DNA of 64,000 bases, taken from Comamonadaceae bacterium. GTDB taxonomy: Bacteria > Pseudomonadota > Gammaproteobacteria > Burkholderiales > Burkholderiaceae_C. The stretch spans positions 16,595-80,594 of the forward strand of contig CANFLU010000004.1 of NCBI GenBank assembly GCA_947447975.1. Reading direction: 5' to 3'. Each line of letters starts with the position of its first letter. Within the stretch, counting starts at the first letter, position 1. Both the position numbers and the translations under genes were made by a program. The notes under the pieces were generated by a model, which did no database searches, was not told where the DNA came from, and saw only the letters and a list, made by a program, of their open reading frames with translations. Of the stretch, positions 1 to 64,000 are shown piece by piece.

Positions 1-798
1 GACGGTATTGATCTCGCCGTTGTGCGCCACGTAGCGGTAGGGATGGGCCAGCGGCCACTCGGGGAAGGTGTTAGTGGAAAAACGCTGGTGCACCAGGCCC
101 AATGCAGAGACGCAACGCGCGTCCTGCAAGTCTTTGAAATAAGTACCCACCTGATCGGCCAGCAGCAAACCTTTGTAGATCACGGTGCGGCTGGACATGC
201 TTGGTACGTAGTATTCCTTGCTGTGCTTGAGGTTGAGATGCTGGATCGCTGCGCTGGCCGTTTTGCGGATGACATAGAGCTTGCGCTCGAGCGCGTCCTG
301 AACGATCACGTCGTTGCCGCGCCCGATAAACACCTGGCGAATGACCGGCTCTTTTTCGCGCACCGTGGGAGACATGGGCATGTCGGCGTTGACCGGGACA
401 TCGCGCCAGCCTAAAAGGATCTGACCTTCGGCCTTGATAGCGCGTTCCATCTCCTGCTCGCAGGCTAGCCGCGAGGCGTGCTCTTTGGGCAGGAAAATCA
501 TTCCGACGCCGTATTCACCCGCCGCAGGCAGCTGCACACCTTGGGCCGCCATTTCTGCGCGGTACAGCGCATCGGGCAATTGAATCAGTATGCCGGCGCC
601 ATCGCCCATGAGCTTGTCAGCGCCCACCGCGCCGCGGTGGTCCAGGTTTTCCAAAATTTTGAGCGCGTTGCTGACAATGCTGTGGCTTTTCTCGCCCCGG
701 ATGTGTGCCACAAAGCCCACGCCACAAGCGTCATGCTCCTGATCCCCCGCATACAAGCCAAATTGCTGTAGATGCTCTTTCTCGGCCGCCGTGGTCAT
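1..798 (-). CDS. gltB: glutamate synthase large subunit, N-terminal part (open to window edge)
   Basis: Absent from the ORF track because it runs off the window. My minus-strand translation from ATG 798..796 gives MTTAAEKEHLQQFGLYAGDQEHDACGVGFVAHIRGEKSHSIVSNALKILENLDHRGAVGADKLMGDGAGILIQLP..., the class-II glutamine amidotransferase N-terminus typical of GltB. The plus-strand ORFs 22..414 and 478..771 are antisense artefacts. Confidence 0.9.
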   Translation of the reverse strand, partial: MTTAAEKEHLQQFGLYAGDQEHDACGVGFVAHIRGEKSHSIVSNALKILENLDHRGAVGADKLMGDGAGILIQLPDALYRAEMAAQGVQLPAAGEYGVGMIFLPKEHASRLACEQEMERAIKAEGQILLGWRDVPVNADMPMSPTVREKEPVIRQVFIGRGNDVIVQDALERKLYVIRKTASAAIQHLNLKHSKEYYVPSMSSRTVIYKGLLLADQVGTYFKDLQDARCVSALGLVHQRFSTNTFPEWPLAHPYRYVAHNGEINTV

Positions 799-862
799 AA
801 CCCGCTCCTGCAAAAATTACAAAGGAGTGGGAGCATACTGCAACGCAGCATTAATTTGCGAA

Positions 863-891
863 AATTAATTAGGGTCAGATCCCAATTAATT
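863..891. repeat. REP-like imperfect palindrome (AATTAATT-a-GGG-tcagat-CCC-AATTAATT) containing the motif AATTAGGGTCAGATC
   Basis: Read directly from the sequence. It has an 8+3 bp stem with a 6-nt loop. It lies in the AT-rich spacer just 3' of the RayT gene. The core 867..881 recurs at 915..929. Confidence 0.45.
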
Positions 892-914
892 ACTTGTTAA
901 AAAAATATAAACAT

Positions 915-929
915 AATTAGGGACAGATC
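915..929. repeat. second copy of REP-like core AATTAGGGACAGATC (14/15 identical to 867..881)
   Basis: Direct repeat seen in the sequence, 20 bp from the RayT stop codon. Confidence 0.45.
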
Positions 930-948
930 ATTTTTTCGGATTTTGTAG

Positions 949-1653
949 CTATTTGGGCAATGCGGGCGGCACCAGTAGCGGTCTGCCGGGCTTGGACTTG
1001 CTGATTCTGCGAAGCGTGCGTTTTTGCAAATCTGCAACAAATTCCGCCTCACCCAGCGCCCAGCCCTGCAGCGTGGCGTCGGTCAGCGCTTGCTGTGATG
1101 CGCCATCCACCCCCGCCTGCACCCAGGACTGGTAAGCAGCCTCACGGGCGAAGGGCGTATTGCCCATTTCCCAGTAAAGAGGGTGTGGGCTGATCAAAGG
1201 GTCGGTGCGCTGCCCAGTGTAGTGGGCATAGGAGGACCAGGGATAGTCTTGCGGGCCCCCCACCATGCCCGCACGCACCGGATTAAGGTCAATATAGGCC
1301 ATGCACTGCAATAAATAGCGCTCCGTCTGCAAGACGGTAGAGCGGTAACGCCCTTCCCACAAGGTGCCAGTGCGTTGCTCCCTGCGGTTGAAATACTGCA
1401 CATAACTGCGGCCCACCGCTTGCATCATGCGCGGTAGCCCCTCAGACTGTTGAGGGGTAAGCAACACATGAAAATGATTGCTCATCAGTATATAGGAGTG
1501 AACTGCCACCTGGTTTTCTAGGGCATGGTTACGCAGCAATGCCAGCAACTGCCGGTAATCTGCAGCGCTGGAAAATATAGGCTGGCGGTTATTGCCCCGC
1601 TGGATGATGTGATGGGGATAGCCGGCGAGGCTGAGACGGGGAAGGCGAGCCAT
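949..1653 (-). mobile_element. REP-associated tyrosine transposase (RayT / TnpA-REP, IS200/IS605 Y1 HUH family)
   Basis: 234-aa ORF with the HUH motif (SNHFHVLL) and the catalytic Tyr motif (AYIDLNPVRAG). N-terminus is MARLPRLSLAGYPHHIIQRGNNRQPIF, typical of domesticated RayT proteins. It is a single gene with no IS-type terminal repeats or tnpB. Confidence 0.85.
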
Positions 1654-1688
1654 AGACGAAGCGGTAAATTTGCTCCATCATAGCCCCA

Positions 1689-1704
1689 ACCTGTCCCCTA
1701 TTTT
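1689..1704. repeat. inverted, related copy of the REP-like core (reverse complement AAAATAGGGGACAGGT)
   Basis: Lies 36 bp upstream of the RayT start. It matches TAGGG(G)ACAG(A/G)T from the two copies on the other side of the gene, in opposite orientation. Confidence 0.35.
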
Positions 1705-1725
1705 GAATCGGACCAGCGTCCCGCT

Positions 1726-2193
1726 TTAACGGGGCGCACGGGTCACGCGCACCTTGTTTCCAGAAGTCACAATGATGACGGCGTCACCGGCCAACAGGGT
1801 TTCACTACCTTTGGCCTGCACAATGGCGCGGCGATCTCCGTTGCGCAATTGGACGATGATTTCAAAGGCCTCTTCCTTGGTCGTCATGCGTTCGATGGCA
1901 TTGCCGGCCACTGCACCGGCCACACCGGCCAAAATCCCCAGGCTGGTTTTTTCACGCTGAATGCTGCTGCCACCGCTACCAACCATGGCGCCGACCACAC
2001 CACCTGCTGCGGCACCCATACCGGTCTGGCTACCGTCCACAGTAACTGGGCGGATGGTGATGATCACCCCGTCCTGCACCTGCGCAGCCACTTGTGCATC
2101 CTGACGGCTGATGACGTCCGGGCTGCTGGTGGCGCAAGCTCCCAGCGCGCCAACACAGACCAGGACGCACATGCGTTGAAACGTTTTTTTCAT
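1726..2193 (-). CDS. outer-membrane lipoprotein, glycine-zipper (SlyB/Pcp-like)
   Basis: Lipobox in the signal peptide (VGALGAC). Gly/Ala zipper present (GMGAAAGGVVGAMVGSGG ... GILAGVAGAVAGNAI). Confidence 0.8.
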   Translation of the reverse strand: MKKTFQRMCVLVCVGALGACATSSPDVISRQDAQVAAQVQDGVIITIRPVTVDGSQTGMGAAAGGVVGAMVGSGGSSIQREKTSLGILAGVAGAVAGNAIERMTTKEEAFEIIVQLRNGDRRAIVQAKGSETLLAGDAVIIVTSGNKVRVTRAPR

Positions 2194-2310
2194 ACAAATA
2201 CCTTGAGTGATACTAAATTTTGATGCTCAAACCAGACCGCTTGCACGCCCGTGCCGCTCGCCGCTGAGTCGCCCTGCTGTTCTAACGCGCCAGCCCCGGC
2301 TTGCGTTGTC

Positions 2311-3267
2311 CTACGAATTGTCTGCCCGCCATGTAAACCGCTTGTCAATGAGGGCCTTGAGACCAAATTGCTCGCCGATTTCCTGGATACGCAGCTCGGC
2401 CGAGCGCTTTTTATGGCCGGTGTAGCGGGCCAGAATGAGTTCATTCTTCATACTGTGTTCCCAGCCCACCAGTTCGGTGACCGTGACCTGGTAGCCATTG
2501 GCCTCCAAATAGAGGCAGCGCAGCACATTGGTAATCTGGCTGCCCATTTCACGCGTATGCAAGGGGTGGCGCCACAACTCTGCCAGGGGCGTGCGCGCCA
2601 ACATCAGCGCTTTGTTGCTGCCCAAGTGCCGTGCCGCTTCCGCCTGGCAGCAAGGCACCAGCGCAAAGGCGCGCGCCTGTTTGGTCAAGCCAAACGCAAT
2701 CGCATCGTCGGTCGCGCTATCGCAGGCGTGCAAAGCAGTGACCAAATCAATGTGCGATGGCAACAAGGCCGATTGCGCTGACGCGGCCACGGTCAAATCC
2801 AAAAACTGCATGCGCGCAAACCCGAGATGGGCAGCCAAAGCTCGCGACTTTTCGACCAATTCGCTGCGGCTTTCGATGCCATAGACATGGCCACTGTCCA
2901 GACCCTTGAAAAACAAGTCATAAAGAATAAAGCCCAAATAGGACTTGCCCGCGCCGTGGTCTGCTACCGATAGGTCCGACCCAGTGCGCGCGCCTGCTTC
3001 AGTCGCTTGTTGTGCCAGTTCACTCAACAATCCTTCTATGAATTGGTACAGGTGATAGACCTGCTTGAGCTTGCGCCGCGAATCTTGGTTGAGTTGGCCA
3101 TCGCGGGTAAGTATGTGCAATTGCTGCAACAGGGCGATGGACTGGCCGGGGCGCAGTAGTTCGGCGAGTTGCTGCTCGCGCGCAGCCTCGCGCCGGCCAG
3201 ACCCTAGGGCTTGCGCCACTTTGCGCGTGCGCACTGTTTTACCCTCAACACTGGTATTTGGCTTCAT
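2311..3267 (-). CDS. SAM-dependent methyltransferase (class I fold, unknown substrate)
   Basis: 318-aa ORF with a glycine-rich SAM-binding-like motif (VADHGAGKSYLGFILYD). Its ATG overlaps the stop of the upstream gene as ATGA (3264-3267). Confidence 0.7.
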   Translation of the reverse strand: MKPNTSVEGKTVRTRKVAQALGSGRREAAREQQLAELLRPGQSIALLQQLHILTRDGQLNQDSRRKLKQVYHLYQFIEGLLSELAQQATEAGARTGSDLSVADHGAGKSYLGFILYDLFFKGLDSGHVYGIESRSELVEKSRALAAHLGFARMQFLDLTVAASAQSALLPSHIDLVTALHACDSATDDAIAFGLTKQARAFALVPCCQAEAARHLGSNKALMLARTPLAELWRHPLHTREMGSQITNVLRCLYLEANGYQVTVTELVGWEHSMKNELILARYTGHKKRSAELRIQEIGEQFGLKALIDKRFTWRADNS

Positions 3268-3848
3268 GGCCTGCGATCCACTGGCTTTGCAGGCGCGGCC
3301 ACGTCCAATGCATGCCAGCCCTTGGGCCCCAGTTCGCGCAGGCGCGCGATGTTGCGCTCGTAAATCATCGCCGCATCGGGATAGGCCGCCACCGCGCGGT
3401 CCATGCTCTCCTCTCGCAGAAGGTGCAAGATTGGATAAGGCGCGCGGTTGGTGTAGTGCGACATATCGCCACCCTGTGCATCGGCAAATTCGTACAGCGG
3501 GTGAAAACTGGCAATTTGTAATACGTCATCTAGACCCAGCGATCGCAGCAATTTTTCGGCTCTGTGCACCAGGCCGTGGAAGTCCCAAAAATCAGGGAAA
3601 GCATGGGGCGCAATCAACAAAGTGGTATCACGCTGCGCCGAATCGTGGGCTAACAAGTCGCGCATGGCTGCAGCCAGATCATCGAGCACATCGGCCGGAT
3701 CCTGCGACCAAGTCAGCACATAGTGAATTTGCCCCTTGGCATGTACCGCTTTGGCAAAAGGGCACAGGTTCAGCCCGATGACCGCGCGCTCCAGCCAGCG
3801 TTCAGTGGTCTGAAGCACATCGCGCGCGCGCGCTGCGTGCGTTTTCAT
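3264..3848 (-). CDS. DUF1415-family protein
   Basis: 194-aa ORF. The N-terminal WLERAVIGLNLCPFA motif and overall pattern are as I recall for DUF1415. ATGA overlap with the dgt stop (3845-3848). Confidence 0.65.
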   Translation of the reverse strand: MKTHAARARDVLQTTERWLERAVIGLNLCPFAKAVHAKGQIHYVLTWSQDPADVLDDLAAAMRDLLAHDSAQRDTTLLIAPHAFPDFWDFHGLVHRAEKLLRSLGLDDVLQIASFHPLYEFADAQGGDMSHYTNRAPYPILHLLREESMDRAVAAYPDAAMIYERNIARLRELGPKGWHALDVAAPAKPVDRRP

Positions 3849-5005
3849 GCCAATAGCACGCGGCCGGTCAGGCGCTGGTGCTCACGTGATGCAAAGCGGT
3901 CTGTCATACCCGCAATATAGTCCGCCACACGCCGGTAAATCTGCGCATGCGGCGCAATGGCATCGGCGCCTATTTGCATGGATGCGGGGTCGTTCACATA
4001 CACCTCGAATAAATCACTGACCACCTGGCGCGCCCTGTCCATGGTCTCTTGCACCCGTGGATGGCGGTACAGGGAGGCGAACAAGAAGGCTTTGAGCTGC
4101 GCGGTATCTTGCTGCATCGCAGGACTAAATTGCACCAACGGCGAGCAGTTGCGCACGGCTTGCACATCCATAGGCGCGGCCTGTGCGATGGCATGCTGGG
4201 TGCTTTCCATCAGGTCGTAAATCTGGCTACTGAGCATCAGGCGCACCGTCTCATACAGCCAGCGACGAGGCTTGTGTAGAAGATCTGGGTGGGCTCGAAC
4301 CGCCTGCTCGCTAAAGCGGGCAAACAAGGGCACTTGCTGTACCTGCGCAAGCTCTATCAAGCCCGAGCGTACGCCGTCGTCAATGTCGTGCGCGTTATAC
4401 GCAATCTCATCGGCGAGGTTGCACAACTGTGCCTCCAGACCAGGCTGTCTGCGTTGCAGAAAACGTGCTCCTACACCGCCCAGTCCATCTGCATAGGCTG
4501 GCTCTTGCATTTCGATCAACCCAGCGTTGTGGCGGGAGCAATGCTTCAAAATGCCTTCGCGGGTTTCGAAGCAAAGGTTCAGGCCATCGAATTCGGGATA
4601 GCGTTCTTCCAAATGGTCTACCACGCGCAAGCTTTGCAGATTATGTTCAAACCCGCCGTGCCCGGCCATGCAGGCATCGAGCGCATCCTGCCCGGCATGG
4701 CCAAAGGGGGTATGGCCTAGGTCGTGGGCTAGCGCGATAGCCTCCACCAAATCCTCATCCAGACCCAGGGTGCGGGCCATGGAACGGCCTAGCTGCGCTA
4801 CTTCAAGCGAATGCGTCAGCCGGGTGCGGAACAAATCGCCTTCGTGGTTCAGAAATACCTGGGTTTTATACACCAGGCGTCGAAAAGCCGTGGAATGCAC
4901 GATCCGGTCGCGGTCGCGCTGAAATTCCGTGCGGGTGGGTGCAGGGCTTTGCGGGTGGCGCCGCCCGCGGCTGTGCGCCGGGTCGCAGGCATAGGGCGCG
5001 CGCAT
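3845..5005 (-). CDS. dgt: dGTP triphosphohydrolase-like HD-domain protein
   Basis: 386 aa. HD-domain motifs are THSLEVAQLGR and AHDLGHTPFGHAG. The C-terminal DYIAGMTDRFA is typical of the dGTPase family. Confidence 0.9.
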   Translation of the reverse strand: MRAPYACDPAHSRGRRHPQSPAPTRTEFQRDRDRIVHSTAFRRLVYKTQVFLNHEGDLFRTRLTHSLEVAQLGRSMARTLGLDEDLVEAIALAHDLGHTPFGHAGQDALDACMAGHGGFEHNLQSLRVVDHLEERYPEFDGLNLCFETREGILKHCSRHNAGLIEMQEPAYADGLGGVGARFLQRRQPGLEAQLCNLADEIAYNAHDIDDGVRSGLIELAQVQQVPLFARFSEQAVRAHPDLLHKPRRWLYETVRLMLSSQIYDLMESTQHAIAQAAPMDVQAVRNCSPLVQFSPAMQQDTAQLKAFLFASLYRHPRVQETMDRARQVVSDLFEVYVNDPASMQIGADAIAPHAQIYRRVADYIAGMTDRFASREHQRLTGRVLLA

Positions 5006-6114
5006 CAGGCAGCGCAGCAGCGGTCGATCACCGCGCGCACCAATGCGTCGTCAGCCCCGCGCATGCAGGCGTGGCCCGGCCCATCGATCAATACAAACCG
5101 GATGGCGCCGGCTTCGGCTTTTTTATCCACACCCATCAGGGCCAAGTACCGACCGGCGTTGTCGGTGGCGTCCAGCACCGGGCCACGCACCGGCAAGCCG
5201 GCCGCGGCGATCAAGCGCGTCAAGCGCTGTACAAACGCCTCGTCCACCAAGCCAAGCGCCTGCGAAAGATGCACTGCCATCACCATGCCACAGCCCACCG
5301 CTTCGCCATGCAGCCAGTCGCCATAGCCCAGTCCCGCCTCGATGGCGTGTCCGAAGGTGTGGCCGAAATTGAGGATGGCGCGCAAACCGCCTTCTCGCTC
5401 GTCCTGAGACACCACTTGTGCCTTGATCTCGCAACTGCGCCGCACTGCGTGGGCCAAGACCTGGACATCGCACGCCACCAGCTCGGCTATGTGGCTTTCA
5501 ATCCAATCAAAAAATGCCATGTCAGCGATAGGGCCGTATTTGATGACCTCGGCCAACCCGGCACTAACCTCGCGCGCGGGCAGGGTTTTAAGGGTGTCCA
5601 AATCACAAATCACCCGCTGCGGTTGGTAAAACGCGCCCACCATGTTTTTGCCCAAAGGGTGGTTGATGCCGGTCTTGCCGCCCACCGAGGAGTCCACCTG
5701 TGCAAGTAGGGTCGTGGGAACCTGTACAAAAGGCACGCCACGCATATAGCTGGCAGCGGCAAAACCAGTCATGTCCCCTACTACGCCGCCACCCAGGGCA
5801 AACAAAACGGTTTTACGGTCACAACTATTTTGCAACAGCGCGTCGAAAATAAGGTTGAGCGTTTGCCAGTCTTTATACGCCTCACCATCTGGCAGAACCA
5901 CTGAATGCACCTGCGCGTAATGTTGCTGCAAGGCCACTCGCAAGGCTTGGGCGTAGAGCGGAGCTACCGTGCTGTTGCTAACGATCAGCGCTGCGGACGC
6001 TGACGGCAGATCGACAAAACTTGCGGCATCGGCAAGCAAGCCGCAGCCAATCTGAATGGGATAGCTGCGTTCACCCAGCGCGATGGTGAGGGAGTGCAAA
6101 AGCGGGGAGGTCAT
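5005..6114 (-). CDS. aroB: 3-dehydroquinate synthase
   Basis: 369 aa with [46 protein letters not shown] and the metal site HTFGHAIE...HGEAV. Follows aroK. Confidence 0.95.
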
Positions 6115-6120
6115 AGCCCG

Positions 6121-6642
6121 CTAGTTTAGGCGCTTGGGCGGTGTGATCTGCAGCTGGTTCAGAATGGAATGCACCAAACTGGACACCGATGGGCGCCCGG
6201 TCTCTACTGTGTAGTGCGCTGTCTCGCGGTACAGCGGGTCGCGCTGCGCAAACAAATCGCGTAAACGGGCTGTCGGGTCAGCCACTTGCAGCATGGGGCG
6301 CTTTTGGTCATGGCGCAAGCGACGCATGAGGTCTTCGGGTTGCGATTGCAGATACACCACGGTACCGGCAGCACGCAAAGCCTCCCGATTGGCAAGGCGC
6401 AGCACCGCCCCGCCCCCCGTTGCCAGCACGCCTGGTGCCTGGGCACACAGCTGCGCAATCACCTCTTGCTCAATGTCTCGAAAGCGCGTTTCCCCCTCGC
6501 GCTCAAAAAACTCCCGGATAGAACAGCCCAAACGCAATTCGATGGCCTGGTCAGAATCCGAAAAAGACAGTTGTAAACGCCGGGCCAAGTGCCGGCCAAC
6601 GGTGGATTTTCCAGACCCCGGAAGGCCAATAAGGATGATCAA
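6121..6642 (-). CDS. aroK: shikimate kinase
   Basis: 173 aa with a P-loop GLPGSGKSTVG and ATGGGAVL. Apparent TTG start with no clear SD, so the exact start is uncertain. Confidence 0.9.
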   Translation of the reverse strand: MIILIGLPGSGKSTVGRHLARRLQLSFSDSDQAIELRLGCSIREFFEREGETRFRDIEQEVIAQLCAQAPGVLATGGGAVLRLANREALRAAGTVVYLQSQPEDLMRRLRHDQKRPMLQVADPTARLRDLFAQRDPLYRETAHYTVETGRPSVSSLVHSILNQLQITPPKRLN

Positions 6643-6996
6643 AATAGAGAGGACGACGTAAATGGTGGAATGAAATAACAGTGGCCAGCGCTTCTTAAAG
6701 CGGGTTCAGACAATTTTACGATTGCCACTACCCTACCCCAATCGCCTAGGATTTGGGAACCTTAGCTTGCCCATGGCAGTCAAAGGCATCTTGCATTGGC
6801 GGAAATGCACCCCGAATGACGCCTGTGAGGACCGATGTCCTTGGTTCGAAGGGGATCTAGCGCTGCCTTTACCCGGGTGCTGGCACGCAATGCCGTGACC
6901 CAGTCCGCCAGAGATGTACCCAAATATAGGTTTTACGCGACCTGGGTGCGCCAAGGCGGTATCGCCTAGACCAAAGGCATACCCGGTGTTGGGGCT

Positions 6997-9183
6997 TCAC
7001 CGCGAACCCGCCAATTCACTAATCAATTTGGGCGTAATGAACACCAGTGTTTCGCTCTTCTTTGTCCGCTTAGCCTTGTTTTGAAACAGCATTCCCAGGC
7101 CGGGCAAATCCCCAAAAAACGGCACCTTGGTGTCGGCGTCCTGCTGCTCTTCGGTGTAAATACCGCCGATAACGACCGTGCCACCGTTTTCTACCAGGAC
7201 CTGTGTTTTTATATGTTTGGTATCAATCAATGGCCCCCAGGCGGTGAGGGTGCCCACACTGTCCTTAGCGACGTCCAGGTCCAGGCTGATATTGCCATCC
7301 GGGGTAATCTGCGGTACGACGTCCAACTTGAGTACCGCTTTTCGAAAACTGACGGCCGTGGCGCCGCTGCTGGTGGCCATCTGGTAGGGAATCTCGGTGC
7401 CTTGCTCAATGATGGCTTTGGTTTTGTCATAAGCGATCACGCGCGGGCTTGAAACAACCTTGCCGCGACCATCGGATTCGAGGGCAGACAGTTCGAGCGC
7501 GAGCACGCGGTTAGATGCCGCGCTAAACAAAGTCACCGCCAAGGTTGCCGCGCCAAAACCACCTATGCCGCCGGCGGGTAGATTTACAAAGTTGCTACTA
7601 GCGTCCAAGGTCGTAAGCGCACCCGATGAGCTAAGGGCATTGGAATAGCTGGTACCAAAAGCCAACCGGTTTTCACCCACGATAGGCGTGCCGCCAAGGC
7701 CGCCCCGTGACGCACTTAAGTCCATCGCACCCAATTTGACACCCAATGTTTTAGCAAAATCACTGCCCGCTTCCACAATCCGCGCTTCGATCAGCACCTG
7801 CCGCACAGGAACGTCCACTTTAGCAATCAATTGGGCCACTTGGTCGAGTTTGGCAGCGACGTCAGTCACAAAGAGCTGATTGGTGCGTGGCTCGGCAATA
7901 ACACTGCCGCGCACGCTTAACAGCCGCCCGGACGCGGCTTGGGTGGCCAGGGCGCCAGTCATCAAATGCGGCGCGAGCTCGGTAGCCTTGGCGTAGTTCA
8001 GTTGAAACGATTGGGTGCGCAAGGGTTCGATTTTTTCATGGGAAATTTGTGACTCGAAATCCAGCTTCTCTTTGGCAGCTATCTCCTCTTTGGGTGCGAT
8101 CCACAGGACGTTGCCGCTTTTGCGCATACCCAGGCCCTTACTGCGCATGATTATGTCCAGGATCTGATCCCATGGCACGTTATGAACCCGCAAGGTCACT
8201 GTGCCGCTCACCGAATCGGAGGCCACCACATTGAAGTTAGTGAAATCTGCCAATACTTGCAGCACCTGACGCACGTCAATGCTCTGGAAATTCAGCGATA
8301 ACTTCTCGCCGGTAAAAATGTCTTTTTGGGCGGTCGATTTGGAATCGGGGCTGGACGGGCGTACTTCCAGGACCAATTCGGTGTCGGACTGGTACGCGAT
8401 ATGTTCCCATGCCCCTTGGGGTGCGATATGCATTTGCACATTTCCTCCGCGCTGGTTGGTAGTGATGGTTTGGATTGGCGTTCCAAAGTCCGTCACATCG
8501 AGCCTGCTGCGCAGACGTTCTGGCAGGCTGACGTTGTTGAAGTCCACGACCAATTGGCTGCCAAGCTGGCGGACATCGACGCTGGCCTGTTTACCCGGCA
8601 ATGTAACGAGCACACGCCCCGCTCCGTCGCTGCCACGGCGAAACTGGATATCGCCAATGGGTGAAAGGCCCAAAGATGGCGGGACGCTAGCGACCTCAAT
8701 GGACCCGGACTCAGCAACCATATTGCTTGGCGTAAAGCTGGGCGCTTTGGCACCCACAACGGGCGTGTGCGCCGGTACCGGTCCGCCAAGCGGGTCCAAG
8801 GCTACGATCAGGGTTTTTCCAGCGATTTCCAGACGGTAGTTGGCGGATTGACGCAGCTTGATCACGACACGACTTCGTTGATCTGCACCAACTACGCTAG
8901 CCGAGTCCACCAACGATTGCGCAATCGTAATGGGGTCTCTACCCAATGCGCTTCCAATATTTGGAAAATCTAAGGCAATACGCGCAGGGTTGTATGTAGC
9001 AAATGCCTTGGGCAAAGATGTCAATTCTTGTGCAAAGTCGATACGAACTAGTTCGGCGTTAGGGGTGCGCTGACCGGTGATAGCCACAATCGTGTTTTCA
9101 GCCTGCGTTGCATTCACCCCAAGCAAGTGGCTTGTCAGAACGGTGGCACATGCAGCCCTTGCCAAGGCACGGCCAATAGTCAT
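6997..9183 (-). CDS. pilQ: type IV pilus secretin PilQ
   Basis: Secretin C-terminal domain (…VENGGTVVIGGIY…VPFFGDLPGLGMLF…) with AMIN-like N-terminal repeats. I moved the start to ATG 9183 (MTIGRALARAACATVL signal peptide), which overlaps the pilP stop as ATGA. The ORF track starts at 9228. Confidence 0.93.
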   Translation of the reverse strand: MTIGRALARAACATVLTSHLLGVNATQAENTIVAITGQRTPNAELVRIDFAQELTSLPKAFATYNPARIALDFPNIGSALGRDPITIAQSLVDSASVVGADQRSRVVIKLRQSANYRLEIAGKTLIVALDPLGGPVPAHTPVVGAKAPSFTPSNMVAESGSIEVASVPPSLGLSPIGDIQFRRGSDGAGRVLVTLPGKQASVDVRQLGSQLVVDFNNVSLPERLRSRLDVTDFGTPIQTITTNQRGGNVQMHIAPQGAWEHIAYQSDTELVLEVRPSSPDSKSTAQKDIFTGEKLSLNFQSIDVRQVLQVLADFTNFNVVASDSVSGTVTLRVHNVPWDQILDIIMRSKGLGMRKSGNVLWIAPKEEIAAKEKLDFESQISHEKIEPLRTQSFQLNYAKATELAPHLMTGALATQAASGRLLSVRGSVIAEPRTNQLFVTDVAAKLDQVAQLIAKVDVPVRQVLIEARIVEAGSDFAKTLGVKLGAMDLSASRGGLGGTPIVGENRLAFGTSYSNALSSSGALTTLDASSNFVNLPAGGIGGFGAATLAVTLFSAASNRVLALELSALESDGRGKVVSSPRVIAYDKTKAIIEQGTEIPYQMATSSGATAVSFRKAVLKLDVVPQITPDGNISLDLDVAKDSVGTLTAWGPLIDTKHIKTQVLVENGGTVVIGGIYTEEQQDADTKVPFFGDLPGLGMLFQNKAKRTKKSETLVFITPKLISELAGSR

Positions 9184-9716
9184 TTCCCGCTCCCTTGCAA
9201 CCGAAGGTATAGGTCTCGCGTAAACCATTTTCCACCGGCGTCTCGCACGGGTTCGCGCAACGCAATGCCTGATTCATCTACACGCACAACCTTTGCGAAA
9301 TTGGTGCCGATGTACTGGCCTGCGCTTACCGGATGTACGACGCCGTTGGCGAGTATCAGGCCAATGCCATGACCGTTCTTCTCTAACATACCGACAAAAT
9401 GCATTGCCTCTAAAGCGATGTTTTCCAATGGATCGCGTACGCCGGATGGTGGAGCCATGCGCCAACCTGGGATGGCCCCCTGTGCTTGCGCATTGACCCG
9501 CTCCATCAAGGACTGGCTTGCAAACGGATCTTTGCGCGCGCCTTGCTCATAAGGTAAATGCTGAAATGATTGGGGCTCCGGAACCGCCTCTGCCGTTTGC
9601 GCGATGCCATTTCGCTGATGCTGCATCCATTCACGCAAAGCGTCTTGCTGAGAAGGTTGGCAGGCATTTAGCAAAACGCTGGCCAGGCTTATGACTGCGC
9701 TGTAAATGCGCATCAT
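9180..9716 (-). CDS. pilP: type IV pilus assembly lipoprotein PilP
   Basis: 178 aa with a lipobox (VLLNAC). Sits between pilO and pilQ. ATGA overlap with the pilO stop. Confidence 0.85.
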   Translation of the reverse strand: MMRIYSAVISLASVLLNACQPSQQDALREWMQHQRNGIAQTAEAVPEPQSFQHLPYEQGARKDPFASQSLMERVNAQAQGAIPGWRMAPPSGVRDPLENIALEAMHFVGMLEKNGHGIGLILANGVVHPVSAGQYIGTNFAKVVRVDESGIALREPVRDAGGKWFTRDLYLRLQGSGK

Positions 9717-10363
9717 CTACCCTCCCTGGCCCCACTAGCCTGCATTGCCACTTCCGCTGGATCCAGGTAACGGTAGGTTCGCACTGTGACCTCCAAACTT
9801 AGCGTTCCCTCTGCATTGGGGGTTATGGTCATATTGCCTAGGTTGACGATATGCGGCAGATGCGCCACATCGGCAGCAAAGCGGGCGATGTCATGGTATC
9901 GGCCGTTGGCTCGCAAGGTGACAGGAACGACGGCGTAGTGTGGCCTGTATATGGGCGCGCCAGGCTTAAACAGCTCCGGCTGTAAATTATGACTTTGCCC
10001 CACCTGGCTGATGCTAAAAAGCAAGCTAGACATTTCCGTACTATGAGGTAACTGTTTTTCCAACCTTTCAATAGCCAGTGCAATTGCGTCGTGCTTCTGT
10101 TTCAAAGCATCGCGCTTGGCTGCTTTACCCAGTTTGTGCGTGAAGTCAGCGCGTAGCTGGTCCTCTGTCAGGACCGTTTGGTTCAACTTTCCAGCGTAAG
10201 CACTCAATGGGTAAAACCAGATAGTGCCGACCGTAGCGCAATACAGGCCAAGTAACAACAGCACACGCGGTAGCAGCGGCCATGACGCGGGGTTGAGCTC
10301 ATCGATCCCCTGTAACTGTGCGCCAATCGCTGCGCCCCATTGGTCAAAAGTGTGATGGTTCAT
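9713..10363 (-). CDS. pilO: type IV pilus assembly protein PilO
   Basis: 216 aa with one N-terminal TM segment followed by a coiled coil. Canonical position in pilMNOPQ. Confidence 0.85.
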   Translation of the reverse strand: MNHHTFDQWGAAIGAQLQGIDELNPASWPLLPRVLLLLGLYCATVGTIWFYPLSAYAGKLNQTVLTEDQLRADFTHKLGKAAKRDALKQKHDAIALAIERLEKQLPHSTEMSSLLFSISQVGQSHNLQPELFKPGAPIYRPHYAVVPVTLRANGRYHDIARFAADVAHLPHIVNLGNMTITPNAEGTLSLEVTVRTYRYLDPAEVAMQASGAREGR

Positions 10364-10410
10364 TTCAACATTCCTTTTGCAATACCTGGTCCTTGGATCC
10401 TTGAGATGCT

Positions 10411-11070
10411 TTAGGGTTGCGCGTTAGAAACCGCCTGGCTCGGTAATGCCTTAATAACCATGGAGGGCGCAACGGTTTGGCTTGTACGGGTGCTAGAGCC
10501 GGACGGTTCCTGGGCAGGTAATAGGAGTACTTTTACCGAAAACTTGAAGGCTTGTAAGGGCAATTTTCCGGTGCTATTTAAATTTTGAGCTTCACTGAAC
10601 AAGAGTTCAGGTTTGGAAAACCAAGCGCCCGTCGTACCCAAGTTATCTAGAAACTTCGACAGGTTTTCATTGGTTTGTCCAATACCCTCTAGCGTGAGCT
10701 CCTGCTCTTTCTGCGCTAATTTGGTCAACACCACACCTTGTGGCAGTGTGTTTGCCACCTCGGAGAGCAAACGAACGGGCCCATTGCGGTCTGCCTGAAT
10801 AGCCTCCAATGCTTTTTGGCGCGTGAGCAGGGAATCGATGTGGGTGTTCAGTTCTTTGACTTCAATGATTTGCAATTCAAGACGTTTAATTTCCTTTTCA
10901 AGGACCGCAATATTATTATTTTGTCCATCAGCAGCCGTGATTAAATAAAGATAAATCGCGAATGACGTGAGTACTGCGAGCAAAAGCGTCACAAGAATTG
11001 ATGCATGAAATTGGTCCTGCTTAAATTTGCGAAGGGACTCGCGGTGCGGCAAAAGATTGAAGTGAAGCAC
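10411..11070 (-). CDS. pilN: type IV pilus assembly protein PilN
   Basis: Conserved N-terminal NLLPHRE motif followed by a TM helix. I prefer the in-frame GTG at 11070, which overlaps the pilM stop (TAGTG). The ORF-track start at 11100 would overlap pilM by 31 nt. Confidence 0.85.
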   Translation of the reverse strand: MLHFNLLPHRESLRKFKQDQFHASILVTLLLAVLTSFAIYLYLITAADGQNNNIAVLEKEIKRLELQIIEVKELNTHIDSLLTRQKALEAIQADRNGPVRLLSEVANTLPQGVVLTKLAQKEQELTLEGIGQTNENLSKFLDNLGTTGAWFSKPELLFSEAQNLNSTGKLPLQAFKFSVKVLLLPAQEPSGSSTRTSQTVAPSMVIKALPSQAVSNAQP

Positions 11071-12146
11071 TAAACCAACCCCCGCAGAGCCAAACCGCAT
11101 GCGCCGACGAAGAGTGGCGCTGCGTGGAGCGAGCGCTCATTTCGCATTCGGGGTGCCAGCCCCATCGCTTCGAAAGGATTCATCAAGGTACAGGGTCTCT
11201 GCAGCGCCTTTCCTAAGGCGTCAGTCAAACCAGGAACCAGGGCGCCGCCGCCGGACAAGAATATGTGATCAATTTTGTTAATGGGCGTGCTGCTGCTTAC
11301 AAATTGCATGCCGCGTTCCAGCACGTGGACGGTTGAGGAAATATAGGGGTCCAAAAGGGATGGGGCCAAGTCATCTGCCATGACACTCGTGACTTTTTTT
11401 ATCTCAGCCGTATCCATCGGGATGCCGTACTGCTCGGCGATGCGCTGGGTCAGCTGATCTCCGCCTACAGCCTGTTCGCGGTCATACACCATGGTATCGC
11501 CGACCGTTATCTGCATCAGCGTTCGCGCTGCGCCCACTTTGAGCAAAAGCACGACCGGGTTAGCCTGATCTGGAACATATCTTTCGGCCAAACGCTTAGT
11601 CGCCATCCACAGTGCATGCGACTGCACCTCCACCACGCTCGCGTCCAACTCAGCCATTTCGGCAAGGTCTTGCAATTCTTGAACGCGATCCCGGCGCGCC
11701 GCGGCGATAAGCACGTCGACCATGTCGGTGCGATGCTGGTTTTTGCCTACGATGCAGTAATCTAAGCTAAGCTCTTCCAATGGGAAGGGGATGAATTGCC
11801 GCGCTTCTTCTTCAACTTGCGCTTGCCTATCGCGGGGACTCAAATCCGCGTCCACCATGGTTTTCTTGATGATGACGGCGGACGATGGCAGAGCCATGGC
11901 TACTTTTCGGGCACTTACCCGGTGTTCATGCAGCGTGAAGCGAATCGCTTCGGCGACATGGTCCAATTTGACGACATGACCGCCGACAATGTAGCCGCTT
12001 GGCAAGCGGGTACTGGCCAGCAACTCCAAAACGGGCCGCCCCAAGGTTCCGCTAAGTCCAACCAGTTTGATGCCCCAGGAGCTGATGTCCAGGCCCAAAA
12101 CTTTTTCCTGCCCTCGTCCAAAGAATGACTTCAGATTCATTTTCAC
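11070..12146 (-). CDS. pilM: type IV pilus assembly protein PilM (actin-like ATPase fold)
   Basis: 358 aa. First gene of pilMNOPQ, divergent from PBP1A as in many proteobacteria. Contains LGLDISSWGIKLV and FLSGGGALVPGL motifs. Confidence 0.92.
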   Translation of the reverse strand: MKMNLKSFFGRGQEKVLGLDISSWGIKLVGLSGTLGRPVLELLASTRLPSGYIVGGHVVKLDHVAEAIRFTLHEHRVSARKVAMALPSSAVIIKKTMVDADLSPRDRQAQVEEEARQFIPFPLEELSLDYCIVGKNQHRTDMVDVLIAAARRDRVQELQDLAEMAELDASVVEVQSHALWMATKRLAERYVPDQANPVVLLLKVGAARTLMQITVGDTMVYDREQAVGGDQLTQRIAEQYGIPMDTAEIKKVTSVMADDLAPSLLDPYISSTVHVLERGMQFVSSSTPINKIDHIFLSGGGALVPGLTDALGKALQRPCTLMNPFEAMGLAPRMRNERSLHAAPLFVGACGLALRGLV

Positions 12147-12379
12147 CTCCTTTTTTGCCAGGGTTTGAATGATTTTATTTTTATTATTTTTAATAATACA
12201 TTGATTACCATAATCATGTGCAAATAGTTGCCCACTTTGCGCATACGCTCCTGCGCTACCATTAGGCTTTTGCTCAGTTAGATGCCGCGCTTAGCCGGGC
12301 AGAGCAAGAGTTTTTCGCTTTGATCCGGGTAGTGAGCTAATTGTTGACACACCTTCTTTGAATTTCTAGACCTTTTTTC
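12147..12379. promoter_or_regulatory. AT-rich divergent control region between pilM and mrcA
   Basis: A local AT-rich block (12165-12225) contains the inverted repeat TATTAT-5nt-ATAATA (12182-12198). A TTGACA hexamer sits at 12343-12348. No transcription start can be assigned from sequence alone. Confidence 0.4.
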
Positions 12380-14782
12380 ATGGCCGAACTGCCTTCTTCC
12401 GCACCCGTCAAGCCCGTCGCGTCCACGTCGGCCAAAGCGCGCACGATATGGGGTTGGATGGCATACGTCATGCTGGCACTATTCGGACTCGGAATGGCAG
12501 GCCTGGCTTCTGTTGTTTTTCTGGTAGCCATCGTGATGGCACTGGCCTACCCGAATTTGCCCGATATTTCAGATTTGGAGGATTACCATCCGAAGTTGCC
12601 ATTGCGGGTGTTTTCCTCTGAGGGCGACTTAATTGGAGAGTTTGGCGAAGAGCACCGGACCCTGACTCCGATTGATGAGATTCCGCTGGTCATGAAAAAT
12701 GCCATTCTGGCCATTGAGGACGCGCGCTTTTTTCAGCACGGCGGCATCGATTACGTTGGCATGGTGCGCGCGGCAGCGGCCAATGTGGGGCGCTCCAAGA
12801 GCCAGGGGGCCTCGACTATCACCATGCAGGTCGCGCGCAATGTGTATTTGTCGTCGGAAAAAACCTTCACCCGAAAAATTTATGAGATCTTGCTGACCTT
12901 CAAGCTCGAGCACAACCTGAGCAAGGACCAGATTCTCGAAATCTACATGAACCAGATTTACCTGGGGAATCGGGCCTATGGCTTTGCTGCGGCTTGCGAG
13001 ACCTATTTCGGAAAACCCCTCAAGAACATCAGCATTGCAGAGGCTGCCATGCTGGCAGGCTTGCCCAAGGCCCCTTCCGCTTACAACCCAATCAAGAACC
13101 CGCGCCGCGCGCGCATCCGCCAGCAATACATTATTGAGCGCATGTTGGATAACGGTTTTATTACGGCCCAAGAGGCTAATAGCGCGAAGGCCGAGGTTCT
13201 GCATGTGCAAACTGCCGCTACCCGTCCGCAAGTACATGCGGAATACCTGGCGGAGATGGTGCGCCAGTTGATGTACGACCAGTATGGTGATGCAACGTAC
13301 ACGCGTGGCCTAGACGTGGTGACGACCGTGGTCAGCGCGCAACAGGAGGCGGCGTATAAAGCGCTGCGCCGCGGCATCATGGACTTTGAGCGACGCCAGG
13401 TCTATCGAGGTCCTGAAAAGTTCATCAGCTTGCCCGGCGACGCGCAGGAGCTGGAGGATGCCATTGACGAAGCATTGGATGAGCATCCTGACAATGGCGA
13501 TGTGCTGGCGGCGGTAGTTCTGCAAGCCGATGCCAAGCGGGTGTTGGCTCAACGACAAGCTGGCGAGGTGGTGGAAATTACCGGTGAGGGCTTGAAGCCA
13601 GCGCAGTCGGGCTTGTCCGACAAGGCCGCTCCCAACGTCAAAATACGTCCGGGTGCGATCATCCGCGTCTCCAAAACGCCCAAAGGAACCTGGGAAATCA
13701 CCCAATTGCCCGAAGTAGAGGGCGCTTTTTTTGCCATGGATCCCAGGGATGGGGCTATCAAGGCGCTGGTGGGCGGATTTGATTATGGGAAAAACAAGTT
13801 CAACCACGTTACCCAGGCGTGGCGCCAACCGGGTTCAAGTTTCAAGCCCTTTATCTATTCGGCGGCCTTGGAAAAGGGGTTTACACCGAGCACGGTGATC
13901 AACGACATGCCCCTGTTTTTTGACGCTGGGACAACCGGCGGTCAGCCTTGGGAGCCCAAAAACTACGACGGCACGTTTGAGGGTCCTATGCCCTTGCGCA
14001 AAGCGCTGGCGAAGTCCAAGAACATGATCTCGATCCAAATTTTGCAGTCCATTGGCACGCACTATGCACAGGAATGGATTAGCCGTTTCGGTTTTGATGC
14101 CGACAAACACCCGCCCTACCTCACGATGGCTCTGGGTGCCGGTTCAGTGACGCCTATGCAACTTGCGACCGGCTACTCTGTATTCGCCAACGGCGGCTTC
14201 CGTGTCAATCCTTGGTTGATTTCGAAGGTCAGTGAGCAGCGCGGGAAAACACTGCTGGAAACGGCCAAACCAGTTTTGGGGGAGGCCAATGTCGCTATCG
14301 AGCCGCGCAATGCCTTTTTGATGACTAGTTTGCTGCAAGAAGTAACGCGCTCGGGTACCGCCGCCAAGGCGCAGGCCACGCTGAAGCGGCCGGATATTTA
14401 CGGGAAAACAGGCACGACCAACGATTCCATGGACGCTTGGTTTGCGGGTTACCAGCCCACACTCACCGCAGTGACCTGGATAGGCTACGACACGCCACGT
14501 AAATTAGGGGACAAAGAAACAGGTGGTGGCCTGAGCCTGCCGGTTTGGATCAGCTTTATGGAATCCGCACTGAAAAACGTCCCCATCATGGAACCCGATG
14601 CCCCCGAAGGCATCGTGCGTGTCAATAACGAGTGGTATTACGAAGAATTTTCCAAGGGCACCGGCATTGGCGCCGTAGGCGCAGGGGACAAAGCCCCATC
14701 ATCAACCCCAGCCAGCGGCGCTTCCCGGCCTATGACACCTTCAGAAGAGCAACGCAGCATCCTGGATTTGTTTAGAAATTGA
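12380..14782 (+). CDS. mrcA: penicillin-binding protein 1A (bifunctional transglycosylase/transpeptidase)
   Basis: 800 aa. GT51 motifs are AILAIEDARFFQHGGID and RKIYE. Transpeptidase motifs are GSSFKPF and KTGTTND. Confidence 0.95.
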   Translation: MAELPSSAPVKPVASTSAKARTIWGWMAYVMLALFGLGMAGLASVVFLVAIVMALAYPNLPDISDLEDYHPKLPLRVFSSEGDLIGEFGEEHRTLTPIDEIPLVMKNAILAIEDARFFQHGGIDYVGMVRAAAANVGRSKSQGASTITMQVARNVYLSSEKTFTRKIYEILLTFKLEHNLSKDQILEIYMNQIYLGNRAYGFAAACETYFGKPLKNISIAEAAMLAGLPKAPSAYNPIKNPRRARIRQQYIIERMLDNGFITAQEANSAKAEVLHVQTAATRPQVHAEYLAEMVRQLMYDQYGDATYTRGLDVVTTVVSAQQEAAYKALRRGIMDFERRQVYRGPEKFISLPGDAQELEDAIDEALDEHPDNGDVLAAVVLQADAKRVLAQRQAGEVVEITGEGLKPAQSGLSDKAAPNVKIRPGAIIRVSKTPKGTWEITQLPEVEGAFFAMDPRDGAIKALVGGFDYGKNKFNHVTQAWRQPGSSFKPFIYSAALEKGFTPSTVINDMPLFFDAGTTGGQPWEPKNYDGTFEGPMPLRKALAKSKNMISIQILQSIGTHYAQEWISRFGFDADKHPPYLTMALGAGSVTPMQLATGYSVFANGGFRVNPWLISKVSEQRGKTLLETAKPVLGEANVAIEPRNAFLMTSLLQEVTRSGTAAKAQATLKRPDIYGKTGTTNDSMDAWFAGYQPTLTAVTWIGYDTPRKLGDKETGGGLSLPVWISFMESALKNVPIMEPDAPEGIVRVNNEWYYEEFSKGTGIGAVGAGDKAPSSTPASGASRPMTPSEEQRSILDLFRN

Positions 14783-15112
14783 TCAAGGCGCAAACTGCAA
14801 GGGCATACCCGCCTGTGCGCTGGCGTCTTGCCCCAACAGCACAAAAAAATCGCCCTGGCCTTTGGTATCCTGCCAAGTGCCGTCACGCCAGCAGAAATGG
14901 TAGCCGCCCGAACGGGTGGCCATCCAAACTTCGTGCAAGGGTTTTTGCAAATTAATGATGATCTGGCTGCGGTTGGCGAAAACCAAAGTGACCATCGCAC
15001 CCACGCGCTGATTATCAATATCCGCACTACCCGCGTCATTGATGGAATCGCATACGCGTTCGACGCTGCGCAAGAGTGATTCGGCCAGATCCATGAACTC
15101 GGGGTCGGTCAT
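14783..15112 (-). CDS. cyaY: frataxin-like iron-sulfur cluster assembly protein CyaY
   Basis: 109 aa with an acidic N-terminal helix and a CyaY-like core ([25 protein letters not shown]). Divergent from lptM-lysA, the classical cyaY neighbourhood. Confidence 0.85.
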
Positions 15113-15124
15113 TACAATTTCACC

Positions 15125-15310
15125 ATGTCAAAAACAAAAAAAATCGCAGCCAGGGTCTGCCTGGGTCTGGCAGTCGCCCTGCAACTGAGCGCTTGCGGAC
15201 AAAAAGGGCCACTGGTTTTGCCAGCTAAATCGGCGTTTCTGACCAGCCCTTGCCACACGTGCGCAAGCCGCACCATAACGGATTGGCAGCGCAGCTGCCA
15301 CGCAGCATGA
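15125..15310 (+). CDS. lptM: small lipoprotein LptM (YifL family)
   Basis: 61 aa with a lipobox and the family signature [13 protein letters not shown]. Sits immediately upstream of lysA, with its stop overlapping the lysA ATG as ATGA. Confidence 0.75.
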
Positions 15311-16587
15311 ACAATACCTTGCCCGGAACACCTTATTTTCACTACGGCGAGAGCGGCCTTATGGCGGAAGGCTTGGCCCTTAGCGCACTGGCCGAAAAAC
15401 ATGGCACGCCTTTATATGTGTATTCCAAGGCGGCGATGCTTGGTGCACTAGCCGCCTACCAGGCCGGTTTTGCAGGTCGTAAAGCGCAGATTTGTTACGC
15501 CATGAAGGCCAATTCCTCGCTCGGTGTTCTGCAAGTGTTTGCACGCGCCGGTTGCGGGTTCGACATTGTGTCGATAGGTGAATTGGCGCGGGTACGCGCT
15601 GCCGGTGGCGACCCGGCCAAAGTGATTTTTTCCGGGGTCGGTAAAACCCGCTATGAAATGGGCGAGGCGCTGGCGGCGGGCATTGGCTGCTTTAATGTGG
15701 AAAGCGAAGCCGAAATCGAGGTCTTGAACGAAGTGGCCCTTGCTATGGGCTTGCGCGCACCGATTAGCATTCGCGTCAATCCCAATGTAGACCCCAAAAC
15801 CCATCCCTATATTTCTACCGGCCTCAAAGGCAATAAATTCGGGATTGCCCACGAGCGGACCCTGGCAACCTACCAGTACGCGGCGACGCTGCGGGGCTTG
15901 CACATCGTGGGGATAGACTGCCATATTGGCTCACAAATCACCGAAGAAGCGCCCTACTTGGACGCGCTGGACCGCATGCTCGACCTGGTGCAAGCGATAG
16001 AAGCGGCGGGTATTTCCTTGGCGCATATTGATTTCGGCGGCGGTTTGGGTATCCAATACCACGACGAGGTGCCCCCGACTGCGGATGCGCTGTGGGCCAA
16101 ACTGCTCCAAAAAATCGATGCGCGCGGTCTGGGTGACCACACTTTGATGATTGAGCCGGGACGCTCGCTAGTGGGTAACGCCGGGGTGTGTCTTACTGAG
16201 GTGCTGTACCTCAAGCCCGGCGAGCAGAAAAACTTTTGCATTGTCGATGCAGCGATGAACGACTTACCGCGACCGGCCATGTACCAGGCCTACCATGCCA
16301 TTGTTCCGCTGGAAGAAAAGACAACCACGGCGCAGGCTAGGGTGTATGACGTCGTGGGCCCGGTGTGCGAAAGCGGCGATTGGATTGGCCGGGACCGCGC
16401 GCTTGCGGTGCAGCCCGGCGAGCGGCTGGCAGTCATGTCCGCCGGAGCTTATTGCATGAGCATGGCCAGCAATTACAACACCCGTACCCGCGCCGCCGAG
16501 GTCTTGGTGGACGGTCACCAGGCCACCGTTATCCGCCAACGGGAATCGATTACGGATTTGTTCCGGGGCGAGCACCTGTCCGCGTAA
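15307..16587 (+). CDS. lysA: diaminopimelate decarboxylase
   Basis: PLP-dependent decarboxylase fold (YAMKANSSLGVL, GGGLGI, CESGD). I set the start at ATG 15307 ([13 protein letters not shown]). The ORF-track start 15250 would overlap lptM. Confidence 0.93.
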   Translation: MNNTLPGTPYFHYGESGLMAEGLALSALAEKHGTPLYVYSKAAMLGALAAYQAGFAGRKAQICYAMKANSSLGVLQVFARAGCGFDIVSIGELARVRAAGGDPAKVIFSGVGKTRYEMGEALAAGIGCFNVESEAEIEVLNEVALAMGLRAPISIRVNPNVDPKTHPYISTGLKGNKFGIAHERTLATYQYAATLRGLHIVGIDCHIGSQITEEAPYLDALDRMLDLVQAIEAAGISLAHIDFGGGLGIQYHDEVPPTADALWAKLLQKIDARGLGDHTLMIEPGRSLVGNAGVCLTEVLYLKPGEQKNFCIVDAAMNDLPRPAMYQAYHAIVPLEEKTTTAQARVYDVVGPVCESGDWIGRDRALAVQPGERLAVMSAGAYCMSMASNYNTRTRAAEVLVDGHQATVIRQRESITDLFRGEHLSA

Positions 16588-17188
16588 ATAGCCGGCGCAA
16601 ACGCCAAGCCAGTGACAGGCCGATGATGGCGGCATAAAGTGCGACTTGGTCAAAGTTGCGCTTACCTGCACGCATCCAGAAAAAATGCAATACCGCCAAC
16701 AAAGCGATCCCATATACCGCCCGATGCAAGCGGCGCCATTGCGCCGCGCCCAGCCAGCGGATCGCCGCATTGAATGAAGTCAAAGCCAGGGGCAGCAACA
16801 GCAGCAAAGCCAGCAGACCCACGAGAATAAACGGACGCTTGGCGATGTCTTGCAAGATATCGTCCCATTGGCCGCTTTGGTCGAGCCAGACGTAGGCCGC
16901 AAAATGCACCAGCGCATAAAAAAATACAAACAGGCCCAACATGCGGCGCAAACGCGCCAGCCCCGCCCAGCCGGTACCCTCGCGCAAAGGACTCAGCCAT
17001 AACAGCACGCAAAGCATGCGCAGCGTCCACAGCCCGGTTCCGCGCAACAGGGCTTCGGCGGGATTGGCTCCCAGCGCATCGCGCAACAAGGCAAATAGCA
17101 AATAGGCCAGGGGCGCTAAGGCCAGCAAAAATACACCGGGTTTAGCAAAACGCGCGGCCAAGGCGCGCTGCATCAGGGCGGCCACCAC
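16550..17188 (-). CDS. msrQ: protein-methionine-sulfoxide reductase heme-binding subunit MsrQ (YedZ)
   Basis: 212 aa, polytopic, with conserved His residues in the TM helices. Directly downstream of msrP. Confidence 0.88.
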   Translation of the reverse strand: MVAALMQRALAARFAKPGVFLLALAPLAYLLFALLRDALGANPAEALLRGTGLWTLRMLCVLLWLSPLREGTGWAGLARLRRMLGLFVFFYALVHFAAYVWLDQSGQWDDILQDIAKRPFILVGLLALLLLLPLALTSFNAAIRWLGAAQWRRLHRAVYGIALLAVLHFFWMRAGKRNFDQVALYAAIIGLSLAWRLRRLFTRTGARPGTNP

Positions 17189-17194
17189 CTTCGT

Positions 17195-18184
17195 TCAGTA
17201 GAATTTTTTCAAATCCATACCGGCATACAACTGGCCTACCTGCGCCTCGTAGCCGTTGAACATCAAAGTCTTGCGCTTTTTGCCAAAAATGCCATCTTCG
17301 CCCAGCCGCCGCTCGGTCGCTTGGCTCCAACGCGGGTGGTCCACTTCGGGATTGACGTTGGAATAAAACCCATATTCCTGCGGCGCAGCCTTGTTCCAGG
17401 CCGTGGCCGGTTGGCGCTCACTAAAGCGTATTTTGACGATGCTCTTGGCGCTCTTGAACCCGTATTTCCAAGGGACCACCAAGCGAAGTGGCGCACCGTT
17501 CTGGTTGGGCAGAATTTCTCCGTACATACCAAAAGCCAGCAAGGTCAGCGGATGCAAGGCTTCGTCCATGCGCAAGCCTTCGGCATAAGGCCAGTCCAAC
17601 ATGCGGCTGCCCACAAAAGGCATGGTTTTGGGGTCTGCCAGGGTGACAAACTCCACATACTTGGCGCTGCCCAAAGGCTCGACACGTTTGATCAATTCCG
17701 CCAGGGAATAGCCCAGCCAAGGGATCACCATAGACCAGCCTTCGACACAGCGCAGGCGGTAAATGCGCTCTTCCATGGGGCTCAAGGCCAGCAAATCCTC
17801 CAAGGCCCAACGCCCGGGTTTTTTCACCAAGCCTTCTATATCCACCGTCCAGGGCGTCGTCTTCAAGGTGTGGGCATTGGCCGCCGGGTCGGCCTTGTCG
17901 GTGCCGAACTCGTAAAAATTGTTATAGCCAGACGCATCTTTGTAAAGGGTCGCCTTGTCCATAGTCAGCGCACCGGCGACGGCGCTGGGCTTGGCCGCTA
18001 GGGCGGCTAATTTGCCAGGCCTTTGCGTAGGGGCGAGTGTTTGTGCGCAAACTAAAGCAGGCAGATTGCCCGCAGCAAAGACACCGGTGCCAGAGAGCAA
18101 GCGGCGCAGTGCAGCGCGGCGGCCGAGCACCCGATCGCGCGAGGTGATATCAGAACTTGGGATTTGCACGAGCGCTCCAGGCAA
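17195..18184 (-). CDS. msrP: protein-methionine-sulfoxide reductase catalytic subunit MsrP (YedY, molybdopterin)
   Basis: 329 aa with a Tat-type signal ([10 protein letters not shown]) and a sulfite-oxidase-fold core ([15 protein letters not shown]). Confidence 0.92.
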
Positions 18185-18238
18185 AAATCGATGCTCCCCA
18201 AAAGCGACTCAAGCGCCGTGCACGCCAGCGACGCGCCC

Positions 18239-18871
18239 TCAGCGCAGACCGGCTACGTAATCCGCAAGCGCTTTGATCTCACGGTCATTGAGCTTGGCTG
18301 CAACTTGGCTCATTTGCAAGCTGTTTTTACGCACGCCATCACGAAACGCTGTCAATTGGGCAGCGGCATATTCGGCATGCTGGCCACCGATGCGGGGATA
18401 TTGCGCGGGGATGCCCGCGCCATTGGGGCTATGGCAACCGGCACAAGCGGGCACCTGACGGTCGGCAATACCGCCACGGTAAATACGTTCACCCAAGGCC
18501 ACCGACTCTTTGTCCTTGGCAAACCCAGTCTTGGCCGCTTTGCTGCCCACCCAGTAAGCAATATTACGCATGTCGTCTTCCGACAAGGCACTGGCAAACC
18601 CGAGCATGACCGGGTTTGCACGTTTGCCCGCTTTGAATTCTTGCAGTTGTTTGACCAGGTACTGAGGGTGCTGTTGCGCCAGTTTGGGGAAAGTGGGCGT
18701 GCCTGAGTTGCCGTCTGCACCGTGGCAGGCTGCGCAGACGGCGCCATAGCTGGCCTCGCCTTTTGCCAGATCGGGTTGGGCGGCTTTAGCAGGCTCAGCG
18801 CTGTTGGCCAAGGCGGAAAATGCGCTAGCGAGCATGGCTGCGGCGAGAAACAAGGGGGCAAACGACTTCAT
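18239..18871 (-). CDS. diheme cytochrome c4
   Basis: 210 aa with a signal peptide and two CxxCH motifs (CAACHG, CAGCHS). Divergent from engB, a common arrangement. Confidence 0.9.
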   Translation of the reverse strand: MKSFAPLFLAAAMLASAFSALANSAEPAKAAQPDLAKGEASYGAVCAACHGADGNSGTPTFPKLAQQHPQYLVKQLQEFKAGKRANPVMLGFASALSEDDMRNIAYWVGSKAAKTGFAKDKESVALGERIYRGGIADRQVPACAGCHSPNGAGIPAQYPRIGGQHAEYAAAQLTAFRDGVRKNSLQMSQVAAKLNDREIKALADYVAGLR

Positions 18872-18955
18872 GATGCGAGGGCTCTTATGTAGGGCAAAAA
18901 CACCACCATTCTACAATGCGGCACGGGGCCTACCCGTCATAACAACCATAAGCCC

Positions 18956-19678
18956 ATGACCACCCCACGCCTGTCAAGCCCCGCTCAGCCAAGCAGCCCA
19001 TCGGCTGCCCCAAAGAGCGCCGCCCTCCAGGCGCTGGGCTGGCTGCACACGGCGCGCTTTTTAACCACCGCACCACAATTGCATTTTTTGCCGGAGTTGG
19101 ACGTACCGGAGATTGCCTTTGTAGGCCGCTCCAATGCAGGCAAATCCACCTGTATCAATACCTTAACGCAGCAAAAACAGCTGGCTTTTGCCTCCAAACG
19201 CCCCGGGCGCACCCAGCACATCAACCTCTTTGCCCTGGGCAAACAAGGCCTGATGGACGCTGTTCTGACCGATTTGCCCGGATACGGGTATGCCGCCGTA
19301 CCCAAGCAGGACAAGATCCGCTGGCAGCAGGTCATGGCCAATTACTTGGTGAGCCGCAAAAACCTGCAAGCCATCGTGCTGATGTGCGACCCGCGCCACG
19401 GCATGACCGAATTGGACGAAATTTTGCTAGACGTCATTCGTCCTCGCGTCGAGGAAGGTCTGAAGTTTCTTGTCGTGCTGACCAAGGCCGACAAACTGAC
19501 CCGTAGCGAGGGCGCTAAAGTCCTATCGATTACGAAACTGCAAGCGGGCGGCGGCGAAGTGCGACTGTTTTCCGCAACCAAGCGCACCGGTTTGGAAGAC
19601 GTGGCCACCCTTTTGTGGGACTGGGCCCACCCTGCGGGTGCAGCACCGGTCGCGGCAGAGCCAGCAAGCGAAACGTAG
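18956..19678 (+). CDS. yihA: ribosome-biogenesis GTPase YihA/EngB
   Basis: G1 motif GRSNAGKSTCIN, G3 motif DLPGYG, G4 motif TKADK. Confidence 0.92.
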   Translation: MTTPRLSSPAQPSSPSAAPKSAALQALGWLHTARFLTTAPQLHFLPELDVPEIAFVGRSNAGKSTCINTLTQQKQLAFASKRPGRTQHINLFALGKQGLMDAVLTDLPGYGYAAVPKQDKIRWQQVMANYLVSRKNLQAIVLMCDPRHGMTELDEILLDVIRPRVEEGLKFLVVLTKADKLTRSEGAKVLSITKLQAGGGEVRLFSATKRTGLEDVATLLWDWAHPAGAAPVAAEPASET

Positions 19679-19803
19679 CGCGTGGCGCCAGTTCATCCAT
19701 GCACCAGGCACTTGCGGTGCAAACGCAGCTTCAAACCAAGGGCGCACCCCCCAGATGCAAGCGGCGCTACCCTTGCAGCCCCTTTGCAAACTGAGGCCTC
19801 GCC

Positions 19804-20646
19804 CTAGCGGTAAATGCTAGCCGCACCGGAAGGACGGGTCTTAAATCGCTTGTGTACCCAGTAGTACTGGGCGGGGTCCTGATCAATCCAGTGTTCTATG
19901 CTTTGGTTCATGCGCAAGGTATCGGCGTGCAAGTCCTCGCTGGGGAAATCGTCCCAGGCAGCACTCAATCGCACCTCATAGCCACCAGGAACCAGGCGGC
20001 TGACCAAAGTGCAAACGCGCGCACGCCCGAGCTTGGCAAAACGTGCCAAGGCCGGCACGGTAGCTGCCGGCACGCCGAAAAAAGGTACCCATAGCGCACC
20101 ATCTGCCCCGAAATCCATGTCCGGCGACAAATGCAGTCGAATGCCTTTGCGCAGTCCGCGCAGCACGGGCTGAGGGCCATCTTTGCGGGCGATCGAGTAC
20201 ACATGGCCCGAGCGGTTGCGACCTTGTACCATCCATTGCTCGGCCCATACGTTGGAAAGCGGTACGTAAATACAGGCCGTTGTAATTTGCTGCAACTCGG
20301 TCAGTACGACCCCGCCGACATCAAGGCCCACCATATGGGGCGCCAAAAATATCAGGGGTTGCGGATTGTCCAGTTCGACCAAGGCACCTTCGAAGCGAAT
20401 GCGCTTACGCAGCAGCGCCACCGGTGCGTGCCATAGCCAAGAGCGATCGAGTAAAGACTGCGCAAAAAGCCGGAAGTGCCTGCGCGCAATCGTATTTCGC
20501 TGCGCCGCGTCCAAGTGCGTAAAGCAAGCGGCCAGGTTGGCCTGCACAATCCCGCGCCGACGCCTGGCCAACGCATACAAGACCATACCCAAACCATTAC
20601 CCAAGGCGCGCAATAGCGGCAGCGGTACATAAGCCAGCAATCGCAT
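19804..20646 (-). CDS. lipid A biosynthesis late (lauroyl/myristoyl) acyltransferase, LpxL/LpxM family, copy 2
   Basis: The core begins MRLLAYVPLPLLRALGNGLGMVLYALARRRRGIVQANLAACF and ends ...DPAQYYWVHKRFKTRP, the LPLAT/HtrB family pattern. I trimmed the 432-aa ORF to ATG 20646, because the upstream 150 codons overlap the neighbouring paralog. Confidence 0.85.
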   Translation of the reverse strand: MRLLAYVPLPLLRALGNGLGMVLYALARRRRGIVQANLAACFTHLDAAQRNTIARRHFRLFAQSLLDRSWLWHAPVALLRKRIRFEGALVELDNPQPLIFLAPHMVGLDVGGVVLTELQQITTACIYVPLSNVWAEQWMVQGRNRSGHVYSIARKDGPQPVLRGLRKGIRLHLSPDMDFGADGALWVPFFGVPAATVPALARFAKLGRARVCTLVSRLVPGGYEVRLSAAWDDFPSEDLHADTLRMNQSIEHWIDQDPAQYYWVHKRFKTRPSGAASIYR

Positions 20647-20663
20647 GAAAAGTATCAGTGGGT

Positions 20664-21500
20664 TCACGCAAGCGGCTCCTGGCGCGGCTGTTTGTAGCGC
20701 TCGTAGCCCCACAAATATTGGGAGGGGCGTTGGCGCACCAAGCCTTCCATGGCGCCATTGATGTGTGCCACCATGGCGTCCAGATCGATCTGCATATCCA
20801 CGGTAAGCCGTCGCCCATGGATGCAATAACCGCGACCCCAGGCTAAGCGTTCGCCCCAGACGACAACCACGTCGGCGCCAGTTTGCAAAACGAGTTTGGC
20901 AGCCAATGTCATGGTGTAGGCTGGTCGGCCCCAGACGGGCGACCACATACCCATACCCATGGGCGGCACCTGATCTGGCAAGAGTCCAATGGCCTCTCCC
21001 TTGCGCAAAGCCTTCAGCAATTTGCGTACGCCCTGCAAATTGGTGGGCACGGTCACCATGCCCTCGCGGCTGCGCGACGCTTGCAACATCGAGGCCAACC
21101 ATGCCTGGCGCGCCGGGCGATACAGCACCGTCATAGGGCCATAGCGCGCACCAAAAAACGCTGCTACCGTCGGCGCGGTGACTTCAAAACAGCCCAAGTG
21201 CGGAGTCAAAAAAATCACACCGCGCGCGCTCGCATAGGCCGCCTGAAAAACGTCCTTGCCATCCCACTGCACCCGAACCGGGGCACCAAACCACACACGG
21301 GGCGACTCCAAGACGCTGCAACCGGCCTGCCCGATGGCTCCCAGCGCCTCGCGCCAGCCGTAGCCGGCCTGGTGTAACTGGGTTCGAAAACGCCGGCGGT
21401 AATCTCGCGATAGACCATAGATGACATAGCCCAGCAGCCAACCGGCGCTATGCAAGAGCCACAGAGGGCAGCGCGAGAGCAGACGGATCAAAAATGGCAT
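20664..21500 (-). CDS. lipid A biosynthesis late acyltransferase, LpxL/LpxM family, copy 1
   Basis: 278 aa with an N-terminal membrane anchor, HLGCFE (the HX4D/E-like acyltransferase motif) and a C-terminal QYLWGYERYK. Confidence 0.85.
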   Translation of the reverse strand: MPFLIRLLSRCPLWLLHSAGWLLGYVIYGLSRDYRRRFRTQLHQAGYGWREALGAIGQAGCSVLESPRVWFGAPVRVQWDGKDVFQAAYASARGVIFLTPHLGCFEVTAPTVAAFFGARYGPMTVLYRPARQAWLASMLQASRSREGMVTVPTNLQGVRKLLKALRKGEAIGLLPDQVPPMGMGMWSPVWGRPAYTMTLAAKLVLQTGADVVVVWGERLAWGRGYCIHGRRLTVDMQIDLDAMVAHINGAMEGLVRQRPSQYLWGYERYKQPRQEPLA

Positions 21501-21507
21501 AGGGCTT

Positions 21508-21679
21508 TGCTAGAATGGAAGGGTCGCCGAGTTAAACGAGCAACTTGCAGGGCGACGACATGATCGACCGGCCTCGCCGGCCAATTGTGCCTTGTCCTTC
21601 GGGGCAAATCTGCTAAAGCGTTCGCCAGCTCCCGGGATTGGCAACGCATGTCAACCTCATATTTTTTAGGAGAGCAACG
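21508..21679 (+). promoter_or_regulatory. metK promoter (extended -10 TGcTAGAAT) and about 157-nt structured leader
   Basis: TG at 21508-9 followed by TAGAAT at 21511-16. Four hairpins can be drawn downstream: 21523-28/21551-56; 21568-72/21576-80; 21592-97/21602-07 with a UUCG loop; and 21618-26/21640-47. The SD is TAGGAGAG at 21667-74. Confidence 0.4.
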
Positions 21680-22858
21680 ATGGCGAACGATTTTCTTTTT
21701 ACTTCCGAGTCCGTGTCCGAAGGGCATCCCGACAAGGTGTCCGACCAGATTTCGGATGCGATTCTGGATGCGATTTTCAAGCAAGACCCCAAGTCCCGCG
21801 TGGCTGCAGAAACCCTTTGCAATACCGGTTTGGTGGTGCTAGCCGGTGAGATCACCACCAACGCCCATGTGGACTACATCCAGGTGGCACGCGACACCAT
21901 CAAGCGCATTGGCTACGACAACACCGATTACGGCATTGATTACAAGGGCTGTGCGGTACTGGTTGCCTATGACAAACAATCGAACGACATCGCCCAAGGC
22001 GTGGACCATGCCAGTGACGACCACCTCAACACCGGCGCCGGTGACCAGGGTCTCATGTTTGGCTACGCCTGCAATGAAACGCCCGAACTCATGCCCGCGC
22101 CCATCTACTACGCCCACCGCCTGGTGGAACGCCAGGCGCAGCTGCGCAAAGACGGGCGCCTGCCCTTTTTGCGTCCCGACGCAAAAAGTCAGGTCACCAT
22201 GCGCTATGTCAATGGCAAGCCGCACAGCATTGACACCGTGGTGCTTTCCAGCCAGCACAGCCCGGAGATGAGCAATGGCGCGACGATGAAGCAGGAGTTC
22301 ATCGACGCAGTGATCGAAGAAATCATCAAACCCGTGTTGCCCAAGGAGTGGCTCCAAGACACGCGTTACTTAGTCAACCCCACGGGTCGCTTCGTGGTCG
22401 GCGGGCCCCAGGGTGACTGCGGGCTGACCGGGCGCAAAATCATTGTGGACACCTACGGCGGCGCCTGCCCGCACGGCGGTGGCGCTTTCTCCGGCAAAGA
22501 TCCCACCAAAGTGGACCGCTCGGCAGCCTATGCAGCGCGCTATGTAGCCAAAAACATTGTCGCGGCCGGTCTGGCCACGCAATGCCAAATCCAGGTGGCT
22601 TACGCCATCGGTGTGGCCAAGCCTATGAACGTTACGGTTTATACCGAAGGCACCGGCGTGATCTCTGACGAGAAAATCGCTGCCTTGGTCAGCGAACACT
22701 TCGACCTGCGCCCCAAAGGCATCATCCAGATGCTGGACCTGCTGCGCCCGATTTACGAAAAAACCGCGTCTTATGGCCATTTCGGCCGCGAAGAACCCGA
22801 ATTCACCTGGGAGCGCACAGACAAAGCTGCCGCGCTGCGTGCGGCGGCGGGTCTGTAA
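21680..22858 (+). CDS. metK: S-adenosylmethionine synthetase
   Basis: [30 protein letters not shown]... is unmistakable MetK. I chose ATG 21680, preceded by an SD, over the ORF-track start 21638. Confidence 0.97.
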
Positions 22859-22869
22859 AAGCCTCAGGC

Positions 22870-24120
22870 ATGAAGCTGCAGACACAACGCCTCATCGACC
22901 GCTGGCTGGGCCAGCTCCTTTGTGGCGTGGTGTCGGGCTGGGTGCGACTGGCTAGTAGTTGGCGCCAACCGGCGGCGATGCCGCAGGATGCGCGCCATGT
23001 TCTGGTCATTTTGCTGTCGGAGATGGGGAGCATTGTCCTAGCCGGGCCGATGTTTGCCACACTGCGCCAACGCTACCCCAAGGCTGCAATTCACCTATTG
23101 CAACTGAAAAAAAACCAAGAAGTTACCCGCTTGCTGTCGCTGACAGAAGCGGCGCATATGCATTCGATTGACGATAGCAGCGGCTTGGCACTGGTGGGCG
23201 ACATCCTGCGCGTAAGCGCAACACTGCGCGCCATCGGCATGGACGCCGTTATTGATTGCGAATTATTTTCCCGCGTCAGCGCGCTGCTGTCCTTCACCTG
23301 CGGGGCGCCCGTGCGAACGGGCTTTACGCCGCACACGCAAGAAGGTTTGTACCGCGGCAGCTTCATAAGCCATGCGATCCCCTACAACCCCTACCAGCAC
23401 ATTAGTTTGCAATTTTTGTCGCTGGTCGACGCCTTGCAGTCAGACAGCACGCCGCGCAACAAAGCAGGGGGCATTCGCCCGGTACCGCAAGATAGCGCCT
23501 TGTCCGTATCGTTCACCGCGGCAGAACTTTCGGCGTACCAGAAGCAATTAGGCCAAGACCATCCAAGTACGCAATCCAAACGCCTGGTACTTTTGTATGC
23601 CGGTGGCGGCATCCTGCCCGAGCGCGCTTGGCCGCAAGCGCACTATGCGCGGGTGGCGCAAGGTCTGTGCCAACGCGGCTACGCCGTTGGACTGATAGGG
23701 CTCAGAGACGATGCCGATTTGGCGCAGCATGTGAAAAGTCTGGTCGGCAGCGATTTATGCGTTGACCTGACCGGCTACACCCGCAGCATTCGCGAGTTAT
23801 TGATGCTGTTTTATGCAGCCGACTTGCTCATCACCAACGATGGCGGGCCAGGCCATTTCGCCACCTTAACGCCGATTCAAATCATGGTATTTTTCGGGCC
23901 GGAAACGGGCAAGTTGTATGGGCCGCTGGGTAAGCGCAATATCGTGCTCGAATCAGGCATAGCCTGCTCGCCTTGCCTGAGCGCTTACAACCACCGTCTG
24001 ACGTTTTGCGATGGGGACAACCAGTGCCTCAAGCGCATTGCGCCGGACCCGGTGCTAGACCAGGCCCTTGCCTTTTTGCAAGCGCATCCCAGCGCACAGG
24101 TGCCGGCGCAGCAATTATGA
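22870..24120 (+). CDS. glycosyltransferase family 9 (LPS heptosyltransferase-like)
   Basis: 416 aa with GT-B/GT9 architecture (HVLVILLSEMGSIVLAGP...; C-terminal LLITNDGGPGHFA... and CSPC). Starts 12 nt after the metK stop. Confidence 0.75.
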   Translation: MKLQTQRLIDRWLGQLLCGVVSGWVRLASSWRQPAAMPQDARHVLVILLSEMGSIVLAGPMFATLRQRYPKAAIHLLQLKKNQEVTRLLSLTEAAHMHSIDDSSGLALVGDILRVSATLRAIGMDAVIDCELFSRVSALLSFTCGAPVRTGFTPHTQEGLYRGSFISHAIPYNPYQHISLQFLSLVDALQSDSTPRNKAGGIRPVPQDSALSVSFTAAELSAYQKQLGQDHPSTQSKRLVLLYAGGGILPERAWPQAHYARVAQGLCQRGYAVGLIGLRDDADLAQHVKSLVGSDLCVDLTGYTRSIRELLMLFYAADLLITNDGGPGHFATLTPIQIMVFFGPETGKLYGPLGKRNIVLESGIACSPCLSAYNHRLTFCDGDNQCLKRIAPDPVLDQALAFLQAHPSAQVPAQQL

Positions 24121-24605
24121 TGGCCGCACCGCGCTGGCGAGAACGCCTGCTGGCGCTGCTGCGCTGGTTACTGGCAATCCGCTACGTCAAATTCGGCCTG
24201 GTCGGGGCCAGCGGCACGGTGGTCAATATCCTGGTGCTTTATCTGGGCCACGAGTATGTTTTTCAAAGTCTGGAGGGGGCCGAGGGCAAACCTTATGCCT
24301 CTCTGGCACTGGCAATTGCCGTGGCCACCGTCAACAATTTCACCTGGAACCGGCTCTGGACCTGGGCCGATCGCGTGGCGCGCGCACCTCAGGAAACGGA
24401 CACTGAAGCCCCACCGCCCTCCAAGCTGTCGGCGCAATTGGCCAAGTACGCACTGGCGTCCTGGTTCGGCATCGGCTTGCAATACGTGATCACCCTGTGG
24501 CTGGCCCACAGCATGCACTACATGCTCGCCAATGTGATCGCCATCATCATTGCCAGCCTCAGCAATTTTTTAGCCAACGACCGCTGGACCTTTCGCAAGC
24601 GCTAA
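24117..24605 (+). CDS. GtrA-family membrane protein (polyprenyl-phosphate-sugar translocation family)
   Basis: MMAAPRWRERLLALLRWLLAIRYVKFGLVGASGTVVNILVLYL...NFLANDRWTFRK shows the GtrA signature at both ends. ATGA overlap with the GT9 stop. Confidence 0.8.
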   Translation: MMAAPRWRERLLALLRWLLAIRYVKFGLVGASGTVVNILVLYLGHEYVFQSLEGAEGKPYASLALAIAVATVNNFTWNRLWTWADRVARAPQETDTEAPPPSKLSAQLAKYALASWFGIGLQYVITLWLAHSMHYMLANVIAIIIASLSNFLANDRWTFRKR

Positions 24606-24606
24606 A

Positions 24607-26409
24607 GTGTCACGCATGGCGCCCTCCTCACCGTCCCCTACAAGCCCTAACACACCCGCACTTTGGCCCTGGTGGGCCTTGTTTTTTTGCGCGATTGGGC
24701 TGTATTTTTTTGGGCTAGGCAGTCCTTATGCGCCGACCAATGGCGATGAAATGGTTTACATCCATATTGCCCGCCTGACTGCCGCTTCGGGGCACTGGCT
24801 GCCACTGGTGTCGGACCTCGAGCAGATGCGCAATACCAAGCCGCCACTCCTGTTTTGGCAAGCCATGGCCACTGGCGACTGGAGCGCTCAGGGCAGCTTG
24901 TTTTCTTTGCGTTGGCCCAGCGTCGTCTATACCTTGCTCAGCACGTCAGCGCTCGCTTGGATGACGCTGCGTATCAGCCGGCAATGGCGGACCGCCTTGC
25001 TGGCAGCGCTTATTTTTTTAGCCTTTTTCTCTACCTATCGCTACAGCCGGGTGTATCTGACCAGCGCGCCTGAAACCTTTTGGTTGGCATTGCCCCTTTG
25101 GTATTTGTTATGGCAACAAAGTGCGCGCCCCGAAAACGGGCTTGCCACAGCCACCTTGCCAGGCCCGCCGGGCCGATGGTCAGTCGCCGTTTATCTGTTG
25201 GCTGGCCTGGCGATGGGTATCGGGCTTTTGTACAAGTCCTTCGTATTGATCGTACCGGCCGCTGCCACGCTGGGCTGCGCCCTGTGGCTCAGCCAAGGGC
25301 GTCCACAGTGGAATACCTTCTTGCCCATCGCTTGGAGGGTGAGCGTATGCGCCAGCATCGCCTTGGGCGTGTTTGCCCTGTGGTTTGCGCTCGACCCTGA
25401 CCCGCAAGCGGTATGGCAAGAATTTGTGATCGGCGAAAACGCGGGCAAGTTACAGGCGGGTGGATATTTGCAGGCGGCATGGAGCGGGGACTACCCTCTG
25501 TGGCAACAAGCCCTCGCCTACCCTGAAAACGCGGGGCTTTTGCTGCCGGTGGGGCTGGGACTATGCTGGTACGGGCTGCAGGCCGCTTGGAAAGGCCATT
25601 GGCGCGCATGGGCAGCAAAGCCGCAAGCCACGCTCTTGATCTGGCTGCTCGTGTGGCTGCTGGTCTTTTGCATCCCAAGCCAACGCTCGGCGCGCTATGT
25701 CATTCCGGCGATGCCGGCCTTTGCGATCCTGATGGCGCTGTACTGGGAACGCTTGGCGCGTGGCTGGTTTGTCGCCGTGTTATCCATTAGCGCCGTGGCC
25801 TTGACGTTGCTGGCGCGCATTGCCTGGGTGATGCATGGCATGGCGATAGGTTCGGGCGCAGATTTATACCTAACGCTGAGCTTGGCCGCCCTCGGTCTGA
25901 CCGCCTGCGTAGGAGGATTGCTTTATGCCGCTTGGGCGCGCAATAGTGCACTAGCGGCGACGCTGGCGCTGTATGCCTGTTTTAGCGCCATGACGGTACC
26001 GCTTTCCGGGGTACAAGCGGGCTACAGCCAGGCTGTTCAGGCGCGCATGCATCAACTGCGCATTGCCGTGCCCAACGGCTTTAACGGGCAATACGAGCGC
26101 TTTGCCTTTTTGCTGGCGGGCAGTACCCTGGTGCCCTACGATGCCGAAAATCGCAACACCGCAAACCTGCGCCCGGATTTGCCGCCCGCAGAGCGCCTGG
26201 CCTATTTGCTGGAACGTTTTGATGCTGTGGTGTGGTTGGACAATGACAGCGCCAGCGAGGCATTGTCTTGTCTGCCTCGCTGCGAAGTACTGGCGCAGCG
26301 CTGGCATGTGAAAAGCCGCCACCGTGCCGGGGAGGTGACCCTCTCCAACTTGTGGCAGCCCCAGGAGTGGCTGTTCGGGAAGGAGCTTTTAATCATCAGC
26401 ACGCCCTGA
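24607..26409 (+). CDS. GT-C fold membrane glycosyltransferase, ArnT/PMT-like (GT39/GT83, PMT_2)
   Basis: 600 aa with many TM segments. The first periplasmic loop carries the DE motif (TNGDEMVYIHIARL) typical of ArnT/PMT enzymes. Starts 2 nt after the GtrA stop (GTG 24607, or ATG 24616). Confidence 0.78.
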   Translation: MSRMAPSSPSPTSPNTPALWPWWALFFCAIGLYFFGLGSPYAPTNGDEMVYIHIARLTAASGHWLPLVSDLEQMRNTKPPLLFWQAMATGDWSAQGSLFSLRWPSVVYTLLSTSALAWMTLRISRQWRTALLAALIFLAFFSTYRYSRVYLTSAPETFWLALPLWYLLWQQSARPENGLATATLPGPPGRWSVAVYLLAGLAMGIGLLYKSFVLIVPAAATLGCALWLSQGRPQWNTFLPIAWRVSVCASIALGVFALWFALDPDPQAVWQEFVIGENAGKLQAGGYLQAAWSGDYPLWQQALAYPENAGLLLPVGLGLCWYGLQAAWKGHWRAWAAKPQATLLIWLLVWLLVFCIPSQRSARYVIPAMPAFAILMALYWERLARGWFVAVLSISAVALTLLARIAWVMHGMAIGSGADLYLTLSLAALGLTACVGGLLYAAWARNSALAATLALYACFSAMTVPLSGVQAGYSQAVQARMHQLRIAVPNGFNGQYERFAFLLAGSTLVPYDAENRNTANLRPDLPPAERLAYLLERFDAVVWLDNDSASEALSCLPRCEVLAQRWHVKSRHRAGEVTLSNLWQPQEWLFGKELLIISTP

Positions 26410-26426
26410 GCCGATGGCTCATTCAT

Positions 26427-27140
26427 TCAATCACTAAGGCGTGCCCGGTAGCCGGCAATCGCGTACAGGTGTAAAGCGATAAACAACCAGGGGTCCAAGA
26501 CCGCGTCCCAGACATTGCCCGTTGGCCAGCGCGTCAAGGCAAATACGACCAGTGCCGCGAGCAAGGCCGGGGCGGGTGATTGCGCCATGAGCGAAAACCG
26601 CACGCCCTGCACCCAGGGCCATAAAGCCAACAGGAGCATCAGCGCAAAGGCCGGCGGCGAAAACCCCCAGCCGTACAAGGACACCGGTAGGTACGCAAAG
26701 CCGTCCAGCAGCAGCAGCCAGCCCAGTACCAAACCAAGAACAAGGTAAGGGTACTGCCGGCGTGGGCCGCGCTGTCCAGAATCGGCAAAGCCCGATACTT
26801 GCCTCATAAGCGCCCATCTACCTTGCGCTAATGACTGCCACAGGGTTTGCAGCGATAGGGCGATTGCCATCAAACTGGGCGTCTGAAAGGCCAGCCCCAA
26901 CCAATAGCTCAAACCCCAGGGGCCGGGAATGCAAGCCCACAGCGCCAGTGGCCAGGCCAGCAAACGGTAGCCTGCGCGCAACTGCGGCACTGCGCTGCGC
27001 CGCGATGCAGCGCTGAACAACGCAGCCAGCACCAATGCCCATCCAGCCTGCCTGATCCACGGCAAATACGTGTCCTGGGGCAACAACGGCGCAGTGTTCA
27101 GGACCCAATGCAGCAAGGCAGGGTCGTCAAGCAAGTTCAT
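26427..27140 (-). CDS. polytopic inner-membrane protein of unknown function, translationally coupled to the BNR protein
   Basis: About 237 aa, Trp/Leu-rich, at least 6 hydrophobic segments. I set the start at ATG 27140 (MNLLDDPALLHWVL), which overlaps the upstream stop as ATGA. The ORF-track start is 27233. Confidence 0.65.
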   Translation of the reverse strand: MNLLDDPALLHWVLNTAPLLPQDTYLPWIRQAGWALVLAALFSAASRRSAVPQLRAGYRLLAWPLALWACIPGPWGLSYWLGLAFQTPSLMAIALSLQTLWQSLAQGRWALMRQVSGFADSGQRGPRRQYPYLVLGLVLGWLLLLDGFAYLPVSLYGWGFSPPAFALMLLLALWPWVQGVRFSLMAQSPAPALLAALVVFALTRWPTGNVWDAVLDPWLFIALHLYAIAGYRARLSD

Positions 27141-28348
27141 GGACTTCCTTTGCCCGGCACGGCAGCTGCGGTTTCGACCCAGGAGAACCGCTGCCATGCG
27201 ATCGACTGGCGCTGGTCGGTGTAGCTCACCCAAAGCTGGCCATCGACCATGGCCATGGCCGGATACGAGTATTCGTGACCGGGCGGTCCATTTTCCAAGT
27301 CCACCAAGGTATTCCAGGCATGGCCGTCCATCGAAGACGCCATACGTAAGCGGTTACGACCGCTTTTTTGTGGGTTATAGACCAGTAAGTGCTGCCCCAG
27401 TGCCGTCAGCGTGGCGACGCTGGCGTCCGGGTTGTCCAGCGGTAAATCTCCGGCATCCGACCACCGATCACCGCCGTCGCGCGTGCGGGCCAAACGGATG
27501 CGACCGGCTGGCCCGCTATCGCGCATAAATGCAAGCCAATCGCGCCCCCCCATCGCGAGCAAGGCCGGTTGCAACATCTGGCCCTGCGTTGAAATCGGCG
27601 CGATACCGAGCAATGTACCCTGGGCGTCTAGACGCAGCGCAACAGGGTATTTCCGTGCCAATTCAAAGTAAGCGGGCAACACCATGCCCCCATCAGACAG
27701 GGGCAAAGGCGCAGTGCGCACCAGGTAGCTGGTATTCCACAGCCATGACAACGGCAGCACCGACACGGCTTTCCAAGCCCATGGCGCAGCAGGTGTTGGC
27801 GCCACTTGCTGCAAATGGACTACCCGCCCAGCCGCCCAGCCGCCTAAACCGGTCGCGACGACAAACAAATGGACCTGCCCCTGGCCATCGAGCCAGGCCA
27901 CCGGGTTGCCCAAGCGCCGGATCCCAAAACCGAGCTGCGACCCCACTTCCCAGCGGTCTACCACCATACGGGCGGGGGACCAACGACCGCTGGCACGGTC
28001 CAAAGCCGACATGGCGATCTGGACGTTGGGCGCACTCTCGCGGTCACCTGCAAACCAAAAAGCCAGCAAGGCCGAGGGATGCGTAGCGGGTAAGGCGACG
28101 AGTGCACTGGCGTGCGCGGCCGGCACGCCCGCGGGCATCGGGATGTGTCCGTGCCCCACCGGCTGCCATTGCCCGCCAGCAGGCGCGGCGTCGCCCGGCA
28201 TTTGCACGGAAACCGCACCTGGCGCGCGCGTGCCCGGATGCGCTGTTGGGGGTACCAGCTGCACACGCCGCGAAGCATCCACCAAGCACAAGGAAGCGGC
28301 GATGGTCAGCGCCACAGCAGCGCGCGACAAGCGAGGGAAAAAACGCAT
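27137..28348 (-). CDS. secreted/periplasmic BNR (Asp-box) beta-propeller protein, sialidase-fold family
   Basis: 403 aa with a signal peptide (MRFFPRLSRAAVALTIAASLCLVDA). Asp-box motifs are TRDGGDRWS and SSMDGHAWN, plus a weaker LDRASGRWS. The C-terminal YPAMAMVDGQLWVSYT is typical of exo-alpha-sialidase-like proteins. Confidence 0.72.
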   Translation of the reverse strand: MRFFPRLSRAAVALTIAASLCLVDASRRVQLVPPTAHPGTRAPGAVSVQMPGDAAPAGGQWQPVGHGHIPMPAGVPAAHASALVALPATHPSALLAFWFAGDRESAPNVQIAMSALDRASGRWSPARMVVDRWEVGSQLGFGIRRLGNPVAWLDGQGQVHLFVVATGLGGWAAGRVVHLQQVAPTPAAPWAWKAVSVLPLSWLWNTSYLVRTAPLPLSDGGMVLPAYFELARKYPVALRLDAQGTLLGIAPISTQGQMLQPALLAMGGRDWLAFMRDSGPAGRIRLARTRDGGDRWSDAGDLPLDNPDASVATLTALGQHLLVYNPQKSGRNRLRMASSMDGHAWNTLVDLENGPPGHEYSYPAMAMVDGQLWVSYTDQRQSIAWQRFSWVETAAAVPGKGSP

Positions 28349-28516
28349 TGCGACATCTTAGCGGTCGGGCTTGCAGCCACACCCATCTTGCGGCCAGGCC
28401 ATAGAAAAAGAACGCTAAGGGCTCGTCAGGGCAAACGCGCCACACACCGCGGCGCAGCTACTACACTGCGACGCTTTGGCCCATTACGCAGTCCGCGCGC
28501 GCAGGACGCTACCTCC

Positions 28517-29536
28517 ATGTCCAACCACAGTATTCTTGCTATCGCAGCACTTGGGTTTCCCTGGCAAACCATAGACCCGTTTTTGTTCTGTGTTCACCAT
28601 GATGACGCCTACCCGAGAGGTAATGCGGATATGGGTCCGGACGCCGATCTTGGCGGGCGCAATAGGGGCCAGGACTTTGAAGGCAAAGACGGCTGGCGCA
28701 TGTACCACGGCACGACGGTACCGGGCTTTCCGGCACATCCGCACCGGGGTTTTGAAACCGTGACTATCGTGCGCCAGGGCTTTATCGACCACTCCGACTC
28801 GCTCGGCGCCACCGCGCGCTTTGGGCCAGGCGATGTGCAATGGCTGACCGCTGGCAAAGGCATCGTGCATTGCGAAATGTTTCCTTTGCGCCAAACCAAG
28901 GCCGCCAATCCAGCCGAGTTATTCCAAATCTGGCTGAACCTGCCGGCCCGTAAAAAAATGGCCCAACCCCACTTCACCATGCTCTGGGCCGACCACGTAC
29001 CCCTTGTTGAATCGCGAGATGCGCAGGGGCGCAGCACCACGGTGCAAGTGGTCGCGGGCACCCTGGAGCAGGCTAAGGGAGCGCCACCGCCACCCGATTC
29101 TTGGGCCTCAGAGCCGGACTGCGACGTGGCGATTTGGACCATCCGTATGCAGGCAAATGCGCAGTGGCACATGCCGGGGGCCATCCATTCGCAAACGCGC
29201 CGCCGCCTGTACTATTTCCGGGGAAACGGACTGACTATCAACGGCCAGACCATTCCCCCTCACTCGGTGGTGGAAGTACAAGCGCAAGATGCCCTACAAC
29301 TGCAGGGCGGCAGCGACGAAGCGCAGTTGCTGGTCTTGCAGGGTCGCCCTATTGGCGAACCCATAGCGCAATACGGCCCTTTCGTGATGAATACCCAGGC
29401 CGAAATCCACCAGGCCTTTGCCGATTACCGGCGCACCGAATTTGGCGGCTGGCCCTGGGGCCGCAGCGACCCGGTGCACCCGCGCGATAAAGGACGCTTT
29501 GCCCTGCACGCCGACGGGCGCATCGAAGAGCGCTAG
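28517..29536 (+). CDS. pirin-family protein (bicupin)
   Basis: The core starts MSNHSILAIAALGFPWQTIDPFLFCVHHDD. Cupin metal motif is FPAHPHRGFETVTIV. I trimmed the 474-aa ORF to ATG 28517, because the upstream part is antisense to the BNR gene. Confidence 0.88.
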   Translation: MSNHSILAIAALGFPWQTIDPFLFCVHHDDAYPRGNADMGPDADLGGRNRGQDFEGKDGWRMYHGTTVPGFPAHPHRGFETVTIVRQGFIDHSDSLGATARFGPGDVQWLTAGKGIVHCEMFPLRQTKAANPAELFQIWLNLPARKKMAQPHFTMLWADHVPLVESRDAQGRSTTVQVVAGTLEQAKGAPPPPDSWASEPDCDVAIWTIRMQANAQWHMPGAIHSQTRRRLYYFRGNGLTINGQTIPPHSVVEVQAQDALQLQGGSDEAQLLVLQGRPIGEPIAQYGPFVMNTQAEIHQAFADYRRTEFGGWPWGRSDPVHPRDKGRFALHADGRIEER

Positions 29537-29595
29537 GGCGGCAGCGCTGCGCTTGCTGCAAAATGCGCCCCTTACCCGAAACGCTTGGATACGCC

Positions 29596-30642
29596 ATGTC
29601 ACTGATTCCCGCCACCATACTTACAGGCTTTTTAGGTTCGGGCAAAACCACTTTGCTCAAACGCATACTGACCGAGGCACACGGGCAAAAAATTGCGGTC
29701 ATCGAAAACGAATTCGGTGAAGAAAATATCGATAGCGATATTCTGGTCAGCGACACCCAGGAACAAATCATCCAGATGAGCAATGGCTGCGTTTGCTGCA
29801 CCATCCGCGAAGATTTGCGTACAACCTTGCAAGACCTGGCCGAAAAGAAGCGCAAAGGCGAACTAGACTTTGACCGAGTGGTCATAGAAACCACCGGCCT
29901 GGCCGACCCTGGCCCGGTGGCGCAAACCTTTTTCATGGACGACGAAGTTGCCGAGTCCTACTTATTGGACGCCATCTTGACGCTGGTGGACGCCAAACAC
30001 GCACCGGAGCAGCTCAATGAACGCCAGGAAGCGCGGCGCCAGGTGGGCTTTGCAGACCAGATCTTCATCAGCAAATCCGACCTGGTCAGCGCCGACGCCT
30101 TGCATGCACTAAGCCACCGCCTGCAACACATGAACCCACGTGCCCCACGCCATATTGCGCACTTTGGCGAGATGGACATAAAAAACGTGCTGGACCTCCA
30201 CGGCTTTAACCTCAATGCCACGCTAGACATTGACCCCGATTTCCTGGGTGCCAACGCGCACGACCATGGACACGTGCACGGCCCCGATTGCGGGCACCCT
30301 TCCCACGCGCAGGAGGCCCACCATGGCCACCATCATCATGTAGATGACGATGTGAAAAGCTTTGTGTTTAAGTCCGAGCGGCCTTTTGACCCGGGCAAGC
30401 TGGAAGACTTTTTGGGCGCTATCGTCAATATTTACGGTCCGCGCATGTTGCGCTACAAAGGGGTCTTGTATATGCAAGGCAGCGAGCGTAAAGTGATTTT
30501 CCAGGGAGTGCACCAGCTCATGGGCAGCGATCTGGGGCCGCGCTGGGCTGAAAACGAAGTTAAATCCAGCAAACTGGTGTTTATCGGTATAGATTTGCCC
30601 AAAGACATCTTGTTGCAAGGCATGGAGCAATCCTTGGTATGA
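29596..30642 (+). CDS. COG0523 (CobW/YjiA/ZigA-type) metallochaperone GTPase
   Basis: Walker A motif GFLGSGKTT and the CxCC metal motif (SNGCVCCTIR). His-rich insert: HDHGHVHGPDCGHPSHAQEAHHGHHHH. Start taken at ATG 29596 (MSLIPATIL). Confidence 0.9.
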   Translation: MSLIPATILTGFLGSGKTTLLKRILTEAHGQKIAVIENEFGEENIDSDILVSDTQEQIIQMSNGCVCCTIREDLRTTLQDLAEKKRKGELDFDRVVIETTGLADPGPVAQTFFMDDEVAESYLLDAILTLVDAKHAPEQLNERQEARRQVGFADQIFISKSDLVSADALHALSHRLQHMNPRAPRHIAHFGEMDIKNVLDLHGFNLNATLDIDPDFLGANAHDHGHVHGPDCGHPSHAQEAHHGHHHHVDDDVKSFVFKSERPFDPGKLEDFLGAIVNIYGPRMLRYKGVLYMQGSERKVIFQGVHQLMGSDLGPRWAENEVKSSKLVFIGIDLPKDILLQGMEQSLV

Positions 30643-30792
30643 GCCCTCTTGTAGCGGCTGGTGCAGTGTAAGACTGCCTGCCTTGAACTGCCTGTACACT
30701 CGCGCGCCGAACAAGGGGGCAGCCTGGGAGTGCGGCCCGCTACCTAAAGGCCCCACTACCGGGGCCCTTGGGTTTCTATTAGGAGACACGAA

Positions 30793-31056
30793 TTGAACGC
30801 CACCAGCACCAAGAATGCCAAGCCTAGCAAAACCGTGAAGCCCGTGGCTTCGGCCAAAGCCAGCAGCGCCAAGGCGGTCAAGGCGCCCGCGTCGCCAGCC
30901 AAAGCCAGTGCGACAGCCCCAAAACAAACCGCCGCGACCGGCGCTAAAAAAACCGTCGCGACCCCGGTGTCCAAGGCCCAGCGCCGGTGGCAAAGAAAAC
31001 CTCTGCCGCCCCCGCAAATACATCCAAATCGCGTGCTAGCCCCCAATCTCCCGTGA
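30793..31056 (+). CDS. Lys/Ala/Pro-rich ORF, probably the 5' part of dksA separated from it by a frame change
   Basis: TTG start at 30793, preceded by a strong SD (AGGAGA 30781-86, 6-nt spacer). The product MNATSTKNAKPSKTVKPVASAKASSAKAVKAPASPAKASATAPKQTAATGAKKTVATPVSKA... is histone-H1-like. The low-complexity character is lost after about 30978, exactly where the next frame acquires it. Confidence 0.5.
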   Translation: MNATSTKNAKPSKTVKPVASAKASSAKAVKAPASPAKASATAPKQTAATGAKKTVATPVSKAQRRWQRKPLPPPQIHPNRVLAPNLP

Positions 31057-31781
31057 GCGCGGTCAAAACGGCCGCCAAAGTGCCGGTTGCAACCAAGGCG
31101 CCTGCGGTGGCCGCAATCGCTGCTGCGCCGCTGACGCCCAAGGTAGTAGCCACCGTTAGCCCTGATCCATCAGCGGTGCCAGTGAAATCGGGTAGACCAT
31201 CGTCGCGCCTGGCCCAATTGACAGTACCGTCTATGGCCCAGTCCGTGGCCTCCACGGCCGCCAAAGCCAGCTTCGGTCACGCCTATGAAGCGGAACCTGT
31301 GGCACCAGTCGTTCCCGCCGCTGTAAAAAAAGACAGCCGATTGGCCAACAACTGGAAAAACAAACCGGTGGATCAATTGAGCGATGCCGAATTGCAGGCT
31401 ATGCCCGATTCCGAGTACATGAACGATGTGCAAATGGCAGCCTTTCGGCTGAAACTGGTGGCCCTCAAGCGTGACATTCTGAGCAATGCCGGTGAAACCA
31501 CCGAGCATTTACGGGAAGACACTTCGGTAGTGCCCGACCCCACCGACCGTGCCACGATCGAAGAAGAACATGCGCTGGAGTTGCGCACCCGGGACCGCGA
31601 ACGCAAATTGCTCAAAAAAATTGAACAATCGATTTCGCGTATCGATGCGGGAGATTACGGCTATTGTGATGAAACCGGCGAAGCCATCGGCATTGGGCGC
31701 CTTCTGGCCCGTCCCACCGCCACCCTGTCACTGGAAGCGCAACAGCGCCGCGAGCTAAAACAAAAAATGTTTGGCGATTAA
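30987..31781 (+). CDS. dksA: RNA polymerase-binding transcription factor DksA (Cys-less zinc-finger variant with long N-terminal extension)
   Basis: The C-terminal 140 aa align by eye to E. coli DksA (EYMNDVQMAAFRLKL..., coiled-coil tip DPTDRATIEEE, RDRERKLLKKIE, DYGYCDETGEAIGIGRLLARPTATLSLEAQ). There is a GTG start at 30987 with no SD. The N-terminal 120 aa are Ala/Pro/Lys/Val-rich. Confidence 0.85.
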   Translation: MAKKTSAAPANTSKSRASPQSPVSAVKTAAKVPVATKAPAVAAIAAAPLTPKVVATVSPDPSAVPVKSGRPSSRLAQLTVPSMAQSVASTAAKASFGHAYEAEPVAPVVPAAVKKDSRLANNWKNKPVDQLSDAELQAMPDSEYMNDVQMAAFRLKLVALKRDILSNAGETTEHLREDTSVVPDPTDRATIEEEHALELRTRDRERKLLKKIEQSISRIDAGDYGYCDETGEAIGIGRLLARPTATLSLEAQQRRELKQKMFGD

Positions 31782-32165
31782 GTTCGCCCAAAGGGGACCG
31801 TGGCCAGGACGCCCAGCGAGCCCCCCATGCCTAGGCGGGCGGTATGGCAAGCGCGCCAGACCTGAGTGCACGACACCCCGCCAATCCAAGCCATCGCGCA
31901 GCGCACGCGCCTGTATTGTCGCCAGTTCGGCAAGCCAAACGCGGCAAGTACCAGCGCAGCACATGCCCGCGCAACTAGATCCCCCCGCAAACACACAAAA
32001 AAGCCAAACGCGGCAAACTATTCACCCGTTACTTGCAATGCAATTGCTAAGTACTTAATTTAGAACATCTTTTATGCGGTATTTAGACGCAATTCGGGTT
32101 CTAAGTCTTTGATTTCATTGGAAAAAACTTATAAAAACCTTGCTCCAAACATGAATTTGCTGGTA

Positions 32166-32205
32166 AAGTGCAAATAAGTGCAAATAAGTGGAGGAAAGTG
32201 CCAAA
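32166..32205 (+). promoter_or_regulatory. putative MraZ operator: four direct AAGTG boxes with exact 10-bp phasing
   Basis: AAGTGCAAAT AAGTGCAAAT AAGTGGAGGA AAGTGCCAAA lies 45 bp upstream of the mraZ GTG. MraZ proteins are known to bind phased GTG-containing direct repeats in their own promoter. Confidence 0.65.
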
Positions 32206-32249
32206 AATATGGCCTTTCACTCGTTCAGTTGGAATAAGAGGTTTTCGTA

Positions 32250-32678
32250 GTGTTTCAAGGTGCTTCCTCGCTCACGCTCGACGGCAAAGGACGTCTGTCC
32301 ATGCCGACGCGGCATCGCGACGTATTGAGCGCGACCGCCCAGGGCCTGCTCACCATCACCAAACACCCGCACGGTTGCCTGATGGTATTTCCGCGCCCGG
32401 AGTGGGATTTGTTCCGTGACCGGATATCCGCGCTACCCATGTCAGCACAGTGGTGGAAACGCATTTTTCTGGGCAATGCCATGGACGTGGAGCTCGACAG
32501 CACCGGCCGCATCCTGATTTCACCCGAACTGCGCCAGAGTGCCGGCATCGCCAAAGACACCATCTTGCTGGGCATGGGCAACCACTTCGAACTCTGGGAC
32601 AAAGTGGCCTACGAAACGCAGGAAGCCAAGGCAATGCAAGAGCAAATGCCTGACGTATTCAAAGACTTTTCCTTCTGA
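32250..32678 (+). CDS. mraZ: transcriptional regulator MraZ
   Basis: 142 aa. [23 protein letters not shown]... contains two SpoVT/AbrB-like repeats (DGKGRL, DSTGRI). GTG start. Confidence 0.95.
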
Positions 32679-32686
32679 GCGCGCCC

Positions 32687-33640
32687 ATGCACGCGGTTGC
32701 GCAACACACCACTGTCTTGCTCACAGAAGCGGTTGACGCGCTTTTGACGCCAGCAGACAGGTCAGACAGCACCGCGCCGGACGGCCTATACGTGGATGCC
32801 ACCTTTGGCCGCGGCGGTCATACCCGCTTGTTACTGACCCGCTTGTCGCCACGCGGGCGCGTCGTGGCCTATGACCGCGACCCGCAAGCCGTGGCAGAAG
32901 CGGCCCACCTCAGTGACGCGCGTTTTTCCATCCGCCAGCAAAGTTTTTCCCACCTTGCCGAACTGCAAGAGGCCAGTGCCACAGGCATTTTGATGGACCT
33001 GGGTGTGAGCTCGCCCCAAATTGATACGCCCGCACGTGGGTTTAGTTTCCGCTTTGAGGGTCCTTTGGATATGCGCATGGACACCACATGCGGGCAAAGC
33101 GTAGCGCAATGGCTCAAGGATGCCAGCGTCGAAAAAATAACGGAGGTGATACGTGACTATGGCGAGGAGCGGTTTGCTGGCCCGATTGCAAAGGCAATTG
33201 TCGCGCGCCGGCAGGAACACGGACCGATTGAAACCACCACCGAGCTTGCCCAACTCGTGGCTGACACAGTCAAGACCCGCGAGCCGGGTCAGAACCCTGC
33301 AACGCGCACCTTCCAGGCTTTTCGGATTTTCATTAACGCCGAGCTGGAAGAACTCGAACAAGCCCTAGAGGCCGCGCTGAAGGTGCTCGCTCCAGGCGGG
33401 CGCCTGGTGGTGATCAGCTTTCATTCTTTGGAAGACCGCATCGTCAAACAATTTATCGCGCGCCATTCCAAAGATGAATACGACCGGCGCCGCCCATTTG
33501 CAGCGCCGCGCGCAATGCGCCTGCATGCCATGGGCCGCACCCGCCCCAGTGCAGCCGAAGTGGCGCTTAACCCGCGGGCACGTAGCGCCATCATGCGCGT
33601 TGCCGTGCGCAAGGCCACAGCACAGGCAGTGGCCGCATGA
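32687..33640 (+). CDS. rsmH: 16S rRNA (cytosine1402-N4)-methyltransferase
   Basis: Contains [30 protein letters not shown] and [12 protein letters not shown]. Confidence 0.96.
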
Positions 33641-33921
33641 CGCGCATCAGCCTGTTGCTGATTGTGGCCGCCCTGGGCAGCGCCATGTACCTGGTAAGCG
33701 TGCAATATGAATCGCGCCGCCTGTTTACCGAACTCGAACGCGCCCAGCGCGAGGGGCGCCGCTTAGAAACCGAATTTGAACGTCTGGAAGTGGAGAAACG
33801 CAGCCAGGCTACACCCGCCCGCGTGGAGCGGGTGGCGCGCGAAAAACTGCAAATGCACCAGGTCACACCAGGCATCACGGTGTACATGGGCCAGGCCCAA
33901 AACCAGGGAGCGCATCCTTGA
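33637..33921 (+). CDS. ftsL: cell division protein FtsL
   Basis: 94 aa with a single TM and a coiled coil. Sits between rsmH and ftsI. ATGA overlap. Confidence 0.88.
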
Positions 33922-35660
33922 GCCGCAGCATCCGTTACACGGCCAGCCCCTTGCTGACCAGTCGCACACCGGTATGGCGCAGCAAGCTGGTGGTATCGGC
34001 ACTGGCGCTTGGCTTTGTAGGCCTGGGTGCGCGCGCAGCCTACATCCAGGTGTTTAACAACGACTTCTTCCAGCGCCAGGGCGAGGTGCGCTACAGCCGC
34101 ACATTGGAATTACCCGCCAACCGGGGCCGCATCCTAGACCGTAACGGCCTGATATTGGCGTCGAGCGTACCCTCACCCAGTATCTGGGCGATCCCAGAAG
34201 ATGTGGAATTGGATGAAGCCCAGCGCGCCAACCTTTCTAAGCTGCTCGAACTGCCACTGGCTGAACTCAACAAAAAGTTAGCCGATGAAGACAAAAGCTT
34301 TGTCTGGCTCAAGCGCCATGTGGATCCAGAAAAAGCCAAGCAAATCGCCCAAGCCGGTTTCAAAGGCATTTACCAGCGCACTGAGTTCAAACGCCAATAC
34401 CCCGAAGGCGAAGCCGCCGCGCATGTGGTGGGCTTTACCAATGTGGAAGATAACGGACAAGAGGGCATTGAACTGCTCTACAACAACACATTGTTGGGCC
34501 GCGCCGGTTCGCGCCATGTCATCAAAGACCGCTTGGGCCAATCGGTTGAGCAAGTGGGTGAAAGCGTACCCCCGGTCGCTGGCAAGGATGTTCAGCTGAG
34601 CATTGATACAAAAGTGCAGTTTTTTGCCTACCAAAAATTGCGCGATGCGGTGGTCAACAACCGGGCGCAAGCGGGCAGCATTGTGGTCCTAGATGCCAAC
34701 ACCGGTGAGGTGCTTGCACTGGCCAATTACCCCAGCTACAACCCGGAAAGACGACTCAATTTAACTGGCTCACAGCTGCGCAATCGCGCGCTGACGGACA
34801 CCTTTGAGCCCGGCTCGGTGATGAAGCCTTTCACCATCGGTCTGGCCCTGGAAAGCGGTCGCGTCAAAACCTCCACCATCATCGACACCGCACCGGGCTC
34901 AGTCACCATCACCGGCGCCACCATCCGCGATGCCCATCCCCATGGCGCATTGACGGTGGAGCAAGTCATTCAAGTGTCCAGCAACGTGGGCACCACGAAA
35001 ATCGCCATGCAAATGCCCGCCAGCGAAATGTGGGAAACCTTCTCCGGCGCAGGCTTTGGCCAAAAGCCGCAAATCGAATTCCCCGGCGCGGTATCGGGCA
35101 AGCTGCGGCCCTATAAAACCTGGCGCCCGATAGAGCAAGCAACTGCATCCTATGGCTATGGCCTGTCGGCCTCTTTGTTTCAAATGGTGCGCTCTTACAC
35201 CGTGTTCTCGCATGAGGGGCAAATCATCCGCGCTACTTTGCTCAAAAACGATGAGCCAGCGGTGGGCATCCCCGTGTTCTCAGGCGACACTGCCGCCAAA
35301 GTACGCAAGATGCTGCAAATGGCCGCGGGCCCGGGCGGCACCGGTCCGAAGGCGCAAACCGCCGGGTATTCGGTCGGTGGCAAATCAGGCACGGCCTACA
35401 AACAAATTGGCAAAGGCTATGGCAGTGAGGGCAATCGCAAATACCGCAGCTGGTTTGTCGGCATGGCGCCTGTCGACAAGCCGCGCATTATTGTGGGCGT
35501 CATGCTCGATGAGCCCAGCGCGGGTAAGTATTTCGGCGGCGAAGTGGCTGCACCGGTGTTCAGCGAGACGGTACAGCAAACCTTGCGCGTGATGGGCGTA
35601 CAGCCTGACATCAATATCCGTCCGCAAATCGTGGCCAAAGCGGTAGAGGAAAGTTTTTGA
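33918..35660 (+). CDS. ftsI: peptidoglycan D,D-transpeptidase FtsI (PBP3)
   Basis: 580 aa with motifs SVMKP, SSN and KSGTA. TTG start overlapping the ftsL stop. Confidence 0.95.
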   Translation: MSRSIRYTASPLLTSRTPVWRSKLVVSALALGFVGLGARAAYIQVFNNDFFQRQGEVRYSRTLELPANRGRILDRNGLILASSVPSPSIWAIPEDVELDEAQRANLSKLLELPLAELNKKLADEDKSFVWLKRHVDPEKAKQIAQAGFKGIYQRTEFKRQYPEGEAAAHVVGFTNVEDNGQEGIELLYNNTLLGRAGSRHVIKDRLGQSVEQVGESVPPVAGKDVQLSIDTKVQFFAYQKLRDAVVNNRAQAGSIVVLDANTGEVLALANYPSYNPERRLNLTGSQLRNRALTDTFEPGSVMKPFTIGLALESGRVKTSTIIDTAPGSVTITGATIRDAHPHGALTVEQVIQVSSNVGTTKIAMQMPASEMWETFSGAGFGQKPQIEFPGAVSGKLRPYKTWRPIEQATASYGYGLSASLFQMVRSYTVFSHEGQIIRATLLKNDEPAVGIPVFSGDTAAKVRKMLQMAAGPGGTGPKAQTAGYSVGGKSGTAYKQIGKGYGSEGNRKYRSWFVGMAPVDKPRIIVGVMLDEPSAGKYFGGEVAAPVFSETVQQTLRVMGVQPDINIRPQIVAKAVEESF

Positions 35661-37177
35661 TGCAGCCGCATTTGCACACCCCCCAACAAGCGGCCGCATG
35701 GCTGCGTGAACGGGTGACAGGCCAATTACAAACCGACCACCGCAAGCTGCACGCGGGCGATGGCTTTATCGCTATGCCCGGCCTGTCCGTGGATGGACGG
35801 CAATTTGTACCGCAGGCACTGCAAGATGGCGCTGCCGCCTGCCTGTTCGATGCGCAGGGTGCGGACCATTGGAACTTGGATGATCCACGGGCTGTACCTT
35901 ATGCTGGTCTAAAACACGACAGCGCCCAAATTGCCGCCGCGTTTTACGGCCATCCTTCGCGCAAAATGCAGGTACTGGCTGTCACTGGCACCAACGGCAA
36001 GACCTCTAGTGTCTGGTGGTTATCACAAGCGCTCAACGCCTTGGGCTCCCAGCCGGCGTGCGCGCTCATTGGCACGCTAGGAATCGGTATTGCACAGGCA
36101 GGCGAAATCGGTCTTAGCGGCCTAAGTCCCAGCGGAATGACTACGCCAGACGGCGTGCTGCTGCAAAGCAGCTTGCGCAGCTTTGTAGACCAAGGCTTGG
36201 ACTACTGCGCCCTGGAAGCGTCTTCCATCGGTATCGAGGAAGGCCGCTTGGACAGCACGCGCATACGCCTTGCCGTGTTTACCAATTTCACCCAAGACCA
36301 TCTGGATTACCACGGCTCCATGCAAGCCTATTGGGCTGCCAAACAACGCCTTTTCGACTGGCCTGGGCTGCAAGCGGCCGTGGTCAATATCGATGATGAC
36401 CAGGGTGCAGTTTTGGCCAATGCCTTAGCCATGCAAGCGCCGGAAATTGATTTATGGACGGTGTCTTCGCACCTTGCGGCCCGGTTGCAGGCACGCCATA
36501 TCGAACAAGGCGCACAGGGCTTGCAATTTGAGGTCTTGGAGGGTACCCAGCTTTGTCTACTGCGCACACGCATCATCGGCGGCTATAACGTGTCCAATTT
36601 GCTGGGCGTGATCGCCAGTATGCGCGCGCTGGGCATAGACCTGAGCAGCGCAGTGCAGGCCTGTAGCAAGTTGCCGCCCGTGCCCGGCCGACTGCAATGC
36701 CTGGGCGGGCAGGATGCACCACTGGCGGTCGTCGACTATGCCCACACGCCGGACGCGTTGCAAAAAACCTTGGATGCGCTACGTCCTGTGGCGCAGCAGC
36801 GCGGCGGTGCACTGTGGTGCGTGTTTGGTTGCGGCGGCGACCGCGATAGCGCCAAGCGCCCACTCATGGGAGCTATTGCCGCCAGCAAAGCGGACCATAT
36901 CGTGCTGACCAGCGACAACCCGCGCACGGAAAATCCGAGCAATATCATCACCCACATCCTGGCGGGTATGGGTGGTCAACCGCATGTCCAAGTGCAAGCG
37001 GACCGCGCCCTGGCGATCTCCGAGTCGCTAACACACGCGCACGCCAAGGATGTGGTGCTGATCGCGGGCAAAGGCCATGAAGCGGCACAGGAAGTGGCCG
37101 GACAAAAATTCATTTTTTCGGATGTGGACCATGCGGATATCGCGCTGGCCCTGCGGGCGCAAAAGGTAGTGGCATGA
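35660..37177 (+). CDS. murE: UDP-N-acetylmuramoyl-L-alanyl-D-glutamate--2,6-diaminopimelate ligase
   Basis: Mur ligase motifs (VTGTNGKTS, DNPR). ATG 35660 overlaps the ftsI stop (TGATG). The ORF track uses TTG 35657. Confidence 0.95.
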   Translation: MQPHLHTPQQAAAWLRERVTGQLQTDHRKLHAGDGFIAMPGLSVDGRQFVPQALQDGAAACLFDAQGADHWNLDDPRAVPYAGLKHDSAQIAAAFYGHPSRKMQVLAVTGTNGKTSSVWWLSQALNALGSQPACALIGTLGIGIAQAGEIGLSGLSPSGMTTPDGVLLQSSLRSFVDQGLDYCALEASSIGIEEGRLDSTRIRLAVFTNFTQDHLDYHGSMQAYWAAKQRLFDWPGLQAAVVNIDDDQGAVLANALAMQAPEIDLWTVSSHLAARLQARHIEQGAQGLQFEVLEGTQLCLLRTRIIGGYNVSNLLGVIASMRALGIDLSSAVQACSKLPPVPGRLQCLGGQDAPLAVVDYAHTPDALQKTLDALRPVAQQRGGALWCVFGCGGDRDSAKRPLMGAIAASKADHIVLTSDNPRTENPSNIITHILAGMGGQPHVQVQADRALAISESLTHAHAKDVVLIAGKGHEAAQEVAGQKFIFSDVDHADIALALRAQKVVA

Positions 37178-38652
37178 GCGCACCGCTGATGACTCTGGCC
37201 CAGGTGCAGCAATGGCTGCAAGACGCAAGCGGCGGCCTGCCGATCGCGCTGCATGGCGCGCCTACTACCGGCATTTTGCGCGTACATACCGACAGCCGCA
37301 GCCTGGAGCCCGGTGATTTGTTTGTCGCCCTGCTCGGCGACAACTACGACGCCAATGAATTTTTGCACCAAGCCCAGGAGCGTGGCGCCAGCGCCCTGCT
37401 GTGCCACGGCGGTTTGCCCGCCAACCAGTACCCGCAAGGCCTGCCGCGCATCGAGGTGGCAGACAGTACGCAGGCGCTTGGCCAACTGGCACGAGCCTGG
37501 CGCGCGCGGTTTACGCTACCCCTGATCGCGGTGACCGGCAGCAATGGCAAGACCACGGTCACGCAAATGCTGGCAGCCATTTTGCAGCAGCACGCGCCCG
37601 ATGGCGCAGCGCTGGCCACGCAAGGTAATTTGAACAATGCCATCGGCGTGCCATTGACGTTGCTGCGCCTGCGCGCCACGCACCGTATCGCGGTGCTGGA
37701 ACTGGGCATGAACCATCCGGGCGAAATCGCGCAACTGGCCACCATGGCACAAGCCACCGTGGCACTGGTAAACAACGCGCAGCGTGAACATTTGGAATTT
37801 ATGCACACCGTCGACGCGGTAGCCGCAGAAAACGGCGCCGTGCTGGAAGCGCTACCGGCTAGTGGCTGCGCCGTGTTCGGACTGGACGATACCTATACCG
37901 ACCACTGGATAGGGCAAAACAAGGCACAGCGCATGCTGGGCTTTGCAGCCACACCGGTGCCAGAGGGCGACGGCGTCTTTGGCGAACAAGCGCTGTGGCA
38001 CGACGGCGGCTGGTCCGTGCAGGCACGCTGGCGCCAGGGCGTCGCCTCCGGTGCCTTGCAGTACCGCCTGGCGATTGCCGGTAAGCACAATGTGCGCAAC
38101 TCCTGGGCTGCCGCAGCCTGCGCGCTGGCCGCTGGCGTCAGTCCGGAGGCTATCGCGCGTGGTTTGCAAGCCTTTGAGCCCGTGAAAGGTCGCTCACGCG
38201 CAATGGCGCTTAGCTGGGGCGGACGCCACATCAGTCTGGTCGATGACACCTACAACGCCAATCCCGACTCGGTGCAAGCCGCAATTGACGTGTTGCGCGA
38301 GCTGCCCGCACCGCGGCTTTTGGTGTTGGGCGATATGGGTGAGGTGGGCGACCAGGGCCCCCAATTGCACGCGCAAGCCGGTCGCTATGCGCACAGCCAA
38401 GGCATTGAACACTTGCTGGCCACCGGCAACTTGAGCCGTTCAACCGTTGCAGCATTCACGCATGCCGGTAGCCCCGCACAGCACTGCGCCGACCTCACCG
38501 CTTTGACCCAAGCCGTAGTACAGGCATTACCGCACAGCGCCAGCGTACTGGTTAAAGGCTCGCGCTTTATGCGTATGGAAAAAATTATCGAAGCCTTGCA
38601 GCAACAGGCCAACGCACAACACACGAAAGGGGAGTCTGCACATGCAGCCTGA
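37174..38652 (+). CDS. murF: UDP-N-acetylmuramoyl-tripeptide--D-alanyl-D-alanine ligase
   Basis: Contains VTGSNGKTT and fits the expected dcw order. ATGA overlap with murE. Confidence 0.95.
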   Translation: MSAPLMTLAQVQQWLQDASGGLPIALHGAPTTGILRVHTDSRSLEPGDLFVALLGDNYDANEFLHQAQERGASALLCHGGLPANQYPQGLPRIEVADSTQALGQLARAWRARFTLPLIAVTGSNGKTTVTQMLAAILQQHAPDGAALATQGNLNNAIGVPLTLLRLRATHRIAVLELGMNHPGEIAQLATMAQATVALVNNAQREHLEFMHTVDAVAAENGAVLEALPASGCAVFGLDDTYTDHWIGQNKAQRMLGFAATPVPEGDGVFGEQALWHDGGWSVQARWRQGVASGALQYRLAIAGKHNVRNSWAAAACALAAGVSPEAIARGLQAFEPVKGRSRAMALSWGGRHISLVDDTYNANPDSVQAAIDVLRELPAPRLLVLGDMGEVGDQGPQLHAQAGRYAHSQGIEHLLATGNLSRSTVAAFTHAGSPAQHCADLTALTQAVVQALPHSASVLVKGSRFMRMEKIIEALQQQANAQHTKGESAHAA

Positions 38653-38673
38653 GCACTTGAAAGAGGCCACGAC

Positions 38674-39852
38674 ATGCTGCTAAGCCTGACGCAGTGGCTA
38701 CAAGGTATTTACCCCGAGTGGGGGTTTTTGCGGGTGTTTCAGTACCTGACATTGCGCGCCGTCATGGCCGCTGCCACCGCCTTAGTCATTGGCTTAGCGG
38801 CAGGTCCGGCGGTGATACGGCGCTTACAGTCACTCAAGATCGGCCAACCCATCCGGGGCTACGGCATGGAATCGCACTTAAGCAAAAGCGGCACTCCCAC
38901 CATGGGCGGTGTGCTGATATTGATTGCTATTGCCAGCTCCACTGTGTTGTGGGTGGATCTGTCCAACCGCTTCGTCTGGATCTGCCTGATCGTCACTCTG
39001 GGTTTTGGCGCGATCGGCTGGGTTGACGACTGGCGCAAAGTGGTGAACAAAGACCCCGAAGGTATGCGTTCGCGCGAAAAATATTTATGGCAATCGGTGA
39101 TCGGATTGTTGGCCGCCTTGTGCCTGGTGTTCAGTATTTCGGAAAACTCCAATGGCCGGGTACTGGAATTGTTTGTCAACTGGGTCAGTTCCGGCTTTGA
39201 TGTCAGCCTGCCGCCCAAAGCGGGCCTGCTGCTGCCCTTCTTTAAGCAAGTGAGCTACCCGCTGGGCGTGTTGGGTTTTGTGGTGTTGACCTATTTGGTC
39301 ATCGTGGGCTCTAGCAACGCAGTCAATTTGACCGATGGCCTGGACGGCCTGGCCATCATGCCGGTGGTGATGGTCGGCTCAGCGCTAGGCGTGTTTGCCT
39401 ATGTCACCGGTAGCGTGATTTATTCCAAATACCTGTTTTTGCCGCACATTCCCGGTGCGGGCGAGCTTTTGATTTTTTGCGCCGCGATTGCCGGTGCCGG
39501 CCTGGCGTTTTTATGGTTTAACACGCATCCGGCACAAGTCTTTATGGGCGATGTGGGCGCACTGGCCTTAGGCGGGGCGCTGGGCACCATCGCCGTCATC
39601 GTGCGCCAAGAAATCGTGTTGGCGATGATGGGCGGCGTATTTGTGGCCGAGGCCTTGTCGGTGATGCTGCAAGTGATGTACTTTAAGTACACCCGCAACA
39701 AATACGGCGAAGGACGCCGCCTGTTCCGTATGGCGCCCTTACACCACCATTTTGAAAAGCAGGGTTGGAAGGAAACGCAAGTCGTGGTGCGCTTCTGGAT
39801 CATCACCATGCTGCTGTGCCTGCTTGGCCTGTCTACCCTGAAGCTGAGGTAA
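38674..39852 (+). CDS. mraY: phospho-N-acetylmuramoyl-pentapeptide transferase
   Basis: 392 aa, polytopic, with [13 protein letters not shown] and PLHHHFE. Confidence 0.97.
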
Positions 39853-39856
39853 GCAC

Positions 39857-41374
39857 ATGCACATGCAAGGGCAACAGGTGTTGGTCGTGGGTCTGGGAGC
39901 ATCCGGCCTGGCGATGGCACGCTGGTGCGCGCAAGCCGGCGCGCAGCTTACGGTGCTTGATGACCGCGCTGCGCCGCCCCAAGCCGCCACCCTAGCGCAA
40001 GACCTTCCCCATGCGCGCCTGGTGCATGGTGCCCTGGATGCGCAGGCCTTGGAGCATGGCCCCTTTCAGCGCATTTGCATCAGCCCCGGCTTAGCACCGG
40101 CACGCGTCCGTGCGCTGGTCGATGCCGCCCGTGCACAAGGCCTGTGGGTGGGCAGCGAACTGGGCTTGTTTGCGCAAGCCTTGCGCGGGCTGCAAGAAAC
40201 GCAGGCTTACCAGCCCCAAGTCATTGCGATTACCGGCACCAACGGCAAGACCACGGTCACTGCACTGACAGGCCAACTGGTCGCACGCGCCGGTAAAACC
40301 GTAGCCGTAGCTGGCAATATTGGCCCGACTTTGCTCGACACGCTGGCACACGCAATGAAAGCGGACACCTTGCCGCAGGTCTGGGTACTGGAGTTGTCCA
40401 GCTTTCAGCTGCACTATGCACAGGACTTTGAACCCACCGTGGCGACAGTGCTCAACCTCAGTCAAGACCATCTGGATTGGCACACCGACTTAGCGGACTA
40501 TGCGCGCGCCAAGGCAGGCATCTTTGGTAGCAAGGGCATCATGCTGCTCAACCGCGACGATGCGCAAGTGATGGCCATGCTGCCCGAACCGCAGCGGGCG
40601 AAATTACAAAAACCGGTGCAACGCGCCCACCTGTGCTTTAGCGCACAAACGCCCGCACACGCTGGCGACTACGGTCTGGAAGAAGTCAATGGTGTGGTCT
40701 GGTTGGTGCGGGCAGCGCCCAGCGATGAAACCCTCAAGCGTGGGCGCAATGCGCCCGCAGAGGACTTGTTCTTGCAACGGCTCATGCCCGCCGATGCGCT
40801 GCGCATACGGGGTCGGCATAACGCATGCAATGCCTTGGCTGCCCTAGCGCTGGCCAGTGCCGTAGGCTGTGCGCTGGGTCCGATGTTGTTCGGTCTGCGG
40901 GAATACGGCGGGGAGCCGCACCGGGTGCAATCACTGGGCGTGGTCAATGGGGTCGAATACTTTGACGACAGCAAAGGTACCAACGTCGGTGCCACTGTCG
41001 CCGCCTTGCAGGGCTTAGGGCAGGACCGTGCACTGGTTTTGATTTTGGGTGGCGAAGGCAAGGGGCAGGACTTTTCGCCCCTGGCTGCGCCGGTGCGCGC
41101 CCATGTGCGCGCCGTGCTACTCCTAGGCCGCGACGCTGGGCTGATACGCCAGGCTTTGCAGGACACGGGGGTAGCGCTACACGATGCGGCCTCCATGGAC
41201 GATGCCGTACAGCAGGCGGCCGATTTGGCGCAAGAGGGCGATGCAGTTTTGTTGTCACCGGCCTGCGCCAGCTTTGACATGTTCAAAGACTATGCCCATC
41301 GCGCTGCGATGTTCGCGCAAGCTGTGCAGGCAGTGGCGCTGACGCACGGGCAGATGCTGGAGCTGGCACCATGA
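39857..41374 (+). CDS. murD: UDP-N-acetylmuramoylalanine--D-glutamate ligase
   Basis: Contains [17 protein letters not shown] and DDSKGTN. At 505 aa it is longer than E. coli MurD because of an insert around 40560-40790. Confidence 0.93.
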
Positions 41375-42627
41375 ACATCGCAGCGGATCTGTGGAGCCGT
41401 TGGGGTCTGGGCAAATCAGACCCAGAGAACGCCGCGCTACCGGTGCGCCTGGGCCGTCGGGCCAACTACGCCAGCACGCAAAGCAGCAGCCGGGTGAGCA
41501 GCCTGGACCACGCCTTGGTCGCCGTGGTGTCCACGCTATTGGTCTGGGGCGCCATCATGGTGTATTCAGCCACCATCGCCATGCCTGACAACCCGAAGTT
41601 TGTAGGCTACACGCATAACTACTTTTTGATTCGCCATCTAGCCTCTATTGCCATGGGCTTAGTGGCCTGCTTGATCGCCTTCCAAGTGCCTGTGCAGACC
41701 TGGGAAAAGATGGCACCCATGTTATTTATGGCGTCGCTGGTATTGCTCGTGGCGGTGTTAATTCCGCACATCGGCAAAGGCGTCAACGGCGCGCGGCGCT
41801 GGATCTCGCTTGGGGTTACCAATTTCCAACCCTCAGAGCTTGCTAAGTTCTCTGCGGTGGTCTATGCCTCGGGCTACATGGTGCGCAAAATGGAAGTTAA
41901 GGAAGACTTTTTACGCGCGGTCTGGCCCATGGCCGCGGCGGTGGGTGTCATGGGTATTTTGTTACTGGCCGAACCCGATATGGGCGCCTTCCTCGTGATT
42001 GCCATCATCGCCATGGGAATTTTGTTTTTAGGTGGAGTCAATGCACGCATGTTTTTCTTGATTTCGGGCGTGTTGGTCGGTGCCTTTGCGCTGATGATTG
42101 CATTTAACGATTACCGCCGCGCACGCATATTTGCCTATTTAGATCCGTGGAGTGAACATAACGCGCTGGCCAAGGGCTACCAATTGACGCATTCACTCAT
42201 TGCGCTGGGGCGAGGCGAAATTTTTGGCGTAGGTTTAGGCGGCAGTGTGGAGAAATTACATTGGCTGCCTGAAGCGCATACCGATTTTCTGGTGGCCGTA
42301 ATCGGCGAAGAGTTTGGCCTAATTGGCGTGCTGGCGCTGATCGTTTTGTTCTTGTGGATGACGCGGCGCATCATTCATATCGGCCGCCAGGCCGTAGCGC
42401 TGGAGCGGGTGTTTGCCGGCCTGGTAGCGCAGGGGGTCGGTATCTGGATGGGCTTTCAGGGCTTTATCAACATGGGGGTGAACCTGGGCGCGTTGCCCAC
42501 CAAGGGACTGACGCTGCCACTGATGAGCTACGGCGGTTCGGCAATTCTCGTCAACTTGGTCGCGCTGTCATTGGTGCTGCGTATTGATTACGAAAACCGC
42601 AAGCTGATGCAAGGAGTACCGGCATGA
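41371..42627 (+). CDS. ftsW: cell division peptidoglycan polymerase FtsW (SEDS)
   Basis: SEDS family ([24 protein letters not shown]) in the dcw position. Confidence 0.95.
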
Positions 42628-43706
42628 TGGCCGCATCTGCTAAGCGGGCGCCTTGCGCCCTCGTGATGGCCGGAGGCACGGGCGGGCACATTTTCCCGGG
42701 TCTGGCCATAGCGCAAGCCTTGCGCGACAAAGGCTGGCGCGTGCATTGGCTGGGCGCACCAGGCAGCATGGAAAGTCGCCTGGTGCCTCCACGCGGCTTT
42801 GCCTTGGAAACCATTGCGTTTTCCGGTGTACGGGGCAAAGGCCTGGCCAGTCTTCTGTGGCTACCGCTGCGCCTGCTGCGTGCTTGCTGGCAAAGCCTGG
42901 CAGTACTGGGCCGGGTACAGCCCGATGTGGTTTTGGGCTTTGGCGGTTACATCAGCCTGCCTGGCGGTTTGATGAGCGCGATCAAACGCATACCCCTGAT
43001 AGTGCATGAGCAAAACTCGGTAGCCGGGGCTGCCAACAACGTATTGGCGCGCGTGGCACGCCGCGCATTCAGTGCCTTTCCCCATGCGCTGCGTACAGCG
43101 CAGCATGTGGGCAACCCTTTGCGCGCCGAGTTTCTGGTGCAAGACCCACCAGTGCAACGCTTCGCGGGGCGCAGCGGGCCTATGCAGATTTTGGTGCTGG
43201 GCGGAAGCTTGGGGGCCAGCGCGCTCAATCGCATCGTGCCGCAAGCGCTGGCTTTATTGCCTGATGGCGCGCGCCCCGACCTCATTCACCAAAGTGGCGA
43301 GCAGCATATCGATGCGCTGCGCACCCACTATGCGCAAGCCGGTGTGCAAGCCACGCTGGTGCCCTTTATCGACGATACCGCCAGCGCCATGGCGCGGGCC
43401 GATCTGGTCATTTGCCGCGCCGGCGCCAGCACCGTCACTGAAATTGCGGCGGTGGGCGCAGCGGCCTTGTTCATTCCCTTCCCCGCAGCGGTGGATGACC
43501 ACCAAACACACAACGCGCGCTTTCTGGCAGACCAAGGCGCAGCCTTCTTGATGTCCCAAAACAGCTTGACGCCCGAAGGCCTGGCCCAGTGGCTGCAAGC
43601 CTGCGACCGGGCCACTTTGCTGCGCACTGCGCAAGCCGCGAAAGCCCTGCAAAACCTGGCAGCCACCACGGCCATGGTGCAGGCCTGCGAGGAGGTCCTG
43701 GTATGA
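42624..43706 (+). CDS. murG: UDP-N-acetylglucosamine--N-acetylmuramyl-(pentapeptide) pyrophosphoryl-undecaprenol GlcNAc transferase
   Basis: Contains [24 protein letters not shown] and the GT28 fold. Confidence 0.96.
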
Positions 43707-45127
43707 AGCACGCGGTACGCCATATTCACTTTGTCGGCATCGGCGGCTCGGGCATGTCGGGCATTGCCGAAATTTTGCACAACTTGGGCTATCGCATCAG
43801 TGGCTCAGACCTGAGCGACAGCGCTGCGCTGCAACGCCTGAACTCTTTGGGTATTCGCACTTTTGTCGGCCACCATACCGACCATGTGGCAGGTGCCGAC
43901 GCGGTGGTGACCTCCACCGCCGTGCAAGCGACCAACCCCGAAGTGCTGCAAGCGCGCGCCATGCATATCCCGGTGGTACCACGGGCGCTGATGTTGGCCG
44001 AGCTGATGCGCCTCAAGCAAGGCATCGCGATAGCCGGTACCCACGGCAAAACTACCACCACCAGCCTGGTAGCCAGCGTGCTGGCCGAAGCCGGGCTGGA
44101 CCCGACTTTTGTCATCGGCGGACGCCTCAACAGCGCCGGTGCCAATGCGCGCCTGGGCCAGGGCGATTACATCGTGGTCGAGGCCGACGAGTCCGACGCG
44201 TCATTCCTCAACTTGCTGCCGGTGATGGCCGTGGTCACGAATATCGACGCCGACCACATGGAAACCTATGGGCACGACTTTGGTCGCTTGCAGCAAGCCT
44301 TTGTCGACTTCCTGCACCGCATGCCCTTTTATGGCACGGCCGTTCTGTGCACCGATGATGCCGCAGTGCGCGCCATCGTGGAGCAGGTGACTTGCCCGGT
44401 TACCAGTTATGGCACCAACCCCGATGCGCAAGTGCGCGCAACCGACATCCGAGCAGCGAATGGGCAAATGCAATTCCGAGTGCAAAGGCGCAACGGTGTC
44501 ACCTTGCCGGATCTCGACATTGTGCTGAACCTGCCAGGCCACCACAACGTGCTCAATGCGCTCTCGGCTATCGCCATCGCGGTAGAACTCAACATCCCCG
44601 ACGCGGCGGTGCAAAAAGCGCTGCGCGAATTCAAAGGCGTGGGCCGGCGCTTTCAGCGCTATGGCGACCACGCCCTGCCCGTCGGCGGCAGTGTGACGGT
44701 GGTAGACGATTACGGCCACCATCCAGTAGAAATGGCCGCAACGCTAGAAGCAGCGCGTGGCGCATTCCCCGGTCGGCGTTTGGTGCTGGCCTTCCAACCA
44801 CACCGCTTTACCCGCACCCGCGACTGTTTTGAAGACTTTGTCAAAGTCATGGGCTTGGCCGATGTGGTCTTACTAGCCGAGGTGTATTCCGCAGGCGAAG
44901 CGCCGATCGTGGCCGCCGACAGCCGCGCTCTGGCGCGCGCCATGCGCGTACGCGGTAATACCGACCCGGTGTTTATCGACGCCATCGGCGATATGGCCGC
45001 TGCCGCACTGCGCAACGCGCAAGACGGCGATGTGCTGTTGTGCATGGGTGCGGGCTCTATCAGCGCGGTACCCGGACAGATCGTGGCACTGTTGCAGCGC
45101 AAGCACACGCAGGAGGCCAGCGCATGA
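43703..45127 (+). CDS. murC: UDP-N-acetylmuramate--L-alanine ligase
   Basis: [25 protein letters not shown] and [13 protein letters not shown] 43703 overlaps the murG stop as ATGA. The ORF-track start 43589 lies inside murG. Confidence 0.96.
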
Positions 45128-46116
45128 GCACGACGCGTTCCTTGCAGTCAAGTGCGATGGGCAAAGTCGCTGTATTGATGGGCGGCAGCTCGGCAGAGCG
45201 GGACATCTCTTTGCTATCGGGCCAAGGCGTACTGGCGGCCTTGCTATCACGCGGCGTCAACGCCCATGCGTTTGACCCGCAGCAGCGTTCGCTGTGGGAG
45301 CTTAAGGACCAGGGATTTAGCCGCTGCTTCATCGCCCTGCATGGCCGCCATGGCGAGGACGGTACGGTGCAAGGCGCGCTGGAGTTGATGGGTATTCCCT
45401 ATACCGGCTCGGGTGTAATGGCATCGAGCATCGCAGTGGACAAGGTTATGACCAAGCGCATTTGGTTGGCACAAGGTCTGGCCACACCCGCTTACCAGGT
45501 GCTCGGCCCGCAAGCACAAAACGATGCGCAAGCGCTGCAGGCGCTGGCTGGCGAACTGGGACTACCCTTCATCGTCAAGCCTCCCCACGAGGGCTCTTCC
45601 ATCGGCGTGACCAAGGTGAGTGATGCGGTACAAACCCAGGATGCCGTAAGCCTTGCGGCGCGCTTTGACCGCGATGTCTTATGCGAAGCATTTATCGACG
45701 GCCAGGAATTGACCTGCCCGGTGATTGGCAGTGGCGCGGATGCCCGAGCACTGCCCATCGTGCGAATCGAGGCGCCAGAGGGCGCTTACGATTACCAGAA
45801 CAAATACTTCACTGACGTGGTGCGCTACCACTGCCCCAGCGGTCTGCCGCCAGCGCAGGAACAAAGCATCCAGACCATGGTGTTGGCTGCCTACCGCGCG
45901 CTGGGGTGCCGAGGCTGGGGGCGCGCCGATTTAATGCTTAGCGCCCAAAGCGACCAGGCTTATTTACTAGAAATGAACACCTCGCCGGGCATGACTAGCC
46001 ATTCACTGGTGCCTATGTCCGCACGCGCAGCCGGTATTTCGTATGAAGACCTGTGCCTGCAATTGCTGGCCGATGCTGCGCTGGACGCTGACTGTACGAA
46101 AGGGCGGGCAGCATGA
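45124..46116 (+). CDS. ddl: D-alanine--D-alanine ligase
   Basis: Contains [32 protein letters not shown] and [12 protein letters not shown] 45124 overlaps the murC stop as ATGA. Confidence 0.95.
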
Positions 46117-46904
46117 AGCGCAGCGAAACACCCTCTGGGTTGGATGTACGCCTGATGAACGCGGCGGCTGTGGTGTTGTTTGTCGTCTTTGTGCTGGCTT
46201 GCGCGCTGGCGCTCACGCGCTGGATCGCATCCAACAAAGTGTTTGCATTTCAAGGCATCACCGTGATTGGTGATGTCAGCCACTGCAATACCGCCACCGT
46301 GCGCGCGCATGTCGTCTCGCGCGTGAAGGGCACGTTCTTCAGCATGGACTTAGGCAGTACCCGCGACGCCTTTGAAGCGATTCCCTGGGTTCGTAAAGCG
46401 GTGGTGCACCGCGACTTTCCCAACCACTTACGCGTCAAGTTGCAAGAGCATCAAGTAGTGGCCTATTGGGGCGACGATAGTGAGCAGCGCCTGCTCAATA
46501 GTTACGGCGAAGTTTTTGATGCCAATGCCGGTGAAGTGGAGCAATACAACCTACCGCGGCTCAATGGCCCACCAAGCCAGAGCGCAGGGGTGCTGGCCGC
46601 TTACCGCCTGATTGAGCCCCAGTTTTCGGCGCTGAACCTGACGATCGAAACCCTGGAGCTGAGCGTGCAAGGCAGCTGGCGCATTGCGCTGGTTGGTGGC
46701 GCCCTCATCGAAGCCGGTCGCGGAGACGGCGAAGCACTGGCCCATCGGACCCAAGCGTTTTTGAAAACGCTCTCGCGGGTAGTAGCCCGCTACAGCCGGC
46801 CGCTGGGCGCGCTCGAAACGGCCGATTTGCGACATGAAAACGGCTATGCCATCCGCTTGCGTGGCGTCAGCACGCTGGCGGCGGCGAACGCCCCCACCCC
46901 ATGA
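46113..46904 (+). CDS. ftsQ: cell division protein FtsQ
   Basis: 263 aa with a single TM and a POTRA-like region. Sits between ddl and ftsA. Confidence 0.9.
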
Positions 46905-46929
46905 TGAACAACACAACAGGTAACTAGCT

Positions 46930-48159
46930 ATGGCCCGAGAATACAAAGACTTAGTCGTTGGACTGGACATCGGAACCGCCAAAGTGATGGCGGTCGTGGC
47001 CGAGGTGCTACCCGATGGCAGCTTGCGCTTGGCAGGGTTTGGCTCTGCCCCCAGCAGCGGCCTCAAACGTGGTGTGGTGGTCAATATTGATGCCACGGTC
47101 CACAGCATTCAGCAAGCGCTCAAAGAAGCCGAATTGATGGCCGATTGCAAAATTACCCGGGTCTACACGGGCATCACCGGCAGCCACATACGTGGCCTCA
47201 ATTCCAGCGGCATGGTTGCGATCAAAGACCGGGAAGTGAGCCAGGCCGATGTCACGCGCGTGGTGGAAACGGCCAAGGCTATCCACATCTCCAGCGACCA
47301 ACGCTTGCTGCTGGTCGAACCGCAGGAGTTTGTGATCGACGGCCAGGATGTGAAGGAACCGATTGGCATGAGCGGCATGCGCCTCGAAGCCAAGGTGCAT
47401 ATCGTGACCGGTGCGCAAAGTGCCGCAGAAAACATCATCAAATGCGTACGCCGCTGCGGGCTAGAGGTCGAGCAACTCATGCTCAACCCCCTGGCCTCAA
47501 GCCTTTCCGTGTTGACCGAAGATGAGCGCGAACTCGGTGTGGCCTTGGTAGATATCGGCGCTGGCACCACCGACATTGCCATCTTCACCAATGGTGCTAT
47601 CCGCCACACGGCGGTGATCCCGATTGCAGGCGATCTAATTACCAGCGACATCGCCATGGCGCTGCGCACTCCGACCAAAGACGCCGAAGACATCAAGGTT
47701 GAAAGCGGTCACGCCAAGCAAGTGCTGGTGGATCCGGAGGTGCAGGTAGAAGTACCCGGCTTAGGCGACCGTGGCCCGCGCATGCTCAGCCGCCAGGCCT
47801 TGGCCGGCGTGATCGAGCCGCGCATCGAAGAAATATTTACGCTGGTCAACCAAGTCATGCGCGAGTCCGGCTACGAAGAAGTGCTGTCCTCGGGCATTGT
47901 GCTCACCGGTGGCAGTTGCCTAATGCCAGGCATGGTGGAGCTAGGCGAAGACATTTTCCTCAAGCCGGTGCGCCGGGGCATTCCCCAGTACGCCAACGCC
48001 CTGTCCGACATGGTGGCGCAGCCCCGCGCCGCGACCGTGATGGGCTTTTTAGAAGAGGCCCGCATCGCGCGCATGCGCGGTATCAAAGTAGCCCAAAAAG
48101 GCGGCAGCGTGAAGAGCGCATTTGCCCAGATTCGTGATTTTTTTGCAGGAACTTTCTAA
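46930..48159 (+). CDS. ftsA: cell division protein FtsA
   Basis: Actin-like fold (VVGLDIGTAKV, DIGAGTTDIA). Confidence 0.97.
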   Translation: MAREYKDLVVGLDIGTAKVMAVVAEVLPDGSLRLAGFGSAPSSGLKRGVVVNIDATVHSIQQALKEAELMADCKITRVYTGITGSHIRGLNSSGMVAIKDREVSQADVTRVVETAKAIHISSDQRLLLVEPQEFVIDGQDVKEPIGMSGMRLEAKVHIVTGAQSAAENIIKCVRRCGLEVEQLMLNPLASSLSVLTEDERELGVALVDIGAGTTDIAIFTNGAIRHTAVIPIAGDLITSDIAMALRTPTKDAEDIKVESGHAKQVLVDPEVQVEVPGLGDRGPRMLSRQALAGVIEPRIEEIFTLVNQVMRESGYEEVLSSGIVLTGGSCLMPGMVELGEDIFLKPVRRGIPQYANALSDMVAQPRAATVMGFLEEARIARMRGIKVAQKGGSVKSAFAQIRDFFAGTF

Positions 48160-48313
48160 ATGAAGACCTCCCCACTCGCGCGCCGCCGTCGTTGGTACCA
48201 CAGCGCTTCGCTCTACCTGTGGATGGCGCGCGCCGGGCCGCCGCCCGACCCTGTTTGTTTCCCTGTCCCTTTCTCTTTTTTTCGTTTCGCCACATCTACA
48301 TTAGGAGCCGCAC

Positions 48314-49603
48314 ATGACTATTGAACTCATCGAAGAAGAAATCTTCAACCAGGGAACCCTTATCAAAGTCATTGGCGTGGGCGGCGGCGGCGGCAACGCG
48401 GTCGAGTACATGATCCAGTCCCATGTGACCGGCGTGGAATTCATTTGCGCCAACACCGATGCGCAGGCACTGAACCGCAGCACCGCGCACCGCACGATTC
48501 AGCTCGGCGAAACCGGCCTGGGTGCGGGCAGCCGCCCGCACAAAGGACGCGCTGCGGCAGAGTTGGCAGAAGCAGATATTCGCAACGCCATCGAAGGCGC
48601 CAATATGCTGTTTATCACCGCCGGCATGGGCGGCGGCACCGGCACCGGTGCGGCCCCCATCATCGCGCGGGTGGCCAAAGAAATGGGCATCCTCACGGTA
48701 GGCGTGGTGACCAAGCCATTTGAGTTTGAAGGTGGCCCGCGCATGAAAAACGCCGACGAAGGCCTGGCCGAATTGGAAGCCAATGTCGATTCGCTGATCG
48801 TGGTGCTCAACGAAAAACTGCTGGAAGTGCTGGGCGACGATATCAGCCAGGACGAAGCTTTTGCCTATGCCAACGATGTGTTGAAAAACGCCGTCGGCGG
48901 TATTGCCGAGATCATCAATGTGCCCGGCCATGTGAACGTCGACTTTGAAGACGTACGCACCGTGATGGGCGAGCCTGGCAAAGCCATGATGGGCACCGCC
49001 CTGGCCAAAGGCCCGGACCGCGCACGCATTGCTGCTGAACAAGCCGTGGCCTGCCCGCTGCTCGAAGGCATAGACCTCTCTGGCGCCAAAGGCGTGTTGG
49101 TGCTGATCACTGCGGCCAAAGGCTCGCTGAAATTGAGCGAGTCCAAGCTGGCGATGAACACCATCCGCGCCTACGCCTCGCCCGAAGCGCATGTCATTTA
49201 CGGTACCGCTTACGATGATTCGCTGGGCGAAGACGTGCGCGTCACTGTGGTGGCCACCGGCCTGAGCCGTCCACGTCGCACCGCCCCTCCGCTGCAAGTG
49301 CTGCGCACCGGCACTTACGATGCGGCGCCCGCGCCCATGGCCAACACCCATGCGGCTATGTCGGCGGGCACCATGCAACGCAGTATGGGCAACACTACCA
49401 TGGCGTCAGCATCTGGCATGGGTGGTAGCGCCGGTATCAGCGCTCCAGCACAAGCGGGCTCCTCCACCGACTACGGCACGCTCAGCACACCGGCAGTCTG
49501 GCGCGGCAGCCGCACGACGGCTGCACAAAAAGTCGATGCCCTGTCGAGCGGCGGCATGGATGACTACGAAATCCCGGCCTTCCTGCGCAAGCAGGCGGAT
49601 TGA
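48314..49603 (+). CDS. ftsZ: cell division GTPase FtsZ
   Basis: Tubulin signature GGGTGTGAAP and the C-terminal peptide DDYEIPAFLRKQAD. SD is TAGGAG. Confidence 0.98.
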   Translation: MTIELIEEEIFNQGTLIKVIGVGGGGGNAVEYMIQSHVTGVEFICANTDAQALNRSTAHRTIQLGETGLGAGSRPHKGRAAAELAEADIRNAIEGANMLFITAGMGGGTGTGAAPIIARVAKEMGILTVGVVTKPFEFEGGPRMKNADEGLAELEANVDSLIVVLNEKLLEVLGDDISQDEAFAYANDVLKNAVGGIAEIINVPGHVNVDFEDVRTVMGEPGKAMMGTALAKGPDRARIAAEQAVACPLLEGIDLSGAKGVLVLITAAKGSLKLSESKLAMNTIRAYASPEAHVIYGTAYDDSLGEDVRVTVVATGLSRPRRTAPPLQVLRTGTYDAAPAPMANTHAAMSAGTMQRSMGNTTMASASGMGGSAGISAPAQAGSSTDYGTLSTPAVWRGSRTTAAQKVDALSSGGMDDYEIPAFLRKQAD

Positions 49604-49676
49604 TATTTCGCGCGACCATCCGCCTAGGTAATGTAAAGCGGGCCGGCCCGGGCGTATAGCCCTACCGGCCAGCTTT

Positions 49677-50627
49677 ATGTCGACCCGCTTTTACAATCTC
49701 CCCGTGTTACAACAAAGAACCCTGACGTCACTTACCCGCGCCGTTGGCGTGGGCCTGCACAGTGGCCAGCGCGTGGAAATCACCTTGCGTCCGGCGGCGC
49801 CAGATACGGGCATTGTGTTTCGGCGCGTGGACTTACCCCACCCCGTCGATATCGCGGTATCGCCGCAGGCGGTCACCGATACCCGACTGGCTTCCACCTT
49901 GTCTAACGGTGACGCCAAAGTGCATACCGTCGAGCACCTGATGTCGGCCTGCGCCGGTTTGGGTGTGGACAATATGTACGTCGATATCAATGCCGAAGAA
50001 GTTCCCATCCTGGACGGCTCGGCAGCATCTTTTGTTTTTCTGCTGCAAAGCGCAGGCATCGAAATGCAAAATGTGGCGCGCCGCTTTATCCGCGTCAAAG
50101 CGCCCATCTCGGTACAACACGGCCAAGGCGCCGATCTCAAATGGGCGACTTTAGAGCCCTACCATGGCTTTAAGCTCAGCTTTGCCATCGACTTTGCGCA
50201 CCCGGCTGTGGACTCCACTGGGCAAAGTGTGGACTTTGACTTAAGCCAGGGCTCTTATGCACGCGATATTGCGCGGGCACGCACCTTTGGCTTTACCAAA
50301 GATGTGGAAATGATGCGCCAAAACGGCCTGGCTTTGGGTGGCGGCCTGGACAATGCCATCGTGATGGACGACTATAAAGTGCTCAATTCCGATGGCCTGC
50401 GCTATGACGATGAATTCGTGAAACACAAAATTTTGGACGCTATGGGTGACCTGTATTTGTTAGGGTTGCCCCTGCTCGCCCATTACCGTGCCCACCGCAG
50501 CGGCCACGCGCTGAACAACCAGTTGCTGCGACAGCTGCAAGCGCAGCCGCAGGACTGGGAAGTGGTGACTTTTGACGATGCGCGCAGCGCGCCCAAGGGT
50601 TTTGCGCAATTAGCGCCCGCTTGGTAA
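49677..50627 (+). CDS. lpxC: UDP-3-O-acyl-N-acetylglucosamine deacetylase
   Basis: Contains [29 protein letters not shown] and [10 protein letters not shown]. The in-frame GTG at 49704 matches the E. coli N-terminus better and may be the true start. Confidence 0.95.
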
Positions 50628-50653
50628 ATCGCCCTTCATGTGCAGCCGAAGTC

Positions 50654-51196
50654 TCAGTGGCTGCGGCCCGATTTGTAACCCGCTCCCGCTCCAATGCCCT
50701 GCGCTTTGGCAATACGTGCCATAGCCGCACCGGCATGGGCATGGGTAATGGCCAAACCCAAAGCGTCGGCGGCATCGGGGCCGGGCAGTCCCGGCAGGTC
50801 TAACAAGCGGCGCACCATCTCGCGGATTTGCATTTTGTCGGCACGACCATATGCGGCCACCGCTTGCTTCATTTGCAAAGCCGTGTATTCGGCCACCGGC
50901 AATTGGGCATGGACCAAGGCACTGATCAAGGCCCCGCGCGCCTGGCCTAGCAGCAACGTGGACTGCGGGTTGACATTCACAAACACGATTTCCACCGCTG
51001 CGCAATCGGGCTGGTAACGTTGCACCACTTCGGCTAAACCGTCAAACAAGGCCCGGATGCGATCCGGCAAAGCCTGGCTGGCCAGACCTTGGGTGCTGAT
51101 GGTGCCGCTGGCCACATAACGCAGGCTGCTGCCTTGCTGGTCCAGCACGCCAAAACCGGTAGTGCGCAAGCCGGGATCGACACCCAGAATTCTCAT
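50654..51196 (-). CDS. ruvC: crossover junction endodeoxyribonuclease RuvC
   Basis: [18 protein letters not shown]... with the conserved catalytic acidic residues. Confidence 0.95.
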
Positions 51197-51999
51197 GGCG
51201 AGGGGGCACCCGGCAGACGGGCATCGGGCATGCGGGCGACGATCACGTTGGCACGTGCGTTCAGGTATTCGGAATTGGGCAGTTTTTCAAAATGGCGCGG
51301 CCTGGGCAACATGACGGCCAAGCGCGCCGCCTCCCAGGGACTCAGTTGCGCGGCCGATTTGCGGAAATAGTGGCGCGCAGCCGCTTCCGCGCCAAACACG
51401 CCATCGCCCCATTCCACGCTATTGAGGTAGATCTCCAAAATACGTTGCTTACTGAGCAACTTTTCCATCAGCAGGGTGATGACCATTTCCTGGGCTTTGC
51501 GCACCAAGCTGCGTTCGCCAGACAAAAACAAATTTTTGGCCAACTGCTGGCTGATGGTCGAGCCGCCGACCACTTTCACCGGAGGGGCTTCGCGGCCATT
51601 TTTGGCTTTGGCCGCACGCTGCGCGGCGCGCTCTTCGGCCTTGGTATTTTTGGACCAGGCTTTCTCCAATGCCACCCAGTCAATGCCATCGTGGCTGGCA
51701 AAGCTGTCGTCCTCAGAAGCAATCACCGCGCGTTTGAGCGACTGTCCCAGTCGCGCATCATCCTGCCAGCGCTGGCTCCAGTGCACATTGTCTTGCTCTT
51801 GTAATTGCCGCCAGACTTGCGAGCGTTCAAAGCTGGTGGACTGCGGATCGATCCAAACCATCGCCGCAATGCGCAACGCGAAATACAGTTGCAAACCCAG
51901 AACCGCCAGGCACAGCAAACCGAATAATCGCAACAAAGCCATCAGGCAAGCCCCAAGGCCTGGGCGCGTAAGCCGCCACGGCGGGTGAACGAAAAGCAC
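51193..51999 (-). CDS. mtgA: monofunctional biosynthetic peptidoglycan transglycosylase
   Basis: GT51 motifs ([35 protein letters not shown]). The start may be an internal Met (MALLRLF). Confidence 0.92.
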
Positions 52000-52023
52000 G
52001 CCGCCACTTGCGCATGCAAGGTC

Positions 52024-54093
52024 TTAGGCGGGGTCCGGGGTATCCAGTACATCGACAGCAATGGTAATCGGGCCGACCAAGTCGTCTTCGTCCTCGCCCT
52101 GCGCGCCCGGCGCAAGCGCTGCAGCATCGCCTGGGTCACCTGCCTCCTGCGGGCTATCCAGGCGTTCGAGCACGGTAGCTGGCACATCCAGGGTCATCAG
52201 GTCCACCGCACCCAGGCGCACACGCACCTGCGCGCCGCGCGGCAGCCCCGGGCCAGCGGCGATGGCCAGCACCAGCGGCAAGTCATTGGCACGCGCCAGA
52301 CCATCTTTGATCACCGTGGCAAGCAGCTCGGTCGTGGCATTTTGAAGTAGGTATTGCAAAGTCCAAAAGCGCTCCATCGCTGCCTGGTAGCTGTTGTAAG
52401 CGGCGTAGGTGGCCTCGAAGGCGGAAATAATGGAAAACAGTTGTGCGTCTTTGGGCTTAAAGGGCGCCGCCAGCGCCGCCGTGCTGCCATGGCGCACACA
52501 GGCAATGATTTGCCATTGGTTCACCAAATCGGTGTAGCGGCGCAGCGGCGAGGTGCTCCAGGCGTAGCTGGGGACGCCAATGCCGGCATGCGGCAAGGCC
52601 TTGGTGCCCATGCGCACCTTGACGCCCGGCGCCATCGACGCCTGGCTGCGGTAAATCGCCGGCACGCCCAAGCTGGCCAGCCATTGGCCCCAGGTGCTAT
52701 TGGCCAAAATCATGGCCTCGGCCACGATCAGGTCCAGCGGCGCGCCGCGCAGGCGTACGCTGATCTGCACAGTCTCATCGCCCACGGGCTCTGCGGCCTG
52801 TAAGTCGGGCAAGCGGAAGTTGTAGTCGGGTCGGTTGAAACTTTCGGGCTTGCCGCGCACGACTTCGCGTCTGGCTTTATGCGCACAGGCAAAGCGGTGC
52901 AAAAAGGCCAGCTGTGCATGCAAAGCCGTGGCGGCTACCCGCTGGCTATCAGCACTTTCATGGAAGGGGGCTTGCGCCGCTTGCAACCAATCCTCAGTGA
53001 CCAGGCTGTCGAGCTGGTCGTGGCGCAGGTTGTGGCTGATGGGCACGCTTTCGATGCGGGTTTCGGTATGGTGTATTTCAAGGCTCTGCTCATCGATGGT
53101 GACATAAAGCGAGAGCGCCGGGCAGTTGCGCCCTTGCTGCAAGGTGTAGACCTGTACCAGCGCATCGGGCAGCATGGTGAGCTTGTAGCCCGGCATATAC
53201 ACTGTCGACAAGCGGTGACGGCCCAGGCGGTCGATATCGCTATCGGGCGCAATGGCCAGGCCGGGGGCCGCAATATGCACACCGATAGTGACCGCGCCAC
53301 TACCCAAACCCTGCACCGACAATGCGTCGTCGATTTCCGTGGTGGCCGAATCATCAATAGAAAAGGCGGCCACTGGTGCCAGCGGTAAATCGTCCGCAGC
53401 AGGGACTGCGGCGATGGCAGGAAAAGCCGTTCCCTGCGGAAAGTTTTCCAGTAAAAAGCGCTTCCAATGGAACTGGTAAGGTGAATCAATCGCGCCGCTG
53501 GCCAGCAGCAAATCCAGCGGCGCCGTGTGGCTATCGCGCGAGGCCTGCACCACGGCTTTGTATTCGGGCGCATTTTTATCGGGCTTAAACAAAATCTTGT
53601 AAAGCTGCGCGCGCACCGGCGGGGGGCATTGACCTTCGGCTAGCTCGCGCGCCCATTGCGCGATCAACTCGGCTTGCAGACGTTTCTTTTCAATTGCCGC
53701 CAAGGCTTGGGCCACGATGTCAGCGGGCGCTTTACGGAACATACCTTTACCCGCACGACGGAAATAATGCGGCGCCTCAAACAAACGCATCAGCATGCCC
53801 GCCTGCTCGAGTACGCTAGCTTTGTCGCTGAAATAGTCGCGCGCCAGCGCTGCAAAACCAAAATCGCCTTCGGGAGCAAACTCCCAGGCCAACTCCAATT
53901 CCACCGATTGGCTGAGGGCAAGGGCCTGCTCCATAAATTGCGCGGGCGCGGGTTTGTCAAAACGCAGCATCACATTGGCGGCTTTGACCTTGAGGCGTTT
54001 GCCGCTGTCAAGCTCCACTTGCGCCGAGGCTTCGCTTTCGGACAGGAGCCTTGCGGCCATGAATTTTCCAGCTTCATCAAACATCAGGTACAT
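52024..54093 (-). CDS. RNB-domain exoribonuclease (RNase II/R family)
   Basis: RNB catalytic region (IDDSATTEIDDALS, HAGIGVPSYAWSTSPLRRYTDLVNQ). Start set at ATG 54093 (MYLMFDEAGKFMAARLL). Confidence 0.85.
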   Translation of the reverse strand: MYLMFDEAGKFMAARLLSESEASAQVELDSGKRLKVKAANVMLRFDKPAPAQFMEQALALSQSVELELAWEFAPEGDFGFAALARDYFSDKASVLEQAGMLMRLFEAPHYFRRAGKGMFRKAPADIVAQALAAIEKKRLQAELIAQWARELAEGQCPPPVRAQLYKILFKPDKNAPEYKAVVQASRDSHTAPLDLLLASGAIDSPYQFHWKRFLLENFPQGTAFPAIAAVPAADDLPLAPVAAFSIDDSATTEIDDALSVQGLGSGAVTIGVHIAAPGLAIAPDSDIDRLGRHRLSTVYMPGYKLTMLPDALVQVYTLQQGRNCPALSLYVTIDEQSLEIHHTETRIESVPISHNLRHDQLDSLVTEDWLQAAQAPFHESADSQRVAATALHAQLAFLHRFACAHKARREVVRGKPESFNRPDYNFRLPDLQAAEPVGDETVQISVRLRGAPLDLIVAEAMILANSTWGQWLASLGVPAIYRSQASMAPGVKVRMGTKALPHAGIGVPSYAWSTSPLRRYTDLVNQWQIIACVRHGSTAALAAPFKPKDAQLFSIISAFEATYAAYNSYQAAMERFWTLQYLLQNATTELLATVIKDGLARANDLPLVLAIAAGPGLPRGAQVRVRLGAVDLMTLDVPATVLERLDSPQEAGDPGDAAALAPGAQGEDEDDLVGPITIAVDVLDTPDPA

Positions 54094-54142
54094 GGTCAGA
54101 TTGTCCCATGGCGCCCCGCAAGGGCGGCGCGATAATCGAGCC

Positions 54143-55297
54143 ATGTCCACTTCCTTTGGCAAAGTACCGCTGCGCAATCGCTTGATGCCTTTGTGGGCGG
54201 GCCTGGACGGGCCACTGGCTTTTATTGTTTTTTGCCTCGCATGCGCCGGTATGCTGGTGATGTATTCCTCAGGCTACGACTTTGGCAGCCGTTTTTCCGA
54301 CCATGTACGCAATATGCTGATTGCCGCCACGGTGATGTTTGTGGCAGCACAAATTCCACCGCAACGCTTGATGACACTAGCCGTGCCGCTGTACACCTTG
54401 GGTGTGGCACTCTTGCTCGCCGTAGCAATTTTTGGTGTCACCAAAAAAGGCGCACGCCGTTGGCTCAATATCGGCGTGGTAATTCAGCCCAGTGAGATTT
54501 TGAAAATTGCCATGCCCTTGATGTTGGCCTGGTGGTTCCAAAAGCGCGAGGGCCAATTGCGCTCCTTGGACTTTGCGGTGGCCGGGGTACTGCTGGTCGT
54601 GCCTGTGGGCTTGATCATCCGTCAGCCGGATCTGGGAACGGCCATGCTGGTATTGGTGGCAGGCTTGTCGGTGATTTTTTTCGCGGGCGTGGGGTGGAAA
54701 TGGATTGCGCCACCCGTGGTGTTGGGGCTGGTGGGTGTGGTGTTGCTGATTGGGTTTGAACCGGTGCTCTGCGCCGACGGTATGCGCTGGCCCGTCTTGC
54801 ACGACTACCAACAACAACGCATCTGCACCCTGCTAGACCCGACCCGCGACCCCCTAGGCAAGGGTTTTCACATCATCCAGGGCATGATTGGAATCGGAGC
54901 CGGTGGCTTTTGGGGCACCGGCTTTATGCAGGGCACGCAAACGCATCTGGAATTTATCCCCGAACGCACCACCGACTTCATCTTTGCCGCATTTTCTGAA
55001 GAGTTCGGTCTGTTTGGCAATCTGTTTCTCGTGGCCGGCTTTATTGCACTGATCTTGCGCGGCCTGGCGATTGCGCTGGAGGCGCCGACCCTGTTTTCGC
55101 GCCTGCTAGCGGGCAGCGTAGCCATGATTTTTTTCACCTACGCGTTTGTCAACATGGCCATGGTCAGCGGCATCCTGCCAGTAGTGGGTGTGCCCCTGCC
55201 CTTTATCAGCTACGGTGGCACCGCCATGGTGACCTTGGGTTTTGCCTGCGGCATCCTGATGTCCATCTCCAACGCGCGGCGCTTAGTGCAGTCCTGA
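54143..55297 (+). CDS. rodA: peptidoglycan glycosyltransferase RodA (SEDS family)
   Basis: Contains IQPSEILKIAMP, RQPDLGTA, PERTTDFIFA and LPFISYGGT. Start set at ATG 54143 (MSTSFGK), because the ORF-track start 53954 is antisense to the RNB gene. Confidence 0.9.
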   Translation: MSTSFGKVPLRNRLMPLWAGLDGPLAFIVFCLACAGMLVMYSSGYDFGSRFSDHVRNMLIAATVMFVAAQIPPQRLMTLAVPLYTLGVALLLAVAIFGVTKKGARRWLNIGVVIQPSEILKIAMPLMLAWWFQKREGQLRSLDFAVAGVLLVVPVGLIIRQPDLGTAMLVLVAGLSVIFFAGVGWKWIAPPVVLGLVGVVLLIGFEPVLCADGMRWPVLHDYQQQRICTLLDPTRDPLGKGFHIIQGMIGIGAGGFWGTGFMQGTQTHLEFIPERTTDFIFAAFSEEFGLFGNLFLVAGFIALILRGLAIALEAPTLFSRLLAGSVAMIFFTYAFVNMAMVSGILPVVGVPLPFISYGGTAMVTLGFACGILMSISNARRLVQS

Positions 55298-55323
55298 AGT
55301 AGCGGGATAGAGCGCGCGTCGCC

Positions 55324-55349
55324 GGCCTTGCCCCGGACATGGCAAGGCC
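55324..55349 (+). terminator. perfect 9-bp GC-rich hairpin after rodA (GGCCTTGCC-8nt-GGCAAGGCC), no U-tract
   Basis: Read directly from the sequence, 27 nt after the rodA stop. Without a T-run it is not a canonical intrinsic terminator. Confidence 0.35.
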
Positions 55350-55374
55350 ATGCCACGCCGCCTAGAATGCTGCG

Positions 55375-56835
55375 ATGATCTCTCGCGAACCCACCCTCGA
55401 ACGCTTGGCCACGGCCAAATCCCTGTTGCTTACGCCTTTCGGCCTGGACGAAGGGCACCTGAGCCGCGCATTGGCGGAAATCAAAGCGCATAAAGTGGAC
55501 GAAGCGGACCTGTATTTTCAATACACCCGCTCTGAGGGTTGGAGCTTGGAGGAAGGCATTGTCAAAACCGGCTCATTCAGCATTGACCAGGGCGTGGGCG
55601 TACGCGCCGTCAGCGGCGAGAAAACCGCTTTTGCCTATTCCGACGATATTTCCGAAGCTGCGCTGCTCGATGCCGCGCGCACGGTGCGCAGTATTTCGCA
55701 AGCGGCCAGCCAGCGCCGTATCGGCGTGAGCAAACCCAAGATTGCGCGCAGTCGCTCGCTCTACCCCGACCAGGACCCGATCGCCACCATGGACAGCGCC
55801 GCCAAAGTGGCTTTGCTCGGGCGGGTGGAAAAACTGGCCCGCGCCAAAGACCCACGGGTCTTGCAAGTAATGGCCGGCCTGGCCATGGAATACGACGTGG
55901 TGCTGGTGGCGCGTGCCGACGGTGTGCTAGCGGCCGATGTGCGGCCCTTGGTGCGCTTATCGGTGACCGTGATTGCGGAGCAAAAAGGCCGGCGCGAGGT
56001 AGGCTCCTCTGGCGGAGGCGGACGTTTTGGTCTGGCCTATTTTGACGACGCGCAAATCAGCAAGTACGTGGACCAGGCGGTGCATGCGGCGCTCACTAAT
56101 TTGGAGGCGCGCCCCGCACCGGCCGGTGAAATGACGGTGGTGCTGGGCTCGGGTTGGCCGGGCATTTTGTTGCACGAAGCCATTGGACACGGCTTGGAAG
56201 GCGACTTCAACCGCAAGGGCTCCAGCGCATTTAGCGGCCGCGTAGGCCAGCGCGTGGCGGCCAAAGGCGTCACGGTCTTGGACGACGGCACCATGGCCGA
56301 CCGGCGTGGTTCGCTCAATGTTGATGACGAAGGCAACACCAGCGCGCGTAACGTCCTGATCGAGGACGGCATCCTCAAAGGCTATATCCAGGACGCCATG
56401 AATGCGCGCCTGATGGGCGTGGCGCCCACTGGCAACGGGCGGCGTGAAAGCTATGCCCATGTGCCCATGCCGCGCATGACCAACACCTATATGCTGGGCG
56501 GCGACAAAGCGCCCGAAGAGATCGTGCGCAGCATTAAAAAAGGACTGTACGCGGTCAATTTCGGTGGCGGACAGGTAGACATTACCTCGGGCAAATTTGT
56601 GTTCTCGGCCAGCGAAGCCTACTGGGTGGAAAACGGAAAAATTTTGTATCCTGTCAAAGGTGCGACGCTGGTTGGCAGCGGGCCAGACTGCTTGAAGCGT
56701 GTCAGCCTGATCGGCAATGACATGGCCCTGGACAGCGGTGTAGGTACCTGCGGCAAAGACGGACAAAGCGTGCCTGTGGGCGTGGGCCAACCCACTTTAC
56801 GTATCGACGGCCTGACCGTAGGTGGCACCGCCTGA
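55375..56835 (+). CDS. tldD: metalloprotease TldD
   Basis: Contains DLYFQYTRSEGWSLEEGIVKTGSFSIDQGVGVRA and HEAIGHGLEGD (the HExxxH motif). Confidence 0.95.
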   Translation: MISREPTLERLATAKSLLLTPFGLDEGHLSRALAEIKAHKVDEADLYFQYTRSEGWSLEEGIVKTGSFSIDQGVGVRAVSGEKTAFAYSDDISEAALLDAARTVRSISQAASQRRIGVSKPKIARSRSLYPDQDPIATMDSAAKVALLGRVEKLARAKDPRVLQVMAGLAMEYDVVLVARADGVLAADVRPLVRLSVTVIAEQKGRREVGSSGGGGRFGLAYFDDAQISKYVDQAVHAALTNLEARPAPAGEMTVVLGSGWPGILLHEAIGHGLEGDFNRKGSSAFSGRVGQRVAAKGVTVLDDGTMADRRGSLNVDDEGNTSARNVLIEDGILKGYIQDAMNARLMGVAPTGNGRRESYAHVPMPRMTNTYMLGGDKAPEEIVRSIKKGLYAVNFGGGQVDITSGKFVFSASEAYWVENGKILYPVKGATLVGSGPDCLKRVSLIGNDMALDSGVGTCGKDGQSVPVGVGQPTLRIDGLTVGGTA

Positions 56836-56878
56836 GACCGCAAGTCTGCGCAAGCGCTGCTGTGTTACATTCATGCCC

Positions 56879-56947
56879 ATGAAATTTCAGTGCTTTTACT
56901 TTAGCTACTTTTGGTTCTCCAACGCCCCCGGCGTGAGAGGGTTCTGA
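56879..56947 (+). CDS. putative aromatic-amino-acid leader peptide (22 codons; in-frame alternative ATG at 56873)
   Basis: My own translation gives MKFQCFYFSYFWFSNAPGVRGF*. Eight of residues 3-13 are Phe/Tyr/Trp. The ORF is followed by an intrinsic terminator and then the DAHP synthase gene. It is too short to appear in the ORF track. Confidence 0.6.
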   Translation: MKFQCFYFSYFWFSNAPGVRGF

Positions 56948-56983
56948 ACGCAAGCAGTTAAACAGCGTACCGAATTCCCCGAA

Positions 56984-57009
56984 CCGCCGGCCTCCCCGGC
57001 GGTTTTTTT
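56984..57009 (+). terminator. rho-independent terminator / attenuator: CCGCCGG-CCTCC-CCGGCGG followed by T7
   Basis: A 7-bp all-GC stem, a 5-nt loop and a run of seven T. It sits 37 nt after the leader ORF stop and 41 nt before the DAHP synthase ATG. Confidence 0.8.
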
Positions 57010-57050
57010 ATGTCTTGATTTTTTGAACCAACTGCAAGAGGAAATCCGCA

Positions 57051-58154
57051 ATGACCGCCAGCGCCGACCGTACCAGCATTACCGACGACGAACGTATCAA
57101 GGACATTACCGTGCTGCCGCCCCCTGAACATTTAATCCGCTTTTTCCCCATTAGCGGCACGCCGGTGGAAGGCCTAGTCTCCTCCACCCGCAAGCGCATT
57201 CAAAACATCATGAACGGAAAAGATGACCGCCTGCTGGTCATCATCGGCCCCTGCTCCATCCACGACCCCGCAGCTGCGCTGGACTATGCCAAACGGCTGA
57301 AAGAACAGCGTGACCGTTATGCCGACACCTTGGAAATCGTGATGCGGGTGTACTTTGAAAAACCCCGCACCACCGTAGGGTGGAAGGGCCTGATCAATGA
57401 CCCCTATTTGGACGAGAGCTTTCGTATCGACGAAGGCCTGCGCATCGCGCGCCAGTTGCTGATTGACATCAACCGCATCGGACTGCCCGCAGGCAGCGAG
57501 TTTTTAGACGTTATTTCACCCCAATACCTGGGCGACCTGATAGCCTGGGGCGCTATTGGTGCGCGTACTACCGAAAGTCAGGTGCACCGGGAGCTGGCCT
57601 CGGGCCTGTCTGCCCCTATTGGCTTTAAAAATGGCACCGATGGCAACATCAAAATCGCCACTGATGCGATCCAGGCAGCTGCCGGTGGGCATCACTTTTT
57701 ATCGGTACACAAAAACGGCCAAGTGGCGATTGTGCAAACCCAGGGCAACCCGGATTGCCACGTGATTTTGCGCGGTGGCAAGGCGCCCAACTACGACGCA
57801 AAAAGCGTGGACAGCGCATGCCAGGATCTGGCCAAAGCAGGGCTGCCACCCAGCTTGATGGTGGACTGCAGCCATGCCAACAGCAGCAAGCAGCACCAAA
57901 AGCAGTTGGACGTAGCAAAAGATATCGCCGGCCAGCTAGCACAAGGTTCGACCCGAATTTTTGGCGTGATGGTGGAGAGCCATTTGAACGCCGGGGCGCA
58001 AAAGTTCACACCTGGCAAAGACCCAGTGGCCGGTCTGCAGTACGGGCAAAGCATCACCGACGCCTGCCTAGGCTGGGACGATTCGATCAGCAGCCTAGAG
58101 ACCCTGTCGCAATCGGTGAAAGCGCGGCGCGTGCGCCGCAGTACCGCGACCTAA
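57051..58154 (+). CDS. 3-deoxy-7-phosphoheptulonate (DAHP) synthase, class I-alpha (AroF/G/H type)
   Basis: Contains DDRLLVIIGPCSIHDP, VMRVYFEKPRTTVGWKGLINDP, AIGARTTESQVHRELASGLS and MVDCSHANS. The feedback isozyme cannot be assigned from sequence by eye. SD is GAGGAA. Confidence 0.95.
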   Translation: MTASADRTSITDDERIKDITVLPPPEHLIRFFPISGTPVEGLVSSTRKRIQNIMNGKDDRLLVIIGPCSIHDPAAALDYAKRLKEQRDRYADTLEIVMRVYFEKPRTTVGWKGLINDPYLDESFRIDEGLRIARQLLIDINRIGLPAGSEFLDVISPQYLGDLIAWGAIGARTTESQVHRELASGLSAPIGFKNGTDGNIKIATDAIQAAAGGHHFLSVHKNGQVAIVQTQGNPDCHVILRGGKAPNYDAKSVDSACQDLAKAGLPPSLMVDCSHANSSKQHQKQLDVAKDIAGQLAQGSTRIFGVMVESHLNAGAQKFTPGKDPVAGLQYGQSITDACLGWDDSISSLETLSQSVKARRVRRSTAT

Positions 58155-58272
58155 ATACCGCCAGGGAAGGCTCCGCGGGGACGAAGCCGCACCATGGCGT
58201 ATTGCGCACCAGCGCTTTTCTGAGGGCTGGTGCCAGGGTGGTGGGCGGCGCGGGCAGAACCCGCCATTGCCC

Positions 58273-59685
58273 TCAGGTCGGAGCGGGTAAGTCTCGCGGC
58301 AAGGACTGCAGTAACTTAACGTGGATGCCGCCAAAGCCCCCGTTGCTCATGCACACAATATGGTCGCCCGGTTGCACCACGCCACACAATTGCGATACGA
58401 GCGTATCGACCGATGCGGCAACGTGGGCGCGCGCCCCCATGGAGGCCAATGCCTCATGCGCGTCCCAAGCCAAACCGCCGCTATGGCAAAAAGCCAGGTC
58501 CGCCTCCTCCAGACTCCAGGGCAATTGCGCTTTCATGGCGCCAAGCTTCATGGTATTGGAGCGAGGCTCGAAAACCGCCAAAATCCGTGCGGCACCCACC
58601 TGCCGGCGCAAGCCATCCAGCGTGGTGCGTATGGCGGTGGGGTGATGTGCAAAATCGTCATATACCGTCACGACGGGCGCAGTCGGATCGCCCGCCAGTG
58701 TCACCCGTCCGCGCACTTCCATACGGCGTTTAACATTTTCAAACTGCTGCAATGCCAGCGCCGCGCGCGCCGGGCTCACGCCCAGGTGTTCTGCCGCCGC
58801 GATAGCGGCCAGTGCATTGAGCTGGTTGTGCACGCCGCCCAAGTTCCAGCGCACGCGTGCGACCGACACGCCTTGTTGCAGCACAGCGAAATCTTCTGGG
58901 TCGCCTTGTGCGGTGAAATCGCTCACCGCCGCACCAAAACTGCGTACCTCGCTCCAGCAACCCATTTGCAGCACGCGGGCAAGACTTTCCTCCAAACCGT
59001 TAACCAGTACCCGCCCATTGGATGGCACCGTGCGCAATAAATGGTGGAACTGCCGCTCAATAGCCTGCAGATTGTCAAAAATGTCGGCGTGGTCGAATTC
59101 CAGGTTATTCAAAATCGCAGTGCGCGGCCGGTAATGCACAAACTTGCTGCGTTTGTCGAAAAAAGCCGTGTCGTATTCGTCCGCTTCAATCACAAACGGA
59201 GCGCCTTGCCCTAGCCGTGCGGATACCCCGAAGTTCAGTGGCACGCCACCGACCAGAAAGCCCGGCTTAAGGCCTGCATGTTCCAAAATCCAACTCAGCA
59301 TGGCCGTGGTCGTAGTTTTGCCATGCGTACCGGCGACTGCCAAAACATGGCGACCCGCCAAAAGCTGCTCCGCCAGCCACTGCGGGCCGCTGGTGTAACG
59401 CAGGCCCTGGTCCAGAATCGCTTCCATCAGAGGAAATTGGGCGCTGCCGTCGGTCTGGCGCGCACGGCTGACCACATTGCCCACCACATACAGGTCTGGC
59501 GCCAGGGACGTCTGGTCTGCACCAAAGCCCTGCATTACCTCGATGCCCAAATCGCGTAATTGCTCGCTCATGGGAGGGTATACACCGGCATCGCACCCCG
59601 TCACCCGGTGGCCTGCCTCTCGAGCCAGGGCTGCCAGCCCGCCCATAAACGTGCCGCAAATCCCCAATATGTGTATATGCATCAA
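58273..59685 (-). CDS. mpl: UDP-N-acetylmuramate:L-alanyl-gamma-D-glutamyl-meso-diaminopimelate ligase (murein peptide recycling)
   Basis: MHIHILGICGTFMGGLAALA and [10 protein letters not shown]. It is MurC-like but has the Mpl-type N-terminus. Confidence 0.92.
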   Translation of the reverse strand: MMHIHILGICGTFMGGLAALAREAGHRVTGCDAGVYPPMSEQLRDLGIEVMQGFGADQTSLAPDLYVVGNVVSRARQTDGSAQFPLMEAILDQGLRYTSGPQWLAEQLLAGRHVLAVAGTHGKTTTTAMLSWILEHAGLKPGFLVGGVPLNFGVSARLGQGAPFVIEADEYDTAFFDKRSKFVHYRPRTAILNNLEFDHADIFDNLQAIERQFHHLLRTVPSNGRVLVNGLEESLARVLQMGCWSEVRSFGAAVSDFTAQGDPEDFAVLQQGVSVARVRWNLGGVHNQLNALAAIAAAEHLGVSPARAALALQQFENVKRRMEVRGRVTLAGDPTAPVVTVYDDFAHHPTAIRTTLDGLRRQVGAARILAVFEPRSNTMKLGAMKAQLPWSLEEADLAFCHSGGLAWDAHEALASMGARAHVAASVDTLVSQLCGVVQPGDHIVCMSNGGFGGIHVKLLQSLPRDLPAPT

Positions 59686-59957
59686 GGAATTTTACCGGTC
59701 ACCGATAATGGGATGTGTGATCCCCGCGCTCGCCATTGGACCAAGTCGAGCGCACCCGCACCCTATGGCGTAAGAGAAAACATACCTGCCATCCAGGCCG
59801 CGAGGCCGCCTACCAGCTTCGCATGATGCTTGCAGCGACGTGCTGGGGTGCATCATCCTGGCGCTGACGCCCTGCACGGTCTGTTCGCGGCCCCGAGTAG
59901 CCTGCGTTTTGACCCCAAGCGGCATCCGCCATCGCATCGTCGGAGCACAATGCGGCC

Positions 59958-60560
59958 ATGGATAGCATCAAAGCGGAAATAGCGGCAGTGGCGGCACGCT
60001 CGGTTGTGGAGGATGGGCTGGACTTCAGTGCAGCCAAGCTCCTTGCGGCCCAGCAACTCGGTCTCTCGTCCCGCCATGGCCTGCCCGACCACGACACCAT
60101 GGAGCAGGCGGTACAAGACTACATCGCCATTTTTTGCGCTGAAAGCCAGGCGCAAGAACTTTTGATACTGCGCGGCATCGCCTTGGACTGGATGGAACGA
60201 CTCGCCCGCTTTCAGCCCCATGTAGGCGGCGCAGTCTGGCGTGGCACGGCCACGCGCCACTCAGACATTTACCTGCAATTGTTCTGCGAAGACTCCAAAA
60301 TAGCCGAAATTACCTTGATTGATATGGACGTGCGTTTTCAGGCTAGCCAGGTAAGCGGCTTGCATGGGGATAGGGTGGATGCACTCAGTGTGCAAGTCTG
60401 GTGTGCAGATTTCAAATCTTATCTAGGCCTGCACTTGCTGGTCAATGATCTCGATGGCATCCGTGGCGCGCTGCAATCGGACGTGCACGGACGGCGCTGG
60501 CGGGGTGACGCCAAGGCCTTGCGCGCTTTGATGGAGAATGGGCGTCATGCAGCCAAATGA
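59958..60560 (+). CDS. hypothetical protein (weak resemblance to minimal nucleotidyltransferase fold)
   Basis: 200-aa ORF divergent from mpl. The only recognisable pattern is VWRGTATRHSDIYLQLF, resembling the G-x-SDID-L motif of MNT-type nucleotidyltransferases with the second Asp replaced by Tyr. Confidence 0.55.
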   Translation: MDSIKAEIAAVAARSVVEDGLDFSAAKLLAAQQLGLSSRHGLPDHDTMEQAVQDYIAIFCAESQAQELLILRGIALDWMERLARFQPHVGGAVWRGTATRHSDIYLQLFCEDSKIAEITLIDMDVRFQASQVSGLHGDRVDALSVQVWCADFKSYLGLHLLVNDLDGIRGALQSDVHGRRWRGDAKALRALMENGRHAAK

Positions 60561-61089
60561 TGTACCCGTAAGCCCGCCGAGACGGCGCTGGGCGCTGGGA
60601 GCCCTAGCAGCGACCGCCCTGGGCGCAGGTATTGGCGCATCCTGGTGGCGCAATCGGCCGGCGCAGGAAGCGGTACCCGCCGGTGTGTGGACACGACAAT
60701 GGACCAGTCCCCAAGGCCCAATTTTTGGCATGCAGCGCTTTCAAGGGCATCCGCTACTGGTCAATTTCTGGGCCACCTGGTGTCCGCCGTGTATTGAGGA
60801 ATTGCCCTTAATTGAAGCCTTCTACCTTCAAAATAAGGCTAATGGTTGGCAAGTTCTTGGATTAGCAGTAGACAAGCCCGAACGGGTACAAAGTTTTCTC
60901 AAGACCAGTCCGCTGTCCTTTGCGATTGGCATGGCTGGGCTTGACGGTACTGAACTGAGCCGGGAGTTGGGTAATTTAACGGGGAGTCTGCCCTTTACCG
61001 TCGTATTTTCCGGCGATGGCCAGATCGCACAGCGCAAGCTTGGACGCATAACGCAACAAGACCTAGACCAGTGGCGTGGTTTAAGATAG
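60538..61089 (+). CDS. TlpA-family thiol:disulfide oxidoreductase (periplasmic thioredoxin-like)
   Basis: Contains [13 protein letters not shown]. The N-terminal export signal has a twin-Arg ([19 protein letters not shown]). It overlaps the upstream ORF by 23 nt, or by 14 nt if ATG 60547 is used. Confidence 0.85.
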
Positions 61090-61249
61090 GGGCTGGAACG
61101 GTCAAATGTGCCAATCGCCTGATGCTGCACGATCTATAAATTTAGCCCGCGTTAGAATATTTTTAATATCTTTTAGCAAATTTAAAGTATTTTTAACCTA
61201 TTTGAAGGGTGGCGTCGCCACCGCGCCTCGTCAAATACAAGGAGGACCC

Positions 61250-61720
61250 ATGGATTTACGTAAACTCAAGACCCTGATCGACTTGGTCTCGGATTCCAAT
61301 GTCTCCGAACTGGAGATTACCGAGCCCGAAGGCAAGGTAAGGATTGTCAAAGGATCGCAAGCGGTCGTCCATAGCTATGCGCCAGCCCCGGCGCAGGCCA
61401 TGGCCGCGGCGCCGCAAAGTCAGAATGCACCCCAGGCGGCAGCGCTGGCAGCACCTGTGGAAGCTTCCGTAGCGGAGTCCAGCGAACTGCACACCGTCAA
61501 ATCGCCGATGGTTGGCACGTTCTACCGATCCTCTTCACCCGGGGCCAAGCCCTTCGTGGAAGTGGGGGACATGGTCAAAGAGGGCGATACGATCTGCATT
61601 ATTGAAGCCATGAAGATTCTCAATGAGATTGAAGCGGACAAATCCGGCAAAGTAGTCCAAGTAATGTGCGAGAACGGTCAGGCTGTGGAGTACGGGCAAG
61701 CCCTGCTCACGATCGAATAA
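61250..61720 (+). CDS. accB: acetyl-CoA carboxylase biotin carboxyl carrier protein
   Basis: [23 protein letters not shown]..., an Ala/Pro linker, and the biotinylation motif [14 protein letters not shown] is AAGGAGGA. The ORF-track start 61106 was rejected. Confidence 0.95.
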
Positions 61721-61729
61721 CGCCAAGCC

Positions 61730-63079
61730 ATGTTTAAAAAAATTCTGATTGCCAACCGTGGCGAGATCGCGCTGCGTATCCAGCGTGCCTGCCGCGAGTT
61801 GGGCGTTCGCGCGGTGATGGTGTATTCCGAAGCCGACCGCGACGCGAAATACGTACGCCTGGCTGAGGAAGCCGTATGTATCGGGCCTGCGGCATCGAGC
61901 CTGAGCTATCTCAATATGCCGGCCATTATTTCGGCCGCCGAGGTGACGGACGCTGAGGCCATCCATCCCGGGTATGGCTTTTTAAGCGAAAACGCCGATT
62001 TTGCCGAGCGGGTAGAAAAAAGTGGCTTCCAATTCATCGGGCCTACGCCTGACTCCATCCGCATCATGGGTGACAAGGTATCGGCTAAGCAGGCCATGAT
62101 TCGCGCCGGCGTACCCTGCGTGCCCGGCTCCGAGGGCGAGTTACCCGATGACCCGGTGCAAATCCGCCGCATTGCAAAAAGCGTGGGGTATCCGGTCATC
62201 ATCAAGGCCGCTGGCGGTGGCGGCGGTCGTGGCATGCGGGTAGTGCATACCGAAGCGGCGCTGATCAATGCCGTGGCCATGACCAAGGCGGAGGCCGGTG
62301 CGGCCTTTGGCAATCCTGCGGTGTATATGGAAAAATTCCTCCAAAACCCGCGCCACATTGAAATCCAGATTCTGGCCGACTCCTTTAAAAATGCGGTGTA
62401 TTTGGGCGAGCGCGATTGCTCTATGCAAAGGCGGCATCAAAAGATTCTGGAGGAGGCGCCCGCGCCCGGCATCAACCGCAAGCTGATCGAACGCATCGGT
62501 GAGCGCTGCGTGACCGCCTGCAAAAAAATGGGCTACCGCGGCGCCGGTACTTTTGAGTTTCTATACGAGGCGGGTGAGTTTTATTTCATCGAGATGAACA
62601 CTCGCGTACAAGTGGAACATCCGGTGACGGAGATGATCACTGGCGTCGACATTGTCAAGACGCAAATTATGGTAGCGGCAGGGGAAAAACTGCCCTTTAC
62701 CCAACGCCAAATCACGATTTCCGGCCATGCCATCGAATGTCGTATCAACGCCGAAGATGCCTTCAAGTTCACACCTTCGCCCGGTCGTATCACGACCTGG
62801 CACGCGCCCGGCGGGCCCGGTGTGCGGGTGGATTCGCATATTTATTCCAATTATTTTGTGCCGCCCTATTACGACTCGATGATCGGCAAACTCATTGTCC
62901 ATGGCGACACGCGTGAGCAAGCGCTGGCACGCATGCGCACCGCTTTGCTTGAAACCGCCGTAGAGGGCATCAGCACCAATATCCCCTTGCATCGCGAGCT
63001 CATGGTTGACGCAAAGTTCATGGCGGGCGGCACCAATATTCACTATCTGGAGCATTGGCTTGAACAGCACAAGCGCTGA
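61730..63079 (+). CDS. accC: acetyl-CoA carboxylase biotin carboxylase subunit
   Basis: [17 protein letters not shown]... with an ATP-grasp domain and [14 protein letters not shown]. Confidence 0.97.
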
Positions 63080-63086
63080 GGCCAGT

Positions 63087-63968
63087 CTGTATGAATTGCG
63101 CCTGGTGTGCCCGCAAAGCCAGGTCGAATCCCTTAGCGATGCCTTACAAGCGCTGGACGCTCTGAGTGTCAGTGTGGAAGATGCAGACGCGCATACTGAC
63201 GCGGAACAGGCCTTGTTTGGTGAACCGGGCATGCCTGCGCCGAGGGACGGGTGGGAACGCTCGGTGGTACTGGCGCTCTTTAGCGACCAAAGCCAGGCGC
63301 TAGAGGCCAGCCGGATATTGCAAGCACAAGCATTTTTTGACGGTTGTACGCTGCAAGGTGTGTCTGCGATCGCGGACCAGGACTGGGTACGACTGACGCA
63401 AGCACAGTTTACGCCGTTGGAAATCACGCAGAATTTTTGGATCGTACCCAGCTGGCACCAACTCCCGCCCGCCGCCATTCACAGCATCGTGCTCGACCCC
63501 GGGCTGGCCTTTGGCACCGGAACCCACCCCACCACGCGTATGTGCCTAAGTTGGATCGCCCGCAATGCGCTACCCGACACGGTTTTGGACTATGGCTGTG
63601 GGTCAGGTATTTTGGCTATCGCTGCAGCCAAATTCGGCGCCCGCGAAGTATGCGCGGTGGACATCGATCCAGCGGCTGTGCAAGCCACGCTGGAAAATTC
63701 CACGAACAATCGTGTTGCGCTAAGCGCTGGTTTACCTGACGTGGCCGCTGGCCGCTACGCCTTGGTGGTTGCCAATATTCTGTCCTCGCCTTTGAAAGTG
63801 CTCGCCCCGCTGTTGTGCAGCCTGACGCAAAGCGGCGGCCGCTTGCTTTTGTCCGGCATATTGGAGCGGCAAGCAGAGGAATTACAAGCCGCCTATGCAC
63901 ACTATTGCCAACTGCAGGTCGTGGATAGCCAAGATGGCTGGATCCTGATGAGTGCGACTTTGGAGTAA
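63087..63968 (+). CDS. prmA: ribosomal protein L11 methyltransferase
   Basis: (L)YELRLVCPQSQVESLSDAL..., GLAFGTGTHPTT and DYGCGSGILAIAA. The start is uncertain: in-frame candidates after the accC stop are CTG 63087, TTG 63096 and GTG 63105. The ORF-track TTG 63006 would overlap accC by 74 nt. Confidence 0.88.
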   Translation: MYELRLVCPQSQVESLSDALQALDALSVSVEDADAHTDAEQALFGEPGMPAPRDGWERSVVLALFSDQSQALEASRILQAQAFFDGCTLQGVSAIADQDWVRLTQAQFTPLEITQNFWIVPSWHQLPPAAIHSIVLDPGLAFGTGTHPTTRMCLSWIARNALPDTVLDYGCGSGILAIAAAKFGAREVCAVDIDPAAVQATLENSTNNRVALSAGLPDVAAGRYALVVANILSSPLKVLAPLLCSLTQSGGRLLLSGILERQAEELQAAYAHYCQLQVVDSQDGWILMSATLE

Positions 63969-64000
63969 AAAGTCCACCCTGATGGGGGCGCCGACGTCAC

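Follow-up and report, generated by a model that had tools for sequence, protein, structure and literature searches.

A candidate ribosome-mediated transcription attenuator with a Phe/Tyr/Trp-rich leader upstream of DAHP synthase genes in Burkholderiales and Xanthomonas

Introduction

The DAHP synthase genes of Escherichia coli are under the control of the repressors TyrR and TrpR, and, to our knowledge, regulation of the entry step of aromatic amino-acid synthesis has been little described in the Burkholderiales. A short open reading frame (ORF) crowded with Phe, Tyr and Trp codons and followed by a terminator-like hairpin precedes the DAHP synthase gene of a Comamonadaceae bacterium, and it raises the question of whether this gene is governed by attenuation of transcription, as the original prediction, made from the letters of this DNA, had proposed. 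The question is addressed here by re-reading the locus, by comparison with orthologous loci and by modelling of alternative RNA folds. Coordinates refer to the window, that is, the whole 64,000-nucleotide stretch of DNA that was analysed, and all features described are on its forward strand.

The locus and the leader reading frame

The leader ORF and the terminator are located between tldD (55375-56835; NF008006, 661 bits), which lies 5' of the leader on the same strand, and a gene for a class-I (AroG-like) DAHP synthase of 367 amino acids (57051-58154; TIGR00034, 537 bits), which is the proposed regulated gene. The best solved relatives of this enzyme are E. coli AroG, which is Phe-sensitive (461 bits), followed by the Tyr-sensitive AroF (396 bits). 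A Shine-Dalgarno sequence, GAGGA, precedes the structural gene itself, at 57038-57042, 8 nt 5' of the ATG at 57051. The gap between the terminator and the gene is 41 nt, and a sequence scan of the window found no promoter-like site within it, so that the gene appears to be transcribable only by way of the terminator.

The leader ORF (56879-56947) comprises 22 codons and a stop codon, with ATG at 56879 and TGA at 56945-56947, and encodes the peptide MKFQCFYFSYFWFSNAPGVRGF. Codons 6-13 (56894-56917) form the putative regulatory run, Phe-Tyr-Phe-Ser-Tyr-Phe-Trp-Phe, and a further Phe is encoded by codon 3 (56885-56887), which gives 5 Phe, 2 Tyr and 1 Trp, or 8 aromatic residues of 11, in residues 3-13. 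These coordinates and counts agree with those first proposed, and the earlier statements on the ORF, the terminator and the flanking genes all hold on re-reading. An in-frame ATG at 56873, which had been offered as an alternative start, is indeed present, but it falls within the promoter spacer (see below) and is not conserved among relatives, and the leader start is therefore placed at 56879.

The hairpin described earlier as a strong intrinsic terminator 3' of the ORF is likewise found, at 56981-57009, with a predicted energy of -17.0 kcal/mol. Its stem, GAACCGCCGG / CCGGCGGTTT (56981-56990 and 56996-57005), has 10 pairs, 7 of them G-C, and is closed by the loop CCTCC and followed by a tract of seven T (57003-57009). 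The CCGCCGG motif begins 36 nt past the leader stop codon. By analogy with the classical attenuators the two arms of this hairpin are called segments 3 and 4, and the upstream partners discussed below are called segments 1 and 2.

Conservation of the module among relatives

The same module of about 130 nt was found at 67 of 80 orthologous DAHP synthase loci, a count composed of 63 full modules detected by ORF scan and four more added by a covariance model built from those 63, two of these four being cut by contig ends. Its carriers belong to the Comamonadaceae, the Rubrivivax/Roseateles group, Burkholderia, Paraburkholderia, the Oxalobacteraceae, Bordetella and Xanthomonas. The parts are an ATG-initiated mini-ORF with 5-9 Phe, Tyr or Trp per ten residues, a GGCGG box in the last third of that ORF, and a terminator with the consensus ACCGCC(G/A)G...C(C/U)GGCGG-U6-9. 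In all 63 leaders the T-tract ends 120-146 nt from the ATG, and the covariance model gives a single match in the 64-kb window, at 56879-57009 (87.7 bits).

The original prediction had named the lack of a conserved aromatic-rich mini-ORF upstream of orthologous DAHP synthase genes as grounds for rejecting it. Such a mini-ORF is conserved, in the 63 loci and the four added by the covariance model, and its frequency is far beyond chance. An ATG mini-ORF with at least 6 aromatics per ten residues occurs in 61 of 78 orthologue upstream regions, the control counts being 0/78 for reverse complements and 1/390 for dinucleotide shuffles, and mini-ORFs with 7 aromatics per ten residues were absent from the shuffles of the upstream regions (0/390). 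The consensus of the run among relatives is FYFxYFWFS, with Tyr present in 63/63 leaders and Trp in 52/63. Codon usage in the leaders also departs from that in the neighbouring DAHP synthase genes, with TTT accounting for 64% of the Phe codons in the former and 18% in the latter; the corresponding shares of TAT are 41% and 24%.

The peptide is freely variable on both sides of the run, in its N-terminal and C-terminal parts. The gaps between the ATG and the run correspond to whole codons in nearly all rows of the alignment. The stop codons of the 63 leaders differ (26 TAA, 22 TGA and 15 TAG), and the stop always lies 3' of segment 2 and 16-50 nt 5' of the terminator stem at loci where the terminator was located by a simple scan. 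At the nucleotide level, ACCGCC/GGCGGT is invariant in the alignment from Comamonadaceae to Xanthomonas, and a GAGAG(G) box adjoining segment 2 shows high conservation. It is the DAHP synthase gene, and not tldD, that the module accompanies: tldD is upstream in 46 of 62 leader loci, 16 leader-bearing loci are without it, and in Polynucleobacter the tldD-DAHP synthase pair is kept but has neither the leader nor the terminator.

Predicted alternative RNA folds

Pairing between segment 2 (CCGGCG, 56928-56933) and segment 3 (CGCCGG, 56985-56990) is predicted in the window whenever the 3' arm of the terminator is omitted, and the resulting antiterminator (56928-56990) encloses an inner hairpin at 56939-56977. 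When a ribosome is modelled as stalled in the middle of the run, the window transcript, taken as far as segment 3, is predicted to fold into this antiterminator at -20.8 kcal/mol. Segment 2 sits 12-19 nt before the leader stop codon. In the absence of a stalled ribosome, a hairpin of segments 1 and 2 (UUCUC..ACGCC-CCC-GGCGU..GAGGG, 56915-56941; -11.6 kcal/mol) is predicted, which would hide segment 2. Before segment 3 is transcribed, a hairpin sequestering segment 2 is predicted in 63/63 relatives, with a recurrent UUCUC/GAGAG closing stem, and its stability is not clearly above that of shuffled sequences (median z = -1.09).

Taken by itself, the window offers little statistical signal. The fold of the whole region does not stand out from chance (z = -1.94), the energy of the antiterminator state is no better than that of shuffles (z = -1.25), and segment 2 of the window is weaker than the family consensus, reading GGCGT instead of GGCGG and providing a 6-bp core. 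Since these window-only folds are not significant, the structural support is comparative.

The copy of the terminator's 3' arm inside the ORF, to which the original prediction assigned the antiterminator role, proved to be conserved in nearly all loci and to covary with the terminator. In 58 of 63 leaders the GGCGG box falls 45-60 nt past the ATG, within the last third of the ORF, and the sequence flanking it covaries with both arms of the terminator, with CCGGCGG accompanying CCGCCGG in Comamonadaceae and CTGGCGG accompanying CCGCCAG in Burkholderia, Xanthomonas and some others. Essentially every locus with a leader also has the terminator, which is 96.8% paired across the 63 leaders, with a compensatory swap from G-C to A-U at one pair (41 versus 19-20 sequences), and the terminator alone was recovered by RNAalifold on a MAFFT alignment. 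For the antiterminator, the core helix was specified by hand and is 86.9% paired with 14 compensatory changes from C-G to U-A, the paired percentage being lowered by seven alignment rows that are one column off register. The helix cores are invariant and the compensatory signal is carried by essentially one variable position, so this signal probably represents a few evolutionary events split along lineages.

Under the stalled-ribosome model, the minimum-energy fold pairs segment 2 with segment 3 in 63/63 leaders. The median energy of this antiterminator fold is -22 kcal/mol, compared with -17 for the terminator, and the core of segment 3 pairs upstream in 62/63 leaders, as against 44% of shuffles.

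Probable promoter and proposed initiation of leader translation

The extended -10-like box noticed earlier just upstream of the ORF recurs in relatives as cTGTGcTACATT, with constant spacing to the ATG. In the window it reads TGTG-T-TACATT (TGTGTTACATT, 56861-56871), that is, TRTGn followed by the hexamer at 56866-56871, and from its sequence and conservation it is probably a promoter. In the lineage of the window the conserved TRTGn box ends 7 nt 5' of the leader ATG, and the positions T-G-T-G-c-T-A-c-A-t-T are kept in 19-22 of 22 relatives with the 7-nt spacer, both flanks being variable. Matches to a -35 element upstream of the box are poor, as is expected of extended -10 promoters. Interpretation of TGTGCTACA as a TyrR-type operator was also considered and rejected, the box fitting TRTGn-TAnnnT at a fixed, promoter-like distance and not the TyrR-box palindrome.

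The leader ORF of the window has no Shine-Dalgarno sequence, and a Shine-Dalgarno-like 4-mer precedes 1 of 66 leader ORFs versus 55 of 66 DAHP synthase genes, so that translation of the leader would rely on leaderless or Shine-Dalgarno-independent initiation. Of the 39 loci with the extended -10 box, 30 have C immediately 5' of the ATG. The missing Shine-Dalgarno sequence and the 7-nt spacing between box and ATG together make a leaderless mRNA probable in the lineage of the window.

Proposed mechanism

Comparison with relatives, through the 67 of 80 loci, the covariation and the alternative folds, strongly supports the attenuator interpretation first drawn from the window, and the element is very probably a ribosome-mediated transcription attenuator of the trpL/pheL/hisL type that controls the DAHP synthase gene, as judged from sequence and fold models. 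Transcription would start at the extended -10 promoter, either on the leader AUG or one nucleotide 5' of it, and a ribosome would translate the 22-codon leader. When aromatic amino acids are plentiful and the Phe-, Tyr- and Trp-tRNAs are charged, the ribosome would reach the stop at 56945 and cover segment 2 (56928-56933), leaving segments 3 and 4 to pair as the terminator, and RNA polymerase would halt at the T7 tract, releasing a transcript of about 130 nt. When aromatics are scarce, the ribosome would stall in FYFSYFWF and cover segment 1, and the free segment 2 would pair with segment 3, so that the antiterminator replaces the terminator and transcription reads through into the DAHP synthase gene. 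Were the leader not translated at all, segments 1 and 2 would pair and transcription would terminate.

Translation of the leader, the start of transcription and the choice of amino acids sensed among the three are features that we infer from the sequence. Phe codons dominate the run, and the enzyme is most like the Phe-sensitive AroG. Sensing of all three amino acids should not be assumed, since the aroR leader of Corynebacterium glutamicum, with its mix of Phe and Tyr, responds only to Phe (see below). A broader reading is also conceivable: the leader may be translated from a leaderless mRNA in Comamonadaceae and their neighbours, possibly also in Bordetella and Xanthomonas, with the eight-codon run integrating the charging of the Phe, Tyr and Trp tRNAs; this combination is suggested tentatively, at somewhat less than even odds.

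Alternative explanations

The arrangement of the locus invites the thought that the hairpin is simply the terminator of tldD, a gene of the same strand whose stop codon lies 146 nt upstream, and that the aromatic ORF arose by chance in a U-rich spacer, and tldD does precede most of the leaders. This explanation is effectively refuted by the comparative data, namely the leader-bearing loci that lack an upstream tldD, the Polynucleobacter gene pair that has no leader or such terminator, the conserved promoter box between tldD and the ORF, and the excess of aromatic ORFs over shuffled controls. It is hardly more probable that the ORF governs translation of the DAHP synthase gene or stability of its mRNA, for example through ribosome stalling and mRNA decay, and not termination. 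Upstream ORFs are capable of such action, but a canonical terminator (a G+C-rich stem with U6-9) and a helix mutually exclusive with it are conserved in leader-bearing loci, and the Shine-Dalgarno sequence of the structural gene lies 30-150 nt past the terminator, outside the alternative structures.

Selection between terminator and antiterminator could instead fall to a protein or a small molecule, in the manner of TRAP, a riboswitch or a T-box, the ORF then being incidental. The conserved GAGAG(G) box beside segment 2 could in principle be a binding site, and an ORF devoid of a Shine-Dalgarno sequence would suit such a scheme; it is nevertheless very improbable, as the ATG, the frame, the aromatic run and a stop past segment 2 are kept in 63 loci despite variation in nucleotides and in stop type, the spacing from ATG to run changes by whole codons in nearly all alignment rows, no riboswitch, T-box or other Rfam family is found at threshold in the window region or in ten related loci, and there is one GAG-type box where TRAP binds 11 repeats. 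An additional role in trans, for the released RNA of about 130 nt or for the hydrophobic 22-residue peptide, is compatible with the attenuator model; control of DAHP synthase in cis would in that case make up only part of what the element does. Precedents are described for the Sinorhizobium trp attenuator RNA rnTrpL and the peptide peTrpL (PMC7968998, PMC7298713), the sequence of the module is unusually conserved for a terminator region, as the invariant ACCGCC/GGCGGT illustrates, and cells replete with aromatics would contain much of the terminated RNA. Such a role is nonetheless unlikely, if less so than the other alternatives, because the cis mechanism already explains every conserved block (the aromatic codons, the GAGAG box and segments 2 to 4) and the two ends of the peptide vary freely.

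Relation to known systems

The attenuator model places the element beside E. coli pheL-pheA and trpL-trpEDCBA (Rfam Phe_leader RF01859 and Trp_leader), with which it shares a short ORF bearing a run of codons for the end product and four segments forming 1:2, 2:3 and 3:4 helices, segment 2 standing just before the leader stop. There is no sequence or covariance-model relationship between them, and the regulated gene here encodes the entry enzyme of the common pathway instead of belonging to a terminal branch, the run mixes Phe, Tyr and Trp, and the ORF lacks a Shine-Dalgarno sequence and is probably leaderless in the lineage of the window.

The original claim that a single leader sampling all three aromatic tRNAs at the entry step would be a different regulatory logic was overstated, as attenuation of a DAHP synthase gene is already established in Corynebacterium (aroR) and a Phe-codon ORF is predicted before such a gene in Acholeplasma. 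In C. glutamicum, the leader peptide aroR, with Phe-Tyr-Phe, attenuates transcription of aroF, which encodes DAHP synthase (Neshat et al. 2014, cited in PMC11802643), and limitation of Phe has an effect there whereas that of Tyr has none. Compared by those descriptions, the logic of mixed aromatic codons attenuating a DAHP synthase gene is the same, whereas aroR belongs to Actinobacteria and its motif has 3 residues without Trp, against 7-9 here. In Acholeplasma, an ORF with Phe codons and a terminator precede aroF (motif uORFC-13-1; PMC8632094). This motif, also compared by description, is likewise a predicted Phe-codon ORF that an intrinsic terminator and then a DAHP synthase gene directly follow; it was found in one genus of Mollicutes, with 24 representatives, and its U run encodes at least one Phe, Tyr or Trp codons not being described (PMC8632094). 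As for initiation, leaderless poly-Cys short ORFs are presented as Cys-responsive attenuators in mycobacteria (bioRxiv 10.1101/834739). As proposed for the present leader, their transcripts start directly with a regulatory short ORF that has neither a 5' UTR nor a Shine-Dalgarno sequence; they differ in belonging to Actinobacteria, where leaderless mRNAs are common, and in the amino acid; the leaderless start proposed here is deduced from promoter spacing.

Database searches did not place the module in a known family. A search of the window region against Rfam 15 at E <= 10 gave sub-threshold matches on the terminator hairpin only (sroD 23 bits, Phe_leader 15.5, ncS54 13), the Phe_leader RF01859 score of 15.5 bits falling short of the required 55, and no family reached its gathering threshold in ten related loci; the element thus corresponds to no catalogued RNA family and to no known Burkholderia sRNA. 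Scans of NCBIfam and Pfam with six leader peptides of different lineages gave no match even at E <= 10, and ten leader peptides were absent, by exact look-up, from a collection of 15 billion proteins. The literature search did not find the leader described in Burkholderiales or Xanthomonadales, although an earlier prediction may exist. The mechanism is therefore of the known trpL/pheL type, and the module itself is absent from Rfam, Pfam, NCBIfam and the literature searched.

Biological significance

The module of about 130 nt could be added to genome annotation, and the covariance model finds it specifically. With a probably leaderless start and no Shine-Dalgarno sequence, the leader also prompts one to ask by what means an attenuator that has no ribosome-binding site couples translation to transcription. 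If the broader reading is true, this Proteobacterial attenuator would couple the first ribosome to RNA polymerase through loading at a 5'-terminal AUG, and a single switch at the entry of the pathway would integrate the charging of three tRNAs, those for Phe, Tyr and Trp. The module offers a testable answer on how DAHP synthase is controlled in a large group, among whose members are Burkholderia, Bordetella, Acidovorax, Variovorax and Xanthomonas, and removal of the attenuator should deregulate the entry of carbon into the shikimate pathway in the bacteria that carry it.

Organization of the tldD–DAHP synthase spacer

The 215-nt spacer between tldD (55375-56835; NF008006, 661 bits) and the class-I DAHP synthase gene (57051-58154; TIGR00034, 537 bits) contains an aromatic-rich ORF followed by an intrinsic terminator, exactly as described in the original prediction, which had been made from sequence alone. 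The leader ORF starts at ATG 56879, stops at TGA 56945-56947 and encodes MKFQCFYFSYFWFSNAPGVRGF, with five Phe, two Tyr and one Trp among residues 3-13. In the terminator scan, the stem occupies 56981-57005 (10 bp, seven of them G-C, with a CCTCC loop), and the signal extends to 57009 with a T7 tract. A separate Shine-Dalgarno sequence, GAGGA at 57038-57042, serves the DAHP synthase gene. Since the promoter scan found no sigma-70-like promoter in 56300-57500 and the T-tract is just 41 nt from the DAHP synthase ATG, transcription of this gene must cross the terminator.

Conservation and anatomy of the leader family

As the original prediction had proposed, the presence of such an ORF before orthologous genes was examined, using 80 fetched loci whose DAHP synthases are 61-86% identical to that of the window. 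The sample comprised Comamonadaceae (Variovorax, Acidovorax, Polaromonas, Limnohabitans, Hydrogenophaga, Ramlibacter, Comamonas and others), the Rubrivivax/Roseateles/Aquabacterium/Rhizobacter group, Burkholderia, Paraburkholderia and Caballeronia, the Oxalobacteraceae Massilia, Janthinobacterium and Rugamonas, and also Bordetella, Rhodocyclaceae, Methylophilaceae and Xanthomonas. Within the 330 nt scanned upstream of each DAHP synthase gene, most regions contain an ATG ORF of 18-33 codons with a run like FYFAYFWFS, and at least six aromatics per ten-residue window were found in 61 of 78 real regions, against 0/78 reverse complements and 1/390 dinucleotide shuffles. A covariance model trained on 63 leaders (model R1) has a single match in the entire 64-kb window, at 56879-57009 (87.7 bits), and adds four loci missed by the ORF scan, L027, L058, L018 and L067, the last two with leaders cut by contig ends. 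Both searches together place the module at 67 of the 80 loci.

The model found no match in Polynucleobacter (L033, L035, L036), Cupriavidus necator (L039), the Rhodocyclaceae and Methylophilaceae loci, or L048, L072, L074 and L077. The Polynucleobacter loci keep the tldD-DAHP synthase pair and have no aromatic mini-ORF upstream of 2460-2500; this streamlined genus has apparently either lost the attenuator or never acquired it. It is likewise absent from C. necator, whose enzyme is 75% identical. L074, a MAG labelled Chloroflexota, encodes a betaproteobacterial-type DAHP synthase (63% identity) preceded, at about 2300-2470, by an aromatic leader (MANPVRCFSYFWFSYFACEGRG...) with a different terminator stem, GGCGCGGGGC/GCCCCGCGCT, which model R1 misses; it is either a divergent attenuator variant or a mis-binned contig.

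Measured from its ATG to the last base of the T-tract, each of the 63 leaders spans 120-146 nt (median 131). Four blocks recur in the alignment. First comes the aromatic run, which closes with ...UUUUGGUUCUC, and then a GGCGG box that lies 45-60 nt past the ATG and precedes GAGAG(G). A variable spacer with a C-rich end (CCUCC or UCCC) leads to the last block, AACCGCC(G/A)G, a loop, C(C/U)GGCGGU and U6-9. The GGCGG box is a copy of the terminator's 3' arm that falls in the final third of the ORF and precedes the last base of the stop codon by 9-40 nt, so that the conserved peptide tails, GGRE in Comamonadaceae and LADREG in Burkholderia, are an RNA constraint read as protein. Downstream of the terminator, 127-149 nt precede the DAHP synthase start in four Paraburkholderia/Burkholderia loci (L054, L057, L059, L060) versus 30-80 nt elsewhere, which leaves room for a second promoter or other element. 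At another relative's locus, L061, tandem GCACGAAC-like units (CGAACGCACGAACGCACGAACGCACGAACG...) are inserted at about 2400-2480, between terminator and structural gene.

Codon-level conservation and translation initiation

All 63 leaders keep the ATG and reading frame, with the aromatic run in frame and a stop after the GGCGG box, while the N-terminal residues, ORF length and stop type (26 TAA, 22 TGA, 15 TAG) vary, and alignment gaps between ATG and run are whole codons in nearly all rows. Every leader contains Tyr and 52 contain Trp, with medians of four Phe, two Tyr and one Trp. Compared with the adjacent DAHP synthase genes of the same 63 loci, the leaders are rich in the Phe codon TTT (64% vs 18%) and the Tyr codon TAT (41% vs 24%), a bias that could arise if rarer codons, U-rich unstructured RNA, or both are favoured.

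A Shine-Dalgarno-like 4-mer precedes only 1 of 66 leader ORFs, versus 55 of 66 DAHP synthase genes. A TGnTAnnnT box is present at 39 loci, its end separated from the leader ATG by 6-9 nt; -35 matches are poor, and the base preceding the ATG is C at 30 of these loci. At 22 of the 39 the separation is 7 nt, and there c-T-G-T-G-c-T-A-c-A-t-T is nearly invariant and both flanks are variable. Across loci L002-L045 of the relatives, a TRTGn extended -10 box, cTGTGcTACATT, is nearly invariant about 18 nt before the ATG, and the variable 7-nt spacer after it usually ends in CC. The window has TGTG-T-TACATT at 56861-56871, then a 7-nt spacer and the ATG; the extended -10-like box of the original prediction is one that relatives conserve at a fixed distance from the ATG. 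Sigma-70 start sites are selected 7-8 nt past the hexamer, with a pyrimidine at -1 and a purine at +1. Under these rules and with this spacing, the box has the features of a TRTGn extended -10 promoter, transcripts would start at the AUG's A or 1 nt upstream of it, and the leader mRNA is probably leaderless or has a 1-nt leader in this Proteobacterial lineage. Such a start is plausible given that leaderless mRNAs were reported to make up 14% in Xanthomonas (PMC3300014). The in-frame ATG at 56873, originally offered as an alternative start, is very unlikely to be used, since it lies inside the promoter spacer, 1 nt past the -10 hexamer, and has no counterpart in relatives. Burkholderia and Oxalobacteraceae have instead a TTGxCA-17-TATAAA type promoter about 35-40 nt upstream, also without a Shine-Dalgarno sequence.

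Alternative RNA structures

The leader can be divided into segment 1 (end of the codon run), segment 2 (the ORF-internal box, CCGGCG at 56928-56933 in the window) and segments 3 and 4 (the terminator arms). Across 62 distinct sequences the terminator is 96.8% paired; one pair is G-C in 41 sequences and A-U in 19-20, and a second is A-U in 60-61 and G-C in 2. The antiterminator core (2:3) is 86.9% paired, and its variable position, which also switches in the terminator, is C-G in 25 sequences, U-A in 14 and U-G in 4. The antiterminator covariation score exceeds that of every column shuffle, and pairing falls to 40-44% once the partner is displaced by a single column; most unpaired cells come from seven MAFFT-alignment rows one column out of register. 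Because both structures share the variable position, the three segments change together: CCGGCGG/CCGCCGG/CCGGCGG in Comamonadaceae and CTGGCGG/CCGCCAG/CTGGCGG in Burkholderia, Xanthomonas and others.

With a ribosome modelled on the middle aromatic codon, the minimum free energy fold pairs segment 3 with the ORF-internal GGCGG in 63/63 leaders, which, together with the paired core, agrees with the originally proposed role of this copy as the antiterminator strand. When the modelled ribosome covers 3 nt less, upstream pairing of the segment 3 core is predicted in 62/63 leaders versus 44% of upstream-shuffled sequences. The antiterminator state has a median predicted energy of -22 kcal/mol and the terminator one of -17, and with the ribosome at the stop codon the terminator alone remains in the predicted fold. 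Prior to transcription of segment 3, segment 2 is predicted to lie in a local hairpin in 63/63 leaders, often with a UUCUC/GAGAG closing stem beginning in the last aromatic codons; as its stability is no better than that of shuffled sequence (median z = -1.09), this 1:2 element is treated as putative. In the window, the predicted structures are the 1:2 hairpin (56915-56941, -11.6 kcal/mol), the antiterminator (56928-56990, -20.8), in which segment 2 is slightly degenerate (GGCGU), and the terminator (56981-57009, -17.0); the window's folds alone are not significant (z = -1.94 for the entire region, -1.25 for the antiterminator state).

Mechanism and alternative explanations

The relatives' leaders, the terminator and the covariation argue strongly that the element is a classical four-segment, ribosome-mediated transcription attenuator of DAHP synthase, as originally suggested. 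The reading of the hairpin as simply the tldD terminator fails: 16 leader-bearing loci have no tldD upstream, Polynucleobacter retains the gene pair without the module, and the ORF is separated from tldD by a promoter box. Codon-level conservation of the leader and the lack of any Rfam match make a protein- or ligand-controlled switch unlikely. Either the terminated RNA or the leader peptide might act in trans, following the precedent of Sinorhizobium rnTrpL and peTrpL; such a role is improbable here and is needed to explain none of the conserved blocks.

Among the aromatic leader codons of this presumed attenuator Phe is dominant, and the window's enzyme is closest to the Phe-sensitive E. coli AroG (461 bits; Tyr-sensitive AroF, 396 bits). 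Experiments have established attenuation of a DAHP synthase gene at aroR-aroF of Corynebacterium glutamicum, where the mixed aroR leader responded to Phe and not to Tyr (PMC11802643).

Relation to known systems

The Burkholderiales/Xanthomonadales leader is mechanistically like trpL and pheL, which share this design, but the window element scores 15.5 bits with the Rfam Phe_leader model, whose threshold is 55, and does not belong to that family. Related proposals include a predicted uORFC-13-1 motif before aroF in Acholeplasma (PMC8632094), attenuators listed in Merino's database for the Vibrio DAHP synthase-tyrA operon (aroAIα_Y > tyrA, aroF type; PMC1173090), and an old hypothesis of E. coli aroF attenuation, known through citing papers. 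A comparison of Proteobacteria regulons assigned DAHP synthase genes to TyrR and TrpR and RNA attenuation only to trp and pheA (PMC5343134). No description of the present family was found in the literature searched, and an earlier prediction in key older comparative work is possible; the family is absent from Rfam 15, Pfam and NCBIfam, and none of ten leader peptides occurs in a 15-billion-protein collection.

The element is real and widely conserved, and apparently an uncatalogued member of a well-known regulator class. The mechanism itself will not surprise a specialist; what makes the element worth annotating and a good subject for experiments is how widely it occurs, how cleanly the three segments covary, the absence of Shine-Dalgarno sequences throughout and a probably leaderless mRNA.
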